Part shown: positions 1 to 64,000 of the stretch, piece after piece
How positions within the stretch are numbered: position 1 is the stretch's first letter
Layout: the number at the start of each line of letters is the position of its first letter
Assembly (NCBI GenBank): GCA_965230515.1
Contig: OZ246007.1
Coordinates: 3,476,261-3,540,260, forward strand
DNA from: Pseudomonadales bacterium
GTDB lineage: Bacteria; Pseudomonadota; Gammaproteobacteria; Pseudomonadales; IMCC2047
Reading direction: 5' to 3'
Length of the DNA stretch: 64,000 nucleotides
Translations under genes and position numbers: made by a program
Notes under the pieces: generated by a model
What the model was told of the DNA's origin: nothing
The model's input: only the letters and a program-made list of their open reading frames with translations
The model's database searches: none

Positions 1-564
1 AGTGGTACACCTGAAAGTGCGCTAAGCCAATTGGAGTCCCTGGGCTTTACAGTTCATGCCGTGCCTACGAGAGGATTGTCGGGGATTGCCGAGAATATCA
101 GAGAATTGGGTGAACTAGTAGGTGAGGTGGGACGCGCGGAAGAACAGGCAGCAGAGTTTGCCCGTCAAATCAGTCAACTAAAAAAACGTTACCATCCTCA
201 GGAAAAGCTGAGTGTATTCTACCAGATCTGGCATCAGCCGCTCATGACGATTAATGGCGAACATGCTATTGATGATGTCATTGAAGTCTGTGGTGGCGTG
301 AATCTGTTTGCGGGTTTATCCACGCTAGCTCCACAGGTGGGTTTGGAGTCAGTCATTCAGCGTAACCCCGATGTAATCCTGATCAGCTCGGGCGCTTCTA
401 TTAGTGGTGATGCGGTGCAAATGTGGAGGAAATGGAATAATATCAGCGCCGTCAAGAATGACCGGATCTATCTCATCCCCTGGGATCTGATATCTCGTCA
501 GAGTACACGGATTCTGGAGGGCGCGGTGTATATTTGTGAAGCGTTGCAAAGTGCACGTGGTTAA
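1..564 (+). CDS. btuF: Periplasmic cobalamin-binding protein, BtuF-like (5-prime end lies outside the window)
   Basis: Frame 1 is open from base 1. The C-terminal half resembles class-8 periplasmic binding proteins, with BtuF-like blocks (VFYQIWHQPLMT, EVCGGVNLF, PQV...RNPDVILI). It converges on a FecCD permease/ABC ATPase pair. Confidence 0.7.
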   Translation, partial: SGTPESALSQLESLGFTVHAVPTRGLSGIAENIRELGELVGEVGRAEEQAAEFARQISQLKKRYHPQEKLSVFYQIWHQPLMTINGEHAIDDVIEVCGGVNLFAGLSTLAPQVGLESVIQRNPDVILISSGASISGDAVQMWRKWNNISAVKNDRIYLIPWDLISRQSTRILEGAVYICEALQSARG

Positions 565-614
565 CTGCTGAGTAGGGGTTTGCACGAGAGTCTTCTAGTT
601 CGTTTTTACAGTGC

Positions 615-1385
615 TTACTCTGGATAGAAAAAGGTCTGATTACCCTGTTGTAGCTGCTTGATGGGCCAGTTGTATGCGATTTGCATGTTCTCACCGGTCA
701 ACACTTGCTCTGGCAATCCGCATATAGGGTCGCGACCGGGAACGAGCAGCATGATGTGGGTGCAAAAACGTATCGCCAGATTAATATCGTGAAGTGACAT
801 GAGCAGGCCGCCGTCACTTTCTTTAATGTGCTCTTTAAGCAGTGAAAGCAGGCGAATTTGATAGCTTAAATCCAGATGGTTAGTCGGCTCGTCCAAAAGC
901 ATGATCTTAGGGTTTTGGGTTAACAGGGTAGCAAGTTTAAGTCGCTGTTTCTCTCCACCAGAGAGCGAGTTGGTCAGCCGATTTTCAAAGCCGTTCAATC
1001 CGACGCGATGCAGCGCCGCTTTGGCAATTTGGTGATCAGTGCTGCTCTCCCAGTGCCAACTGTCGATAAACGGGTGACGGCCAATTAATGTGGTCTCCAG
1101 CACGGTTGCCGGAAAAGGCTCTCCCTGTTGCTGGAATAGAATTCCCAGTTTCTGCGCCACCTGGCGACGCGGAAGAGTTGAGAGCATCTGGTTGTTCAAT
1201 TGTATCGTTCCGCCCTGTGCTGACCGCAATCCCGCGAGCGTATGTAATAGTGTTGTTTTGCCGGCACCATTACATCCCAGAATCCCCCAGCGTTGCCCTG
1301 CGGTTATGGAGAAATCAAGTGAACGGCAGATCTGCCGGTCGGCAATCTTGATTTCAAGCTGGCTGGTGGTGAGCAGCGGATTCAT
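615..1385 (-). CDS. ABC transporter ATP-binding protein, iron-siderophore/cobalamin (BtuD/FecE) type
   Basis: Walker A GCNGAGKTT, ABC signature LSGGEKQR and Walker B IMLLDEPTNHLD are present. It lies directly downstream of a FecCD permease gene with a 3-nt gap. Confidence 0.9.
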   Translation of the reverse strand: MNPLLTTSQLEIKIADRQICRSLDFSITAGQRWGILGCNGAGKTTLLHTLAGLRSAQGGTIQLNNQMLSTLPRRQVAQKLGILFQQQGEPFPATVLETTLIGRHPFIDSWHWESSTDHQIAKAALHRVGLNGFENRLTNSLSGGEKQRLKLATLLTQNPKIMLLDEPTNHLDLSYQIRLLSLLKEHIKESDGGLLMSLHDINLAIRFCTHIMLLVPGRDPICGLPEQVLTGENMQIAYNWPIKQLQQGNQTFFYPE

Positions 1386-1388
1386 CTT

Positions 1389-2366
1389 CTAGTTGACCCT
1401 TTGCGTACGGTTAAGGATCAGCAGAAAAAGTGGTACACCGAGCAAAGCGGTTATTACACCCACAGGCAGTTGTGTGGGACTTAGAATCGAGCGTGCCAGT
1501 AGATCTGCAATGACCAGCAGCGTTCCACCCAAAAGTACAGCGGCGGGCAACAGCAGGCGGTGGTCACTGCCTATGGATAATCGTATCAGATGCGGTACGA
1601 TCAGGCCGACAAAGCCGACATTGCCAGCCATGCTGACGGCAACAGCCGTTAACAGCGAAGCAATAATAAACAACAGGCTGTGCAGTTGATCAACGGGTAC
1701 ACCCAGTGCGCTGGCCTGATCACTGCCATGCATTAGCAAATTGAGCGGTCGGGCCTGCCAGAATGTGATAAGAAATCCCACAAGGAGCACGATGGACATG
1801 CTGCTGACAGACTGCACATGGCTTAGGTCACCCATCAGCCAGAAGAGCATACCCCGCAGGTTTTGGTTTGGACTGATAGCGAGAATAAGGCTGATAAGGG
1901 CGCCCCAGCCTGCGGCAAGAACAACGCCGGTCAATAGCACCCGCATTGGAGACCAGCTACCTTTTCCCTTTGCGATATTAAACACCAGGGCCGTTGATAG
2001 CAGTGCACCAGCAAAAGCGCTGGCGGTGAGGCTGATGCCGCTAATACCAAGCAGCATCGCTAACAGCGCAGCAGTGGAGGCGCCTCCCGATACGCCCAAT
2101 ACATAGGGATCCGCGAGCGGGTTTTTCAGAATAACCTGCATCAGCGCGCCGGCTAGTGAGAGCATACCCCCAACTACAAATGCAGTTACTGCTCTAGGAA
2201 ACCGCAATTGCCAGACCAGCGTTTTGGCTAACGATTCTGATTCGCCAAACAGAGCCTGTTGTAGTTCGTTTATGCTGAGAGTGACGCTACCTATAAAGAT
2301 ACTAAGGAAGATACTTGCCAATGCCGCTATCACTAATAGAAATAAGAGGACGCTTGTTCTGGGCAT
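1389..2366 (-). CDS. FecCD-family ABC transporter permease (BtuC-like)
   Basis: Polytopic membrane protein with typical FecCD blocks (LRFPRAVTAFVVGGMLSLAGALMQ, NPLADPYVLGVSGGAS, GFVGLIVPHLIRL, LPVGVITALLGVPLFLLIL). Confidence 0.9.
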   Translation of the reverse strand: MPRTSVLLFLLVIAALASIFLSIFIGSVTLSINELQQALFGESESLAKTLVWQLRFPRAVTAFVVGGMLSLAGALMQVILKNPLADPYVLGVSGGASTAALLAMLLGISGISLTASAFAGALLSTALVFNIAKGKGSWSPMRVLLTGVVLAAGWGALISLILAISPNQNLRGMLFWLMGDLSHVQSVSSMSIVLLVGFLITFWQARPLNLLMHGSDQASALGVPVDQLHSLLFIIASLLTAVAVSMAGNVGFVGLIVPHLIRLSIGSDHRLLLPAAVLLGGTLLVIADLLARSILSPTQLPVGVITALLGVPLFLLILNRTQRVN

Positions 2367-2685
2367 GGGTAAGTAAGTTCTCTTCTACGCTTGTGAGGGG
2401 TGGTTGAAAAACAGCGCGAACCAGTACAAAGGGGCGTCGCTGCTGCGTACTTTCCTTATAGGATTGGTCCGCAAGTATACCTGAGCGGTGAACAGCAGTT
2501 AAACCCTATTTCGATGGAGTTAAATCGATCGAATTAATAGGAAACACAGCGCACTGGGGGGTTGCCGGGTGACTAGTGCGAGCGTGTAAAAAATAGTAAC
2601 TCAGTAATTGTAAGCAGGCCCTAGTGTTCAGTCTTTAGACAGGTTATTATCGCGCTCTAAATTTTGATTGAATTGGAAGAAAAAG

Positions 2686-3462
2686 ATGAATTATGAGAAT
2701 GTGATTACTGAACGCCATGGCAAGGTCGGTGTTATTCAGATGAATCGCCCTAAAGCCCTTAATGCGCTGTCATCCGGGCTAATGAAAGATGTTTCCGCGG
2801 CGCTGGAAGCCTTTGAACTGGATGAAGACATACATGCCATTATATTAACGGGGAATGAAAAGGCATTTGCTGCAGGTGCTGATATTCCAGAGATTAAGGA
2901 TCAACATTTTATCGATCTCTATACCTCCGATTTTATTAATGCTGATTGGGAAGGTATTGCCAAGTGTAAAAAACCCATTATTGCAGCAGTGGCGGGGTTT
3001 GCGCTTGGGGGTGGGTGTGAAATTGCAATGATGTGTGATTTTATTATTGCCGCTGACAACGCGAAATTTGGGCAACCGGAAATCAAATTAGGTGTTATTC
3101 CCGGGGCCGGAGGAACACAAAGACTGGCACGTTTTATCGGTAAGTCAAAAACAATGGATCTTTGTCTGACCGGACGAATGATGGGTGCTGAGGAGGCAGA
3201 AAATTGCGGACTGGTTTCCCGAATTGTTCCGGTAGAGAAACTGATGGAAGAAACGATAGAGATTGCTTCGGGTATTGCAACCTACTCTCAGCCAACGGTT
3301 AAGCTGGCAAAAGAGGTGATCAATAAGGCCTATGAGACAACGCTTCGTGAAGGTGTGAAATATGAGCGGCGTATTTTCCAGGCACTGTTTTCCACAGAAG
3401 ACCAAAAAGAGGGTATGAACGCCTTTGTAGATAAGCGTAAACCGGATTTTCAAAACAAGTAG
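2686..3462 (+). CDS. Enoyl-CoA hydratase (crotonase family)
   Basis: Crotonase blocks [35 protein letters not shown] and [14 protein letters not shown]. The ATG at 2686 (MNYEN...) is preferred over the TTG at 2668. Confidence 0.9.
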
Positions 3463-3475
3463 GAACGGGTTGTTA

Positions 3476-4354
3476 ATGACGGAAATTATTGACGGAAAAG
3501 CCTTTGCTGAAAAATTGCGAGCTCGAATCAAACAGCAAACGGCTCAGCTGGCAGAGCAGGAACAAATTACGCCGGGTTTAGCGGTGGTGCTGGTTGGAGA
3601 GGATCCCGCAAGTCAGGTTTATGTGCGCAACAAGGGCAAACAGGCCAAAGAGGTCGGGTTTAACTCTTATGAGCATAAACTAGCGGATGATACCAGTGAA
3701 CAGGATTTATTAGCCCTGCTGGACCGGCTGAATCAGGATGACCAGGTGCATGGTATTCTGGTTCAATTGCCACTGCCGCAACATATATCCGAACAAAAGG
3801 TCATTGACCGTATTAATCCGGAAAAAGATGTTGATGGCTTCCATATTAGCAATGTGGGTAAACTGGCGACCGGACTGGAGGGGTTTGTACCCTGTACACC
3901 CTTGGGTTGCAGCATGTTGCTCAAGGATCGGTTGGGTGATTTGAGTGGCTTGAGCGCTGTGGTCGTTGGTCGCTCAAATATAGTCGGAAAGCCAATGGCC
4001 GCTTTACTGCTAAAGGAAAGCTGTACAGTCACAATTGCCCACTCGCGCACCAAAAATCTTGAACAGGTCTGTCGAGAGGCAGATATCCTGATCGCTGCGG
4101 TTGGTCGTCCACAGATGATTAAAGGAGACTGGGTCAAGCCCGGCGCAACGGTCATTGATGTGGGGATTAATCGCATCGAGGGTGAGCAGGGCAAGTCAAG
4201 ACTGGTAGGCGATGTTGACTTTGATTCGGTTAAATCAATAGCCGGTGCCATTACGCCTGTGCCAGGAGGGGTAGGTCCCATGACCATAGCATGCCTGTTA
4301 TACAACACGTTGGTGGCGGCGCACCGTATTAACGGATTGGAGTTTAAGGGTTAG
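3476..4354 (+). CDS. folD: Bifunctional methylenetetrahydrofolate dehydrogenase/methenyl-THF cyclohydrolase
   Basis: FolD signature blocks: [66 protein letters not shown]. Confidence 0.95.
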
Positions 4355-4409
4355 TTTGTTGCTCTTTCGATCTGCGGGTGATTCAGAGGTTCCTTAGTTC
4401 ATCCGCTGA

Positions 4410-5246
4410 TCAGGCAAGCATCGATAGCGCGGCCTGCATGTTTTCGGACAGATCTTCCTCTTCCTCATCCTCCTGCGAGGGATCCAGACCCAGCTTGGAA
4501 AATGCCGGAATTGTATCCCAATCAATTTGAGTACAGGGGTGATTTGTACCCACATAAGATTGTAGGTTGGCGACCATTACGATATCCACATAATCGACCT
4601 TTTCACTATCCCTTTCAAAATCAAGGTACTCTGCCGGCACCCGGCTGAGTTCATCATTAAAGTCCCAGGCCTTAAGGATCATTTCGCCGAGCTTTGGATG
4701 CAGTTTTTCAGTAATTTCATCCAGGGTAAACCCGTCACACAGCAAATGGTCGTTATCTTCCGCAAATTTGAGAATCGGTAATACACCGATTTTGTGGGTT
4801 AATCCGGCGAGGGTTGCCTGTCCTGGTGAGAGGCGGGTGTAGTTTTGAGCAAGAACGTGGGATATTCCAGCAACCTCGGTATTACGTGACCATAAATCCC
4901 GCATGCGCGAATCAATTATATCTGAGGTGGCCTGAAACATCTGCTTCATGGCCAGACCGGTTGCCAGATCAGCACTATAGGACATACCCAAGCGGTTAAT
5001 GGCCATTTTTAAACTGTCAACAGGCTGGCTTGCTCTCAGCAACGGGCTGTTGCATATTTTAATCACCCGGGCGGAAATGGCGGTGTCGCTGCTGATGATG
5101 TCGGACAGATCGACAATTGAGGAGTTGGCGTCCTGTGCCACTTCCCTGATCCTCAGAGCAACTTCCGGTAGCGTCGGGAGCACTAATTTGTCAGTTTCAA
5201 TAGCTGTGACAATTTGGTTTTCAACCGTTTCCAATAAGTTTGACAT
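4410..5246 (-). CDS. HDOD domain signalling protein
   Basis: N-terminal LPTLPEVALRIREV....DLSDIISSDTAISARVIKICNSPLL is the typical HDOD opening. The 278-aa size fits stand-alone HDOD proteins. Confidence 0.8.
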   Translation of the reverse strand: MSNLLETVENQIVTAIETDKLVLPTLPEVALRIREVAQDANSSIVDLSDIISSDTAISARVIKICNSPLLRASQPVDSLKMAINRLGMSYSADLATGLAMKQMFQATSDIIDSRMRDLWSRNTEVAGISHVLAQNYTRLSPGQATLAGLTHKIGVLPILKFAEDNDHLLCDGFTLDEITEKLHPKLGEMILKAWDFNDELSRVPAEYLDFERDSEKVDYVDIVMVANLQSYVGTNHPCTQIDWDTIPAFSKLGLDPSQEDEEEEDLSENMQAALSMLA

Positions 5247-5357
5247 AGTATATTTTGCGCTTTGCCTGGGGCCCTGATTAAGTTCAAATTAAGTATAGAT
5301 CGCTTTCATAAAAAAGCGGTATAAATTACTACAAATTTGAACAAACTTTTTAACCCG

Positions 5358-6431
5358 CTACTCCTGTGATTCGGCGCAATGGTAGGGTAAAGGTAACAAT
5401 TGCGCATTAAAGCAGGTTTGCTCAGTGCATAACTCCCATTGATCGTTGTTCGCCAGATCCGCCAACACCACCATTAGCACTTCCTGGCGGCCATCAGGCA
5501 AGCGCGCCTTCTCAACCAATGTTGCTATATGCTGACTTTCCCCAGGACGCGTAAACTCCATGCCCGTATTTAATTCGGGCCCACTTTCCGCAATGGCACG
5601 AACCATCAGGCGCTTTGCCTTGCCGCGGTACTGCGTTCTCGCCACTATCTCCTGACCGGTATAGCAGCCTTTATCGAAACTAATAGCGTCCACTGCCTGG
5701 AAATTCAACATTTGCGGTATAAAGGCCTCGCAGTTAACCTGGGTAATTTCCGCAATTCCGTTTTCTATATCCTGTAGCAGCCAGTTGTTGGTGCCGGCAG
5801 GTATGGCTGCCTGTGACAGTTTTTGCCAAGCCATCTGCGCCTGCTCCGTGACCATCCAGCACTCATAGCGGACAATTTCACCAGGCGCGCGGATAAGCAA
5901 TCCGGAATCGTTCTGCACAACCTGATTAACAGTTTGTGGTAATGCGCCGAACAGCTCCTTTAATTGGCTGTCACACTGATCGCCAATAATTCCGATGCCT
6001 GCCCATTGATCACTTATGTCCGCCATCTCGGACTTGAAGAAAACGATATACTTACCCAAGGTTGTCAAAGTCGAACTAATAATATCGTCACGCATTCTCA
6101 TCAGGTATTGGGTTGAATCCTGTTGTGCCCGCTCGATCAACCGAAAGCTGGAATAGACTCTACCGCCAGGTGTGCATGCCGCACCCAGTTGGCTATGCTC
6201 GGGTTTTATCAGGTTGAGGTCGCAGGTAAGCTGGCCTTGTAAGAACTTTTCACTGTCCGGCCCGCTGCAACTGAGCAGATTTATGTGCACCAGCGGACAG
6301 ATGCAGTTGAACCCGTCTTGCTGGTCTTTCGCGGAACTGCCCGAAAAACCCGTAATGAATTTTGAACCTTTTGCAGATGAAAATTCAGCTCCGACAGAAA
6401 CCAGATAGTTATTCCAAAGATCGTTCGACAT
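5358..6431 (-). CDS. ygfZ: Folate-binding tRNA-modification/Fe-S repair protein YgfZ
   Basis: The YgfZ signature KGCYTGQEIVARTQYRG is present. It is divergent from sdhE (ygfY), the conserved arrangement. Confidence 0.85.
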   Translation of the reverse strand: MSNDLWNNYLVSVGAEFSSAKGSKFITGFSGSSAKDQQDGFNCICPLVHINLLSCSGPDSEKFLQGQLTCDLNLIKPEHSQLGAACTPGGRVYSSFRLIERAQQDSTQYLMRMRDDIISSTLTTLGKYIVFFKSEMADISDQWAGIGIIGDQCDSQLKELFGALPQTVNQVVQNDSGLLIRAPGEIVRYECWMVTEQAQMAWQKLSQAAIPAGTNNWLLQDIENGIAEITQVNCEAFIPQMLNFQAVDAISFDKGCYTGQEIVARTQYRGKAKRLMVRAIAESGPELNTGMEFTRPGESQHIATLVEKARLPDGRQEVLMVVLADLANNDQWELCTEQTCFNAQLLPLPYHCAESQE

Positions 6432-6513
6432 AAAGAGTACTCACAACAATACGCACTGATTAAATTTATATATAATCAGTCTACCAAATTTCAATCCGCT
6501 AGAAGACAATTAA

Positions 6514-6774
6514 ATGAGTGATAATCTACATCAAAAGCGCCTTTACTGGCATAGTCGTCGGGGAATGTTAGAGCTCGATCTGATCCTTGTCCCTTTTTTT
6601 GAGAGCTGTTTTGAAGATCTTGCGGAGCAGGACAAGCTGGCCTATGAGCGATTGATTGCGGAAGAGGATCAGGACTTGTTTAAATGGCTGTTGGGACGGG
6701 AACTCCCCGAGGATGAGAGTCTCAGGGATATAGTATCCCGGATAATTACTCATGCAAAAACACCAAAAGATTGA
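6514..6774 (+). CDS. sdhE: FAD assembly factor SdhE (YgfY/CptB)
   Basis: 86 aa with the SdhE RGMLELD (RGxxE) motif and a WHSRRGMLELDLILVPFFE block. Confidence 0.85.
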   Translation: MSDNLHQKRLYWHSRRGMLELDLILVPFFESCFEDLAEQDKLAYERLIAEEDQDLFKWLLGRELPEDESLRDIVSRIITHAKTPKD

Positions 6775-7171
6775 AGTCAAACAGTCTGCACGATTAACAG
6801 TCTTTTTAGCAGGACTTCACGGGGTCGCTGCCTTAGGGGTAATGCAGCTTCCCTTGCAAACCTGGAGCTATCTTTGCGCTATGGGTGTGTTGATTATCGT
6901 TGCGATATTCCATGGCTGCATCTATCTGGGCAAAAAACGAGTCACCGCTTTTCGAATCGTGGGTGAAAAAATACAGATATTTCAATCCGGTCGTATGCGT
7001 GAGATGCCTCTGGCAAACAGGCATTTTGAATCAGCCTATCTGATTTTGCTGGGTTTCAGGTCACGGTGCTTTGGGCTCGGCAGCGGTTTGGCGTTGTTTC
7101 CTGATGCGCTGGATAAGGACCAATACCGGCAATTACGCGCCCGGTTGCGTTTTCCTGTTGAACCGCATTAG
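6752..7171 (+). CDS. ygfX: YgfX/CptA-like inner-membrane protein
   Basis: 139 aa with two predicted TM helices. It sits immediately after sdhE and overlaps it by 23 nt, as in the enterobacterial ygfY-ygfX pair. The C-terminal DxxQYRQLRARLRF-type tail is typical of the family. Confidence 0.6.
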   Translation: MQKHQKIEVKQSARLTVFLAGLHGVAALGVMQLPLQTWSYLCAMGVLIIVAIFHGCIYLGKKRVTAFRIVGEKIQIFQSGRMREMPLANRHFESAYLILLGFRSRCFGLGSGLALFPDALDKDQYRQLRARLRFPVEPH

Positions 7172-7183
7172 TGGTCTTGGCTG

Positions 7184-8794
7184 TTAGCGGTTTGAATAGT
7201 TGGGTGGTTTCAGGATGGTTGCTTTCGACCGGGTATTCGTTTGTGGGTAGTCCAGCGTATAGTGCAGTCCACGGCTCTCTTTGCGATTCAACGCTGATTC
7301 AATAATTAGATCGGCAACCACCACCAGGTTGCGAAGCTCCACCAGATCATTGCTCACTTTATAGTTGCTGTAGTATTCGGATATCTCCTGGCTTAACAGG
7401 CTGACTCTGTGTTTGGCGCGTTGCAGTCGTTTATCGGTGCGTACAATGCCAACATAGTCCCACATAAACCGGCGCAACTCGTCCCAGTTATGGGATATCA
7501 CCACATCTTCGTCGGAATCCGTAACCTGACTTTCATCCCATTCAGGGACTGTCGGTGGTTCCGGGACTTGGTCCAGCTGGCTTATTATATGCTCGGCAGC
7601 AGTGCCGGCAAAGACGAAACATTCAAGCAATGAGTTGCTGGCAAGCCGGTTGGCTCCGTGGAAACCGGTATAAGCCGTTTCACCGATTGCGTACAGATTT
7701 TTGACATCTGTACAGCCATTAAGATCAGTCATCACACCACCGCAGGTGTAATGTGCGGCGGGTACGATCGGGATCGGTTGTTTGGTCAGATCAAAGCCAA
7801 AAGCCAGGCAGCGCTCGTAAATTGTCGGAAAGTGGCTGATGATAAATTCTCTGGGTTTATGGCTGATGTCCAGGAAAAGACTGTCGCAACCCAGTCGCTT
7901 CATTTCATGATCGATTGCGCGCGCGACAATATCTCGTGGAGCCAGCTCGCCACGAGAATCAAATTCGGGCATAAAACGGGTGCCATCCGGCAGCAGAAGT
8001 CTAGCTCCCTCGCCGCGCAGGGCTTCACTAATTAAAAAAGATTTTGCATGAGGGTGGTACAGGCAGGTGGGGTGGAACTGGTTAAACTCCAGATTGGCAG
8101 TTCGGCAACCAGCGCGCCATGCCATTGCGATACCGTCGCCACAGGCGCCGTCCGGATTGCTGGTGTAGAGGTATACCTTGCTTGCCCCCCCCGATGCCAA
8201 AACCACAAATCTTGCTCTGAACAGTTCAACATGTTCTGTCGCGCAATTGAGCACATAGGCGCCGAAACAACCTTTGCCGGGTAAGCCTAATTTTTCCCTG
8301 GTGATTAAGTCGATCGCTGTGCGTTGTTCAAATATCTCTATGTTGGAATTTGCCTGTGCTTTACTGACAAGCGTGTCTGAAATCGCGCGCCCGGTCGCAT
8401 CGGCCTGATGAATGATGCGTCGATGGCTGTGACCGCCCTCTTTGGTGAGGTGGTATTCGGATTGGGTGTGGTTGTCGTCACTGCCGGTAAATGGTACACC
8501 CTGATTGATTAGCCATTCGATACTTGAACGGCTTCTTTCAATGGTAAATCTTACCGCCTCTTCTTCGCACAGGCCGGCCCCGGCTGTCAACGTGTCCCGC
8601 ACATGTGCATCGACGGTATCAGAGGAATCGAGCACCGCGGCAACTCCGCCCTGTGCGTAGTAGGTTGAGCCACCACTGACCTGATCCTTGCAGAGTAGTG
8701 CAACTTTAAGGTGGTCGGCTAACTTGAGGGCCAGCGACAGACCAGCTGCACCGCTTCCGATCACAAGAACATCATGCTTGAATATTGGGTTCAT
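7184..8794 (-). CDS. nadB: L-aspartate oxidase
   Basis: FAD fingerprint [16 protein letters not shown] plus NadB/fumarate-reductase blocks ([44 protein letters not shown]). It is divergent from rpoE, as in E. coli and Pseudomonas. Confidence 0.95.
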
Positions 8795-9147
8795 ATATCA
8801 ACTAACTGGAATAGCTACCATGCACTACAACCAGCGTATAATACTGCTAGGCTGAATGATCAGCTATGGTTTTCGTCACAAAAGCGAAATTATTTTCGTT
8901 GATTCTAACGGCTCATCATTAGGCTTCCAGGAACCGGTTTTGTCCATTTGGCCCCTAAAAGCTGTGCTGTTGTTTGGTTATAACGGAGTGACAAAAAATA
9001 AGATTGCACTATAATGGATTCTCGCTGTCATACAGACGGCCCAATAATAATCAATGAGATAATCTTGGAAATAAAGACTGAAATTCAAGAGGTTGGGCGA
9101 TTTGGGGCTAAAGTTGCACTTTTTTTGTGGTTTTTACGATTAGTAAA

Positions 9148-9174
9148 GAACTTCTGGGGAATCCAATGGTCTAC
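9148..9174 (+). promoter_or_regulatory. Candidate sigma-E (RpoE/AlgU)-dependent autoregulatory promoter
   Basis: GAACTT (9148-9153), a 16-nt spacer, then TCTAC (9170-9174), about 75 nt upstream of the rpoE ATG. This matches the GAACTT-N16-TCTnA sigma-E consensus. Confidence 0.5.
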
Positions 9175-9248
9175 CTACCGAGATCTTACACACCCGTATC
9201 TATCTCTCTCGATATTGCGAGTTAAGGGCGAAGGGAATCGGAGCGCAA

Positions 9249-9830
9249 ATGGTTAGGGAGCAAGAGACCGATCAACAGTTAGTTGAGCGGGTCCAAAAGG
9301 GTGATAAGCGTGCGTTTGATCTATTGGTTTTAAAGTATCAGCATAAAATTGCAGGGCTTATAAGTCGCTATATTCATGATAGTCACGAAGTACTGGATGT
9401 TTCTCAGGAGGCCTTTATTAAGGCATATCGGGCGATTGGTCGCTTTCGGGGAGACAGTGCTTTCTATACATGGCTTTATCGTATTGCCATTAATACGGCT
9501 AAAAACCATTTGGTATCCAAAAGCCGCCGGCCGCCAGATACGGACGTCGAGGTGGGTGATGCCGAGTATTTTGAGAGTTCAGCGAAGTTAAGAGATATTG
9601 ATTCTCCGGAGCAGGAGATGTATAAGGCTGAACTGGAGCAGACAGTCTTTCGAGCTATTGAGCAGCTACCGGAAGATTTGAGGACAGCAGTTACATTGCG
9701 AGAGTTTGACGCAATGAGCTATGAAGAGATTGCAGAGGTAATGCAATGCCCGGTGGGCACTGTGAGGTCACGAATTTTTCGGGCCAGGGAAGCGATTGAC
9801 AAGCAAATTAGTAATCTGATTGACCAATAA
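9249..9830 (+). CDS. rpoE: ECF sigma factor RpoE (sigma-24/AlgU)
   Basis: Near-canonical RpoE sequence (DQQLVERVQKGDKRAFDLLVLKYQHK, FYTWLYRIAINTAKN, CPVGTVRSRIFRAREAI), followed by rseABC. Confidence 0.95.
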   Translation: MVREQETDQQLVERVQKGDKRAFDLLVLKYQHKIAGLISRYIHDSHEVLDVSQEAFIKAYRAIGRFRGDSAFYTWLYRIAINTAKNHLVSKSRRPPDTDVEVGDAEYFESSAKLRDIDSPEQEMYKAELEQTVFRAIEQLPEDLRTAVTLREFDAMSYEEIAEVMQCPVGTVRSRIFRAREAIDKQISNLIDQ

Positions 9831-9864
9831 CATTAAAAATTAGGTATAACAGAGGTATACACTG

Positions 9865-10455
9865 ATGACAGACAATCTGCGCGAATCTATCTCGGCTTTA
9901 ATGGATGACGAAGCCAGTGAGCTGGAAATTCATCGTCTGCTTTCAAACAAAGAGAGCGATGGTGAAGTGCGTAACACCTGGAAAAGATATCAGTTGGCCA
10001 GTTTTGCTATGAAGGGGCAGTTGCCCAAACATATCGACGTTGATATCAGTCAGCGGGTTGCTGAGGCCATTGCCGAAGAAACGCTTGCTCCCGAGGCTTT
10101 GCCGGTAGCCAGCAATTCAGGTTGGCGAAAAGTTGCCAGGCCTGTCACAAGTATGGCGGTTGCCGCATCAGTTGCATTTCTGGTGGTGTTCGGTACGCTA
10201 CAGATTAATCAACCGAACTCTGGTCCAGTCGCTATGGACCTGGCGCAAGGGTCTTCTAGTTCAGGTGATATGAAACAACTGGCATCAGCCGCCGATACCA
10301 ATGCGTTAGCGGTGGGTGCTGATTCGATGACTCCCGCGCAGAAGAAGTTGCGCGCACTGATAGACAGTCATACGCAGCAGGCTGATATATCGAGGGGAAG
10401 GGCGTTTATGCCTTACGCCCAGCTTGTCAGTGATGGTGATTCGCAAAGGTACTGA
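9865..10455 (+). CDS. rseA: Anti-sigma-E factor RseA/MucA
   Basis: N-terminal ESISALMDDEASELE..., a central TM segment, and the position directly after rpoE. Confidence 0.85.
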   Translation: MTDNLRESISALMDDEASELEIHRLLSNKESDGEVRNTWKRYQLASFAMKGQLPKHIDVDISQRVAEAIAEETLAPEALPVASNSGWRKVARPVTSMAVAASVAFLVVFGTLQINQPNSGPVAMDLAQGSSSSGDMKQLASAADTNALAVGADSMTPAQKKLRALIDSHTQQADISRGRAFMPYAQLVSDGDSQRY

Positions 10456-11486
10456 TGGTGGACGCGGGAATTACCCATCCTTTTTCCAAATTAATTAAAC
10501 AAACTGCTTTTTTGGGGGCACTGCTTTTCGGGGCCCCGGTGTTTGCGGAGTCCTCTTCGGCGCTAGGAGAAAAAGAGGCTGACAATCTGTTGGCCAGAAT
10601 GTCGGAAGCGTTTAGCCGGTTAAATTACGATGGTGTGTTTGTCTACTCGCATGGTGACAATATGGAGACCATGCGAATCGTCCATCGAGTGGATGATGGT
10701 GTCGAAAAAGAGCGAATTGTGCGCATGGATGGTTCCAGGCATGAGTTGATTCGGGACGGAGATAAAGTCACCTGCGTGCACGCCGCAGATTGGCGGGGCA
10801 ATATTAACCACCGTATTCCGGCGGGCCCTTTCGCAAAGGCATTCATACGGGATGTCAGTAACCTTACAGACAAGTATCAATTAACGGATGGCCGCAAAGA
10901 TCGCGTGGTTGGCAGGGATGCGATTAGCTTTGCGATTAAGCCGAAAGACCAATACCGCTACGGTTATCGGATCTGGATCGATCAGCAAACCGGATTGCTG
11001 TTAAAATCAGTGCTGCTGCACCGTGGCAGGGTTTTGGAGCGATTCCAGTTTACTCAGGTTAATTTATCCGAACCTATTCCTGACTCCGAACTACAGCTTG
11101 GTTTGGCGGGCGAGGTGATTACGCATAATCCACTGACGCTCACTGTTCAGGAAACCATAGAGCAGAAAAAGCCAAACTGGAAACTCACCTGGCTGCCGGA
11201 TGGGTTTATTATGCGGGTGCAGGGAATTCGCCGGACCTTTGGCGGTAAACTACAGGCGGATACTTTGACTTTCAGTGATGGTATGACCGCTTTTTCTATT
11301 TTTATCGAGAAAGCATCAGACGATACACATCAGGAAATGGTGACACAGGTAGGGGCTACGGTAGCCGTAGCCCGTGTGCTGAAAAGTGAGTCCGGAAAGC
11401 ATTTTGCGACAGTTGTTGGCGAAGTGCCCATGCAGACAGCAAAAAAACTGGCTGATTCCATCGTACCGGTCAGTGCAGAACCATGA
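10455..11486 (+). CDS. rseB: Sigma-E regulatory protein RseB/MucB
   Basis: ATGA start/stop overlap with rseA, a signal peptide, and MucB/RseB-like blocks (LLARMSEAFSRLNYDGVFVY, YRIWIDQQTGLLLK). Confidence 0.85.
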   Translation: MVDAGITHPFSKLIKQTAFLGALLFGAPVFAESSSALGEKEADNLLARMSEAFSRLNYDGVFVYSHGDNMETMRIVHRVDDGVEKERIVRMDGSRHELIRDGDKVTCVHAADWRGNINHRIPAGPFAKAFIRDVSNLTDKYQLTDGRKDRVVGRDAISFAIKPKDQYRYGYRIWIDQQTGLLLKSVLLHRGRVLERFQFTQVNLSEPIPDSELQLGLAGEVITHNPLTLTVQETIEQKKPNWKLTWLPDGFIMRVQGIRRTFGGKLQADTLTFSDGMTAFSIFIEKASDDTHQEMVTQVGATVAVARVLKSESGKHFATVVGEVPMQTAKKLADSIVPVSAEP

Positions 11487-11935
11487 TCGAGGAGCAGGGT
11501 CGAGTGGTTGCCGTAGATGGGGACCAGGTTTGGGTTGAAACTGTGCAGCAGTCGTCCTGCGGAAGTTGCGCGGCCAGGGCAACCTGTGGTCAGGGCCTGA
11601 TGTCCAAATTTAGTGAGGGCAAACGAAATCATATACGTTTAACCTCAGACCGTCCGGTCAAACTGGGAGATCATGTGGTATTGGGTATCCCTGAAAATAC
11701 CCTGGTTAAATCGGCATTGCTGGCCTATGGCCTGCCCCTGGTGATGTTTGTGTTGGCGGCGGCGTTGGCAGAAAGTTATTTTGCACTGCCTGAAGCAGGT
11801 GTTGTGCTGGTTGGGCTGATTGCACTGGTAACGGGTTTTGCTCTGGTTCGACACGTAGCCGGAGTCAGTAAGCTTGCGCTACAGCCGGTTATTCTCGAGG
11901 TGCTGCCAGGAGCCGCGCCTGTACCGTGCCCATGA
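11483..11935 (+). CDS. rseC: RseC/MucC (SoxR-reducing system component)
   Basis: ATGA overlap with rseB. The N-terminal GRVVAVDGDQVWVE...SSCGSCAARATCG motif is followed by two TM helices. Confidence 0.8.
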   Translation: MIEEQGRVVAVDGDQVWVETVQQSSCGSCAARATCGQGLMSKFSEGKRNHIRLTSDRPVKLGDHVVLGIPENTLVKSALLAYGLPLVMFVLAAALAESYFALPEAGVVLVGLIALVTGFALVRHVAGVSKLALQPVILEVLPGAAPVPCP

Positions 11936-11982
11936 TGTGGCGGCAATTCTGATACAACTGCTGGATTCAGGTGGCTTTGGTT

Positions 11983-12453
11983 TTAAAGCGCCTTAACGGT
12001 TTCCAGTACTTCTTGTACGTGGCCTTTAACTTTTACTTTGCGCCATTCATGCCGAAGAACACCCTGTTCATCTATGATAAAGGTGCTGCGCTCTACACCC
12101 ATGCGCTTTTTACCATACATATTTTTCTCTTTAATGACATCAAACCGGTGGCATAGCTGCTCTTCGGGATCTGAAATCAATTCAAAGGGAAAGCACTGCT
12201 TGGTTTTAAAGTTTTCATGGGACTTCAAGCTGTCTCTGGAGATACCGAAAATCAGAGTGTTTTGCTCCGCGAACTGGTCATGTAAATCACGAAAATTCTG
12301 GCCCTCTGTGGTGCAGCCGGGGGTGCTGTCTTTGGGATAGAAATAGAGTACCAGTTTTTGGCCTTTTAAGTCGGCCAGGCTAAACGTTTTGCCACTGGTG
12401 GCTTCAACAGTAAAATTATCGATGGTATTGCCGACTGTTACTTCTGTCATCAT
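11983..12453 (-). CDS. bcp: Thiol peroxidase Bcp (peroxiredoxin)
   Basis: Peroxiredoxin active site LYFYPKDSTPGCTTE. The start is taken at the internal ATG pair (12448-12453), giving about 156 aa. The longer ORF-track N-terminus overlaps dapA and has no peroxiredoxin features. Confidence 0.9.
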   Translation of the reverse strand: MMTEVTVGNTIDNFTVEATSGKTFSLADLKGQKLVLYFYPKDSTPGCTTEGQNFRDLHDQFAEQNTLIFGISRDSLKSHENFKTKQCFPFELISDPEEQLCHRFDVIKEKNMYGKKRMGVERSTFIIDEQGVLRHEWRKVKVKGHVQEVLETVKAL

Positions 12454-12582
12454 GATACTTCCGGATTTGCTGATAGTTTTGTGCTTGTGGTCAAGCCGCA
12501 GTGAAATTATAACCGGCTTGTCTTGTGATTGTGAGCCCCCGACATTACTATAGCAATTTATTTTTCTCGGCGGAGTATGTGA

Positions 12583-13458
12583 ATGATATCCGGAAGTATT
12601 GTGGCGCTGGTAACCCCCATGGAGATAGATGGCGCCATCGATTGGCCAGCTTTGGATAGACTGGTTGATTTTCATCTGGAAAAAGGGACCAATGCAATTG
12701 TCGCGATGGGAACAACAGGGGAATCGCCCACGTTGCCCGTTGACGAACATGTTGCTGTGATAGAGACCGTTGTTCAGAGAGTAGCCGGACGGATACCCGT
12801 TATCGCCGGCACAGGATCCAATTCGACTTCAGAAGCGGTTGAATGGTCTAAGCATGCCAAGGAAGTGGGGGCAGATGCTTGCCTTTTGGTAACCCCCTAT
12901 TACAACAAGCCCACGCAGGAGGGCATGTATCGGCATTTTAAGATGCTTGCCGACAGCGTGGATATTCCGCAGATACTTTATAACGTGCCGGGTAGGACCA
13001 GCTGTGACCTGTTACCGGATACAGTGGAGCGATTGGCCGCACACCCGAATATCGTGGGTATTAAAGAGGCCACGGGTGATCTGGCTCGAGGTAAAGAGGT
13101 GATTGAGCGTTGTGCCGATCAGTTAACAGTCTATTCCGGCGATGATGCGACGGCGATGGAACTGATGTTGATGGGTGCGAAAGGAGATATATCGGTAACT
13201 GCTAATGTCGTTCCAGATAAAATGGCGGCCATGTGCCAGGCGGCTATAAATGGTGACAGGGAAACCGCTGAGAGAATTAACCAGCAGTTGGACGCCCTGC
13301 ATAGAGATTTGTTTGTCGAGGCAAACCCGATTCCTGTGAAATGGGCGGTTGCTGAGTTAGGACTGATTAAACAGGGGATACGTCTACCCCTCACACCCCT
13401 AAGCGAGAAATATCGGGATCTGGTTCGTCGTGCAATGAAGCAGGCTGAGGTAATTTAG
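12583..13458 (+). CDS. dapA: 4-hydroxy-tetrahydrodipicolinate synthase
   Basis: DapA blocks [34 protein letters not shown] and GIKEATGD. It is followed by bamC, the conserved arrangement. Confidence 0.95.
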
Positions 13459-13469
13459 AGACTAAAATA

Positions 13470-14561
13470 ATGAAAAAAATAGAGATTAAACCGAAGCAGC
13501 TTACCATTGCCATTGCCGCTGCAGGACTTGTTTTGAGTGCCACTGGTTGCGGCTGGTTAACGGGCGATGAGGGATATTTCAGGGATCGCAAACACGATTA
13601 TCGGGACGCAAAGGTTGAAGAGCCTTTGCAACTGCCTGAGGGTGCTGATGATAGTGCGATAAGGGATTTGTATCCGGTGCCTGGCTGGGAAGGTAGACCA
13701 CAGTTCGAAAATGAATTTTCGGTACCTATGCCTGAGGTGTTTGTTACCAAGAGCCAGGGTGAAATCAGAGCCTTTAGATCGGCCAACCGTTATTGGATTG
13801 TGGTCAACGCGCCCCCGGCAGAGTCCTGGGCACGCGTGCGACGGTTTTGGCAGTTGAACAATATTCAATTGGAGAAAGAGTCCCCCTTTGACGGACTGAT
13901 GGAAACTGTGTGGTTATCACGCGAGAAAGACGGTGTTGCGACGTGGGATAAATTCCGTATTCGCGTTGAGCACGGTATGCATAAAAACTCTGCTGAAGTT
14001 TATATTATGCATTTAGGGTTTCCGAAGCAGGATGAATTGCCAAAGCCGGAACAGGTTGATTGGGATCAGGTTAAAGAGGGTGACGAACTGTCGGTGGCGA
14101 TCATGCAGGAACTTGCCAGCTTTTTGATCGAAACAGAATATGAGGGTGCTCCGGCTTCGTTGTTGGCGCAGAGTTTTTCCGGTGCGCCGAAATCTTCGCT
14201 GGCAACCGATGAGCAGGGCAACCGAGTGCTGATGCTTACGCTCGATTATGATCGGGCCTGGGAGGCTGTGGGCAAAGCCCTGGACGATTCAGAATTGGAA
14301 GTCACGGATAAAGATCGAAGCACCGGTGTTTATTATGTGAACTACTTTCCCGATGCTCAAGAGGGCAAAAAGGGAGGTTTCTTCTCATTTATTCCCTTTG
14401 TCGGAGGTGGTTCTCCATCCAAGGGTAAAGCGCATCAGTACCGGGTGACACTTAAATCCGAGGCGGAAAAAATAGTCGTGGCTGTCGCAGGTGAAGCGGA
14501 GCAGGAAGGTCGGGATCTTTCTGAAGCGGTGTTGGCAGGTATAAGAGACAACCTCATCTAG
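13470..14561 (+). CDS. bamC: Outer-membrane protein assembly factor BamC (NlpB) lipoprotein
   Basis: Signal peptide ending LSATGC (lipobox-like), conserved position after dapA, size about 360 aa. Confidence 0.75.
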   Translation: MKKIEIKPKQLTIAIAAAGLVLSATGCGWLTGDEGYFRDRKHDYRDAKVEEPLQLPEGADDSAIRDLYPVPGWEGRPQFENEFSVPMPEVFVTKSQGEIRAFRSANRYWIVVNAPPAESWARVRRFWQLNNIQLEKESPFDGLMETVWLSREKDGVATWDKFRIRVEHGMHKNSAEVYIMHLGFPKQDELPKPEQVDWDQVKEGDELSVAIMQELASFLIETEYEGAPASLLAQSFSGAPKSSLATDEQGNRVLMLTLDYDRAWEAVGKALDDSELEVTDKDRSTGVYYVNYFPDAQEGKKGGFFSFIPFVGGGSPSKGKAHQYRVTLKSEAEKIVVAVAGEAEQEGRDLSEAVLAGIRDNLI

Positions 14562-14606
14562 GACAAGTTGTTATTGCTGATATTGATTCTTGCTGTGAGC
14601 GACTAA

Positions 14607-15368
14607 GTGCGTTTTGCTTCGTTAGGTAGTGGTAGTCGCGGAAATGCGACGCTTATAGAAAGCGGACAAACCTGTGTGCTGCTCGATTGTGGATTTACGC
14701 TCAAAGAAACCGTTAGACGGCTGGCCCGAATAGGAAAGCAACCGGATCAACTGGATGCTATTTTAGTAACCCATGAGCATAGTGACCATATCAGTGGTGT
14801 TGGCCCGCTGGCCAGAAAATATGGTATACCAGTGTTTATGACCGCGGGTACCTGGCAGCAGGACAGAGTGGGTAAGATAGAACATCTTGAGCAGATTAGC
14901 AGCCACGATAGCTTTGTAATCAAAGGGTTACAGGTTCAGCCGATTCCCGTGCCTCATGATGCACGGGAACCATGCCAGTTTATCCTTGACGACGGCGCAG
15001 ACAAATTGGGGATTTTGACTGATTTAGGAAGCATTACCCCTTTTGTCAGACAGAGCTACACGAATCTTGATGGTCTGTTGCTAGAGTGTAACCATGATTT
15101 GGAAATGTTGGCTCAGGGTCCATATCCCTATCGACTGCAACAGCGTATCAGGGGGGATTACGGACACTTAAACAATCAGCAGGCAGCGCAACTGCTGACT
15201 GAAATTGAAATCGGCAAATTACAGCATCTGGTGATTTCACATATCAGTGAGCAAAATAATTCGCCTGAACATGCTGTAGATGCAGTGGCTGAAGCGATCG
15301 ATGGTAAACCCGACTGGTTAACGATTGCCGACCAGGAGAATGGTTTTGGTTGGCGAGAGTTTAGTTGA
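14607..15368 (+). CDS. MBL-fold metallo-hydrolase (PhnP/YycJ-like)
   Basis: GTG start. N-terminal MRFASLGSGSRGNATLIE...LLDCG and the HEHSDH metal-binding motif. Confidence 0.8.
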   Translation: MRFASLGSGSRGNATLIESGQTCVLLDCGFTLKETVRRLARIGKQPDQLDAILVTHEHSDHISGVGPLARKYGIPVFMTAGTWQQDRVGKIEHLEQISSHDSFVIKGLQVQPIPVPHDAREPCQFILDDGADKLGILTDLGSITPFVRQSYTNLDGLLLECNHDLEMLAQGPYPYRLQQRIRGDYGHLNNQQAAQLLTEIEIGKLQHLVISHISEQNNSPEHAVDAVAEAIDGKPDWLTIADQENGFGWREFS

Positions 15369-15630
15369 CGGAAAAAGTCGATCAAACTCCAAGCGAGTAT
15401 TGCCGAATCAGGCCATTTCACTGATAGACAGTGATTGACCGATGAGAAAAAGGATGAGTGGTACTAGCCTCAAGTCAGGAAACGCAAGCCTTAAACCTTT
15501 GTCATAGAAAACCTTCAACCTACTTACCAATGGCCACTTGAGGACAGGTAGTCGTTAGTATTTCAACTTTAGAATTATTCATTGGCAGAACTGATCTACA
15601 ATTAGCATATAGCCATTACCGGAATGTTCA

Positions 15631-17058
15631 TTGAGTAGCCATCATTTTCTTATACTGGATCAGGGCGGTCATAGCAGTCGCGCGATTGTATTTAATGCTT
15701 GTGGTGAACTGCTGGTACAGACAGCCATCTCCGTTGGAACACAGAAACCCCAGCCGGGATGGGTAGAACAGGATCCTCAACAGGTCGTCGATTCGCTGGT
15801 GCATTCTGCACATCAAGTGCTTGAGGCGTTACCGCTTAAGCAGGCAAACAGCCTGCTCTCGGTCGGATTGGTGACACAAAGGTCCAGCCTGGTTTGCTGG
15901 GATAGCCAGACAGGAGAAGCATTGTATCCGGTCATTAGTTGGCAGGATCGACGTGCAGCCCAATGGCTTGGCGAGCAGAGGCTGGATGAAGATGAGATAC
16001 ATCATCGAACCGGGTTGCGTCTCAACCCACATTTTGGTGCCAGCAAAATACGCTGGTGTCTGGATAATGTTCCCGCAGTACAGCAAGCACTCAGCGAAAA
16101 CCGACTGGTGTGCGGGCCGTTGGCCAGCTTTCTGATTGCCCGTTTAACGGGTAGCAATAAACCGATTGTAGATCCCGCAAATGCGTCTCGCACCTTGCTG
16201 TGGAATACCACCACCCAGTCCTGGGATCGTGATTTGCTTGAGCGCTTTGATATTCCTGTAGAGGTTTTGCCGCAGGTGGTGACGACAGAGTATCCGTTTG
16301 GTGAAATCCGTTTTTCCAGAGAAACACTACCATTGCGGCTGGTTAATGGTGATCAATCTGCGGCGCTGTTTGCGACCGGTGAACTGAGAAGGGATACCGC
16401 CTATGTCAATGCGGGTACCGGTGCTTTTATTGCAGCTCGATGGGCACCCGGAACGGAACTCCCGGGTCAGTTGCTTTGGAGTCTGGTCCATCAGAATGAA
16501 CATGCGCTGACTGTTGTGGAGGGAACCGTTAATGGTGCCGCGACCGCGTTGGATTGGGCTAAAGAGCAGGTGGGCCTCGCAGATTTAGATGAGTTGAATC
16601 AGTGGGCACAGCGAGAACAGAAACTGCCGCTGTTCATTAATGGCATCGCAGGCCTGGGCTCACCCTATTGGTGTGAACTTGAGTCGGAGTTTATTGGGCA
16701 AGGTACGGCACAACAAAAAATGGTGGCCACACTGGAGAGCATTGTTTTTTTATTGCAGGTTAATCTGGAGTTGATGCAGGGACATGGCTTCGTGTTCAGG
16801 CAAATCATGCTAACCGGGGGCTTGTCCCGAATCGACAGTTTTTGTCAGAAGTTGTCTGATCTGAGTGGTTTGAGCGTGGTTCGTCCAGAATTAGTGGAGG
16901 CCAGCGCGCAGGGCGCGGCTTATTGGCTGGCAGGGTGCCCCGAGAATTGGCAATGTTCGTTGGCAGATACCTTTACGCCTGATGGTGGTCCGTTGGTGAT
17001 AAAGACTCGTTATCAACGCTGGTCTAAGGCGCTGAACGTTCGTCTGTCTCAAGGCTGA
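15631..17058 (+). CDS. FGGY-family carbohydrate kinase (glycerol kinase-like)
   Basis: TTG start. FGGY N-terminal pattern LILDQGGHSSRAIVF...GWVEQDPQQV and ISWQDRR. It is adjacent to GlpD-like and GDPD genes. Confidence 0.8.
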   Translation: MSSHHFLILDQGGHSSRAIVFNACGELLVQTAISVGTQKPQPGWVEQDPQQVVDSLVHSAHQVLEALPLKQANSLLSVGLVTQRSSLVCWDSQTGEALYPVISWQDRRAAQWLGEQRLDEDEIHHRTGLRLNPHFGASKIRWCLDNVPAVQQALSENRLVCGPLASFLIARLTGSNKPIVDPANASRTLLWNTTTQSWDRDLLERFDIPVEVLPQVVTTEYPFGEIRFSRETLPLRLVNGDQSAALFATGELRRDTAYVNAGTGAFIAARWAPGTELPGQLLWSLVHQNEHALTVVEGTVNGAATALDWAKEQVGLADLDELNQWAQREQKLPLFINGIAGLGSPYWCELESEFIGQGTAQQKMVATLESIVFLLQVNLELMQGHGFVFRQIMLTGGLSRIDSFCQKLSDLSGLSVVRPELVEASAQGAAYWLAGCPENWQCSLADTFTPDGGPLVIKTRYQRWSKALNVRLSQG

Positions 17059-18262
17059 GATAAAGTTTTCGTGTATGTGCAACTCGAGTTCGCTTGCCAA
17101 GCATTTTATGTAACTGCCGGACTACTTTTTCCGCTGTTGAACGATAACTGGTTAATTTGCCGCCATAGAGGCTAATCACCCGATTATCAACGCTTAAACG
17201 GGTTTCCCGGGAGCGATTGAAGAAACGGCTCGCTGTGCGGGGTAAAACGCGCAAGCCGGCAAAACGTTCAATAACTTCCGGATCGATTTCCGGGAAGTAG
17301 TTATGAACAGTTTCCAGCAGGTAATTTTCCTCCTCGGCGAGCGGCTTAACATTATCAGGCTCTCCTTCAAATAGAGTCTCAGTCGTGCCGACCAGTGTGT
17401 TGCCATACCAGGGTAGGGCAAAAATAGCGCGTTGGCCCCTTGGTGATTCCAGGTAATAGCAGTGAGGTGCCAGCGAGCCGCGCACTAGTATATGGGTGCC
17501 CTGAACCAGGTCAATTTCATGCACTTTGGGTATGGGGGAAATCTGTCGAGCAACATGATTTACCCATGGCCCACCGGCATTGACCAGACAGCGGCATTCA
17601 GATTCGTTTTCCTGATTATTATGATAGTAATGCACGCGGTAGCCGGCAACCGATTGTTCGGCATTGATGAAAGTGGCAGGACAAAGGGTATCTGCGCCCA
17701 ATGATCGGGCTGATTGAATCACCGCACGTGTTAGTAGTTGGTCATCCGTTTGCGCATCCTGATAGCGAAAAACGGTTTTTAGCTGTTTTGTGTTGAGAGG
17801 GGGCAGGGAATCAAACTGTGCACGAGGGAGCCAGTTAAAGCGGCATCCCTGCCGGCCTCCGGCGAGCAGAGTGTAGAGCATCAGACCCATACCGATTTGC
17901 CAGCTAGCGTACCTGGATTTCTGATAAACGGGAATATAGAAGTCGGACCGACTGACCAGTTCCGGTGCATTGCGAATCAAAAGCTCTCGCTCTCGCAGGC
18001 ATTCCCAGACCAGTTGAAACTGGCCGCTTTGCAGATACCGTAAGCCCCCATGGACAAGCTTACTTGACTTGCTGGAAGTGCCTGACGCCCAGTCATGGCG
18101 TTCAAGAATCAGTACTTTATATCCCGCTGCAGCCGCTGCCTGAGCAACTCCCGCGCCGTGTATGCCGCCACCTACAACGACGACGTCAAAGGAACGCACC
18201 GACTGATTCCTGAAAAGTTTTATCGAGAGCGTTTTGCATCTCTGCAAAAGCAAAAGTTTCAA
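17024..18262 (-). CDS. FAD-dependent glycerol-3-phosphate dehydrogenase/oxidase-like protein (short form)
   Basis: FDVVVVGGGIHGAGVA dinucleotide fold plus the GlpD-type block SGTSSKSSKLVHGGLRYL. An alternative GTG start at 18199 would overlap the upstream stop codon and remove the odd 21-aa leader. Confidence 0.8.
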   Translation of the reverse strand: MKLLLLQRCKTLSIKLFRNQSVRSFDVVVVGGGIHGAGVAQAAAAAGYKVLILERHDWASGTSSKSSKLVHGGLRYLQSGQFQLVWECLRERELLIRNAPELVSRSDFYIPVYQKSRYASWQIGMGLMLYTLLAGGRQGCRFNWLPRAQFDSLPPLNTKQLKTVFRYQDAQTDDQLLTRAVIQSARSLGADTLCPATFINAEQSVAGYRVHYYHNNQENESECRCLVNAGGPWVNHVARQISPIPKVHEIDLVQGTHILVRGSLAPHCYYLESPRGQRAIFALPWYGNTLVGTTETLFEGEPDNVKPLAEEENYLLETVHNYFPEIDPEVIERFAGLRVLPRTASRFFNRSRETRLSVDNRVISLYGGKLTSYRSTAEKVVRQLHKMLGKRTRVAHTRKLYLSLETDERSAP

Positions 18263-18947
18263 TCAGATCTACACCGCGCTTATTAAGTTCGATCGCGATC
18301 TTCGGATTGTCAATTTCATAGACCACCAATTGAGAGCCGGCGATCGCTAGGTTAGCGGAGGATGGCAGGCGTGTTTGATTGCAGAATATGTATTGAGGTT
18401 TTAACTGCTTTATATAATCACTTTCGAGTACTTTCCAGCGTTCTATGACTAATCCGATACTCGGCCAGGCAGCATCATTGGCGTAGGCGATAAAATCCTG
18501 TGAAAAACTAATCAGCGTGCACTGGTTTAAAACAGGCATTAATGCCTCGGTAACGCGTTGATAGACCTTCGCGATGCCATGGGCATCGATGGTGCAGCGT
18601 TTGATCTCTATAAACGCATGAACCTGTGGGTGAGCCGCGAGCAGTGTAACCAGATCAGCCAGAGGAGTAATACGTTGGGATATAAACCGGTCGCCAAACC
18701 TGTTCGGCTCGTGGGCCGGTATGTTGATCAGTTCGGCAAATGGTCGTTCATGAATGGCACCTTTTTCACCGCTGATTTTTTTCATATTGCGATCGTGATA
18801 CAGCACCGGTACAAGGTCAGCGCTTAACTGAATATCGGTTTCTACATAACGGGCACCCGCCTGTATCGCCTCGGCCAGGCTTAACAACGTATTTTCCGGA
18901 TACCGCTTTTGGTAGCCGCGATGGGCTACGAGACTAATAGGGTTCAT
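18186..18947 (-). CDS. Glycerophosphodiester phosphodiesterase (GDPD family)
   Basis: VAHRGYQKRYPENTLLSLAEAIQAGARYVETDIQLSADLVPVLYHD is the canonical GDPD N-terminal catalytic block. Confidence 0.85.
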   Translation of the reverse strand: MNPISLVAHRGYQKRYPENTLLSLAEAIQAGARYVETDIQLSADLVPVLYHDRNMKKISGEKGAIHERPFAELINIPAHEPNRFGDRFISQRITPLADLVTLLAAHPQVHAFIEIKRCTIDAHGIAKVYQRVTEALMPVLNQCTLISFSQDFIAYANDAAWPSIGLVIERWKVLESDYIKQLKPQYIFCNQTRLPSSANLAIAGSQLVVYEIDNPKIAIELNKRGVDLIETFAFAEMQNALDKTFQESVGAFL

Positions 18948-19084
18948 AGACTGTTCCTGTAGCCTACAGTATGGTGCATAATTAGGAGCTTTTCCAAATT
19001 CTCTGGTCGCGGGCCGGCAATTTGCTTTTTGTATAGAGCTGGTTGGTCCCGCGGTGATTAATCAATTGAGTAAGTACAAACAAA

Positions 19085-19972
19085 ATGATGCCCGAATACA
19101 TTGAGCCGTTATTTCGCCCGCCGAGCGAGGCAAGATCACTGATTCTTCAGGTCACCAATGGCTGTTCCTGGAATAACTGTACTTTCTGTGAAATGTACAC
19201 CGCGCCGCAAAAACGCTTTCGACCAAAACCACAGGCTCAAATTGAGCAGGAACTGCAGTCTATAGCCCGGTCCGGGCAGTCAGTGCGCCGTATTTTTTTG
19301 GCAGATGGTGATGCCATGACCCTGTCATTCAGGCGGCTGCAGGCGATTCTCGAAGCTATAAAAAACTACCTCCCTGACGTGCAGCGCATCTCGTCCTACT
19401 GTTTGCCGCGTAATGTGAAAAACAAAACGGTCGAGGAGCTACAGGAGTTGAGAAAGCTCGGGCTCAGTCTGATGTACGTGGGTTGTGAAACCGGTGATGA
19501 TTTGATGCTGGAAAAGATCAGCAAAGGCGAGACCTACCAATCTTCCCTGGATGCCTTGCTAAAAACGCAACAGGCGGGCATGAAAAGATCGGTAATGATC
19601 CTGAACGGACTTGGAGGTAAAAAATACAGTGAGCAGCACGCCATTAATTCCGCAAGCCTGATGAGCGCTGCCCAGCCGGAATACCTATCGACATTGGTGG
19701 TGTCGTTTCACAATGGCATGGAGCGTTATCAGGCCGGCTTTGCCGGAGAGTTTGAGCCGCTCGACCAATTGGGATTGGCGAGAGAGATGGAGATGCTGCT
19801 GGTTAATCTGGAGCTGGAAAAAACAATTTTTCGCAGTGATCATGCCTCCAATTACCTGGTGCTTAAGGGAACTTTGAATCAGGATAAGGAGCGTTTGCTG
19901 AAAATGGTTCGTTTGGCGCTTGAACAACCGGGTGCAGTGCCGTTACGTCAGGAGTGGCAGCGCAGGTTGTAG
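19085..19972 (+). CDS. Radical SAM domain protein, function unknown
   Basis: Cys triad in NGCSWNNCTFCEMY followed by a TIM-barrel-like pattern (IFLADGDAM, YVGCETGDD). The spacing read from the DNA (19163-19189) is CX4CX2C. Confidence 0.8.
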   Translation: MMPEYIEPLFRPPSEARSLILQVTNGCSWNNCTFCEMYTAPQKRFRPKPQAQIEQELQSIARSGQSVRRIFLADGDAMTLSFRRLQAILEAIKNYLPDVQRISSYCLPRNVKNKTVEELQELRKLGLSLMYVGCETGDDLMLEKISKGETYQSSLDALLKTQQAGMKRSVMILNGLGGKKYSEQHAINSASLMSAAQPEYLSTLVVSFHNGMERYQAGFAGEFEPLDQLGLAREMEMLLVNLELEKTIFRSDHASNYLVLKGTLNQDKERLLKMVRLALEQPGAVPLRQEWQRRL

Positions 19973-20030
19973 TAAATTCAGAATAATGAAATCGCAATCA
20001 AGGCAGGTTTTGAGGTGGATGAACCATATT

Positions 20031-20303
20031 ATGCGTAATGTACTGTTAGCATTGATTTTTATTGCGCCGTTTAGTTGGGGGGCAGTTTACAAGTGGCAGG
20101 ATGCCGATGGTATCACCCACTATTCGAACCAGCCATACGAAGGGGCGAGTGAGCTATCCTTGTTACCAAGTGAAGCCTTTAGTATTCCGTCAGTCTCGAA
20201 AAAAAGTGCTGGCATGCAATCCCAACAACAGCGCGCCGAGAGAAAAAAACTAAAGCGGCTGAGGGAGTCGGGCAAAAGAAAGCGAAAGGACAAAAAAGAC
20301 TAG
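20031..20303 (+). CDS. DUF4124-like small secreted protein with polybasic tail
   Basis: Signal peptide MRNVLLALIFIAPFSWG followed by the DUF4124-type block VYKWQDADGITHYSNQP. The C-terminal Lys/Arg run is KKLKRLRESGKRKRKDKKD. Alternative in-frame ATGs lie at 19986 and 20019. Confidence 0.6.
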   Translation: MRNVLLALIFIAPFSWGAVYKWQDADGITHYSNQPYEGASELSLLPSEAFSIPSVSKKSAGMQSQQQRAERKKLKRLRESGKRKRKDKKD

Positions 20304-20495
20304 CCCGAAATGGCCTTTGAAACATGGAATCAAAGATGACGGGCGCTCTCTTAAACCCACAGAAAATAGCCGGCTCTCCTTTGTATAGATTCTGAACAGG
20401 TATCACAGCAATAATGGGTGATCCCAACGACAGGGTGCGTAATGCACAGCATCCGCGATCATTAATGGGAAAATCGATGCCCATAAAGGCTTGAA

Positions 20496-20783
20496 TCAGG
20501 GGCCCACAATTCCGTCAGTCGCCAGTTTCTTTTTCTTTTTAAACGTTCGTGGGTTATTACCCTGATCAGGGGCTGGCTTGCGCGAACGTGAATCCTTTGC
20601 GCTGGTTGTTTCCGCTGAGCCGGATGCGGTTTTCTGTTTAATAATAATGGTCTGGGTTGTTTCCGATCTTGATCGGGACAGCATCTCATTTTGTCCTGCG
20701 TTCGCATCAGCGAAGGTGTTTGCTGAAAGCTGGACAAAAATGAGCGGCAAGAGAGCAACAGGCTTGAGTAATATGGTCATCAC
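20496..20783 (-). CDS. Hypothetical small secreted protein
   Basis: GTG-ATG start preceded by GAAGGGG (Shine-Dalgarno-like). There is a plausible signal peptide (LLKPVALLPLIFVQLSANTFADA), a low-complexity Ser/Thr/Lys-rich body and a KKKKK tract. I recognise no homologous family. Confidence 0.4.
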   Translation of the reverse strand: MMTILLKPVALLPLIFVQLSANTFADANAGQNEMLSRSRSETTQTIIIKQKTASGSAETTSAKDSRSRKPAPDQGNNPRTFKKKKKLATDGIVGP

Positions 20784-20884
20784 TATGCCCCTTCTGGGTA
20801 TTATTAAAAAGGTACTGCCGGTTACAGGATTGATGTCAATTATAATAAAATTTGAAGCAAATCGCTTGATAAGGTGATTTCCGG

Positions 20885-22132
20885 CTAACCGGTTTTCACC
20901 TTGACCCGGCCCTGGTCCGGTTTACGTAATCCGAGGCAAAGCAGCATGGCAAGGAGAACCATTCCCGTGCCCATCGCATAGCTCCAGGCAAAACTTCCGG
21001 TCATGTCGGCAAGGATTCCTGCGATTCCCGGTCCGATAATTTGCCCAATACCGAAGAACAGGGTGATGCTGCCAAGCGCGGCAGCGGCTTTTTGAGGTCC
21101 TAAATAGTCGCCGATCGCGGCGGCCATGATTGCGGGCGTTCCCCATGCTGATATGCCGAACAGGAAAACCGAGAGGTAGAGGAAACTGGTGGGAAGTGAC
21201 AGTGCCACCAGAAGATATGCAGCACCTTGTAAACTGAAAACCGCCATTAATGCCAGTTTGCGGCCAAGGTGGTCTGAAATGGCGCCAAACAGCGGGCCGG
21301 AGATGAGGCTGAAGGCGCCGACCCACATCCAGAATTGCCCTGCTGTCGCTTCGCTGAATCCGCGTTCCTGTACCAGTGTGGTAACGATAAAGGTGGCGTA
21401 GATCACGTAGGCATAGCCAAATAACAGATAGATGGAGCCCAGGTGAAAGATGATGTTTCTTGGGGAAACGACCGCAGGTTTTGTGCTTGCTGTTTCCGAA
21501 TATTGAATACCAAGAGGCTCGGCACCCATTTCATTCGGGTTGTTACGGATCAGTAGTGCCGCAGCAATCATAATCGCAGTACTGGCAAAACCAAGTATCA
21601 TCCAGCTGCCACGCCAGCCTTCTTCGCCTAACGTGCTGTTCACGGCGGGGATTAGTAATCCTGAAATAATGATGGCCAGACCGCTGCCGCCAACAATAAA
21701 ACCGGCTGCACGTCCCCTCAGGGAAGGTCGAAACCAATGTGAGACCAAGGCCATTATAGGTACATTGGCGGCGCCGCTGCCAAAGCCTGTGATCACATAA
21801 AGCAACAGTACAGGCATAAAGCTATTGGCCTGAGATACCGCCAGCATTGAACCTGAGACTAATGCCAGGCCGGTGACGATCAATCGTCTTGCACCGAGCC
21901 GTGAGGTCAGTGCAGCACTGAAGATGACAGCAACGACATAGCCACAGAAATTGCCAGTTGAGATGAGCCCCATTTCGGAGTAACTCAGGCCCAGGTTTTC
22001 GCCCATTGCTGGCAGTAACATGCCCAGCGCAAACCGGCCAAAACCAAGGCATGACATGATAATCAGGGTGCCAGTGGTGACAATTACCCAGCCGTAGTGA
22101 AAGGGTAGTTTTCGCTCCTTGATCTGATTCAT
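20885..22132 (-). CDS. MFS transporter
   Basis: 415 aa with about 12 hydrophobic segments arranged in two halves and a central loop. Confidence 0.85.
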   Translation of the reverse strand: MNQIKERKLPFHYGWVIVTTGTLIIMSCLGFGRFALGMLLPAMGENLGLSYSEMGLISTGNFCGYVVAVIFSAALTSRLGARRLIVTGLALVSGSMLAVSQANSFMPVLLLYVITGFGSGAANVPIMALVSHWFRPSLRGRAAGFIVGGSGLAIIISGLLIPAVNSTLGEEGWRGSWMILGFASTAIMIAAALLIRNNPNEMGAEPLGIQYSETASTKPAVVSPRNIIFHLGSIYLLFGYAYVIYATFIVTTLVQERGFSEATAGQFWMWVGAFSLISGPLFGAISDHLGRKLALMAVFSLQGAAYLLVALSLPTSFLYLSVFLFGISAWGTPAIMAAAIGDYLGPQKAAAALGSITLFFGIGQIIGPGIAGILADMTGSFAWSYAMGTGMVLLAMLLCLGLRKPDQGRVKVKTG

Positions 22133-22167
22133 ACCTGATTTTTCTTGTTGGTGGTGTTGGTCGGGAG

Positions 22168-23577
22168 CTAAAGAGCCTTAAGCTCTCTGATCTGAATCGC
22201 TTCGATCCCCGTGCCCGCCAATATGTCGGATATGACCACTACCTGGTCGCCGGGGTGGATTTCCGGCTCACGTTCCAGCAACTGTTGAAATGCGGCAGCC
22301 AGGGTCTTTTCAGGGTCCTGGCTGAAGTTTATCCGGTAGGCATGGACGCCTCGATTCAGAGCTAGCAAGCGACGAGTGCGGCTATCATTGGTAAAGGCGT
22401 ATACTCCTGACTTGTGAGGGTGGCAGTTGGTGACCATGTTTGCCATTAAACCCCTTCGGGTGATCACAACAATGCCCTTGGCGGCTATTGACTCAGCCAG
22501 ATGTACAGCGCTGGCGGCTATATTTTGTTTTTTATCGTCGAGAACCAACTGGTCAGTGAAACGCAGTCCTCTGGATTTTTCAATGTGCTCGGCAATTTGA
22601 CTCAGGTAACGTACGCATTTGGTGGGATATTTGCCTACAGTTGTCTCACCTGAAAGCATCACTGCATCGGCTTCTTCATAAACGGCGTTAGCGACATCGG
22701 TAACCTCAGCTCGCGTCGGTACAGGATTTTCGATCATGGATTCCAGCAAGTGCGTTGCAACAATGACCCGTTTACCATATTTGGCACACAACCGCACGAT
22801 ACGGCGTTGCACAGTCGGTAGCTCGAAGAAATTTATTTCGACACCGAGATCACCTCGAGCAACCATGATTCCGTCAGACTCCTGAATAATCTCCTCAATA
22901 TTCTTTACACCTTCCTGGTCTTCAATCTTGGCGATAATTTTTATTTTGCCGGCCTTGTCTCCCAGCAGTTCACGTAATTGCCTTACATCATTGGCCTCGC
23001 GAACGAAGGAAAGTGCAATGTAGTCGACCTCCTGCTCCATACCAAACAGAATATCCTGACGGTCTTTTTCAGTAATTGCAGGTAAATTAACCCTGACGCC
23101 GGGTAGATTTACATGGCGTTTGCTGCCAATTAGACCTCCATCGATGACCTTGCAGCGCATCACGCGCTGCTCTTTGCTCAATACTTCTAGATTAATAAGT
23201 CCGTTGTCAACGGTGATTTTATCGCCAATAGAGACGGCATCAATAAGATCGGCGTAGTCGATCTGTATGGAGCTCTCTTCAACGTCGGCACCACCACGAA
23301 CCACAATGGTGATCTCTTCGCCTTCCTTGAGATTCAGATCATTGGCCAGATGACCGGTACGTATCTCCGGCCCTTGCGTGTCCAGAAGAATTGGTATGGG
23401 ACGTTTGACTTTTTTATTTAGTGTGGCGATCGCCTTGATGATTCTGGCATGAGACTCGTGGTCACCGTGTGACATATTTAACCGGACTACATTCATGCCC
23501 GCGTCATAGAGTTGCTCCAACATGTCAAAAGAGTCGGTTGCCGGTCCGATGGTACATATAATTTTGGTTTTGCGCAT
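22168..23577 (-). CDS. pyk: Pyruvate kinase
   Basis: MRKTKIICTIGPAT...MNVVRLNMSHG...PILLDTQGPEIR...IALSFV...MVARGDLGVE are canonical pyruvate kinase blocks. The start is taken at the ATG at 23577 rather than the ORF-track start. Confidence 0.95.
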   Translation of the reverse strand: MRKTKIICTIGPATDSFDMLEQLYDAGMNVVRLNMSHGDHESHARIIKAIATLNKKVKRPIPILLDTQGPEIRTGHLANDLNLKEGEEITIVVRGGADVEESSIQIDYADLIDAVSIGDKITVDNGLINLEVLSKEQRVMRCKVIDGGLIGSKRHVNLPGVRVNLPAITEKDRQDILFGMEQEVDYIALSFVREANDVRQLRELLGDKAGKIKIIAKIEDQEGVKNIEEIIQESDGIMVARGDLGVEINFFELPTVQRRIVRLCAKYGKRVIVATHLLESMIENPVPTRAEVTDVANAVYEEADAVMLSGETTVGKYPTKCVRYLSQIAEHIEKSRGLRFTDQLVLDDKKQNIAASAVHLAESIAAKGIVVITRRGLMANMVTNCHPHKSGVYAFTNDSRTRRLLALNRGVHAYRINFSQDPEKTLAAAFQQLLEREPEIHPGDQVVVISDILAGTGIEAIQIRELKAL

Positions 23578-23679
23578 TCTCACTATCCAACAAAAAACCG
23601 CGTGTAATTCCGGAAGCATCAATATTAGTGCTGGAGTTTCCTTTTGCGGTGCACAGGGAAGGGCAAAGAGACTAACATA

Positions 23680-24843
23680 TCAGGCGGTTAGATTTAATAA
23701 CCAGCCGACAATTATTACCTGCGGAACGGTAATTAGGGGCAGAAACAGTGCGATTTTCCAGGATTTGGTGGTGTCTTTGATAGACATCACCTCGGTATAG
23801 TCGGTTGCGACTCCCGTCATAAGGAAAGTAAAACTGTTGCCGGGTGCCTTTGCTCGCGTCATCAGATCGGCCGCGATTGGGGTTGAGCCTTCTGAACAAA
23901 CCTCAATGATAGTCGCCGCTAATAAGGTCATGCCTAACCCGGCGAGCGTGGGGCCGAACAGTGTCTGATAGAGTTCAAGGTCGATAAAGGTACGAATGGC
24001 AGATGCCAGAATGACCCCGAACAGCAGCCAGCGCAATACCATCTGTGAACCCTTGATTCCTTCCCAGAGCATTTCACCTATAAGAGCCAACGAGAAATCG
24101 ACCTGTTTGATTTGGGTGCGTGCCTCATGCCAAAACCGAAAGTCCACGGGCAGGTCGTGGGCTTGTCCGTTGTGAGGTAGCTTTTTAGCGGCGACCAATC
24201 GATCAAAAACACGCCCGGAAATCAGCGCGATAACCGCCGAAAGGAGGATAAAAGCCAGTGTCCAGGGAAGGCCAATCAAGGCAACCAGAATGATGGTCAG
24301 AGAGAGGGAATTCCAGGGGCTGGCAATCAAAAAGGCCATCACCTGACCCAGGCTGGCACCACGGCGATAGAGCTGCATGCCGACCATCAGAATGCCGTGA
24401 CTACAGAGATCCAGCAGCAGTCCTGCCATTGTTGCACGGAACAAACCCCGCCAGGTGCCACCCTGGCCCAACGCAGAAATAACGAAGCTCTGTGGTATGC
24501 GGCCCAGTACACCGACAAATATGGCGGCCAGTAGAATGCTCCACCACATAATGTTAATCAGACTGAAAACCGATTCGCCCATGCTGACAACCCATGCCAG
24601 ACTAATCGTTTCTCCAAAGATAAAAAAAGTACCATAAAAGATCGCAATCAGGCTGGCGGACACCCATAACAACCAGTCAATACGTCGCTCACCTGAGCCA
24701 CCACAGCAACTACCTTGCGTGGATTCCTGAGTTGGCTCTGGTGTGCCCGAAGCGCAGCAACCGGACTTGGTTTCGACTTTTTTGGTGCCGCAACAACTTG
24801 ATACGGGTTGTACTGATTCTTCTGATGAGTGACAGTCGGACAT
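23680..24843 (-). CDS. Two-repeat permease (ArsP/DUF318-type) with a Cys-rich N-terminal tail
   Basis: Polytopic membrane protein with the family-typical CSEGSTPIAADL block. The first roughly 55 aa carry three vicinal Cys pairs (SSCCG, SGCCA, GSCCGG) plus C4. It starts 2 nt after the CueR-like gene. Confidence 0.75.
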   Translation of the reverse strand: MSDCHSSEESVQPVSSCCGTKKVETKSGCCASGTPEPTQESTQGSCCGGSGERRIDWLLWVSASLIAIFYGTFFIFGETISLAWVVSMGESVFSLINIMWWSILLAAIFVGVLGRIPQSFVISALGQGGTWRGLFRATMAGLLLDLCSHGILMVGMQLYRRGASLGQVMAFLIASPWNSLSLTIILVALIGLPWTLAFILLSAVIALISGRVFDRLVAAKKLPHNGQAHDLPVDFRFWHEARTQIKQVDFSLALIGEMLWEGIKGSQMVLRWLLFGVILASAIRTFIDLELYQTLFGPTLAGLGMTLLAATIIEVCSEGSTPIAADLMTRAKAPGNSFTFLMTGVATDYTEVMSIKDTTKSWKIALFLPLITVPQVIIVGWLLNLTA

Positions 24844-24845
24844 GA

Positions 24846-25238
24846 TTAGTTTTTACTCGCAAGTTTTTCAATGATGGCGCATTCCGGACCTTCGTCTCCA
24901 GCGCACTGATCGGCAAGTTCTTTTAGGGTTTTTTTCATGGTGCGCAATTTTTTCAGTTTAAAATCTATTTCAGTGATTTTCTCAAGCACCAGGGCTTTTA
25001 CGTGTGCGCTTTGTCGACCAGGATTGCTGTACAACTGCAGCAATTGTTTGCACTCCTGAAGGCTGAAACCCACTTCCCGGGAATGGTTTAAGAAACGTAG
25101 TTGATCAACATCCTGCGGCTTATAGTCGCGATACCCGTTGTCGCTGCGTACAGGTGTTTCCAGCAGCCCAATACTTTCATAGTAACGGATGGTTTTACTG
25201 GATAGACCTGACTGTTTGGCTGCCTGACTTATATTCAT
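24846..25238 (-). CDS. cueR: MerR-family Cu(I)/Ag(I)/Au(I)-type metalloregulator (CueR-like)
   Basis: It aligns by eye along its whole length with E. coli CueR: MNISQAAKQSGLSSKTIRYYE HTH, RQSAHVK (the Ser equivalent of CueR S77), and the C-terminal loop CAGDEGPEC (CX7C, as in CPGDDSADC). Confidence 0.8.
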   Translation of the reverse strand: MNISQAAKQSGLSSKTIRYYESIGLLETPVRSDNGYRDYKPQDVDQLRFLNHSREVGFSLQECKQLLQLYSNPGRQSAHVKALVLEKITEIDFKLKKLRTMKKTLKELADQCAGDEGPECAIIEKLASKN

Positions 25239-25269
25239 AATTCACCTGCCTGTTACTCCTTAGGAATAT

Positions 25270-25300
25270 AGTCTAAACCTTCCAGTAACTGTAAAGTCAA
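25270..25300 (-). promoter_or_regulatory. MerR-type promoter/operator with 19-bp spacer (CueR-box-like dyad)
   Basis: The minus strand reads TTGACT-TTACAGTTACTGGAAGGTT-TAGACT, giving a -35 at 25295-25300, a -10 at 25270-25275 and a spacer of exactly 19 nt. The spacer carries the imperfect dyad ACTTTACAG/CTGGAAGGT, which resembles the CCTTCC...GGAAGG CueR operator. It lies 32 nt upstream of the cueR-like ATG. Confidence 0.6.
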
Positions 25301-25498
25301 ATATTTTTGAGCATGCCTGTGAATGAGAGAAGCAAGTGGAAAAGTGTCTTCTGGCAGAGCATAGGGATATAATAACCCCACAAGTACAACCATCCTGGTT
25401 AACTTTCCTCTTAAGGGCGACGGTCATAGCTCTTGTCCTGATAACAGAGCTGTCCCGCTAACGCCAGATGTCGATTTGAGGTGTTTGGGAGAACGGAG

Positions 25499-25882
25499 AT
25501 GCTTGAGATCAATTCAGAAACGGTTCGCTTTATTATCAGCAAAACTCATGAATTTCAGAATAATGATGGTAATTCGTCAGGTGATGATACGCGCAATCCG
25601 CTGGAGTCGGAAATTCTGGAATCTCCTGCCCGCTCAAACGAGACTTCCGTAGCACTGGAGTTTCGTTCTGTGATTGATGACCTGGAGCCGGACCAACAAC
25701 AAGCCTTGGTAGCGCTCATGTGGCTCGGCCGCGGTGACTACAGTATGGAAGAGTGGGATGAAGCGCTTGAGGAAGCCAGAGTAAGCTGGACGTTGCATAC
25801 AGCGGATTATTTGCTCTCTACTCCTTTGCTTGGGGATTATCTTGAAGAGGGGCTCGTGTTACATGGCTATGAGTCGGACTAG
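25499..25882 (+). CDS. DUF3775-like acidic protein
   Basis: 127 aa from the ATG at 25499. The blocks VRFIISKTHEF and LVALMWLGRGDYSMEEWDEALEEA resemble DUF3775 family members. The assignment is from memory and was not searched. Confidence 0.55.
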   Translation: MLEINSETVRFIISKTHEFQNNDGNSSGDDTRNPLESEILESPARSNETSVALEFRSVIDDLEPDQQQALVALMWLGRGDYSMEEWDEALEEARVSWTLHTADYLLSTPLLGDYLEEGLVLHGYESD

Positions 25883-26643
25883 AGATTTTCGTTGGGTGTT
25901 AGCCTAAGATTCACTTTCTCGGTATAGGGTTTAAAAGAGGGCGTGCCGCCACCTTCGCTGACGCATTGCAGTATTCCCTGCGGTTGCCTGATGGTGATCC
26001 CGGATAACAGAGTTACGGGGGTGTAGTCGAATGCAGCACTGATCAGCGGTGTGGATGAGCCCACCAAAACAACCTCTCTGCAGTGAGCGGCCAACGCTAG
26101 CAACCGGTCAATGCTGTTATTGATGATGCTGGTGGAACTCAAAATGGCAACCTGACACTCTGGGAAATAGTCGCCAGCCTGTTCAATATCCAATATGTCA
26201 TCGGCGGGGCGAGCCTGGCGCTCAAAAATATAAAGTTTCTCAGTTCGCTGACAAACGTCCTTAACCAGCGGCGCAAAATGTCCGACCATAGCAACTTTGT
26301 CAGTCGCTTCAAGCGCCATGGCGCCAAGTGACGGGCCATCAAAAAGGTTGTCGTCAGGTTTGTTGAATAACGCGTTGGCGGTGGCCAGTGCAATGGCTGA
26401 GGCAATCATATGCGTTGAATCAAACAGCTCCAAAAGTTCTTGTGCAGATCTTCCAGTCAGTGGGCGCAGTGACTCATAAGCGGAACAACCGCCCTGTATA
26501 CTATCCAAAAAAATATAAGCCAAACCGGTGGCGCCATTTTCAAGTTGCACAGCGACATAGCATAGACCAATACGCACGTCCGCCACACTTTCATTCTTGG
26601 CCAGTTGTTGTGCGGATTTCTTGAGGCGGTCACGAATTAGCAT
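25879..26643 (-). CDS. DUF4213/DUF364 protein (putative heavy-metal chelation, Rossmann-like)
   Basis: 254 aa. The N-terminal VADVRIGLCYVAVQLENGATGLAY and the later VAMVGHF...ILSSTSIINNS pattern are typical of DUF4213+DUF364 proteins. The assignment is from memory. Confidence 0.6.
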   Translation of the reverse strand: MLIRDRLKKSAQQLAKNESVADVRIGLCYVAVQLENGATGLAYIFLDSIQGGCSAYESLRPLTGRSAQELLELFDSTHMIASAIALATANALFNKPDDNLFDGPSLGAMALEATDKVAMVGHFAPLVKDVCQRTEKLYIFERQARPADDILDIEQAGDYFPECQVAILSSTSIINNSIDRLLALAAHCREVVLVGSSTPLISAAFDYTPVTLLSGITIRQPQGILQCVSEGGGTPSFKPYTEKVNLRLTPNENL

Positions 26644-26899
26644 ACTAAAATCTCTATTTAAAACATGGATAATAGCCTAAGCTGAGATTGGCTGGCTAGA
26701 CCGGAGAGTCAGCTTCCTGGCCCTTGATTCTTAGCTGCGCAGATATCAACTATGGTAGCATTATAGCCACCACGGGTAGTGTGACTGGTGCGGGAGCTGT
26801 GTTAAAGGTCTATTATTTATACCTCGTATGTTGGTATAACATCTTTCAAGTGTTCCCCATGAGGTAAGAGGACGTTTTGGGTTTTAACGAGGCAATAAA

Positions 26900-27154
26900 A
26901 TGGAATTTTATATATTATCAATAATGATTTCTGGCATATCTTTAATTTGGGTAGCGACTTTAATATTGATTTGTTTCCGGAAAAAGGGAGTAGAATTGAA
27001 AACTGTATTCTTACAGGGTCGGGGAGCATATGAAAAATTGGATGAGTATTATTCATATAGAGTGGTTGTGATATATAAAACTTGTAACTACCTTGGAGCC
27101 TCTTTGTTATTGCTGTCGATAGGCATACAGCTAGTATTAATACTAAGCCGATAG
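26900..27154 (+). CDS. Hypothetical small 2-TM membrane protein (orphan, AT-rich)
   Basis: GAGG lies 7 nt upstream of the ATG. There are two hydrophobic helices (FYILSIMISGISLIWVATLILICF and LGASLLLLSIGIQLVLIL). It sits in a patch of about 32% GC and competes with an antisense 123-aa ORF. Confidence 0.3.
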   Translation: MEFYILSIMISGISLIWVATLILICFRKKGVELKTVFLQGRGAYEKLDEYYSYRVVVIYKTCNYLGASLLLLSIGIQLVLILSR

Positions 27155-27318
27155 TATAAGGACGAATTAGGGCAAGTAAACCAACCAAGGAGCCGGTTAA
27201 ACCTACATCGATTTGACGCTCTAGTTTGGTTCGCCTTAGCGGCGTAATCCAAGCAGCTATTCAATCAATGATGACCAGAGCTGTGTCTGCATACAGATCA
27301 ACGGTACGGGAGCTTGAA

Positions 27319-27702
27319 ATGAATACAGAATTTCACTGCTGGGCATGCGGCGAACCGCTGCTTGATCTGATATTACCGCTTTCACGAAGGGAAGAGTGCG
27401 CTGCTTGCGGTGCTGATCAACATGTCTGCAGAATGTGTTTGTCTTTTGATGCGAATGTTGCGAGGCAGTGTGATGAAGATCGGGCAGAGGATGTCAGCAA
27501 TAAGGAATCGGCCAATTTCTGTGATTATTTCGCGCCTAACTCAAAAGTGGTTTCCGGAAGGGGGGCGGGGGAAATTTCAGATGTGAGTGGCCAGTTGGCT
27601 GAGCTCTTTGGTGACAACCCAAAAGAAAATCCGCAAACGCACGAAAATGAACAAGATGCGGCAATGCTGGAGTTGGAAAAACTGTTTAAAAAAGACAGTT
27701 GA
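27319..27702 (+). CDS. Hypothetical 8-Cys zinc-ribbon protein
   Basis: ATG at 27319 (MNTEFHCWACGE...). Cys pattern: CxxC-N16-CxxC-N6-CxxC-N10-C-N16-C. The C-terminal half is acidic and probably disordered. Confidence 0.6.
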   Translation: MNTEFHCWACGEPLLDLILPLSRREECAACGADQHVCRMCLSFDANVARQCDEDRAEDVSNKESANFCDYFAPNSKVVSGRGAGEISDVSGQLAELFGDNPKENPQTHENEQDAAMLELEKLFKKDS

Positions 27703-27799
27703 TAGCGGAGCGCCAAAATCAGATAACGCATTTTTCCTGAGTCATCTCGGAACGACAACCAAAGCCCTCAATCAGGCAATTTCAGGGTTTACCAAAAGC

Positions 27800-27829
27800 T
27801 TGACTTTATATATTAGAAATCGCTAAAAT
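27800..27829 (+). promoter_or_regulatory. Candidate sigma-70 promoter upstream of the DUF2892 gene
   Basis: TTGACT (27800-27805), an 18-nt spacer, then TAAAAT (27824-27829), about 48 nt upstream of the ATG at 27877. Confidence 0.35.
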
Positions 27830-27876
27830 AAGTGTATAAATTAGGACTGTCTAATATATTGAGAGAGAGGTTGCCA

Positions 27877-28083
27877 ATGAATATAGACCAAACCGTATTT
27901 GCCATTGCCGGCATTATGATCTTGTCCGGTCTTGCAGTTGGATCTTGGCTGCATCCATTTGGCTTCCTGCTCACAGCCTTTGTCGGGTTGAATATGTTTC
28001 AGGCGGCGTTTAGCGGGTTTTGTCCTTTGGCTAAGGGGCTTGGCAAAATGGGTTTACCGCCAGGCTGTGCCTTTAACCGTTAA
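27877..28083 (+). CDS. DUF2892 (YgaP C-terminal-like) small membrane protein
   Basis: 68 aa with two TM helices and the family-typical FSGFCPL Cys motif. A GAGAGAGAGG Shine-Dalgarno-like tract lies upstream. Confidence 0.6.
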   Translation: MNIDQTVFAIAGIMILSGLAVGSWLHPFGFLLTAFVGLNMFQAAFSGFCPLAKGLGKMGLPPGCAFNR

Positions 28084-28162
28084 TTGATTTAAACGATTCC
28101 CTGGGAGCCCCAGTTTCATGCTATTTCTATCAGAAAGTGCTTGCCGAAAACCAGGCGGTTAT

Positions 28163-30763
28163 ATGAAAGCGGCTGGCCTGGTCAGTTTGTTGATGCTGCT
28201 AATTGTACTGCTGCCCAGTCTTTGGCCGGCATCGTTTTCGGCGCTGAATCCGGTGAAAGTGGATACCGATCCGGAAAACATGCTGGATGTTCAGGAGCCG
28301 GTCCGGGTACTGCACAACCAGATGCGTCGTGAATTTGCATTGTACGACATGTTGGTTGTGGGGGTTGTCAATCGAGAGCATTCCCAGGGGGTGTTCAATC
28401 AGGCTACGCTGACACGGGTGCATGAGCTGGCAGCTTTTGCGCAGACTCTGGTCTGGTCGGAGGGTGATAGCGAGAAGGGTGTTATAGGCGTTGATATGAT
28501 AGCGCCTTCTACTGTCGATAATATTGAACAGGATGGTCTTGGGTCTGTACGATTTGAATGGCTAATGGCACAGCCGCCAACAAGCGAAGCGGAAGCTCTT
28601 GCCGTCGCTGAAAAAGCCCAGCGGTTGCCACTGTTGAATGACACACTGGTTTCTGCTGATCGCAAGGCGCTGGCGCTCTATATTCCCATCAGTGAAAAGA
28701 AGGTCAGTTACCGGGTGGCTTCGCAGCTGCGTGACCGTATTAATACGTTTACAGGAAGTGATCAATACTATATCACCGGTCTGCCGGTTGCCCAGGATCA
28801 ATTTGGTGTGGAGATGTTCCAGCAGATGGCGATATCGGCACCAGTGGCGATGGCCTTGATCTTTATATTGATGTGGTTTTTCTTTCGCAATGTGAAGCTG
28901 ATCATCTCCCCGATGATTGTGGCAATGGTTGCTGTGATTGTCACCATGGGGCTGCTGGTTGCCACGGGTCATACCGTGCACATTATGAGTTCCATGATCC
29001 CCATTTTTATCATGCCGATTGCGGTGCTGGATGCAGTACATATTTTATCGGACTTTTTTGATCGATATCCGCGTTCTAACGATCGTTATACCGCGTTGCG
29101 AGAGGTGATGGAGGAGCTATCGAAACCGATGCTATATACCTCTTTAACCACGAGCGTCGGATTTGCATCTTTGGCTTTAACGCCGATTCCGCCGGTCCAG
29201 GTGTTCGGTTTGTTTGTCGGTCTCGGAGTGTTGATCGCCTGGTTGTGCACCATCACATTGGTGCCGGCTTATATCATGCTGATGTCGGAGTCAGCATTGG
29301 CGGGATTTGGTCTGGTGCAGCATGAAAACCCGGATCAGCGACAACATCCCTCTTTGCTGGTGCGACTGCTCAACGCGACGGGCAGGTTTACCTATCAGCG
29401 TGCCAAACTGATTGTTGTGGCCGTGTGCTTGCTTGCCGGTGTTGCCTACTATGGCATTTCACAGATTAAAATTAATGATAACCCGGTGAAATGGTTTACC
29501 GAAAGTCACGATATCAGGGTTGCAGACCGCGAACTGAATGAGCGATTTGCCGGTACCTATATGGCTTACCTGACATTTCAGGCGCCGTACCAAGATTCGT
29601 CAGCCGAACAAGCCACTGAACAGGTGAGGCTGGCTATAGCCGGCCTGAATCAAACGGTAACCGAACCGTTGATTCAGGAAATGGCCCGGCAGCAGAGTAG
29701 TCTGGATTACCCTTCAAAGCTGCGCAGACTGGTTGATTTTGCAAGAAACCAGGCAGACCAGGCTGAAAGTGATGAGCTGTGGGAAAACTGGGATGCATCG
29801 GTGAGCGTGCTTGAAAATCTGATACAGGAGAGGGAAGTATTCAAATCGCCTCATGTGCTGTCCTATATCAGTGAGCTGCAGAACTATCTGCTCAGTACCG
29901 GGTTGGTGGGTAAGAGTAATTCACTGTCGGATATTGTAAAAACGGTTCACCGTGAACTGTTAGAGGGACAATTATCCGAATTTCGTATTCCGGATAGCAA
30001 AGCGGCTGTGGCACAAACCCTGTTAACCTATCAGGGCAGCCATCGCCCTCAGGATTTATGGCATTTTGTGACCCCGGATTACCGCCGAACAAATCTTTGG
30101 CTACAGCTGAAGAGTGGTGACAATCAGGATATGAAAAAGGTCGTAGAGGCAGTTGATCGCTATCTTATCGATAACCCGCCACCGCACTCGTTAGAGGCTG
30201 ACTGGTTTGGCCTGACCTACATCAACCTGGTTTGGCAGGAGAAGATGGTGGCCGGTATGATGAAGGCATTCCTGGGTAGTTTTGTCATTGTACTGTCAAT
30301 GATGGTGTTTCTGTTTCGCTCATTCTGGTGGGGACTGTTGAGTATGATTCCCCTGACCGTCACCATTGCGCTCACCTATGGCATTATTGGTTTGATAGGC
30401 AAAGATTACGATATGCCCGTTGCTGTGCTTTCCTCTTTAAGTCTGGGTCTGGCCGTTGACTATGCTATTCATTTTCTGGCGCGTAGTCGGGAGTTAAGGC
30501 AGCGGTACTCGAGTTGGCGTGAAACAGTGAGTGCTGTATATGGTGAGCCGGCCAGAGCTATTACCCGAAATATTATTGTCATCGGTTGCGGCTTTTTGCC
30601 CTTGCTCGCGGCACCATTGATTCCCTATCAAACGGTAGGCGTATTCATATCAACCATTTTGTTGTTGGCCGGAGCGGCCACACTTTTTTTACTACCGGCA
30701 CTGATTCGACTGTTTGAAGATCGCCTGTTTGGGTGCGATGCCGGTGTAAATTCGGGAGATTAA
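28163..30763 (+). CDS. MMPL/HpnN-type RND-superfamily exporter
   Basis: 866 aa with two repeats of TM1, a large periplasmic loop and a 5-TM bundle. It has MMPL-like blocks (SAPVAMALIFILMWFFFRN, LDAVHILSDF, SLGLAVDYAIHFLAR). Confidence 0.85.
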   Translation: MKAAGLVSLLMLLIVLLPSLWPASFSALNPVKVDTDPENMLDVQEPVRVLHNQMRREFALYDMLVVGVVNREHSQGVFNQATLTRVHELAAFAQTLVWSEGDSEKGVIGVDMIAPSTVDNIEQDGLGSVRFEWLMAQPPTSEAEALAVAEKAQRLPLLNDTLVSADRKALALYIPISEKKVSYRVASQLRDRINTFTGSDQYYITGLPVAQDQFGVEMFQQMAISAPVAMALIFILMWFFFRNVKLIISPMIVAMVAVIVTMGLLVATGHTVHIMSSMIPIFIMPIAVLDAVHILSDFFDRYPRSNDRYTALREVMEELSKPMLYTSLTTSVGFASLALTPIPPVQVFGLFVGLGVLIAWLCTITLVPAYIMLMSESALAGFGLVQHENPDQRQHPSLLVRLLNATGRFTYQRAKLIVVAVCLLAGVAYYGISQIKINDNPVKWFTESHDIRVADRELNERFAGTYMAYLTFQAPYQDSSAEQATEQVRLAIAGLNQTVTEPLIQEMARQQSSLDYPSKLRRLVDFARNQADQAESDELWENWDASVSVLENLIQEREVFKSPHVLSYISELQNYLLSTGLVGKSNSLSDIVKTVHRELLEGQLSEFRIPDSKAAVAQTLLTYQGSHRPQDLWHFVTPDYRRTNLWLQLKSGDNQDMKKVVEAVDRYLIDNPPPHSLEADWFGLTYINLVWQEKMVAGMMKAFLGSFVIVLSMMVFLFRSFWWGLLSMIPLTVTIALTYGIIGLIGKDYDMPVAVLSSLSLGLAVDYAIHFLARSRELRQRYSSWRETVSAVYGEPARAITRNIIVIGCGFLPLLAAPLIPYQTVGVFISTILLLAGAATLFLLPALIRLFEDRLFGCDAGVNSGD

Positions 30764-30765
30764 AA

Positions 30766-31566
30766 ATGTACCCACTGCTGAGAACTTCATTTGCGATAGC
30801 CTTGGTGCTAATCCTGTTGCCCTTGGGTCGGTCCTGGGCGATTGACGTTGATGAAATCGTAAGGAAAGCCAACCATGCGGCGTATTACCAGGGCAGGGAC
30901 GGGCGGGCCCGTGTGACTATGTCCATCTTTGATGCTCAAAATCGAGAACGAACCCGCGAGTTCACTATCCTGCGTTGGGATGGTGAAGGTGAGGCGGACA
31001 GTGAACAGCGTTTTTATGTCTATTTCAGTCGGCCCTCAGATGTGAGTAAAACCGTGTTTTTAGTCTGGAAACACCTTGAGCGAGATGACGATCGCTGGCT
31101 CTATCTGCCGGCCCTGGATCTGGTGAAACGAATTGCCGCCAGTGACGAAAGGACCAGTTTTGTAGGGTCACATTTTTTCTACGAAGATGTTTCAGGGCGA
31201 GGCATTGATGAGGATGTCCACGAACTGCTCGAACAAACGCAGAACTATTATGTGATCAGGAGTACACCCAAAGATCCGGCGGCGGTCGAATTTTCCTACT
31301 ATAAGAACTGGGTGCACAGGGAGAGTATGATTCCCGTTAAAACGGAATATTTTGATAAAAATGGCGCACTTTACCGTACCTATTCGGCGCTGAACGTCGA
31401 GCAGATTGACGGATTTAACACGGTAACCCAAAGCCGCATGGATGATCGACGTATAGGCGGTTATACGCAGATGAGTTATAGCCGTGTCCGCTATGATACT
31501 GATTTGTCCGAAGATCTGTTTACCGAACGTTACCTGCGTAATCCGCCGAGAAAGGAACTCAGATAG
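30766..31566 (+). CDS. LolA-like 'outer membrane lipoprotein-sorting' family protein
   Basis: Signal peptide MYPLLRTSFAIALVLILLPLGRSWA. IVRKANHAAYYQGRDGRARVTMSIFD...REFTILRW...VWKHLERDDDRWLYLPAL resembles the LolA-like sorting-protein family. It starts 2 nt after the MMPL stop. Confidence 0.65.
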   Translation: MYPLLRTSFAIALVLILLPLGRSWAIDVDEIVRKANHAAYYQGRDGRARVTMSIFDAQNRERTREFTILRWDGEGEADSEQRFYVYFSRPSDVSKTVFLVWKHLERDDDRWLYLPALDLVKRIAASDERTSFVGSHFFYEDVSGRGIDEDVHELLEQTQNYYVIRSTPKDPAAVEFSYYKNWVHRESMIPVKTEYFDKNGALYRTYSALNVEQIDGFNTVTQSRMDDRRIGGYTQMSYSRVRYDTDLSEDLFTERYLRNPPRKELR

Positions 31567-31567
31567 G

Positions 31568-33034
31568 ATGAGCTTTTTGCGGGCCCTGTTTGTGGTATTT
31601 ATTTATCTGGCTATGGCAATGCCAGCTTACGCCAGCGATGCGCCGGTGTTACCTGCCGGCCTTGGGCCTCCCGCAGCGTCAAAGGACCCGAAGCTGCCTG
31701 AAGGATTGAGTTCTCCGGGTGACATCGGCGCGAAGAGTTCCTCTGGCGAGCCTTCGTTACCTTTTGGCCTGGACGGGGCGTTTTCGAAAAACAATGCGCC
31801 GCTGGACAGGGAAACGAGCCAAAAATCATTGTTATCGAAATTAACCGGGTTCGCAGAATTCCGTGGTGGTAGCCGCATTGCCGGTGATGCCAATCAGAAA
31901 CACAAGTCGATACTGGAAAGCCGGTTGCAACTGCAATGGGAGCAGCACTGGCAATCAATCGGCACCAGGATTACCGCAGACCTGCTATACGATGATCTGG
32001 TCAATGATCATGATGTGGCCCTGGAATCAGGGAGAGGCTGGCTGGATCTTCGTGAGGCCTATCTGTTGATTCGACCGACAGGCAGCATCGACCTGAAAGC
32101 GGGGCGACAAATTCTGACCTGGGGTGCTGGGGATCTGGTTTTTATTAATGACCTGTTTCCCAAGGACTGGAACTCCTTTTTTCTGGGGCGTGACAGTGAA
32201 TATCTGAAAGCGCCCTCTGATGCAATCCGGTTCAGCTGGTTTAGTGAACAGGTAAATCTGGAAATTGTCTTCACCCCGAGGTTTGATGCAGACCGGTTTA
32301 TTGATGGATCACGCATCTCCTTTTTTAATCCAAGTCTGGATAACGAAAATGGCGGTGTTGGTTTGATACCGGTCATCAGACCGGATCGGTGGTTTGATGA
32401 CTCGGAGTGGGCGGTCCGCCTGTATCGTCAGCTAGGATCGTTCGAGATTGCCGTGTATGGTTATCAGGGGTATTGGAAAAGCCCGGTCGGGGTTGATATG
32501 CAAAGTGGCGATTCGATATTCCCCAAACTTCAATCATTTGGTACCAGTATCAGAGGACCTTTATATCAAGGTATTGCTAATCTTGAGTTGGGTTACTACT
32601 CGAGCCGGGACGACCGGGAGGGGGTGGATCCGTTAATCCGCAATAGCGAGTTTCGGCTGTTGCTGGGCTATGAGCAGGAACTGCTGGTCGATCTGACCGG
32701 TTCAGTACAAATATACTGGGAACAGATTCAGGATTACAACGCTTATCGAAGTAGTCTGCTACCCGGAATGCCGCCGCGTGATGAAAACAGGCTGGTCTGG
32801 ACCGTAAGGTTAACCCGGTTGCTGTTCAATCAGAATTTAACGCTCTCATTGTTTAATTTCTACAGTACATCCGATCAGGACGGTTATCTGCGGTTAAAGG
32901 CGAATTATAAGGTTTCGGATAGCTGGCAGCTTGAACTTGGACTGAATCGTTTCTACGGAGAAAAGCGACATACTTTTTTTGCGCAGTTTGAAGATAACAG
33001 TAATGCCTACCTCTCATTTCGTTATGGATTTTGA
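31568..33034 (+). CDS. Outer-membrane beta-barrel protein (alginate-export/DUF1302-like)
   Basis: Signal peptide ...AMAMPAYA, alternating-hydrophobicity strands, an LDLREAYLL...LKAGRQILTWGAGD block and the C-terminal SFRYGF aromatic terminus. It starts 1 nt after the previous stop. Confidence 0.7.
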   Translation: MSFLRALFVVFIYLAMAMPAYASDAPVLPAGLGPPAASKDPKLPEGLSSPGDIGAKSSSGEPSLPFGLDGAFSKNNAPLDRETSQKSLLSKLTGFAEFRGGSRIAGDANQKHKSILESRLQLQWEQHWQSIGTRITADLLYDDLVNDHDVALESGRGWLDLREAYLLIRPTGSIDLKAGRQILTWGAGDLVFINDLFPKDWNSFFLGRDSEYLKAPSDAIRFSWFSEQVNLEIVFTPRFDADRFIDGSRISFFNPSLDNENGGVGLIPVIRPDRWFDDSEWAVRLYRQLGSFEIAVYGYQGYWKSPVGVDMQSGDSIFPKLQSFGTSIRGPLYQGIANLELGYYSSRDDREGVDPLIRNSEFRLLLGYEQELLVDLTGSVQIYWEQIQDYNAYRSSLLPGMPPRDENRLVWTVRLTRLLFNQNLTLSLFNFYSTSDQDGYLRLKANYKVSDSWQLELGLNRFYGEKRHTFFAQFEDNSNAYLSFRYGF

Positions 33035-33202
33035 TTGTTAAAGTGCCCCATAAAGTCATCTTTTTGATATTTTATTGTAAAACACAAATTTACTTTTTCT
33101 GACTTCACAAATTAGTCATTTAGACTATGCTCAGTAAGGGGCTAACCACTATTGTTATCCAGTGGTTGTATAGAAAAATAAAAAAAATAACGAGATAGAC
33201 TG

Positions 33203-35230
33203 ATGTACAGAAATTTTCCTGCCCAACTGAATGGCGCAATATTGGGGTTGAGTGTCGCTTTTTTGAGTCTGACTCAACCCACCGAGGCAAATAGCCTGTC
33301 GGCTGCTCAACTGGCCGAGCTGCCCTTTGAGGAGCTCATGCAGATGGATGTCATGGTCTCCAGTGTCAGCAAAATGGACCAACTGTTGGCAGATACCGCC
33401 GCGGGTGTTTTTGTGATTACCGCGGAAGATCTTCGGCGCAGCGGTGTCAGTTCCATCCCGGAAGCACTGAGAATGGTTCCGGGAATGCAGGTGGCCCGTA
33501 TTGGTAGCAGTGAGTGGGCAGTTTCCGCGCGAGGCTTTAGTTCGCGGTATTCCAAATTCCAGCTGATTCTTGTTGACGGTCGCAGCGTCTATGATCCCCT
33601 GTTTGGTGGTGTTAACTGGGATGAGCAGAATCTGATTCTGGAAAATATAGAACGCATTGAGGTGATAAGAGGCCCTGCCGGCAGTGTCTGGGGCAGTAAT
33701 GCCGTGAACGGGATGGTCAATATTATCACCCGCCAGGCCAGGGACAGTCAGGGTCTGTATCTCTCTGTCGCGGGAGGGAATGAACTGGAGCGCTCGTCGC
33801 TGGTGCTCAATTATGGCGCGCCGTTGGCGCAGGGCCATTATCGGGTCGGCTTGCGTCACGCCCGGCATGGCTTGATGTCGGGTAGTGAAGGATTGGATGA
33901 TAACGCCTGGCAGGATCAGCGCATTACCTTTGATTATCAGGGTGATCTTGCGCAGGGGCAGTTGTCTGTTTCCTTTGCGCTTTTCAGGATAGAAACCGAA
34001 ACCCTGTGGCCTTCGATACAGTTTGACCGGTTTACCACCTTTGCGGTGGATCCGGAAGAGGATAAAGAGGGTGGTTCATTTCAAGTAAACTGGGAGAAGG
34101 AGATCGGGCCAAATGTGGCGCTCAGTCTGCGCAGTTCCTATGACGATATACACCGAAGCTCAGACCTTTTTGAATGGAACAGTGATAATTTTGACCTGGA
34201 TGCAGAAATCACCTATTCCGGTTTAGCAAAGCAGGAGATTCGAGTTGGAGCGAATACCCGGTTCAGCCGCAGCGAGTTCATCAACAAGGGTGGTTTTAGC
34301 TTAACCATTACACCGGAGAAGGATCGTCTGGAAAACCTGAGTCTGTTTGTGCAGGATGAGATTCGTCTGAACCGGGCAGTGCGGCTTACCCTTGGCGCAC
34401 GTTTTGAGGACTCCTCCCTTGGAGGCAGCGCGCTACTGCCGTCGGCGCGATTGCTTTGGAAACCCGCCGAGCAACACCGCGTCTGGGCCGCTGCGTCCCG
34501 GGCTGAAGCCACACTATCAAGATTTGAGTCGGATAACCTGCGTGTCAATACCGATATCCTGCCTCCCGGTGTGGCGGGACCCCTACCGGTATTGCTGACA
34601 CTGACCAACTCCGGTGAGTCTCCAGAGAATTCAGAATTGCTGGCCTATGAATTGGGCTATCGTTTTCATCAAAGCGAGAATTTTGAAATGGATCTGACCC
34701 TGTTCCGGCATGAGTATGATCATTTGATTGACTCAGGCAGGGCACTTCCTCCCTACCTTTCAGCGTTTTCAGGTCAGTCCTTTACCCAGCTGGATCTGGT
34801 CGCCAGTGATACTGCAGAGGGCGAGTTATCGGGTGCGGAGCTTTCAACCAGCTGGAAAATCAATGACCAGATTTATCTGCAGTACAGTGGCAGCTATATC
34901 GAATCCGATATCGATAATGGCTCACCGGTTTTTTACGATGCGCCAGAATGGCAGCACTCTCTTCGGGCACTGTGGAACCTGAAACCGGAGATCAGTCTTG
35001 ATAGCTGGCTCAGTTATGTCGACGCTGTGCCTGAGAGTGATATTGAAAGTTACTGGAATCTTAATGTTCGAGTGGCGTGGCAGCTCAGTCCCCGGTTTAG
35101 AGTGTCCCTGATGGGTAAGAATCTAATCGATTCCGACCGTGTTGAGTTTGAAAGAGAGAATCTGCCACCCAATAACCATGAAATGGTAAATTACTGGTTT
35201 ATTAAGTTCGAATGGACACCGGGTAACTAG
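33203..35230 (+). CDS. TonB-dependent receptor
   Basis: Signal peptide, plug-domain blocks (VFVITAEDLRRSGVSSIPEALRMVPGMQV, ILVDGRSVYDPLFGGVNW, IERIEVIRGPAGSVWGSNAVNGMVNIIT), then a long beta-barrel region. Confidence 0.9.
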   Translation: MYRNFPAQLNGAILGLSVAFLSLTQPTEANSLSAAQLAELPFEELMQMDVMVSSVSKMDQLLADTAAGVFVITAEDLRRSGVSSIPEALRMVPGMQVARIGSSEWAVSARGFSSRYSKFQLILVDGRSVYDPLFGGVNWDEQNLILENIERIEVIRGPAGSVWGSNAVNGMVNIITRQARDSQGLYLSVAGGNELERSSLVLNYGAPLAQGHYRVGLRHARHGLMSGSEGLDDNAWQDQRITFDYQGDLAQGQLSVSFALFRIETETLWPSIQFDRFTTFAVDPEEDKEGGSFQVNWEKEIGPNVALSLRSSYDDIHRSSDLFEWNSDNFDLDAEITYSGLAKQEIRVGANTRFSRSEFINKGGFSLTITPEKDRLENLSLFVQDEIRLNRAVRLTLGARFEDSSLGGSALLPSARLLWKPAEQHRVWAAASRAEATLSRFESDNLRVNTDILPPGVAGPLPVLLTLTNSGESPENSELLAYELGYRFHQSENFEMDLTLFRHEYDHLIDSGRALPPYLSAFSGQSFTQLDLVASDTAEGELSGAELSTSWKINDQIYLQYSGSYIESDIDNGSPVFYDAPEWQHSLRALWNLKPEISLDSWLSYVDAVPESDIESYWNLNVRVAWQLSPRFRVSLMGKNLIDSDRVEFERENLPPNNHEMVNYWFIKFEWTPGN

Positions 35231-35811
35231 TGCCGGGCAGCATGATTGTTATGATGTTTAAACGACCACCCGGTAAAACTCTCCGTTACCTGCTGTTGGC
35301 GCTATTGCTACCGCTGTCTTTCAGTGTATCGGCGCTCGATGTTGATGTGGTTGCGCTGAAGGCAGCCTATTTGGCAAATTTTATGAAGTTTGTGAAGTGG
35401 CTGCCGGAGAATAATCATGGAAACCAGACCAGTGAAATCTGTTTGTTGGCAGAATCCGGCGAGTTGCAAGACGCATTGGTGAGTATTGCAAACTCGGCCG
35501 GAGCGCCGGGACGCTTCTCGGTAAGACGCCTTGGAAGTGATGCACTGGAGTCCCCTGAATCGACGCGAGCTTGCGCGGTGCTCTACTTTGAAGAAGAGTA
35601 CAGGGATGCCATCGCCGACCAGATCAAATTGATGCTGGAAAGTCCAATATTATTGGTTTCAGAAAATGATGTGGGCAGCACTTTTTCGATGATCTCCATG
35701 TTTCTGGTTGGTAATAAACTTAAATTTTCCGTCAATCTCAGATTGGTCAGTGATGCTCAACTGAGCATCAGTTCGAAATTACTGCGACTGGCTTATCGGG
35801 TATACGAATAA
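35230..35811 (+). CDS. YfiR-like periplasmic protein (DUF4154)
   Basis: Signal peptide, then LKAAYLANFMKFVKWLPE and two conserved-looking Cys (EICLL, RACAVLYF), as in YfiR-family proteins. The GTG at 35230 shares a base with the receptor stop. In-frame ATGs at 35242, 35251 and 35254 are alternative starts. Confidence 0.7.
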   Translation: MPGSMIVMMFKRPPGKTLRYLLLALLLPLSFSVSALDVDVVALKAAYLANFMKFVKWLPENNHGNQTSEICLLAESGELQDALVSIANSAGAPGRFSVRRLGSDALESPESTRACAVLYFEEEYRDAIADQIKLMLESPILLVSENDVGSTFSMISMFLVGNKLKFSVNLRLVSDAQLSISSKLLRLAYRVYE

Positions 35812-35814
35812 CTT

Positions 35815-37908
35815 ATGGCAGGACTCAATTTCAAAATAAAAACCAAAATGGTCATTATTGTGATGGCCGTTGCGATGCTCGGTATGCTTGGTATCGGTAT
35901 CCCGCAGGTGTTAAAGACGATCCGTTTGATTGAAGCCAACCAAAGCCGCAGTCTTGAAAGCGCGATGCAGATACTGGGGCATAACCTGTCAGCTTCGGTG
36001 CTGTTCCAGGATGAAGAGAGTGCCCAGGAACTGTTGCAATCGATGGGCGGGGATCCCTCGATTATCCTGGTCAGGGTGGTGTCAAATGACACCCGATTTG
36101 GTGTAGCTTTCCGAAATGATAAATTTCCATCCGAAGCACATCTTATTGAATCGGGGACGCTGAAAACGGAGCAGCTCTCGAAGCAAAATATTCTCTATAT
36201 CCGTCAGTTGGTTCAGCATGACGGCCAATCGGTGGGTGAATTGCATCTTTATGCCTCTGATTTGCAGGTTCAAAGGCAGGTGGTTGACTCCATTCAGGGT
36301 TTCCTGATGGTTTTTCTGGTGGTGGGTGCCGTGGCGCTATGGGTCACCGTACAGCTGCGCAAAACCATCACCCGGCCGGTGTTAAAGCTCAATCGTATTT
36401 CGCAGGCGGTCATGAAAACAGGAGACTATTCACTCAGAGTGGATGTGAATGGTAGTGACGAGTTGGGTCAGCTGGCCCGAGATTTTAACCGCATGCTTGA
36501 ACAGATAGAGAACCGGGATAGAATTCTGGAAAGTACCGTGCAGGAACGTACCAGTGAGTTACAGGGTCTGGCGGAGGACTTCAGGCATCGTGCGTTGCAT
36601 GACGCGTTAACCGGTCTGCCAAACAGGGCATTGCTGGTGGAAAGGTTCCACGGCTGGACCGATAAAGCCAGAGAGGGGGGCGTAAAACTGGGTCTGTTAC
36701 TGATTGACCTGGACAATTTCAAAGTGATCAACGATACCTTGGGACATGAAGTGGGCGATGATCTGCTGAAAATTATCGCCAGTCGCCTTATCGGTGTGAT
36801 CAGGAAACAGGATTTTGTTTGTCGATTGGGTGGTGATGAGTTTGTGCTGGTGATCAATAATTTGGCTGAGATTGCTGACCTGGAGAAAAAAGCCGAGAGT
36901 ATTATGGCGGCTTTTAAGGAGCCGTGTGTTATGAAGGGGCAGCAGTTGGATATTACGTTTAGTGTTGGCGGGAGTGTGTATCCCGATCATGGTAAAGAGT
37001 TGACCGAGTTGAAGCGGTCAGCGGACATTGCCATGTATAGAGCCAAAGAACAGGGGAAAAACCGGTATCAGCTGTTTATGGAGAGTATGGAGGAGAGTGC
37101 CAGGCGGCGCATGCTGGTGCAAAACGAGATTCGCTCGGCAATTCAGAACGAAAGGATCATTGTCCACTATCAACCCAAGGTAAACGCCCGCACCGGTGAG
37201 TTTCTCGGCTGTGAGGCGCTGTGTCGTTGGGATCACCCGGGTGAAGGCATCATTTATCCTGAGAAATTTATTGCCTACGCGGAAGATTGTGGTCTGATTC
37301 ATTATCTGGATTACCATGTGGTGTCAACGGCGGTTAATCAGGTGCTTGAGTGGCACCGCAAAGGCTTTTCGGAGGTGAGGTTGGCGGTCAACCTGTCAGC
37401 CCAGCATTTCAGTAATGAAAATATTGTTGTTTTTATAGAGAATTTGCTCGCAGAAACCGGCTTTCCGGCTTCCTGTCTTGAACTGGAAATTACCGAAGCG
37501 GTATTCATCAGTGAAACCGAGATCGCGAGACACGTGATTCATGAGCTCAGAGCGTTAGGCTGCAAGTTAAGTCTGGATGACTTTGGTGTGGGCTATTCCT
37601 CCCTGAGCTACCTTCGCACTATGCCGGTTAACTGTATTAAACTGGATAAGTCCTTCATTGCATTGCTGAGTCAATCCGCTAAGGATCGCCAGTTAACCCA
37701 GGGAATTATTGCGCTTGCGGAAGGGCTTAATCTCGAGGTGGTTGCTGAGGGTATCGAAACGCGAGAGCAGATGGAATACCTGCTCGAATTGGGGTGTGAC
37801 CAGCATCAGGGTTATTACTACGGCAAACCTATGCCAGTGGCGGCACTGGAAAACTGGATTGAGGCCTGGGATCGTCAAGATCAGCGGGAGCAGATTTACC
37901 TCAATTAG
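35815..37908 (+). CDS. YfiN-like sensor: TM-periplasmic domain-TM-HAMP-GGDEF-EAL protein
   Basis: Two TM helices flank a periplasmic segment of about 125 aa. HAMP is present (RPVLKLNRISQAVMKTGDYS...ELGQLARDFNRM). GGDEF is intact (RLGGDEF) with an RKQD I-site 5 aa upstream. The EAL domain has EALCRW, DDFGVGYSSLSYL, EGIETREQ and QGYYYGKP. Confidence 0.95.
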   Translation: MAGLNFKIKTKMVIIVMAVAMLGMLGIGIPQVLKTIRLIEANQSRSLESAMQILGHNLSASVLFQDEESAQELLQSMGGDPSIILVRVVSNDTRFGVAFRNDKFPSEAHLIESGTLKTEQLSKQNILYIRQLVQHDGQSVGELHLYASDLQVQRQVVDSIQGFLMVFLVVGAVALWVTVQLRKTITRPVLKLNRISQAVMKTGDYSLRVDVNGSDELGQLARDFNRMLEQIENRDRILESTVQERTSELQGLAEDFRHRALHDALTGLPNRALLVERFHGWTDKAREGGVKLGLLLIDLDNFKVINDTLGHEVGDDLLKIIASRLIGVIRKQDFVCRLGGDEFVLVINNLAEIADLEKKAESIMAAFKEPCVMKGQQLDITFSVGGSVYPDHGKELTELKRSADIAMYRAKEQGKNRYQLFMESMEESARRRMLVQNEIRSAIQNERIIVHYQPKVNARTGEFLGCEALCRWDHPGEGIIYPEKFIAYAEDCGLIHYLDYHVVSTAVNQVLEWHRKGFSEVRLAVNLSAQHFSNENIVVFIENLLAETGFPASCLELEITEAVFISETEIARHVIHELRALGCKLSLDDFGVGYSSLSYLRTMPVNCIKLDKSFIALLSQSAKDRQLTQGIIALAEGLNLEVVAEGIETREQMEYLLELGCDQHQGYYYGKPMPVAALENWIEAWDRQDQREQIYLN

Positions 37909-38142
37909 CATGAACAGGCCTTGCAAAAACTTCCGTCTGGAAAAACCTCGAGGTGTATCCTTTTTACGCTATCGGCCATGCCCTGTGTTGGAGAGTCGGC
38001 TTTGTTTAATTTGCTGAATTCCGTCAGGTTGTATAAACCGCCGCGATGCTGCTAATTACTGTAACGGAGTTTGTACAATGCTTGCTTTATGGCCTGAAAA
38101 ATCAGATCATTGTGCCGCAAAATCCTCAGGTATTTAAATGGA

Positions 38143-39195
38143 ATGGTATTTGCCGGAATGCTGAAAAATCACACGTCCTCGTTGAGACGTAACATCCTGT
38201 TAAGTGTATTACTGCTTGCAAGTACTCATTTAGCCATTGCCGCACAGGAAAAAGGTGTTAAAACCCAGCCTTTGTCAGAAGTGGCTTTATACCCTGAGAG
38301 ATCGGCGCCAGCCAGTGTGGTCAGCCTTAACCAGGCGACCATCAGTGCACAGATAAATGCAACGGTTACGCAAATTCCGGTTCGGGTGGGGGATATCGTT
38401 GACAAAGGCGCTATCCTCGCGCGTCTGGATTGCACGGATTATCAGTTCTCCAGCAAAGTAGCGCTGGCTCGCCTTGACGAATTGAAGGCACGTATCCAGC
38501 TTGCCAAACGCCGTGTGAAAAGAGCTGCCAGTCTGTTACAAAAACAATCGGTTTCTGAGCAGACACTGGAGGAGAGGGAGGCTGATCTGGCAGTACTGCA
38601 GGCGAATTATCAAGCCGCTCAGGCCGACCTGGGGGTGGCTGAACTCAATGAGGAACGCTGTGTTGTCCGTAGTCCTTTTCAAGCGCTGGTTCAGGAAAGA
38701 GTCAGCGCACAGGGGGACTACGCGTCAATAGGCCATCCACTGGTGAGAATTCTGGACCTTGATGCAATAGAGGTTTCGGCGCAAGTGTTCGCTCAGGACG
38801 CGCGATACGTAGGCTTTGCTGACAAACTCCATTTCGAACACGCAGGACAGCGATATCCATTGAGTTTAAGGACTGTGCTCCCAGCGATAAATTCGCAAAC
38901 ACGAAATCAGGAAGTGAGATTATTATTCGCTGGCGAGGCCGCTCTGCCTGGTGCGGCAGGAAAGCTGTATTGGCGGGATGTTCGTCCACACGTACCGGCA
39001 CATCTGCTGGTTAAACGGGATGGCCAGCTTGGGCTCTTTATCGTAAGTGAGGGACAGGCCCGGTTTATTGCCATGCCCGCTGCGCAGGCGGGAAGGGCCA
39101 GTCCAACCAACCTGCCGGAGTTGACGCCTTTGGTAGTTGAAGGCCACCTGGGCTTACGTGATGAGGAGCCAGTGTTGAGCGAGGGTGGATCCTGA
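38143..39195 (+). CDS. Efflux RND periplasmic adaptor (membrane fusion protein, HlyD family)
   Basis: Signal/anchor segment, a lipoyl-like block (ISAQINATVTQIPVRVGDIVDKGAILARLD), a coiled-coil hairpin and a beta-barrel region. The start is ambiguous (TTG 38110, ATG 38143 or ATG 38158). Confidence 0.85.
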   Translation: MVFAGMLKNHTSSLRRNILLSVLLLASTHLAIAAQEKGVKTQPLSEVALYPERSAPASVVSLNQATISAQINATVTQIPVRVGDIVDKGAILARLDCTDYQFSSKVALARLDELKARIQLAKRRVKRAASLLQKQSVSEQTLEEREADLAVLQANYQAAQADLGVAELNEERCVVRSPFQALVQERVSAQGDYASIGHPLVRILDLDAIEVSAQVFAQDARYVGFADKLHFEHAGQRYPLSLRTVLPAINSQTRNQEVRLLFAGEAALPGAAGKLYWRDVRPHVPAHLLVKRDGQLGLFIVSEGQARFIAMPAAQAGRASPTNLPELTPLVVEGHLGLRDEEPVLSEGGS

Positions 39196-39252
39196 AAACA
39201 CAAACAGAAAAGTTTCAGATTGATGGCCTGAACGGTTGCTTTCATCATCCAG

Positions 39253-42200
39253 GTGGACAACCGAATAGCCGGGGGCGGGTGCTTGAACTGGCTTAGGCGG
39301 CTGCTATCCAATCATGTCCTGACAAATTTAACCTTTGTACTGGTATTGGTGCTGGGTTTTATGGCTTACCAGCAGCTTCCTCCTGCACGGGACCCAGAAA
39401 TTAATTTCAACTGGATCACCATTATTACCGTGCTTCCGGGCGCTTCTGCAGAGGATATCGAGAGACGTCTCACTGATCCTCTGGAAGAGGCGATCGCGAG
39501 TGGTGTCTCTGATATAAAATTTGTAACCAGTACCAGTCGCGAAGGGATCTCGAATATTCTTGTTCGCTTTAATCAGATAGATGAGAGGACTTTTGACAAG
39601 CGGCTCAGTGATCTGCGGCGTGAAGTTCAGAATACTTACAATGATGAACTGCCGGACGATGCCAATGATCCCATTATATTTGAAATCACCAGCTCCAGCG
39701 GTTTTCCCTCTGCAACTATAGCGGTAACCGGAATTGGTTCGGATGAGAATCTGCGTGTGCAGGCTCGAAATATAAAACGGGATCTGGAACGTTTAAAGGG
39801 CATCGATCGAATTACTCCGATGGGGATGGACGATCCTGAATTACATGTAACCTTTTATCCGCAACAGTTGGAGGGGCTGGGTATCACACCGGCGGATCTG
39901 AGCGATACAGTGCGCGCCTATTTCAGAGATGTTTCTGGTGGGGATGTAAAAACCCGTGACGGGCAATGGCTGGTGCGGCTGGCTGGTACCAGTCCTGATC
40001 CCGAGGTGATGGCCGATTACATGATTATGACTGCCCAGGGAACGGTTACGCTGGGAAGTCTGGCTGAACTGTCGCGATCCAGTGAAGAGCCCTCTGAAAT
40101 TGTCAGCTATAACGGGCAGCCCGCTCTACTTTTGCCGATCGTGAAAAAGGCTAATACCAATGTGCTCGAATTGGTCGATCGGGTTCAACAGTACATCGAT
40201 CAGCGAAATCAGTTCAGTGCCGGTACGGGTGTGAAACTGGTGCTGGTGGATGATCAGACCATCAGTACACGAGATGCGCTGTCGCTGATGCAGAACAATG
40301 CGTTAATCGGTTTAATGCTGGTGTTGCTGGTGACCTGGGTGTTTCTGGGTACACGCGTTGCACTACTCACCAGTATTGGCATTCCCTTTACCTTGGCTGG
40401 TACCTTTTTAACCATCAAGACGATGGGCATGGGGTTGAATAACATGGTGTTATTGGGTGTCGTTATCGCCCTGGGTATGCTGGTTGACGATGCGGTGGTG
40501 GTGGTTGAAACCATGTATCGCCGTTTGCGTGAAGGGATGGCCGGGATTGAAGCGGCAATTGACGCGCTGAGAGAAGTCTTTGCACCGGTGACAACTTCCG
40601 TATTGACCACAATGGCAGCGTTTCTGCCTCTGATGCTGTTACCCGGCATTCTTGGCGAGTTTATGAAAGTCATACCCCTGGTGGTGAGTATTGCTTTGGC
40701 GATAAGCCTGATCGAAGCCTACTGGATGTTGCCTGCGCATGTGAGTGGTGCCGGTATCGGACGGAAAACCACCCAATCGATGCAGCATTGGCGAGAACGA
40801 ATGACCCACCGGGTAAAACTGGCCTATACGCGCATTCTGCTAAAGGCACTTCGTCATCCGGTTATTTCGATCATCGCTTCGCTGGCCATTATTCTGCTGG
40901 CTGTTCTGATTCTGGCGTCAGGGAAAATTCACTTTAACTTTTTTGCTACGGATCCGCTGCGGCTGTTTTACGTTAATGTTGAGATGAAGCGCGGGACGAC
41001 CCTTGAGGATACGGCGAAGCAGGTTCAGGAAGTTGAAAAGAGGTTGTTAACAGTCATTAAACCGGAAGAGCTGCGAGCGTCGGTCGCATATTCCGGGCAA
41101 CAGTTTACAGAGACTGAGCCGTTGTTTGGCGATACCCTGGGGCAGATTATGGTCAGCCTGAATCCTGCCAGCAAGGAAGATCGAAGCGTCGATGAAGTCG
41201 CGGATGTGGTGCTTGCCAGTGTGGCGGATTTTCCAGACACGGAATCGATATCGCTGTTACGCATGAACAATGGTCCTCCAACGATGCGCGCCATCAGTGT
41301 CAAGGTGAGAGGAGATGAATTCGACGAGATTAAGCGGGCTGCTGACCGGTTGATTGATTATATGGAATCGCAGGGAAATTTTAGCAACATTTCACTGGAT
41401 TACCGGCCCGGAAATCCGGAACTGGTTTTGCGACACAATGCTGAGGCAATAAAGCGGACAGGATTGACGCCTGACGTTGTGAGTCGGGCGATTCAGGCTT
41501 ATGTGGATGGGGAGTTAGTGACCAGTTTTCAGGATCAGGGTGAAGAGGTGATGGTTCGGGTGCTGGCAAAGCAGCGAGCGCTGAACAGTATCGATGCCCT
41601 GTTGCGTCAGACGTTGCCTCTGCCCGGTGGCGGTTCTGTAGCATTGGGTGATCTGGTCACCGCTGAGTATGGTCTGGGGCAGTTTAACATCAGGCATTAC
41701 AATTTCCGCCGTACCATTACACTGGAATCTGACATTGATAAAAACAGAATCAATACCGTTCAGGCTAACGATCTGATCAAAGAGGAGTGGCAGAGAATAG
41801 CAGCAGAATTTCCAACGATTAATCTGGATTTTACCGGAGAACTGGATGATATCCAGGAGTCTCTGGATGCAATCTGGATGTTGGGATTGCTGGGGATCGG
41901 TTTAATCTACATCATTCTCGGTACCCAGTTTCACAGTTACTGGCAACCGTTTATGGTGCTGACTTCTTTACCGCTGGCGATCACCGGTGTGGCACTGGGG
42001 TTGTTTGTAACCAGCAACCCCTTAAGTCTTTATACACTTTATGGTGTGGTGGCACTGATGGGTATCTCGGTTAACTCGGCTATTGTGTTGATCTCGGCGG
42101 CGAATGCGCGACTGGAAAGTGGTATGAGCGTACTTCATGCGACGGTTTATGCAGCCCGGCGTCGTGTTATTCCAATACTGATTACGTCATTGACCACGAT

Positions 42201-42384
42201 TGCCGGATTATTTTCACTGGCAGCAGGTTTGGCCGGAAAATCGTTGATCTGGGGGCCGGTTGCGACGGCAATTGTCAGTGGCCTGGCAGTCTCAACGCTG
42301 CTGACGCTGTTTGTTATTCCGCTCATCTTCCGCACCACCATGGGGCGCAGTCATCGCGTAGTTGCTCGTGATAGTCATCGTTAG
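39253..42384 (+). CDS. Efflux RND transporter permease (AcrB/AcrD/AcrF family)
   Basis: About 1040 aa with 12-TM RND architecture. Blocks include PEINFNWITIITVLPGASAEDIE, LGMLVDDAVVVVE and VVALMGISVNSAIVLI. The GTG start is uncertain; a TTG at 39283 is an alternative. Confidence 0.95.
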   Translation: MDNRIAGGGCLNWLRRLLSNHVLTNLTFVLVLVLGFMAYQQLPPARDPEINFNWITIITVLPGASAEDIERRLTDPLEEAIASGVSDIKFVTSTSREGISNILVRFNQIDERTFDKRLSDLRREVQNTYNDELPDDANDPIIFEITSSSGFPSATIAVTGIGSDENLRVQARNIKRDLERLKGIDRITPMGMDDPELHVTFYPQQLEGLGITPADLSDTVRAYFRDVSGGDVKTRDGQWLVRLAGTSPDPEVMADYMIMTAQGTVTLGSLAELSRSSEEPSEIVSYNGQPALLLPIVKKANTNVLELVDRVQQYIDQRNQFSAGTGVKLVLVDDQTISTRDALSLMQNNALIGLMLVLLVTWVFLGTRVALLTSIGIPFTLAGTFLTIKTMGMGLNNMVLLGVVIALGMLVDDAVVVVETMYRRLREGMAGIEAAIDALREVFAPVTTSVLTTMAAFLPLMLLPGILGEFMKVIPLVVSIALAISLIEAYWMLPAHVSGAGIGRKTTQSMQHWRERMTHRVKLAYTRILLKALRHPVISIIASLAIILLAVLILASGKIHFNFFATDPLRLFYVNVEMKRGTTLEDTAKQVQEVEKRLLTVIKPEELRASVAYSGQQFTETEPLFGDTLGQIMVSLNPASKEDRSVDEVADVVLASVADFPDTESISLLRMNNGPPTMRAISVKVRGDEFDEIKRAADRLIDYMESQGNFSNISLDYRPGNPELVLRHNAEAIKRTGLTPDVVSRAIQAYVDGELVTSFQDQGEEVMVRVLAKQRALNSIDALLRQTLPLPGGGSVALGDLVTAEYGLGQFNIRHYNFRRTITLESDIDKNRINTVQANDLIKEEWQRIAAEFPTINLDFTGELDDIQESLDAIWMLGLLGIGLIYIILGTQFHSYWQPFMVLTSLPLAITGVALGLFVTSNPLSLYTLYGVVALMGISVNSAIVLISAANARLESGMSVLHATVYAARRRVIPILITSLTTIAGLFSLAAGLAGKSLIWGPVATAIVSGLAVSTLLTLFVIPLIFRTTMGRSHRVVARDSHR

Positions 42385-42415
42385 TCAGATGCTGTGGGTG
42401 AGCTCAGGGTGTGAT

Positions 42416-42820
42416 TTAGGGAACCGTTAGCGGTTCCTGATAATACCAGCGACCATCTATTCTAATGAACAGTGAGCGTTCATGGTGCTGGCAGAGTTGC
42501 TGGTTTTCACTATAGGTGGCGACAAATTCAACCATCCCGTCAGTATCCCGTTCGCCACCATTCTGTACCGCAATCACTGACAGATGAAGCCACTTCACCC
42601 GCTTAAACTGCGCCTTTAATGCGCTGCGGTCTCCAGGTTTTCTATACAATGGATGAAGGGTGTCCAGTAAAAAACGCAGATTGGCTGATGCAAACGCACT
42701 ATAGCGTGCGCGCATCAGCTGTTCGGCGGTGAGAGCCTTTGCCGGATCGTGGTGTATTCGCTTACAGCATTTGGCGTAGGGGGCCAGATTACCGCAGGGG
42801 CACCTGTCTGGATCTGTCAT
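42416..42820 (-). CDS. ychJ: YchJ family protein (SEC-C motif, UPF0225)
   Basis: N-terminal CPCGNLAPYAKCC SEC-C-type metal-binding motif; 134 aa. Confidence 0.85.
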   Translation of the reverse strand: MTDPDRCPCGNLAPYAKCCKRIHHDPAKALTAEQLMRARYSAFASANLRFLLDTLHPLYRKPGDRSALKAQFKRVKWLHLSVIAVQNGGERDTDGMVEFVATYSENQQLCQHHERSLFIRIDGRWYYQEPLTVP

Positions 42821-42835
42821 TTATTAAATCGATGG

Positions 42836-43117
42836 TTATTCGTAGGTACAGAGGTAAGCCGTATCACATTCGACCTTCAACTGAAACTTTTGGTTGGCTT
42901 CGACGATAAACTGTTGTCCCTGAATAAAGGTTTGCCATTGCTCTGAGCCGGGTAGCCTGACGGTGAGTGCACCACTGACAATGGTCATTGTTTCCTTCTG
43001 GCTGGTGCCGAACTCATACTCGCCTTTTGCCATGACACCGACAGTTGCCGGAAGTGTGTCTGCCTGAAAGGCGATGGACTTCACTTTTCCATCAAAATAT
43101 TCATTTACATCAAACAT
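42836..43117 (-). CDS. ppnP: Pyrimidine/purine nucleoside phosphorylase PpnP (YaiE, DUF1255)
   Basis: 93 aa. [17 protein letters not shown]...GEYEFGT is the typical cupin-type PpnP sequence. Confidence 0.85.
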
Positions 43118-43239
43118 ATTAAAAACTCGCTGTTTATGAAAGCGCGCGATTATAGCAGTCTGGTTCTGGGAAGGGGAGATCGCTATAATCCAATATTACA
43201 AATGATCCCTATCTTTACACTATCAAAGAGAATTGAATA

Positions 43240-43581
43240 TTGTCTACAGACCGACACAGTGATCATGTATCGCAAAAAGAAAAATTAAACCTGGAAACCT
43301 CTAAGATTGCCTGGACTGAGTTGCAACGTTTTTTTGCAGGAGGCTATACGCTCTTCGTTTCGACAGATCTGGATCTGCTTGAAGTCGCGGAGGCTATGGC
43401 CGATGATCGGGTGGAGCAACTGCAGGGGTGGGTAGATGCCGGGCTGGTTTCGGGTGTTTCCGATCAGCAGGCCAAAGCGTGGTTGGTGTCGGAAGCAATT
43501 GTCTGGGCAGTGGTTATCCGGCCATGGGTGCTGGTGCAGGAGAAAAGAGCAAACAAAACCGCGAAGCCAGCAGCTCATTAG
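43240..43581 (+). CDS. DUF2288-like protein
   Basis: 113 aa with a TTG start and no in-frame ATG near the N-terminus. The IAWTELQRFFAGG...LLEVAEAMADD pattern resembles DUF2288. The assignment is from memory. Confidence 0.55.
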   Translation: MSTDRHSDHVSQKEKLNLETSKIAWTELQRFFAGGYTLFVSTDLDLLEVAEAMADDRVEQLQGWVDAGLVSGVSDQQAKAWLVSEAIVWAVVIRPWVLVQEKRANKTAKPAAH

Positions 43582-43730
43582 TTAGATATTTTTGGGTGCT
43601 GAACAATTTTGTGTGCTGATTTCGACCGTCCAATTTGTTCTGGATAGTGTCTAAATGTACATCATTTTTGATCATTCTAAGATTGTGATTATCGGGCTTA
43701 ACTGGTAATCTATACTCCCATCTTGAATAG

Positions 43731-46309
<2,579 letters not shown>

Positions 46310-46479
46310 TCGCTGGCGGGAGAGAGTGCTATATCCATCGTACCTGTTTTAGTTTTTTGAGATGAGTTCATTTTTGATGCCAGACCATTCCAGCTTTGGT
46401 TTTGTATCAATCTTCGGTTAAGCAATGGGCGTGTGTTGATACGTATACAGCCTCGGTAGTTGCATTGATATTCATATAA

Positions 46480-47793
<1,314 letters not shown>

Positions 47794-47831
47794 TTGCCCG
47801 GCGCTGATGTCGACTTTTTTAGGATGGAACT

Positions 47832-48140
47832 ATGAGATGGTTCTGGTTACTGCTGTTTGCAATCCTGATTGGCCTGCAATATCGAATATGGGTCGGAGAA
47901 GGAAGTGTGGCTGAAATTTCTGGATTGAAGGCCAGAATTGCAGAGCAGCATGAGCAAAATCAGAGACTGGAAGCGCGTAATGAGCAATTGAAAGCGGAAG
48001 TGGCGGATCTTAAGCAGGGCCTGGAAGCGATTGAAGAAAGAGCCCGTACCGAGTTGGGGATGATAAAAGAGGGTGAAACCTTTTATCAGTTGGTGGAACC
48101 CGATCAAAAGGAAAAGCCTGATTTGGAGCCGCTGCCATGA
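47832..48140 (+). CDS. ftsB: Cell division protein FtsB
   Basis: N-terminal TM segment, a coiled coil, and the ERARTELGMIKEGETFY block. It sits in the conserved position between eno and ispD. Confidence 0.85.
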   Translation: MRWFWLLLFAILIGLQYRIWVGEGSVAEISGLKARIAEQHEQNQRLEARNEQLKAEVADLKQGLEAIEERARTELGMIKEGETFYQLVEPDQKEKPDLEPLP

Positions 48141-48880
48141 CCGCGGAGAGAACTGAATCTCAGGCAGTAGAGCGACAACAGTCGTTTTGGGTCGTCGTGC
48201 CAGCCGCTGGTGTCGGCAAAAGGATGCGGGCAGATAAACCGAAACAGTATCTGCCTTTGGCTGGCAAAACTGTGTTGCAACATACCTTTGACCAATTGCT
48301 ATCGCACCCTCGTGTAGCAGGTTTGGTTGTCGCGGTCGCTGAGGCTGACAAGTTATGGCATAAGTCGGGTTATGCCAATCAACCAAAAATACGTGTGGTT
48401 ATCGGTGGAGAAGAGCGTTGCCACTCGGTGATCAATGGACTTGATTTGTTAGCGGGCGATTTGGCGGAACAAAGTTGGGTGATGGTACATGATGTAGCAA
48501 GACCCTGTATTTCGCATAAGGATCTGGATCAGCTGATTGCAGCGACAGATTCGGCCATTGATGGTGCCGTACTGGGTGTTCCCGTGCGCGATACCATGAA
48601 ACAGGTGAATGAGGCAGAGCAGGTATCCCGCACTGTTGATCGCACTACGCTGTGGCATGCCTTTACACCTCAGGTTTTTCGCTTGGGCGAGCTCAAAAAA
48701 GCACTGGTCGACTGTGTGAAGGATCAACGTCTGGTGACGGATGAATCGTCCGCGATGGAATCAATGGGATATCGCCCTTTGATGGTAAGAGGCAGTGAGA
48801 CCAATATAAAAATTACGCAGCCTAATGATCTTATTATGGCGGAAGCTATTCTGCAGAGAATACAGGGGAGATCCATATAA
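48137..48880 (+). CDS. ispD: 2-C-methyl-D-erythritol 4-phosphate cytidylyltransferase
   Basis: ATGA overlap with ftsB. Blocks VVVPAAGVGKRM...KQYL and VHDVARPC. Confidence 0.9.
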   Translation: MTAERTESQAVERQQSFWVVVPAAGVGKRMRADKPKQYLPLAGKTVLQHTFDQLLSHPRVAGLVVAVAEADKLWHKSGYANQPKIRVVIGGEERCHSVINGLDLLAGDLAEQSWVMVHDVARPCISHKDLDQLIAATDSAIDGAVLGVPVRDTMKQVNEAEQVSRTVDRTTLWHAFTPQVFRLGELKKALVDCVKDQRLVTDESSAMESMGYRPLMVRGSETNIKITQPNDLIMAEAILQRIQGRSI

Positions 48881-48881
48881 A

Positions 48882-49373
48882 ATGACGATCCGTGTTGGGC
48901 ATGGTTTTGATGTGCATCGTTTTGATACTGACGTCCGGTCGGCGACAGAGATCAGGTTGGCAGGAGTATCCATCCCTTGTGAATTCACGTTGGTGGCACA
49001 TTCCGATGGTGATGTGCTGATCCATGCACTCTGTGATGCCCTGCTCGGTGCTGCAGCCCTTGGTGATATTGGTGAACACTTTCCTGATTCGGATGATAGT
49101 TATAAGGATGCGGATAGCCGGGATCTGTTGCGCAGTGTGTTGGCCAAACTGAATCAGTTAGGATGGCAGGTGGTTAATGTCGATCTGACATTGGTGGCCG
49201 AAACCCCCAAAGTTTCAGCCTATAAGGAGCAAATGCGGATTAGCCTGTCCAATGTGATGGCCTGCCAAATCTCTCAGATTAATATCAAGGCAACAACAAC
49301 AGAGGGGCTGGGTTATACGGGTCGTAAGGAGGGTGTAGCCTGTCATGCCGTCGTATTAATCAGCAAGAGTTAG
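48882..49373 (+). CDS. ispF: 2-C-methyl-D-erythritol 2,4-cyclodiphosphate synthase
   Basis: MTIRVGHGFDVHRF...HSDGDVLIHALCDALLGAAALGDIGEHFPD is the canonical IspF sequence. The start is set at the ATG at 48882. Confidence 0.95.
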   Translation: MTIRVGHGFDVHRFDTDVRSATEIRLAGVSIPCEFTLVAHSDGDVLIHALCDALLGAAALGDIGEHFPDSDDSYKDADSRDLLRSVLAKLNQLGWQVVNVDLTLVAETPKVSAYKEQMRISLSNVMACQISQINIKATTTEGLGYTGRKEGVACHAVVLISKS

Positions 49374-49415
49374 TCACCTTTGTCGCATCCTACCGAGTCA
49401 GCCTGTGATTACCCG

Positions 49416-50420
49416 ATGGAATTTGAGTTTGCATATGGCGTACCGCCATGCAGAGCACTCATTCGGGCAAAGCCTGAGCATTTTGTTGTTCAGGAGATAC
49501 TGGGCTTCTCTCTTTCCGGTGAGGGTGAACATACCTTTCTGAAGCTTCAGAAAACAGGGTTGAACACCGATTATTTGGTAGAACAGGTATCCCGTTTGGC
49601 GGGCGTTCGAAAAATGGATATCGGTTATGCTGGAATGAAAGACCGGCAGGCGGTTACCAGTCAGTGGTTTAGCGTGTATCTGCCCGGCAAAGAGGGCCCT
49701 GATTGGCGCCGGCTTGAGGAAATTCCCGGTGTGAAGCTTTTACAGTTGGGCCGGCATACACAAAAACTGCGTCGAGGTCAGCATTCGGGAAACCGTTTTT
49801 GTATTCGGCTCAGCCAGCTTGTCGATGAACCTAGTGATCTGATTGGCCGGTTGAATTTGATCAGTAGGGGTGTGCCAAACTATTTCGGGCCACAGCGGTT
49901 TGGTCAAAATGGTGGTAATCTGGTGGCTGCCGACAAAATGCTAAAAAGAGAGATTAAGCCGCCGGGTAGACATTTAAAAGGTATTTACCTTTCTTCTGCG
50001 CGCTCATACCTCTTTAATTTAGTGTTATCCGAGCGGGTTGCAGATGGCAGTTGGTTAGTAGCCGAAACGGGTGACTGGTTGGCGAATACGGGTGTCTATA
50101 GGCAGAGAGAGTTTCCGACAGGGCCGCTTTGGGGCAGGGGGCGTATTGCTACTGAGAGCCGTATTGCATCGATTGAAAACAAAGTGGCTCACCGTTTTCC
50201 GCAATGGCATCATGGGCTTGAACATTCTGGTTTACAACAGCAACGCAGGCCGTTATGTTTGTTGCCAGAGGCGTTGCAGTGGTCCATAAACGGGGATGAG
50301 TTAGAGCTTGAATTTGTATTGCCACCTGGTGGTTATGCGACGAGCGTAATCAGAGAGTTGTGTGCATACCAAGATGGTGGAAAACAGCGGGCCAATATAC
50401 CAAGGGGCGAGTCGAGTTGA
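49416..50420 (+). CDS. truD: tRNA pseudouridine(13) synthase TruD
   Basis: [47 protein letters not shown] and NYFGPQRFG blocks. By comparison with E. coli TruD the start is probably the ATG at 49416. Confidence 0.9.
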
Positions 50421-50434
50421 TTAGAAGCAGGCAA

Positions 50435-51085
50435 ATGAGCGGGATCGGTATGACCTCCCAGCGTACGCGTGACCGGCTAATAAAGCGGTTACGCCGGGAG
50501 GGGATCGCTAACGAAGCGGTGCTTGAAGTGATGCTGAATACCCCCCGTCATATTTTTGTGGATGAAGCGCTGGCACACCGCGCATACGAAGATACGGCGC
50601 TTCCGATTGGTTATAACCAGACATTATCGCAGCCCTATATTGTGGCGCGAATGACAGAAGCTCTGCTTGCCAATGGCCCGGTTAAACGGGTTCTGGAAGT
50701 AGGCACTGGTTCAGGCTATCAGACAGCAATATTGGCGCAACTGGTTGACCAGGTCTTTAGTGTGGAACGAATTCTCCCCCTACAGGAGATGGCAAGAGAG
50801 CGTATGGGAGTTCTGGGTTTGCGGAATGTCAAAATGAAACACGCGGATGGTGGTATGGGATGGCCGGAGAAATCTCCGTTTGACGGGATTATTGTTACCG
50901 CCGCACCACGGGAATTGCCTGGTGAGTTGATCGAACAATTAGGGCCGGAGGGTAGACTGGTGATTCCGGTCGGACCTGAACGGGACCAGGATCTGGTGCT
51001 GGTTACCAAGAAAGGTGGTGAGCAGAAACGGGAAGTGTTGGAACCGGTCAGGTTTGTGCCCCTCCTTAGCGGTGCGGTTCGCTAG
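50435..51085 (+). CDS. pcm: Protein-L-isoaspartate O-methyltransferase
   Basis: [21 protein letters not shown] and the [19 protein letters not shown]-binding motif. The start is set at the ATG at 50435. Confidence 0.93.
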
Positions 51086-51097
51086 CCCGGCTCGCTC

Positions 51098-52009
51098 ATG
51101 TCCAAATCCACTAGTAATCAAGGGCTTTTTCTAAGAGGTATGGCGATGGGTGCTGCCGATGTGGTGCCCGGAGTTTCGGGTGGCACAGTTGCCTTTATAA
51201 CCGGTATTTACGAACGACTGATCGACGCTTTGGGTGCGGTTAATCTGCATTTTATTCGGTTGCTGATTGGTGGGCAGTGGCAGTCAGCCTGGCGCCATAT
51301 AGACGGCACATTCCTTCTGTTGGTATTCGGCGGTGTTCTGGTCAGCGTCATATCGCTGGCAAAACTGATGAGTTGGCTTTTGGTTAATCAACCAAAAATG
51401 ATCTGGTCCTATTTTTTTGGCCTGATACTGGCTTCGGTGGTTTATCTGGCAGGGCAGGTACAACTCAGGCAATGGCAGAACCTGGTGATGTTTATATTGG
51501 GGAGTGTGGTCGCCTATCAAATTACATTGATTGCGCCGGTTCAGGTGGAGCCGACGGGTCTGACCATTTTTGGTGCAGGAGCGATTGCGATTTGTGCCAT
51601 GATTCTGCCAGGTATTTCGGGTAGTTTCATACTCGTTATACTTGGTATGTATGAGCCTATTATTAATGCACTAAAGGCCTTTGATGGATCAGTGCTTGGC
51701 TTGTTTGTGCTGGGTTGTATAACCGGTCTGTTGAGTTTTACACACCTGCTCTCCTGGTTGTTGCACCGTTACCATGAACTGGTTTTGGCGTTGCTGACGG
51801 GATTTATGCTGGGATCGCTTAATAAAGTCTGGCCCTGGAAACACACGGATAACGTGGCCGGAAAATTAATCGAACGTAATCTGGGGCCGGGTCAGTATGA
51901 AACGCTGGTGCAGGCTGATGCCCAGGTACTCATAGTGGTTGCTATGGTGACCATTGGATTGTTGACAGTTTATGCCATTAATTATGCGGGTAATGTGCGC
52001 TCGCGCTAG
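51098..52009 (+). CDS. DUF368 polytopic membrane protein (PopT-type candidate undecaprenyl-phosphate translocase family)
   Basis: GAADVVPGVSGGTVAFITGIYERL and the repeated ILPGISGSFILVILGMYE motif are the DUF368 hallmarks. There are about 8-9 TM segments. Confidence 0.8.
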   Translation: MSKSTSNQGLFLRGMAMGAADVVPGVSGGTVAFITGIYERLIDALGAVNLHFIRLLIGGQWQSAWRHIDGTFLLLVFGGVLVSVISLAKLMSWLLVNQPKMIWSYFFGLILASVVYLAGQVQLRQWQNLVMFILGSVVAYQITLIAPVQVEPTGLTIFGAGAIAICAMILPGISGSFILVILGMYEPIINALKAFDGSVLGLFVLGCITGLLSFTHLLSWLLHRYHELVLALLTGFMLGSLNKVWPWKHTDNVAGKLIERNLGPGQYETLVQADAQVLIVVAMVTIGLLTVYAINYAGNVRSR

Positions 52010-52745
52010 CCTGCTAGTCGCAGGGTTTTGTGTTGCGTTAATGATGCTGGCGGGATGCGTGAGCCATAACCACGCTCCGGTACGTGACCTGGAAAAGCCG
52101 CGCAAGATTACCTGGGGGCATCATCGCGTTGTTCAGGGGGATACCCTTTACTCGATCGCCTGGCGCTATGGTTGGGACTATCAGGCGCTTGCCAGAGCCA
52201 ACCGTATATCTAAACCCTATCTCCTGAAGCCGGGCCAGGTTATCTATCTAAATCGCCGGTCCAGTGAGCGTGGCAAGAGCTCTGCAAACAAAAAAGTGGT
52301 TGCGCGTAAACCGGCAGAAAAAAAGGGCAAGGTGGCGAAGCCCAAACCGACTGGTGACGTAGTGAAGCGAAAGATGAACTGGAGCTGGCCCGCTTCGGGT
52401 TCATTGGTAGGCAGGTTTTCAAGGTGGGGAGAGAACAAAGGTATTGATATAGCGGTCAAAGGTAACAATGCAGTTCGCTCGGCGGCAGATGGTATTGTGG
52501 TTTATGCCGGTAACGGCCTGATAGGGTACGGAAATCTGATCATTATTAAACACAATGATACCTACTTAAGTGCGTATGCGAATAATAGAACGATACTGGT
52601 CAAGGAACAAAAGAGTGTTAAAGTTGGAGAGAAAATTGCCGAAATAGGAGGTAATGGCGCCAGGAAAAGCAGCCTTCATTTCGAGATCCGCAAGAATGGT
52701 AAACCGGTTGACCCGTTAATCTATCTGCCGAAATCCAAAGGCTAA
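51993..52745 (+). CDS. nlpD: Murein hydrolase activator NlpD (LysM + M23 peptidase lipoprotein)
   Basis: Lipobox MMLAGC, a LysM block (HRVVQGDTLYSIAWRYGWDYQALARANRI) and an M23 block (GIDIAVKGNNAVRSAADGIVVYAG...HNDTYLSAYAN...LHFEIR). It lies directly upstream of rpoS. Alternative ATGs are at 51972 and 51984. Confidence 0.9.
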   Translation: MCARASLLVAGFCVALMMLAGCVSHNHAPVRDLEKPRKITWGHHRVVQGDTLYSIAWRYGWDYQALARANRISKPYLLKPGQVIYLNRRSSERGKSSANKKVVARKPAEKKGKVAKPKPTGDVVKRKMNWSWPASGSLVGRFSRWGENKGIDIAVKGNNAVRSAADGIVVYAGNGLIGYGNLIIIKHNDTYLSAYANNRTILVKEQKSVKVGEKIAEIGGNGARKSSLHFEIRKNGKPVDPLIYLPKSKG

Positions 52746-52910
52746 ACAATAAGGAGTTACAGTGGTTTTGATTGAAGTTACATTAAGTGATTTATATAAC
52801 ATGGTGAAAAAACGTGACTTTTTTTAAAAAAAGATTGATAATTTATAGCTATGTGAGATATAAATTACCTGTAGCGTGTGTGCTCCAGTATATAAAAAAA
52901 GGAAACGGCG

Positions 52911-53861
52911 ATGGATAAGTCAGAAAAAGTTGTCGCAGATAAAAAGAATAAAGAGGAAAGTGATGTGCTGACCGAGAGCCCGGTAGACAAACAGGAAGCA
53001 ATAATTAGTAAGGATTTGGGTAATCAAAAGACGTTGGATGCTACCCAGCTATACCTCAACGAAATCGGTTTTTCTCCGCTTCTGAATGCCGAGGAGGAAG
53101 TGTATTTCTCCAGGCTTGCATTAAAGGGAGACGAAGCTGCCCGTAAGCGGATGATCGAAAGCAACTTGCGTTTGGTGGTTAAAATTGCGCGTCGCTATAT
53201 CAATCGAGGTCTGACGCTACTGGATTTGATTGAAGAGGGAAATCTTGGTCTGATTCGGGCGGTGGAAAAATTTGACCCGGAACGGGGCTTTCGTTTTTCA
53301 ACCTATGCAACCTGGTGGATTCGTCAGACCATTGAGCGGGCATTGATGAATCAGACCCGAACCATACGTTTGCCAATACATGTGGTTAAAGAACTTAATG
53401 TTTATCTGCGAGCGGCGCGAGAGTTAACACAAAAACTGGACCATGAGCCCAGGCCGGAAGAGATAGCTGAAATGCTTGATCGCCCGGTTCAGGATGTAAA
53501 AAGAATGCTCAGTCTCAATGAGCGGGTCACTTCAGTGGATGTTCCGATGGGACCAGACTCTGACAAATCCATGGTTGAGAATATTACCGGGGAAGCGGTA
53601 ACAGATCCCTCAGAGTTACTGCAAAGTAGTAATTTGCATGGCAATTTGACGGGTTGGTTGTCAGAACTTTCATCCAAACAGCGTGAGGTAATCGCCAGAC
53701 GTTTCGGATTGTTAGGCTATGAGATGAGCACACTTGAAGAGGTGGGCCATGAAATTGGACTTACTCGTGAACGGGTGCGTCAAATTCAGGTTGAGGCGCT
53801 GAAACGATTGCGCAGCATTATGGAAAAAGAGGGCCTGAGTGGAGAAACAATTTTTAGCTAA
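52911..53861 (+). CDS. rpoS: Stationary-phase sigma factor RpoS
   Basis: Sigma-70 regions 1.2-4 with RpoS-typical blocks ([60 protein letters not shown]). It sits in the conserved position after nlpD. Confidence 0.95.
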
Positions 53862-53880
53862 GGTGAGCTTTTCAAAAAAA

Positions 53881-53909
53881 AGGGTGGCTAAAAAGCCACC
53901 CTTTTTTTG
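53881..53909. terminator. Rho-independent (bidirectional) terminator between rpoS and fdxA
   Basis: An 8-bp perfect stem AGGGTGGC/GCCACCCT with loop TAAAAA. An A-run precedes it and TTTTTTT follows it, so it works on both strands between the convergent genes. Confidence 0.8.
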
Positions 53910-53921
53910 TGGGGCTAAAAA

Positions 53922-54245
53922 CTAGCGCTCCAATTGGGCAAGTTTTCCGGGTTTTCCATCCCACTCTTCAGCGTCAGCAGGTGGATCCTTGCGTTCTGTA
54001 ATATTAGGCCAGGTTTCTGCCAGTTCAGCATTAATCTCGATAAACTCGTTCTGATCTGAGGGAAGCTCATCTTCAGAAAAAATTGCTTCCGCCGGACATT
54101 CAGGCTCACATAATGCGCAATCGATACACTCATCCGGGTGAATGACCAGAAAGTTGGGTCCTTCATAGAAACAATCGACCGGACAGACTTCAACGCAATC
54201 TGTGTATTTACATTTAATACAGTTTTCGGTGACAACAAAGGTCAT
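53922..54245 (-). CDS. fdxA: Ferredoxin FdxA (7Fe type)
   Basis: [29 protein letters not shown]...[12 protein letters not shown] is the canonical Azotobacter/Pseudomonas-type ferredoxin I Cys pattern. Confidence 0.93.
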
Positions 54246-54325
54246 AAAAGAGAGTCTCCATAGCGCACTTGAGAATAACGCGACATTCTAATTTCCGCAG
54301 CGCAAATACACAAGCATCTTTTGCC

Positions 54326-56908
54326 TTACAACTTCTTTAAATCATAGATTAATTGCAGGGCATCACGTGGAGTTAAGCTGTCCGGGTCAATGTCATTGAG
54401 TCGCTCGACTGCCGGATGCGGCTGAGAAGCGCTGAATAGGTCGGGCTGTTTGTTGGGGCTATTATCTATGTGCAACTTAAAACTGGCTTCGCTTTGTTCC
54501 AGTTCCGCCAGTTTTTGTTTGGCTTCCTGAATCACTTCATAGGGTACCCCTGCGAGTTGCGCCACCTGCAGGCCATAACTTTGGCTGGCCGGTCCAGCCT
54601 GTACCTTGTGCAGGAAAACAATATGATCTTCATACTCGGTCGCATCCAGGTGGACATTGAGTGCCGTTGAAGCCACTTCTGGCAGGCTGGTTAGCTCAAA
54701 ATAGTGAGTTGCAAACAGGGTATAGGGCTTTATTCTGGTGGCGAGGTGGTTCGCGCTTGACCAGGCCAGCGAAAGCCCGTCAAAGGTGCTGGTACCCCTG
54801 CCAACCTCATCCATCAGGATCAGGCTGTTGGATGTTGCATTGTGCAGAATGTTTGCGGTTTCTGTCATTTCAACCATAAAGGTTGAGCGGCCACCGGCCA
54901 GGTCATCTGACGAGCCCATGCGGGTGAAGATGCGATCAACAGGCCCCAGCACGACTTTATTTGCTGGCACATAGCTGCCTATGCACGCTAGTAAAACAAT
55001 CAGTGCGGTCTGTCTCATATAGGTCGATTTACCGCCCATATTGGGTCCGGTAATGATCAACATTCGTCGCTCGTTGGACAGTTCTAGATCGTTCGGCACA
55101 AACGGTGTGTCCTGAAGCTGCTCTACCACAATGTGTCGACCCTGCTCAATAGTGATGCCGGGATCCGTTGTTAATTGCGGTGCGGACAGGTTCAGGGTAT
55201 CTGCCCTTTCTGCAAGGTTAACCAGAACATCCAGTTCAGCCAGTCCTGCAGCGGAATCCTGTAATGGACCTAGGTGCTCAGCCAGTTGTTCGATGAGTGC
55301 TTCATAGAGCATTTTTTCTCGTGCCAATGCGCGACTTTTGCTGCTCAGGGCTTTGTCTTCGAACTCTTTAAGCTCGGGTGTGATAAACCGTTCTGCATTT
55401 TTCAGCGTTTGACGGCGAATATAATCCGCAGGGGCTTGTGCCGATTGTAGGCGGCTGATTTCGATATAGTAACCATGTACCCTGTTATATCCGACCTTGA
55501 GGGTGCTGATTCCGGTTCGCTCTTTCTCTCGGGTTTCCAGGTCAACGAGAAATTGCCCGGCATTTTCACTGAGCCCTCTGAGTTCATCAAGTTCGGCATC
55601 AAATCCGGCGGCTATTACGCCACCGTCCCGAATCACTACCGGCGGATTGTCAATAATCGCATCTGCCAATAGCTTTTCCAAAACCGGGAAACTACCGATG
55701 GTAGCGGCGAGCTCGGTTAATAGAGGTGCTTCCATTGCCGCAAGTAACTCAATAATACCGGGTAGCTGTATAAAGGCTTCTCGTAGTTTTAGCAAGTCTC
55801 TGGGGCGCGCTGACCTTAGTGCAACCCGAGCCAGAATTCGCTCAATATCGCCTACCTGCTGTAACCCTTGATGCAGCGGTTCCCAGAGGTATCGGGCTAG
55901 CAGGTCTGCAACAGCCTGTTGTCGCTTTTTAAGCAGGGAATGATCGCATAAAGGTCTGTGAATCCATCTTGCCAATAGGCGACTGCCCATTGGAGTGGCC
56001 GTGCAATCCAGGACGGAAACCAGTGTCTTGTCCTTGCCTCCTGTAAGATTGGTATCCAGCTCGAGATTACGCCGTGTTGCGGCATCCAGAATAACGCTCT
56101 GTTCCCGGTGCTCAACACTGATACTACGGATGTGGGGTAAAGCAGTACGCTGCGTATCACGCGCATATTGCAACAAACATCCGGCGGCCTGAAGTGCAAC
56201 GGTCAATGTCTCGCAGCCAAAGCCGGCCAGATCCCTGGTGTTAAACTGTTGATTGAGTAGCCTTAGCGCGGTATCAGAATCAAAGTTCCAGGGTGGTTGT
56301 TTCCTCAAGCCAGGCCGGTCCGACCAGGTGGGATCCAGTTCTGATTCTTCATCGACCAGCAGTTCTGCAGGTCTGATTCGCTCAAGTTCACTCAGCAGGG
56401 CATCCGAACCGTTCACTTCAACAACATTGAATCGTCCGCTGCTGATATCGAGTACTGCAATACCGATCAGGCCTTGCCAGCCGGATTCTGTGTAGACAGC
56501 AGCCAGCAGGTTGTCACTCCGTTCGTCGAGGTAGGCATCGTCACTGAGTGTGCCCGGTGTAATGATGCGCACTACCTGTCTTTCAACGGGTCCTTTGGAG
56601 GAGGCAGGATCACCAATCTGCTCACAGATGGCGATGGACTCTCCGGCGCGAACCAATTTGGCAATGTATGCGTCTGCCGAGTGATAGGGAATACCGGCCA
56701 TCGGGATGGGTTGGCCTGCCGATTTGCCTCGCGCGGTTAACGTGATATCCATCAATGCGGCAGCTTTTTTTGCATCATCAAAGAATAGTTCGTAAAAATC
56801 TCCCATTCGATAAAACAGGAGTTCGTTTGCATGCTCCGCTTTTATTTTCAAATACTGCCGCATCATCGGCGTATGTTGTAGCTTTTTGTCGGTGGCTGCG
56901 GTTACCAT
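54326..56908 (-). CDS. mutS: DNA mismatch repair protein MutS
   Basis: [30 protein letters not shown] at the N-terminus, Walker [10 protein letters not shown], and [16 protein letters not shown]. Confidence 0.98.
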
Positions 56909-56995
56909 TATCAGTTGCTTCTGGTTTTCGAAAAGAAACCGATTTTACGTGATAAAGTGATCAGATATAAGCGCTAATTGGAGAACAGTTTCCAG

Positions 56996-57481
56996 ATGGA
57001 TGAAATCAGTTCATTGGTAGAGCAAACCGGAGTAGCGTTAATGGCTCGGGGAATGAAGATGGCCACAGCGGAGTCCTGTACGGGTGGGTGGATTGCCCAG
57101 CAGGCGACGGCGGTGTCCGGAAGTTCTGAGTGGTTTGATTGTGGGTTCATAAGCTATTCCAATGAAGCCAAGCAAACTATGTTGGGTGTGCAAAAGGCAA
57201 CCCTGCTTGCCCATGGGGCGGTTAGTGAGGCGGTGGTGATTGAAATGGCTCGTGGTGCTGTTACCCGTTCGAATGCTGACGTGGCTGTTGCCGTCAGTGG
57301 CGTTGCCGGCCCGTCAGGCGGCACAAAAGATAAACCGGTTGGTATGGTATGGGTAGCCTGGGCCAGAGCGGATGGAGTTGGAGATAGCCGCTGTTTTCAC
57401 TTTTCGGGTGATCGTCAACAGGTCCGGTGGAAAACCGTTGAAGCCGCATTTAAGGGCATTCTGGCCCTGTTGAAAAATTAG
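56996..57481 (+). CDS. pncC: Nicotinamide-nucleotide amidohydrolase PncC (CinA C-terminal domain protein)
   Basis: TAESCTGGWIA, FISYSNEAK and VAVSGVAGPSGGT are CinA/PncC blocks. It lies upstream of recA, as in Pseudomonas. Confidence 0.85.
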   Translation: MDEISSLVEQTGVALMARGMKMATAESCTGGWIAQQATAVSGSSEWFDCGFISYSNEAKQTMLGVQKATLLAHGAVSEAVVIEMARGAVTRSNADVAVAVSGVAGPSGGTKDKPVGMVWVAWARADGVGDSRCFHFSGDRQQVRWKTVEAAFKGILALLKN

Positions 57482-57512
57482 TGCTTTGCGGACTGAATGA
57501 AGTATGAAATAA

Positions 57513-57532
57513 TACTGTTAATATATACAGTA
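57513..57532 (+). promoter_or_regulatory. LexA (SOS) box upstream of recA
   Basis: TACTGTTAATATATACAGTA fits the gammaproteobacterial CTGT-N8-ACAG consensus (TACTGTATATATATACAGTA). It lies about 50 nt upstream of the recA ATG. Confidence 0.85.
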
Positions 57533-57582
57533 CTGTCAGCGTTTGTATTCTTAAGATCAATCAACATGAAAGAGGTGAACTA

Positions 57583-58614
57583 ATGGACGAAAACAAGAAG
57601 CGGGCACTTGATATGGCATTGTCGCAGATTGACCGCCAGTTTGGTAAAGGTTCGGTGATGCGTATGGGCGATCAGGAGCGACAGGATGTCCCCTCTATTT
57701 CAACAGGTTCTTTGGGTTTGGATGTTGCGCTGGGTATCGGGGGATTACCGAAAGGCCGAATCGTTGAGATTTATGGGCCGGAATCATCTGGTAAAACAAC
57801 TTTGACATTACAGGTGGTAGCGGAAGCGCAGAAAGCGGGAGGTACCACGGCTTTTATTGATGCTGAGCATGCATTGGATCCTCTTTATGCAGAAAAGATA
57901 GGCGTCAATGTCGATGACCTGCTGGTATCGCAGCCGGATACTGGCGAGCAGGCTTTGGAAATTGCTGATATGCTGGTGCGATCGGGCGCGGTTGATGTGT
58001 TGGTGATCGACTCGGTGGCAGCGCTGACACCCAAAGCAGAGATCGAAGGAGATATGGGTGACTCTCATATGGGCTTGCAGGCAAGGCTGATGTCTCAGGC
58101 ACTGCGAAAAATAACCGGTAACGTCAAACGTTCCAATTGTCTGGTGATTTTTATCAACCAGATCAGGATGAAAATCGGTGTGATGTTTGGTAACCCGGAA
58201 ACTACAACCGGTGGTAATGCTTTGAAGTTTTATTCTTCTGTACGTCTGGATATCCGTCGTATTGGCTCGATCAAGGAGGGTGATGAAGTCGTCGGTAATG
58301 AAACCAGGGTTAAGGTGGTAAAGAACAAGATGGCGCCGCCCTTTAAGCAGGCCGAGTTTCAGATTATGTATGGCAAAGGTATATATCGTCTCGGGGAGTT
58401 GATTGATCTGGGTGTCAAGCAGGGCCTGGTGGAAAAATCAGGGGCTTGGTACGCCTATGGTGGTAATAAAATAGGACAGGGTAAAGCCAATGCTGCGAGA
58501 TTTCTGGAAGAAAACCCTGATGTAGCCGAGCAGATAGAATCAAAAATCCGGACTGCATTACTGGGAGATGTGCCCGGTCAAAAAGAAACGGACGCACTTG
58601 AGGCAGAAGTCTGA
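57583..58614 (+). CDS. recA: Recombinase RecA
   Basis: Canonical RecA sequence ([53 protein letters not shown]). Confidence 0.99.
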
Positions 58615-58658
58615 GCAGAAAGTCCCTGGAAAAAACTTCAGAGATAAGGCGTGCCGCT

Positions 58659-59081
58659 ATGGATCTGCTGGCACGTCGCGAGCACTCGCGCTTCGAACTG
58701 GAGAATAAGCTGCAGCAGCGCGTTGCAAACTCAACAGTTCTGGCTGAGGTGCTTGACCAGCTGTCAAAGGAGCGCTTGCTGAGCGATGAGCGCTTCTGTG
58801 AGGCTTATGCGTATTACCGCAAAAACAGAGGTTTTGGCCCAGTACGTATCAAGGCAGAATTGAAAGCCAGGGGCGTTGACGAGCATCTGATCAGTGATTG
58901 CCTCAATGAGTACAAAGGTGATTGGCTGGGGGTTACGGTAGAGCTGATTAAGAAGAAGTATGGTGATACGCTGGAAATGGATGTTCAGTCACAGGCAAGG
59001 AGGCAACGTTTTTTATCTCAAAGGGGGTTCACCTTTGATCAGATAAAAAGAGCTATAGCGGAGTTGACCCGTCAAGAATAA
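58659..59081 (+). CDS. recX: RecA regulator RecX
   Basis: It lies directly after recA. LLARREHSRFEL and repeated three-helix segments are typical of RecX. Confidence 0.85.
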   Translation: MDLLARREHSRFELENKLQQRVANSTVLAEVLDQLSKERLLSDERFCEAYAYYRKNRGFGPVRIKAELKARGVDEHLISDCLNEYKGDWLGVTVELIKKKYGDTLEMDVQSQARRQRFLSQRGFTFDQIKRAIAELTRQE

Positions 59082-59135
59082 GTCGTTGATGCGAGGGGCC
59101 GGCAACGCTGGACCGGGAAGGGGTTGAGGATAGCA

Positions 59136-60005
59136 ATGAGACTGGCATTTATTGGATTGGGAGTGATGGGTTTTCCCATGGCCGGACACCTGTTGAAAGC
59201 AGGACATGAAGTGGTTGTCTATAACAGGACGTACCGTCGTGCTGAACAATGGGTGGAGCAGTGGGGTGGGCGAATGGAGATGACGCCAGCCGATGCTGCG
59301 CAAAACGCAGAACTTATATTTGCCTGTGTTGGCAATGACCAGGATTTGGAGAGTGTGACTCTGGGCAAGCAGGGTGCGTTTGAAGGTATGTCTGCCGGAT
59401 CACTTTTTGTGGATCATACGACGGCCTCTGCGGATATCGCCCGTCGGTTATTTGAGGCTGCTCGTGATAGGGGCTGCTCATTTATGGATGCGCCTGTTTC
59501 TGGTGGCCAGGCGGGTGCTGAGTTGGGTAAGTTGGCTATTATGGTTGGAGGAGATCCGGAAGATTTCAAGCGAGCGGAACCAGTTCTCTCCTGTTACGCC
59601 AAATCGATAAAGCTAATGGGTGGTGTGGGCTCCGGGCAATTAACTAAAATGGTTAATCAAATCTGTATCGCTGGATTGCTTCAGGGGTTGTCGGAAGGGC
59701 TAAACTTTGCCGACGCGGTTGGTTTGGATGGGCAGCAGGTAGTGGATGTTATTTCCAAAGGAGCGGCACAATCCTGGCAGATGGAAAACCGGTCATCGAC
59801 GATGCTGGCAGATGAGTTTGAATTTGGTTTTGCCGTGGACTGGATGCGCAAGGATTTAGCCATCGCAATGGCAGAGGCAAAACAAGTCAATGCGCCACTC
59901 CCTGTGACCGAAATTGTTGATGGTTTTTATCAGGAAGTACAGGCGATGGGTGGGGGCCGATGGGATACTTCAAGTCTTATCGCGCGATTGCGTGGTAAAA
60001 AATAG
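59136..60005 (+). CDS. NAD(P)-dependent oxidoreductase, 3-hydroxyisobutyrate dehydrogenase family
   Basis: MRLAFIGLGVMGFPMAGHLLKAGHEVVVYNRT Rossmann motif, plus DAPVSGG and GSGQLTKMVNQ blocks. Confidence 0.85.
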   Translation: MRLAFIGLGVMGFPMAGHLLKAGHEVVVYNRTYRRAEQWVEQWGGRMEMTPADAAQNAELIFACVGNDQDLESVTLGKQGAFEGMSAGSLFVDHTTASADIARRLFEAARDRGCSFMDAPVSGGQAGAELGKLAIMVGGDPEDFKRAEPVLSCYAKSIKLMGGVGSGQLTKMVNQICIAGLLQGLSEGLNFADAVGLDGQQVVDVISKGAAQSWQMENRSSTMLADEFEFGFAVDWMRKDLAIAMAEAKQVNAPLPVTEIVDGFYQEVQAMGGGRWDTSSLIARLRGKK

Positions 60006-60348
60006 TTGTTCATTTCTGGGGTTTAATTCCGGTTTAATGGCGTGCTGATTGACCAGATGATGTGCAAACCGAACAGTACGCCGGTTAAAGGTATGGAAAC
60101 AATAAAAGAATTTTGAGTCTACATTCTTTCGTTGACGGTTGTTACAGGAGCAACCCCCCTGGTGGTCGGCATTCCTGATTAGCAATACCTTTTGCAATGC
60201 CCGGCGTAGCGTCCATGGTGTGTTCAATGGTACTGTAAGCATTTATAGTGGTTTGTCGGGCAGAAGACATAAACAGGTTGTAGCGGTTATCAAACATAAA
60301 AGACATAAAAGAACAGAGGCGATTACTTCACAGCCAATCGGTCCGCTG

Positions 60349-61692
60349 ATGTTCAGGCTCACTGTTCCCATGATTTTTGGAATGGTTTCGATGGTGATGC
60401 TGGGTATTGTTGATACTTTCTTTATCAGTATGCTGGGTACGCATGAGTTGGCAGCGGTCAGTTTTGCTCAACCTGTTGCCAACACCGTGATCAGCGTAGC
60501 TTTGGGGTTGGGGATGTCGCTGGGAGCATTGGTCTCCCGTCTTATTGGGGAAAAGAAGCACAAACAGGCTGCTCGGTTGATTACCGATGCAAATATTATA
60601 TCGGCTATCATTGCAGTCACCATAGCCGCAACAGGAATTATGATCATTGATCCGCTGTTTACGGCTTTGGGAGCAACCAAGGAGGTGCTGCCTTTCATCA
60701 GAAGCTATATGAATATCTGGTTTATCGCGGCGCCAATGTGGATGTTGACCATGATCGGTAATAATGCGTTGAGGGCGATTGGGGATATCAAGCTTTCTGC
60801 GCTGATTATGACACTGCTTTCGCTTTTGAATCTGATATTTGATCCCCTGCTCATTTTTGGCATTGGCCCTTTTCCGGAACTGGGTGTGGCTGGAGCTTCG
60901 TTAGCGACGCTGATTGCCTGCTCAGTCGCTTGGCTTTGTTCGATTAGCGTACTTGGTTTCAGAGAAAAACTGCTTCAATTCTGCCGACCGAGACTTTCGC
61001 ATTTAATTCCCAATTGGAAGGAATTGTTCAAGATTGCAGTGCCTTCGGTAGCCGCTAATATTATGACGCCACTTGCAGCATCAATATTGACGGCTATGAT
61101 AGCCCGTTTTGGTCTTGAAGCGGTTGCCGGGTTTGGTGTCGGGGCGCGTATCGAGTTTTTTAGCTTAATGGTTGTATTTGCGCTTTCATCGACGCTGCCT
61201 ATGTTTATTGGTCAAAATCTTGGTGCGGGTAAACCGGAAAGGGTCTATTCGGCGATGATGGGCTGCCTCAAATTTTCACTGCTTTTCCAGGCGCTTGTAT
61301 ACGCGCTGTTGCTACTAGCCGCGCCTGCGATCGCTGCTACTTTCAGTGATAACGCTGAGGTGGACCGTGTTATACGCCTTTTCCTAATGATCCTGCCGCT
61401 AACCTATGGAGCACATGCTGTCGTTATTTTGGTCATGGTGTCGCTAAATGTGCTAAGGAGGCCGCGTACCGCATTGGTTACCACCAGTGTAAGATTGTTA
61501 TGCCTTTATCTGCCGCTGGCATATCTGGGTTCTATTTGGTGGGGTGTTATAGGTATTTTTATCGGTGCTGCAACGGGAAATATTATTGCTGGTGTAATTG
61601 CCTACGGAATTATCAAAAGAGTATTGGCGTCACAGGGTATCTCTGCAGATTATCACACTAAATTGGAGACGGTGTCACAGTTAAAACCGTGA
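60349..61692 (+). CDS. MATE family efflux transporter
   Basis: A 12-TM protein with the MATE opening pattern (RLTVPMIFGMVSMVMLGIVDTFFIS) and an internal repeat. The start is uncertain: ATG at 60349, or an upstream in-frame TTG at 60253. Confidence 0.88.
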   Translation: MFRLTVPMIFGMVSMVMLGIVDTFFISMLGTHELAAVSFAQPVANTVISVALGLGMSLGALVSRLIGEKKHKQAARLITDANIISAIIAVTIAATGIMIIDPLFTALGATKEVLPFIRSYMNIWFIAAPMWMLTMIGNNALRAIGDIKLSALIMTLLSLLNLIFDPLLIFGIGPFPELGVAGASLATLIACSVAWLCSISVLGFREKLLQFCRPRLSHLIPNWKELFKIAVPSVAANIMTPLAASILTAMIARFGLEAVAGFGVGARIEFFSLMVVFALSSTLPMFIGQNLGAGKPERVYSAMMGCLKFSLLFQALVYALLLLAAPAIAATFSDNAEVDRVIRLFLMILPLTYGAHAVVILVMVSLNVLRRPRTALVTTSVRLLCLYLPLAYLGSIWWGVIGIFIGAATGNIIAGVIAYGIIKRVLASQGISADYHTKLETVSQLKP

Positions 61693-61700
61693 GTTGTATG

Positions 61701-61728
61701 CACCCACTCGAGACTGGCCGAGTGGGTG
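61701..61728. terminator. Hairpin between the convergent MATE and ubiD-family genes (candidate terminator)
   Basis: A 10-bp perfect stem CACCCACTCG/CGAGTGGGTG with an 8-nt loop. The downstream T-tract is weak, so intrinsic termination is only plausible. Confidence 0.45.
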
Positions 61729-61768
61729 TGGTTAAGTTCTGAAGAGTCCTTACGCCCGTTTCGTTTTA

Positions 61769-63136
61769 TTATGCTCCCTCGATATCAAATGCTGACAGGT
61801 CAACATCCGCCATGGTGGCTCGTTTGAATTTGTCAGGGCGAGGCAGGCGCACGGTAGCATCAATACCCATGCGGCACCATTTATCATCTTCAACCATTGG
61901 ATTCAGTCTGTGGCCGATGGCATCCGGTATTTTTAACAAATCAGTTTCAAAGCAACAGCGTGTTGCAACTGCCCAGTCCACATCTGCAACATTGTAAATA
62001 TCGACATCGGTATCAACCACGGTCACAGTTTTTACGAAGGCCAGTGAAACAAAAGCCGCCATCATGGCGTTACGCTGACTACCCTCAAACTTTTTGTCAA
62101 TCTGTACAACCAGATGGTAGGGTACGCTGCCATCGGAAAAATGTACGGCTGTGACTTCGGGTACCAGACTTCTGATTTTCTCAAACGCCCCTGATCCCGC
62201 AATAATGCCATACGCATTACCTACCTCTTTGCCAGAGAGTATTGAGTGGAATACCGGGGTCTCCCTGCGGGTGATGGCTGTTGCTTCAAAGACCCAGCGG
62301 GCTTCACGTTCGGCATAGTATCCTGTTACTTCGGCATAGGGGCCTTCCTGTTCGCGAATTTCCGGAAGAATTTTACCTTCGATAACGAACTGTGCGTTGG
62401 CTATGCCTTCAACGGCAACCGTTTGGCTTTCAATCAGTTCTACGGGCGCTCCTCTTAATTGACTTGCAATACCTAGCTCATCCATTTCGAGAGCCGCTGC
62501 GGAAGCGGGTACGGCACCTGCCATGCATACGGGAAAATCAACGCCATTATTGACGGTGATTTCCAGCGGAACTCCTTTGGCTTCGGCTCGTTTGTAATAG
62601 TCCATCAGGTGTCCCAATTCCTCCAGCAACAGGGTCATTCTATTTTCACCGGTCAGCATCATGCGGTGAATGGACAGATTTCTGACTCCGGTGTCAGGGT
62701 CTTTGGCAATGACCACGCTCGAGGTCAGATAGCGGCCACCGTCACCTTCGGCATGATGGGGAATCGGTAGTTGAGTCAGGTCGGGTTTTAACTCTATTAC
62801 TTCGTTGGCCGGTCCCTGTTTCAAAACAACCGGATCCATGGGTGACTGATGCCACGCCTTGATGCCATCAGCCAACACAAAGGGGAGTTTGGCGCTGTTC
62901 GTACCAAAAAATTTTGCCATCATATCCCTATTCCAATAGAGGCCGATCAGCACGGGGTAAGGATGTCCCCTGACGTTTTCAAACAGAATTGCCTTGCCGC
63001 CCTCGAACTTTTTGGCTATACCTGCGAGTTCGCAGACTGGGTTGACTTCGCTTTTAACACGGATGAGATGGTTGTTTTGTTCCAGATAATCGATATAGGA
63101 CTGAATATCTATCAAATTTCTTTGTGCTAGGTCCAT
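61769..63136 (-). CDS. UbiD-family (prFMN-dependent) decarboxylase
   Basis: 455 aa. The N-terminus (LIRVKSEVNPVCELAGIAKKFEGGKAILFENVRGH) and internal blocks (VVIAKDPDTGVRNLSIHR, GPYAEVTGYY) are UbiD-like. Confidence 0.85.
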   Translation of the reverse strand: MDLAQRNLIDIQSYIDYLEQNNHLIRVKSEVNPVCELAGIAKKFEGGKAILFENVRGHPYPVLIGLYWNRDMMAKFFGTNSAKLPFVLADGIKAWHQSPMDPVVLKQGPANEVIELKPDLTQLPIPHHAEGDGGRYLTSSVVIAKDPDTGVRNLSIHRMMLTGENRMTLLLEELGHLMDYYKRAEAKGVPLEITVNNGVDFPVCMAGAVPASAAALEMDELGIASQLRGAPVELIESQTVAVEGIANAQFVIEGKILPEIREQEGPYAEVTGYYAEREARWVFEATAITRRETPVFHSILSGKEVGNAYGIIAGSGAFEKIRSLVPEVTAVHFSDGSVPYHLVVQIDKKFEGSQRNAMMAAFVSLAFVKTVTVVDTDVDIYNVADVDWAVATRCCFETDLLKIPDAIGHRLNPMVEDDKWCRMGIDATVRLPRPDKFKRATMADVDLSAFDIEGA

Positions 63137-63429
63137 TTTGTTTTCCTGTGCTACCTGAATAGCCGGGGGTCATATTTATTCGCAATGCTCACCGGCTTGT
63201 TGGATTTGGGTGACTGGTAAAAACTTGTCAATTACACAGTCGACCAGTTGACACCAAATTGATTAATAAGGGTTTTATCCAGTGGGGCGAGTATACATAA
63301 ATTCGAACTATACCCGCTATGCCTAAAGTGTAGCGATTTTCGAATAGATGATGGGGCGGCGTCCCCGGTGTTAAAACCATTCGATATTATTTCAGAGTTC
63401 GATGGTTTCCATAGGTAACTCTGGCTGAG

Positions 63430-63711
63430 TCAAAGGTTACTAAGGATATCTGGCAGCGCGTTATCCTGGTTAACCAGACTTTCCTTGGTTGATTTAGGTA
63501 GTTTTTTAATATGACTCTCGGCTTTGAGGGCGCAGCTTCTGGTGCCGACCGGAGCTGACCACTCCAGTTTTAGCGGGCCTTTACCTTTAAGGTACTTTGC
63601 GCCTTTGCGACCTCCTGCCTGATGTTCGGAAAAACGCCTTTGAACATCAGTCGTGATACCGGTGTATAGACTACCATCAGCGCTACGAATGATATAGACG
63701 AACCACTGCAT
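63430..63711 (-). CDS. GIY-YIG nuclease superfamily protein (UPF0213/YhbQ-like)
   Basis: WFVYIIRSADGSLYTGITTDVQRRFSEH is the GIY-YIG motif region; 93 aa. Confidence 0.85.
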   Translation of the reverse strand: MQWFVYIIRSADGSLYTGITTDVQRRFSEHQAGGRKGAKYLKGKGPLKLEWSAPVGTRSCALKAESHIKKLPKSTKESLVNQDNALPDILSNL

Positions 63712-63753
63712 TATGATAAAAACAGCATCTTTGTTAGGGCCAGTTATCAGGGC

Positions 63754-64000
63754 TTAATAAAGACATGCTCTGTTTCGACCAAATTTCTTGGCTTTGTAGA
63801 GAGCCTTGTCTGCGGCGTTCACTATTGCCGCCATATTGTTGTTGCATTGAGTCAACTCGGCAACTCCGCTGCAGACCGTGGTATTAACAGGGAGCTCCTG
63901 ATTGCTGTTTAGCAGTTCATCCTGGGCAATTTTTGAAACCAGCTTTTGAGCCAGTTGCAGAGCGCCTGAGGCGTTGGTATTTGGCAGTGTGATCAGAAAT
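63754..64000 (-). CDS. GGDEF-domain protein, C-terminal fragment (the gene continues beyond the window)
   Basis: It is not in the ORF track because there is no start in the window. My minus-strand translation reads FLITLPNTNASGALQLAQKLVSKI...TVCSGVAEL...ADKALYKAKKFGRNR, the typical C-terminal third of a GGDEF domain. The stop codon TAA lies at 63754-63756. Confidence 0.75.
   Translation of the reverse strand, partial: FLITLPNTNASGALQLAQKLVSKIAQDELLNSNQELPVNTTVCSGVAELTQCNNNMAAIVNAADKALYKAKKFGRNRACLY

Follow-up and report, generated by a model that had tools for sequence, protein, structure and literature searches.

A conserved gene module combining a TonB-dependent receptor, a YfiR-like protein and a CHASE8-HAMP-GGDEF-EAL sensor

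In the YfiBNR system (TpbB; Pseudomonas aeruginosa, E. coli), a periplasmic DUF4154 protein (YfiR) and a CHASE8-HAMP-GGDEF enzyme (YfiN) are encoded by adjacent and coupled genes, and the third partner is an outer-membrane protein, the Pal/OmpA-like lipoprotein YfiB, encoded last. The same system is known as AwsXRO in P. fluorescens and as HmsCDE in Yersinia. A related three-part architecture is catalogued in NCBIfam as a TOL_0244 family TonB-dependent receptor (NF053590), a TOL_0243 family YfiR-like periplasmic protein (NF053591) and a YfiR-like protein-associated sensor histidine kinase (NF053592), the last linked with the other two. Literature searches returned no published mechanism behind these three entries or the cassette. 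Outer-membrane receptors also signal as TonB-dependent transducers (FecA-FecR-FecI, FpvA, PupB), which have a conserved N-terminal element before the TonB box. In PfeA/PfeSR and PirA/PirSR of Pseudomonas, and in the SusC-like and hybrid two-component systems of Bacteroides, the importer gene lies next to that of an inner-membrane sensor which detects the imported compound in the periplasm; these sensors bind the ligand themselves, without a DUF4154 adaptor or CHASE8 domain. Finally, Alcanivorax dieselolei has OmpS (B5T_01485), a TonB-dependent receptor reported to act as an outer-membrane alkane sensor that triggers chemotaxis (Wang & Shao 2014, cited in both PMC6304351 and PMC9788540), which is a signalling role and not a purely nutritional one. 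PMC6304351 compared OmpS with TOL_0244, type member of the receptor family, and gave a similarity of just 40.3%.

We analysed a stretch of 64,000 nucleotides from a Pseudomonadales bacterium, hereafter the window. It contains the following features:

33104..33131, + strand: candidate sigma-70-type promoter TTCACA-16-TATGCT (9/12 matches; weak call)
33144..33167, no strand assigned: inverted repeat AACCACT-N10-AGTGGTT, located after the candidate promoter and ahead of the receptor start codon
33203..35230, + strand: TonB-dependent receptor ORF, 675 aa, related to the TOL_0244 family, without an N-terminal signalling (STN) domain (Pfam)
33311..33373, + strand: receptor N-terminal motif LAELPFEELMQMDVMVSSVSK, residues 37-57, family-specific (consensus DLxxLSLEELMxIEVTSVSK)
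35230..35811, + strand: YfiR-like periplasmic protein (DUF4154) ORF, 193 aa from GTG 35230
35815..37908, + strand: CHASE8-HAMP-GGDEF-EAL inner-membrane protein ORF (the sensor), 697 aa
35938..36249, + strand: CHASE8 periplasmic domain, sensor residues 42-145 (Pfam PF17152, E = 5e-11)

An ORF check bore out the three packed same-strand reading frames and the junctions given in a preliminary description of this DNA. The base G35230 is common to the receptor stop codon TAG (35228-35230) and the GTG codon of the YfiR-like frame. An alternative in-frame ATG at 35242, which is the gene call in the protein database, gives a YfiR-like product of 189 aa. Depending on which start codon is used, the two frames thus overlap by 1 nt or lie 11 nt apart, and the junction is tight in both cases. 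Further downstream, only the bases 'ctt' separate the YfiR-like stop codon TAA (35809-35811) from the sensor ATG at 35815. The leader upstream of the receptor comprises 168 nt with 70% A+T. Its sigma-70-type site is a mere candidate, because the count of such sites in the region was not above the shuffled expectation, and the inverted repeat may serve as an operator or form a hairpin in the leader. As claimed earlier, the leader has no Fur box (the top match of 13/19 was attained by 13% of shuffles), no FecR or ECF sigma gene was detected with Pfam flanking the three-gene unit, and no YfiB/OmpA-like gene occurs within the 64-kb window. The window also has no second TonB-dependent receptor and no tonB/exbBD.

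The 193-aa protein matches DUF4154 (YfiR/HmsC-like, PF13689, E = 5e-26) over residues 42-188. Its N-terminus resembles a signal peptide up to about A35, and it carries the LKAAYLANFMKFVKW block and two cysteines, C70 and C115, in agreement with the initial assignment. The AF2 model (pLDDT 78.7) has only YfiR among its top 15 PDB matches (TM 0.69-0.76), followed by binding proteins, i.e. 3LKV, 3LFT with bound L-Trp and a Rhodothermus single-domain binding protein. Judged by profile and predicted fold, the protein belongs to the DUF4154/YfiR family. In an alignment read against PMC4655355, the hydrophobic pocket of YfiR that accommodates Met59 of YfiB is kept, with F151, A164, I169, V176, V180 and L181 of YfiR replaced by I155, V168, V173, I180, L184 and L185, respectively, and Cys70/Cys115 align with the redox-sensitive Cys71-Cys110 pair. 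Unlike YfiR, however, the window protein lacks the Cys145-Cys152 disulfide, which is essential in YfiR; pairwise comparison gives just a marginal match with YfiR (E = 0.25), and its score of 36 is under the curated YfiR cut-off of 85. It also departs from the family consensus at several near-invariant sites (E40V, T142L and G152F).

The layout proposed for the 697-aa sensor was recovered in full. Two hydrophobic segments (residues ~6-34 and ~155-183) enclose a periplasmic stretch of ~120 aa with the CHASE8 domain, followed by HAMP (181-232), GGDEF (260-417) and EAL (437-672) domains, all matched by Pfam. The motifs were located at residues 330 (RKQD), 339 (GGDEF), 467 (EAL), 588 (DDFG), 645 (EGIE) and 665 (QGY); on this evidence the sensor retains both sets of catalytic motifs intact, as well as the RxxD I-site. 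The sensor shares 45% identity over its full length with the cassette sensor of Simiduia agarivorans and 26% identity with E. coli DgcN over residues 15-413, although its DgcN score (254) is under the curated cut-off (325). The CHASE8-HAMP-GGDEF part is YfiN-like in sequence, and the YfiR-like protein would be expected to dock at the CHASE8 domain. In contrast to the YfiBNR enzyme, the window enzyme additionally has an intact EAL domain.

The outer-membrane partner also differs from that of YfiBNR, being a 22-strand TonB-dependent receptor encoded by the first gene. Pfam detected the plug (E = 1e-21, residues 63-170) and the TonB-dependent barrel (E = 5e-25, residues 241-641), and the AF2 model (pTM 0.80) shows a plug and barrel with Cir, BtuB and FepA as best PDB matches. 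The plug has invariant alignment columns, which we take to be the conserved plug motifs expected in a functional transporter. Some sources give homologues the generic label 'iron complex outer membrane receptor'. Whereas the receptor shares with TonB-dependent transducers a conserved element before the TonB box, just ~20 residues precede the TonB box, there is no STN domain, and the output of the window is c-di-GMP, with a phosphorelay in most relatives. The N-terminal motif consists of a short segment and a TonB-box-like strand, and is strongly conserved in 100 cassette receptors (L45 99%, E43 93%, V52 85%). It was found in both DUF4154-linked receptor clades, which are otherwise only ~18-20% identical, and is missing from unrelated TonB-dependent receptors of the same loci. 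Because the AF2 model has pLDDT < 50 throughout residues 1-49, a range that takes in motif residues 37-49, the motif probably lies on a flexible tail, and we regard it as a candidate docking element. However, the nearest relatives of the receptor (41% and 40% identity) are encoded by stand-alone genes and bear the same motif, so that its role may lie with TonB and not with the YfiR-like protein.

Two censuses were used to study the conservation of this linkage. The forward census covered the 80 reference-genome loci closest to the YfiR-like gene. In these best 80 loci, 59 of the 86 DUF4154 genes had a TonB-dependent receptor directly upstream on the same strand and 71 had one within 6 kb, while none had a linked YfiB-like gene (a single OmpA-like match was nearby but unlinked). 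The reciprocal census was a blind sample of 67 evaluable metagenome loci, retrieved with the receptor. DUF4154 was directly downstream of the receptor in 58 of these loci and anywhere in the flank in 65, and a CHASE8 sensor normally came next. An independent family check confirmed PF13689 in 117/117 cases and CHASE8 in 75/75 sensors adjoining DUF4154 genes, and 41/57 receptors matched NF053590 at E <= 1e-60. The same order, with the full CHASE8-HAMP-GGDEF-EAL sensor, recurs in locus L001 and in cultured Simiduia agarivorans, with gaps of 3-5 nt and overlaps of 1 nt. Variants include receptor-DUF4154 pairs without an adjacent sensor (L007, L042) and tandem receptors ahead of one DUF4154 gene (L060, L082, L094, L162). 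Across both censuses the gene order repeats in dozens of unrelated genomes. Hence, the linkage is kept in both directions across many phyla, the censuses show that receptor, DUF4154 protein and CHASE8-HAMP sensor are co-inherited in this order, which ties the receptor functionally to the module. Most cassettes in both censuses were of the histidine-kinase type, and the c-di-GMP-output form is a recurrent minority variant rather than a one-off.

The three-gene module is thus real and conserved. The preliminary description knew of no experimental account of this architecture, and our literature searches found none; the cassette itself, however, is already catalogued in NCBIfam, with a histidine-kinase output. 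The receptor and the YfiR-like protein have NF053590 (449 bits vs a cut-off of 645) and NF053591 (72.6 bits vs 125) as their top NCBIfam matches, and NF053592 ('HK_near_YfiR_like') matches sensor residues 8-232 (111 vs 194) and is the best among the N-terminal sensor models. Architecture and gene order are those of the NCBIfam cassette, whereas all three scores remain below the cut-offs and the output is a fused GGDEF-EAL protein instead of a histidine kinase. The window thus represents the c-di-GMP-output form of a known kind of cassette, with intact GGDEF and EAL motifs.

Distance matrices of the DUF4154 proteins and the sensor CHASE8-HAMP regions were clearly correlated (r = 0.69; partial r = 0.64). 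In contrast, the receptor and DUF4154 matrices gave r = 0.36, which dropped to a partial r of 0.10 with the sensor controlled for, and the comparison revealed no DUF4154 clades matching the two receptor clades. Co-diversification of the YfiR-like protein is therefore strong for the sensor but only weak for the receptor.

The cassette is very probably a functional unit that signals via the YfiR-like/CHASE8 pair. For the role of the receptor, we slightly but tentatively favour sequestration of the YfiR-like protein, by analogy with YfiB. The three genes very probably encode one envelope-spanning signalling cassette, in which the YfiR-like protein, as suggested by homology with YfiR-YfiN, would bind CHASE8 and lock the enzyme in one output state, with the receptor as input. 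Ligand binding would expose the flexible N-terminal tail of the receptor (the LSLEELM-type segment and the TonB box) in the periplasm, the tail would grab the YfiR-like protein via the conserved hydrophobic pocket and an edge strand, and the captured protein would be drawn off the sensor, moving the balance between c-di-GMP synthesis and hydrolysis. Sequestration is favoured by the linkage in both censuses without a linked YfiB-like gene, by the predicted YfiR fold and the retained hydrophobicity of the Met59 pocket, and by the co-diversification of DUF4154 with the sensor. It is also consistent with the motif common to two divergent receptor clades on a low-confidence part of the model, with the pairing of DUF4154 and receptors in their own right, and with the link that NCBIfam curators already draw between the three families. 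Against it stand the weak receptor/DUF4154 correlation without matching clades, the motif shared by stand-alone relatives, the presumed transporter plug motifs without a transducer-type signalling domain, and the departures of the window protein from consensus. Moreover, the same DUF4154 positions are conserved with or without a nearby receptor, so that no receptor-specific patch or surface is visible against a comparison group of only 13 sequences.

An import-and-sense relay, which we consider possible but somewhat doubtful, matches the data about equally well. The receptor would be a TonB-powered importer whose substrate is bound in the periplasm by the YfiR-like protein; the ligand would alter its seating on CHASE8 and thereby c-di-GMP output, making contact with the receptor unnecessary. 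Imported siderophores sensed by the PfeS and PirS kinases, and SusC-imported sugars sensed by Bacteroides hybrid two-component systems, provide precedents. Plug, barrel and TonB box are all complete in the receptor, the orphan close relatives indicate that its family is able to act alone, and receptors appear interchangeable, given the two clades and the tandem arrangements. The DUF4154 protein co-diversifies with the sensor rather than the receptor, and binding proteins are the next best matches of its model. According to PMC4655355, the YfiR fold matches the N-lobe of type I periplasmic binding proteins, and TOL_0244 is nutrient-responsive, being sevenfold upregulated on n-C28 alkane (PMC6304351). 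However, DUF4154 is single-lobed whereas real binding proteins have a two-lobed cleft, and the family is established solely as a binder of other proteins (YfiN, YfiB). Import-and-sense also leaves unexplained why the receptor motif is so conserved across clades and why translational coupling links the receptor and DUF4154 genes.

It is unlikely that the receptor is merely cargo, i.e. a co-expressed or downstream-regulated transporter, while the YfiR-like/CHASE8 pair alone senses a periplasmic cue, for instance the envelope or redox stress that has been proposed as the cue for YfiR. The redox-sensitive counterparts of Cys70/Cys115 would fit such a cue, co-diversification marks the sensor as the DUF4154 partner, and ~15 of the 86 DUF4154 genes in the forward census have a CHASE8 sensor and no receptor within 6 kb, so that receptor linkage is not required for the pair to occur. 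Yet the presence of DUF4154 beside 65/67 receptors in the blind sample is far tighter than usual for co-regulation, and some receptor-DUF4154 pairs occur without any sensor. In addition, the receptor gene heads the unit instead of following a regulator, and the c-di-GMP output of the window involves no transcription factor able to regulate it.

Chance adjacency of a siderophore-type receptor and a yfiB-less YfiR/YfiN pair, which the generic iron-receptor labels on some homologues might suggest, is effectively refuted by the same order in two independent censuses across many phyla, and is further opposed by the leader without a Fur box, the tight junctions, and the three linked cassette models as best NCBIfam matches of all three proteins.

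Three genes on the forward strand were recovered at the positions assigned to them in the preliminary description. They encode a TonB-dependent receptor, a YfiR-like DUF4154 protein and a CHASE8-HAMP-GGDEF-EAL sensor, and the receptor had been proposed to take the place of YfiB in a YfiR/YfiN-type c-di-GMP module. The cassette and its neighbours are as follows.

28118-33034, + strand: three overlapping ORFs directly upstream of the cassette, encoding an HAE3/MMPL-type RND protein (881 aa), a LolA-like protein (277 aa) and a DUF1302-like outer-membrane barrel (516 aa)
33203-35230, + strand: receptor, 675 aa; Pfam Plug and TonB-dependent barrel
33311-33373, + strand: N-terminal motif of the receptor, LAELPFEELMQMDVMVSSVSK, matching the consensus DLxxLSLEELMxIEVTSVSK
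35230-35811, + strand: YfiR-like protein, 193 aa; Pfam DUF4154 ('YfiR/HmsC-like'), E = 5e-26
35815-37908, + strand: sensor, 697 aa; Pfam CHASE8, HAMP, GGDEF and EAL
38110-42384, + strand: RND efflux adaptor (361 aa) and permease (1043 aa), just downstream of the cassette
63757-63999, - strand: second GGDEF-domain ORF, cut off by the window end

The final base of the receptor stop codon (TAG, 35228-35230) also belongs to a GTG codon, and three bases separate the stop of the YfiR-like gene (TAA, 35809-35811) from the ATG of the sensor at 35815, both as previously described. With a start at an in-frame ATG (35242) instead, the YfiR-like product would be 189 aa long, as in the protein-database gene call (P0001). 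Hence, the receptor and YfiR-like genes either overlap by 1 nt, with translation from GTG 35230, or are 11 nt apart, with translation from ATG 35242. A clear Shine-Dalgarno sequence is absent at both candidate starts (window 35230-35244).

The leader of the receptor gene is 168 nt long with 70% A+T. Its best match to a Fur box was 13/19, which was equalled by 13% of shuffles (p about 0.13). This agrees with the earlier failure to find a Fur box upstream, and iron regulation via Fur was rejected. An inverted repeat, AACCACT-N10-AGTGGTT, lies at 33144-33167 in the AT-rich leader, with a weak promoter-like site on one side and the receptor start codon on the other; a role as operator or a hairpin in the leader is possible. 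Promoter- and terminator-like sites did not exceed shuffled expectation, and no Rfam families (at the gathering threshold) or tRNA genes were found across the 64-kb window. No outer-membrane factor gene adjoins the downstream RND adaptor and permease pair. The window is ordinary chromosome with even G+C and genes such as nadB-like, pyk, pyrG, eno and mutS; its MutS, 82% identical to that of one relative and 67-69% identical to those of Amphritea and Motiliproteus, points to an Oceanospirillales-like marine gammaproteobacterium.

Gene linkage was studied in two censuses. The forward census started from the YfiR-like protein aligned with the five relatives that could be detected (≤35% identical). 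A scan of one genome per species with this alignment gave the 80 loci closest to the YfiR-like protein, with 86 DUF4154 genes. In a library-wide search with a single sequence, 4,695 cluster representatives passed E ≤ 0.001, and the forward census is to be read as the 80 nearest loci, not as all DUF4154. ORFs were classified by profiles seeded with the Pfam-verified window proteins and with E. coli YfiR, DgcN and YfiB. A TonB-dependent receptor gene lay immediately upstream on the same strand of 59 of the 86 DUF4154 genes, and within 6 kb of 71. The gene after DUF4154 (n = 86) encoded a CHASE8 sensor with a C-terminal histidine kinase in 58 cases, one with GGDEF-EAL in 10 and one with only GGDEF in a single case. 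With the profile seeded with E. coli YfiB, only a single OmpA-like gene was found within 4 kb of the 86 DUF4154 genes, on the opposite strand and unlinked. For the reciprocal census, an alignment of receptor homologues was used to collect 80 metagenome loci, 67 of which had enough downstream sequence to be evaluated. DUF4154 was immediately downstream in 58/67, elsewhere in the flank in 7/67 and missing in 2/67. Hence, the linkage of receptor, DUF4154 and CHASE8 sensor that underlies the original proposal is conserved in both directions.

The gene calls behind these counts were checked against independent models. All 117 of 117 DUF4154 ORFs match PF13689 and NF053591, and CHASE8 was found in 75/75 sensors and HAMP in 70/75. 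Among the receptors, 41/57 match NF053590 at E ≤ 1e-60, and the remainder form a second clade that is about 18-20% identical. According to the record titles, the cassettes occur in Gamma-, Beta-, Alpha- and Deltaproteobacteria, Acidobacteriota, Nitrospirota, Verrucomicrobiota, Planctomycetota, Campylobacterota, Bacteroidota/Ignavibacteria and Spirochaetes; Desulfobacterota are also counted among the phyla with the cassette.

GGDEF-EAL sensors were present in 1/48 cassettes of the reciprocal census. In precomputed gene calls, the exact gene order of the window was found in a metagenome contig (L001) and in the complete genome of Simiduia agarivorans, with junction gaps of 3-5 nt and overlaps of 1 nt. 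A GGDEF protein is fused or nearby in 29 of the 52 evaluable kinase-type cassettes, so that c-di-GMP is often the final output across the family as a whole. The GGDEF-EAL cassette of the window is a short-circuited version of this route to c-di-GMP.

Other arrangements also occur. In a Nitrosomonas locus (L007, 1-10906) the order receptor-receptor-DUF4154 appears twice, with another receptor gene, and in a Geomonas locus (L042, 5833-11473) the order is receptor-DUF4154-DUF4154-receptor; no sensor gene adjoins in either. In marine contigs and in Oleiphilus (L002, 5184-11394; L026, 7944-14277), DUF4154 is followed by a CHASE8 kinase, a REC-GGDEF-EAL protein and, in last place, a receptor that keeps a variant of the N-terminal motif.

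The assignment of the 193-aa ORF to YfiR/DUF4154 was upheld by its match to PF13689. Pairwise, the protein matched Pseudomonas aeruginosa YfiR marginally (E = 0.25) and scored 36 bits against the NCBIfam YfiR equivalog model (cut-off 85), and a profile of cassette DUF4154 proteins reached YfiR chains at E = 8e-19. In the AF2 model (pLDDT 78.7), the top 15 PDB matches were all YfiR (TM 0.69-0.76), followed by periplasmic binding proteins. The protein is therefore predicted to be a periplasmic DUF4154 protein with the YfiR fold. In the published complex, a hydrophobic pocket of YfiR receives Met59 of YfiB (PMC4655355); read against that structure, the pocket positions stay hydrophobic here (I155, V168, V173, I180, L184 and L185). 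C70 and C115 align with YfiR Cys71 and Cys110. The second pair, Cys145-Cys152, which is fold-critical in YfiR (PMC4655355), has no equivalent in the YfiR-like protein, where the aligned stretch reads VG-STFSMIS. Furthermore, the protein departs from the family consensus at the near-invariant sites E40V, T142L, F148V, G152F and G153S (window 35347-35349 and 35653-35691). The GG pair is also missing from the DUF4154 proteins of L001 and Simiduia, both linked to GGDEF-EAL sensors, and its loss may mark a subfamily.

Pfam found all four domains claimed for the sensor, and a periplasmic stretch of about 120 residues lies between two hydrophobic segments, consistent with the topology described before. 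The catalytic and I-site motifs are also in place (RKQD330, GGDEF339, EAL467, DDFG588, EGIE645 and QGY665), with further EAL-domain signatures at NLS526, ELEITE556 and KLDKS609. With the GGDEF site, the RxxD I-site and the EAL signatures intact, the sensor is predicted from its motifs to be a bifunctional c-di-GMP enzyme. It is 45% identical over its full length to the cassette sensor of Simiduia agarivorans. Against the NCBIfam DgcN model it scored 254 bits (cut-off 325); CHASE8, HAMP and GGDEF are present together with an additional, intact EAL domain, which makes the sensor a possible, not a clear, YfiN/DgcN-type cyclase.

The receptor contains Plug (from residue 63) and barrel as its only Pfam domains. 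Its AF2 model has a plug-and-barrel form (pTM 0.80) closest to Cir (TM 0.81), BtuB and FepA, a modelled likeness that points to no particular ligand. IRGP, DGR and PG motifs were invariant in the receptor alignments; we take them to be the conserved plug motifs of TonB-dependent transporters. With Plug, a 22-strand barrel, a TonB box and these motifs, the receptor has the predicted anatomy of such a transporter, and transport is likewise a prediction. Its N-terminal motif was strongly conserved over 100 cassette receptors (L45 99%, E43 93%, V52 85%), with more information per position than the barrel. The motif is common to both receptor clades, which are otherwise only about 18-20% identical, and is lacking in unrelated receptors of the same loci. 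Residues 1-49, which include its first part, had pLDDT < 50 in the AF2 model, placing the motif on a low-confidence tail. The closest relatives of the window receptor (41% and 40% identity) are stand-alone genes that also carry the motif, so that its restriction to DUF4154-linked receptors was rejected. The partner of the motif may be TonB or the YfiR-like protein.

YfiBNR consists of periplasmic YfiR, the inner-membrane cyclase YfiN/DgcN and the Pal/OmpA-like outer-membrane lipoprotein YfiB. The inner half of the cassette would work like YfiR-YfiN. In contrast to YfiBNR, the cassette lacks the defining Pal/OmpA-like lipoprotein and the second disulfide. The earlier statement that no YfiB-like gene is present held for the window: a profile seeded with E. 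coli YfiB gave zero matches in all six frames of the 64 kb, sequence searches were also empty, and a YfiB hidden elsewhere in the window was rejected. The six-frame search likewise found no second receptor, second DUF4154 or tonB/exbBD in the window. At least when relatives of the window YfiR-like protein are considered, YfiBNR appears to be a less common form within a wider DUF4154/CHASE8 partnership.

Classical cell-surface signalling was also rejected. TonB-dependent transducers have an STN domain, whereas the receptor has none and its mature N-terminus begins about 20 residues ahead of the TonB box. Nor are there FecR or ECF-sigma genes, as noted before: the flanks consist of MMPL/RND, LolA-like and DUF1302 genes upstream and the RND adaptor and permease downstream.

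In NCBIfam, the window proteins match best to a linked set of three curated models: NF053590 ('TOL_0244 family TonB-dependent receptor'; 449 bits, cut-off 645), NF053591 ('TOL_0243 family YfiR-like periplasmic protein'; 72.6 bits, cut-off 125) and, for sensor residues 8-232, NF053592 ('sensor histidine kinase, YfiR-like protein-associated'; 111 bits, cut-off 194). Curators have therefore already recorded the three-part architecture, with kinase output. Gene order, single strand and tight junctions are the same in the window, but its output is GGDEF-EAL and its scores are below the cut-offs; by the curated thresholds its proteins are outlying relatives of these families, not members. The preliminary description had known of no experimental account of the architecture. 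That part stands, as literature searches found no functional study of a YfiR-like/TonB-receptor/CHASE8 cassette; the architecture itself is not new.

The cassette is real and conserved. Sequence comparisons give good support for a DUF4154/CHASE8 partnership that is homologous to YfiR-YfiN and co-diversifying: across 100 cassettes, the DUF4154 and sensor distance matrices correlated with r = 0.69 (partial r = 0.64 with the receptor controlled for). Conserved linkage ties the receptor to this pair genetically. Tentatively, we prefer sequestration as with YfiB, in which the ligand-loaded receptor would expose its N-terminal tail and the tail would capture the YfiR-like protein via its pocket and edge strand. 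This would echo the published complex, in which the Met59 segment and a strand of YfiB pair with YfiR (PMC4655355). In its favour we count the family precedent of YfiB-YfiR, the conserved tail motif, the translational coupling of the receptor and DUF4154 genes, and the receptor-DUF4154 pairs without sensors in L007 and L042.

A possible alternative, to which we give only slightly less credence, is import by the receptor of a compound whose presence DUF4154, with its likeness to binding proteins, would then signal to CHASE8. It is favoured by the weak co-diversification of receptor and DUF4154 (r = 0.36; partial r = 0.10), a mirror-tree signal compatible with both the presence and the absence of contact through an invariant motif. 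DUF4154 clades matching the receptor clades were not found, and no receptor-specific conserved patch was seen on DUF4154, in a comparison of low power. Receptors are moreover interchangeable, also in tandem, orphan receptor relatives exist, and the transporter anatomy is complete. That the receptor is co-expressed cargo only seems improbable to us, and chance adjacency, with a negligible probability, was rejected by the forward and reciprocal censuses.

A wider extension of capture by the receptor is rather unlikely as a whole: the cassette may represent a third, widespread class of TonB-dependent trans-envelope signalling. The YfiR-like adaptor would dock on a linear motif (the LSLEELM segment and the TonB box) exposed by the ligand-loaded receptor, which would free the CHASE8 sensor for a phosphorelay or, in the window, for direct c-di-GMP turnover. 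YfiBNR would then be derived from such cassettes, with a lipoprotein substituted for the receptor. If true, this class would add to two existing ones, the ECF-sigma/anti-sigma and import-plus-sensor routes.

Networks of c-di-GMP contain many enzymes without known inputs, and at the Gram-negative surface scarce or bulky compounds pass mainly through TonB-dependent receptors. With a YfiR-like protein and a CHASE8 sensor encoded behind the receptor in almost every case, this receptor family represents a large unstudied coupling of outside capture to lifestyle decisions. The question is directly testable, because the same cassette with c-di-GMP output occurs in cultured strains, e.g. Simiduia agarivorans SA1.

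The sole experimental hint that we found on the ligand is the induction of TOL_0244, the receptor family's type member, which was sevenfold up in the proteome of Thalassolituus oleivorans on the n-C28 alkane (PMC6304351). The authors compared TOL_0244 with OmpS of Alcanivorax, a reported alkane-sensing receptor (PMC6304351, PMC9788540). The strongest responders to long-chain alkanes in T. oleivorans were an MMPL/LolA-like protein and, next to it, a putative porin, for which no conserved domains were reported (PMC6304351). Together with the MMPL-type RND, LolA-like and DUF1302-like genes upstream of the cassette, this is suggestive of a hydrophobic ligand by analogy, nothing more; the upstream trio is not next to the Simiduia or L001 cassettes. 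The long-chain-alkane induction of TOL_0244 and the adjoining hydrophobe-transport genes in the window provide a starting point for a ligand search.
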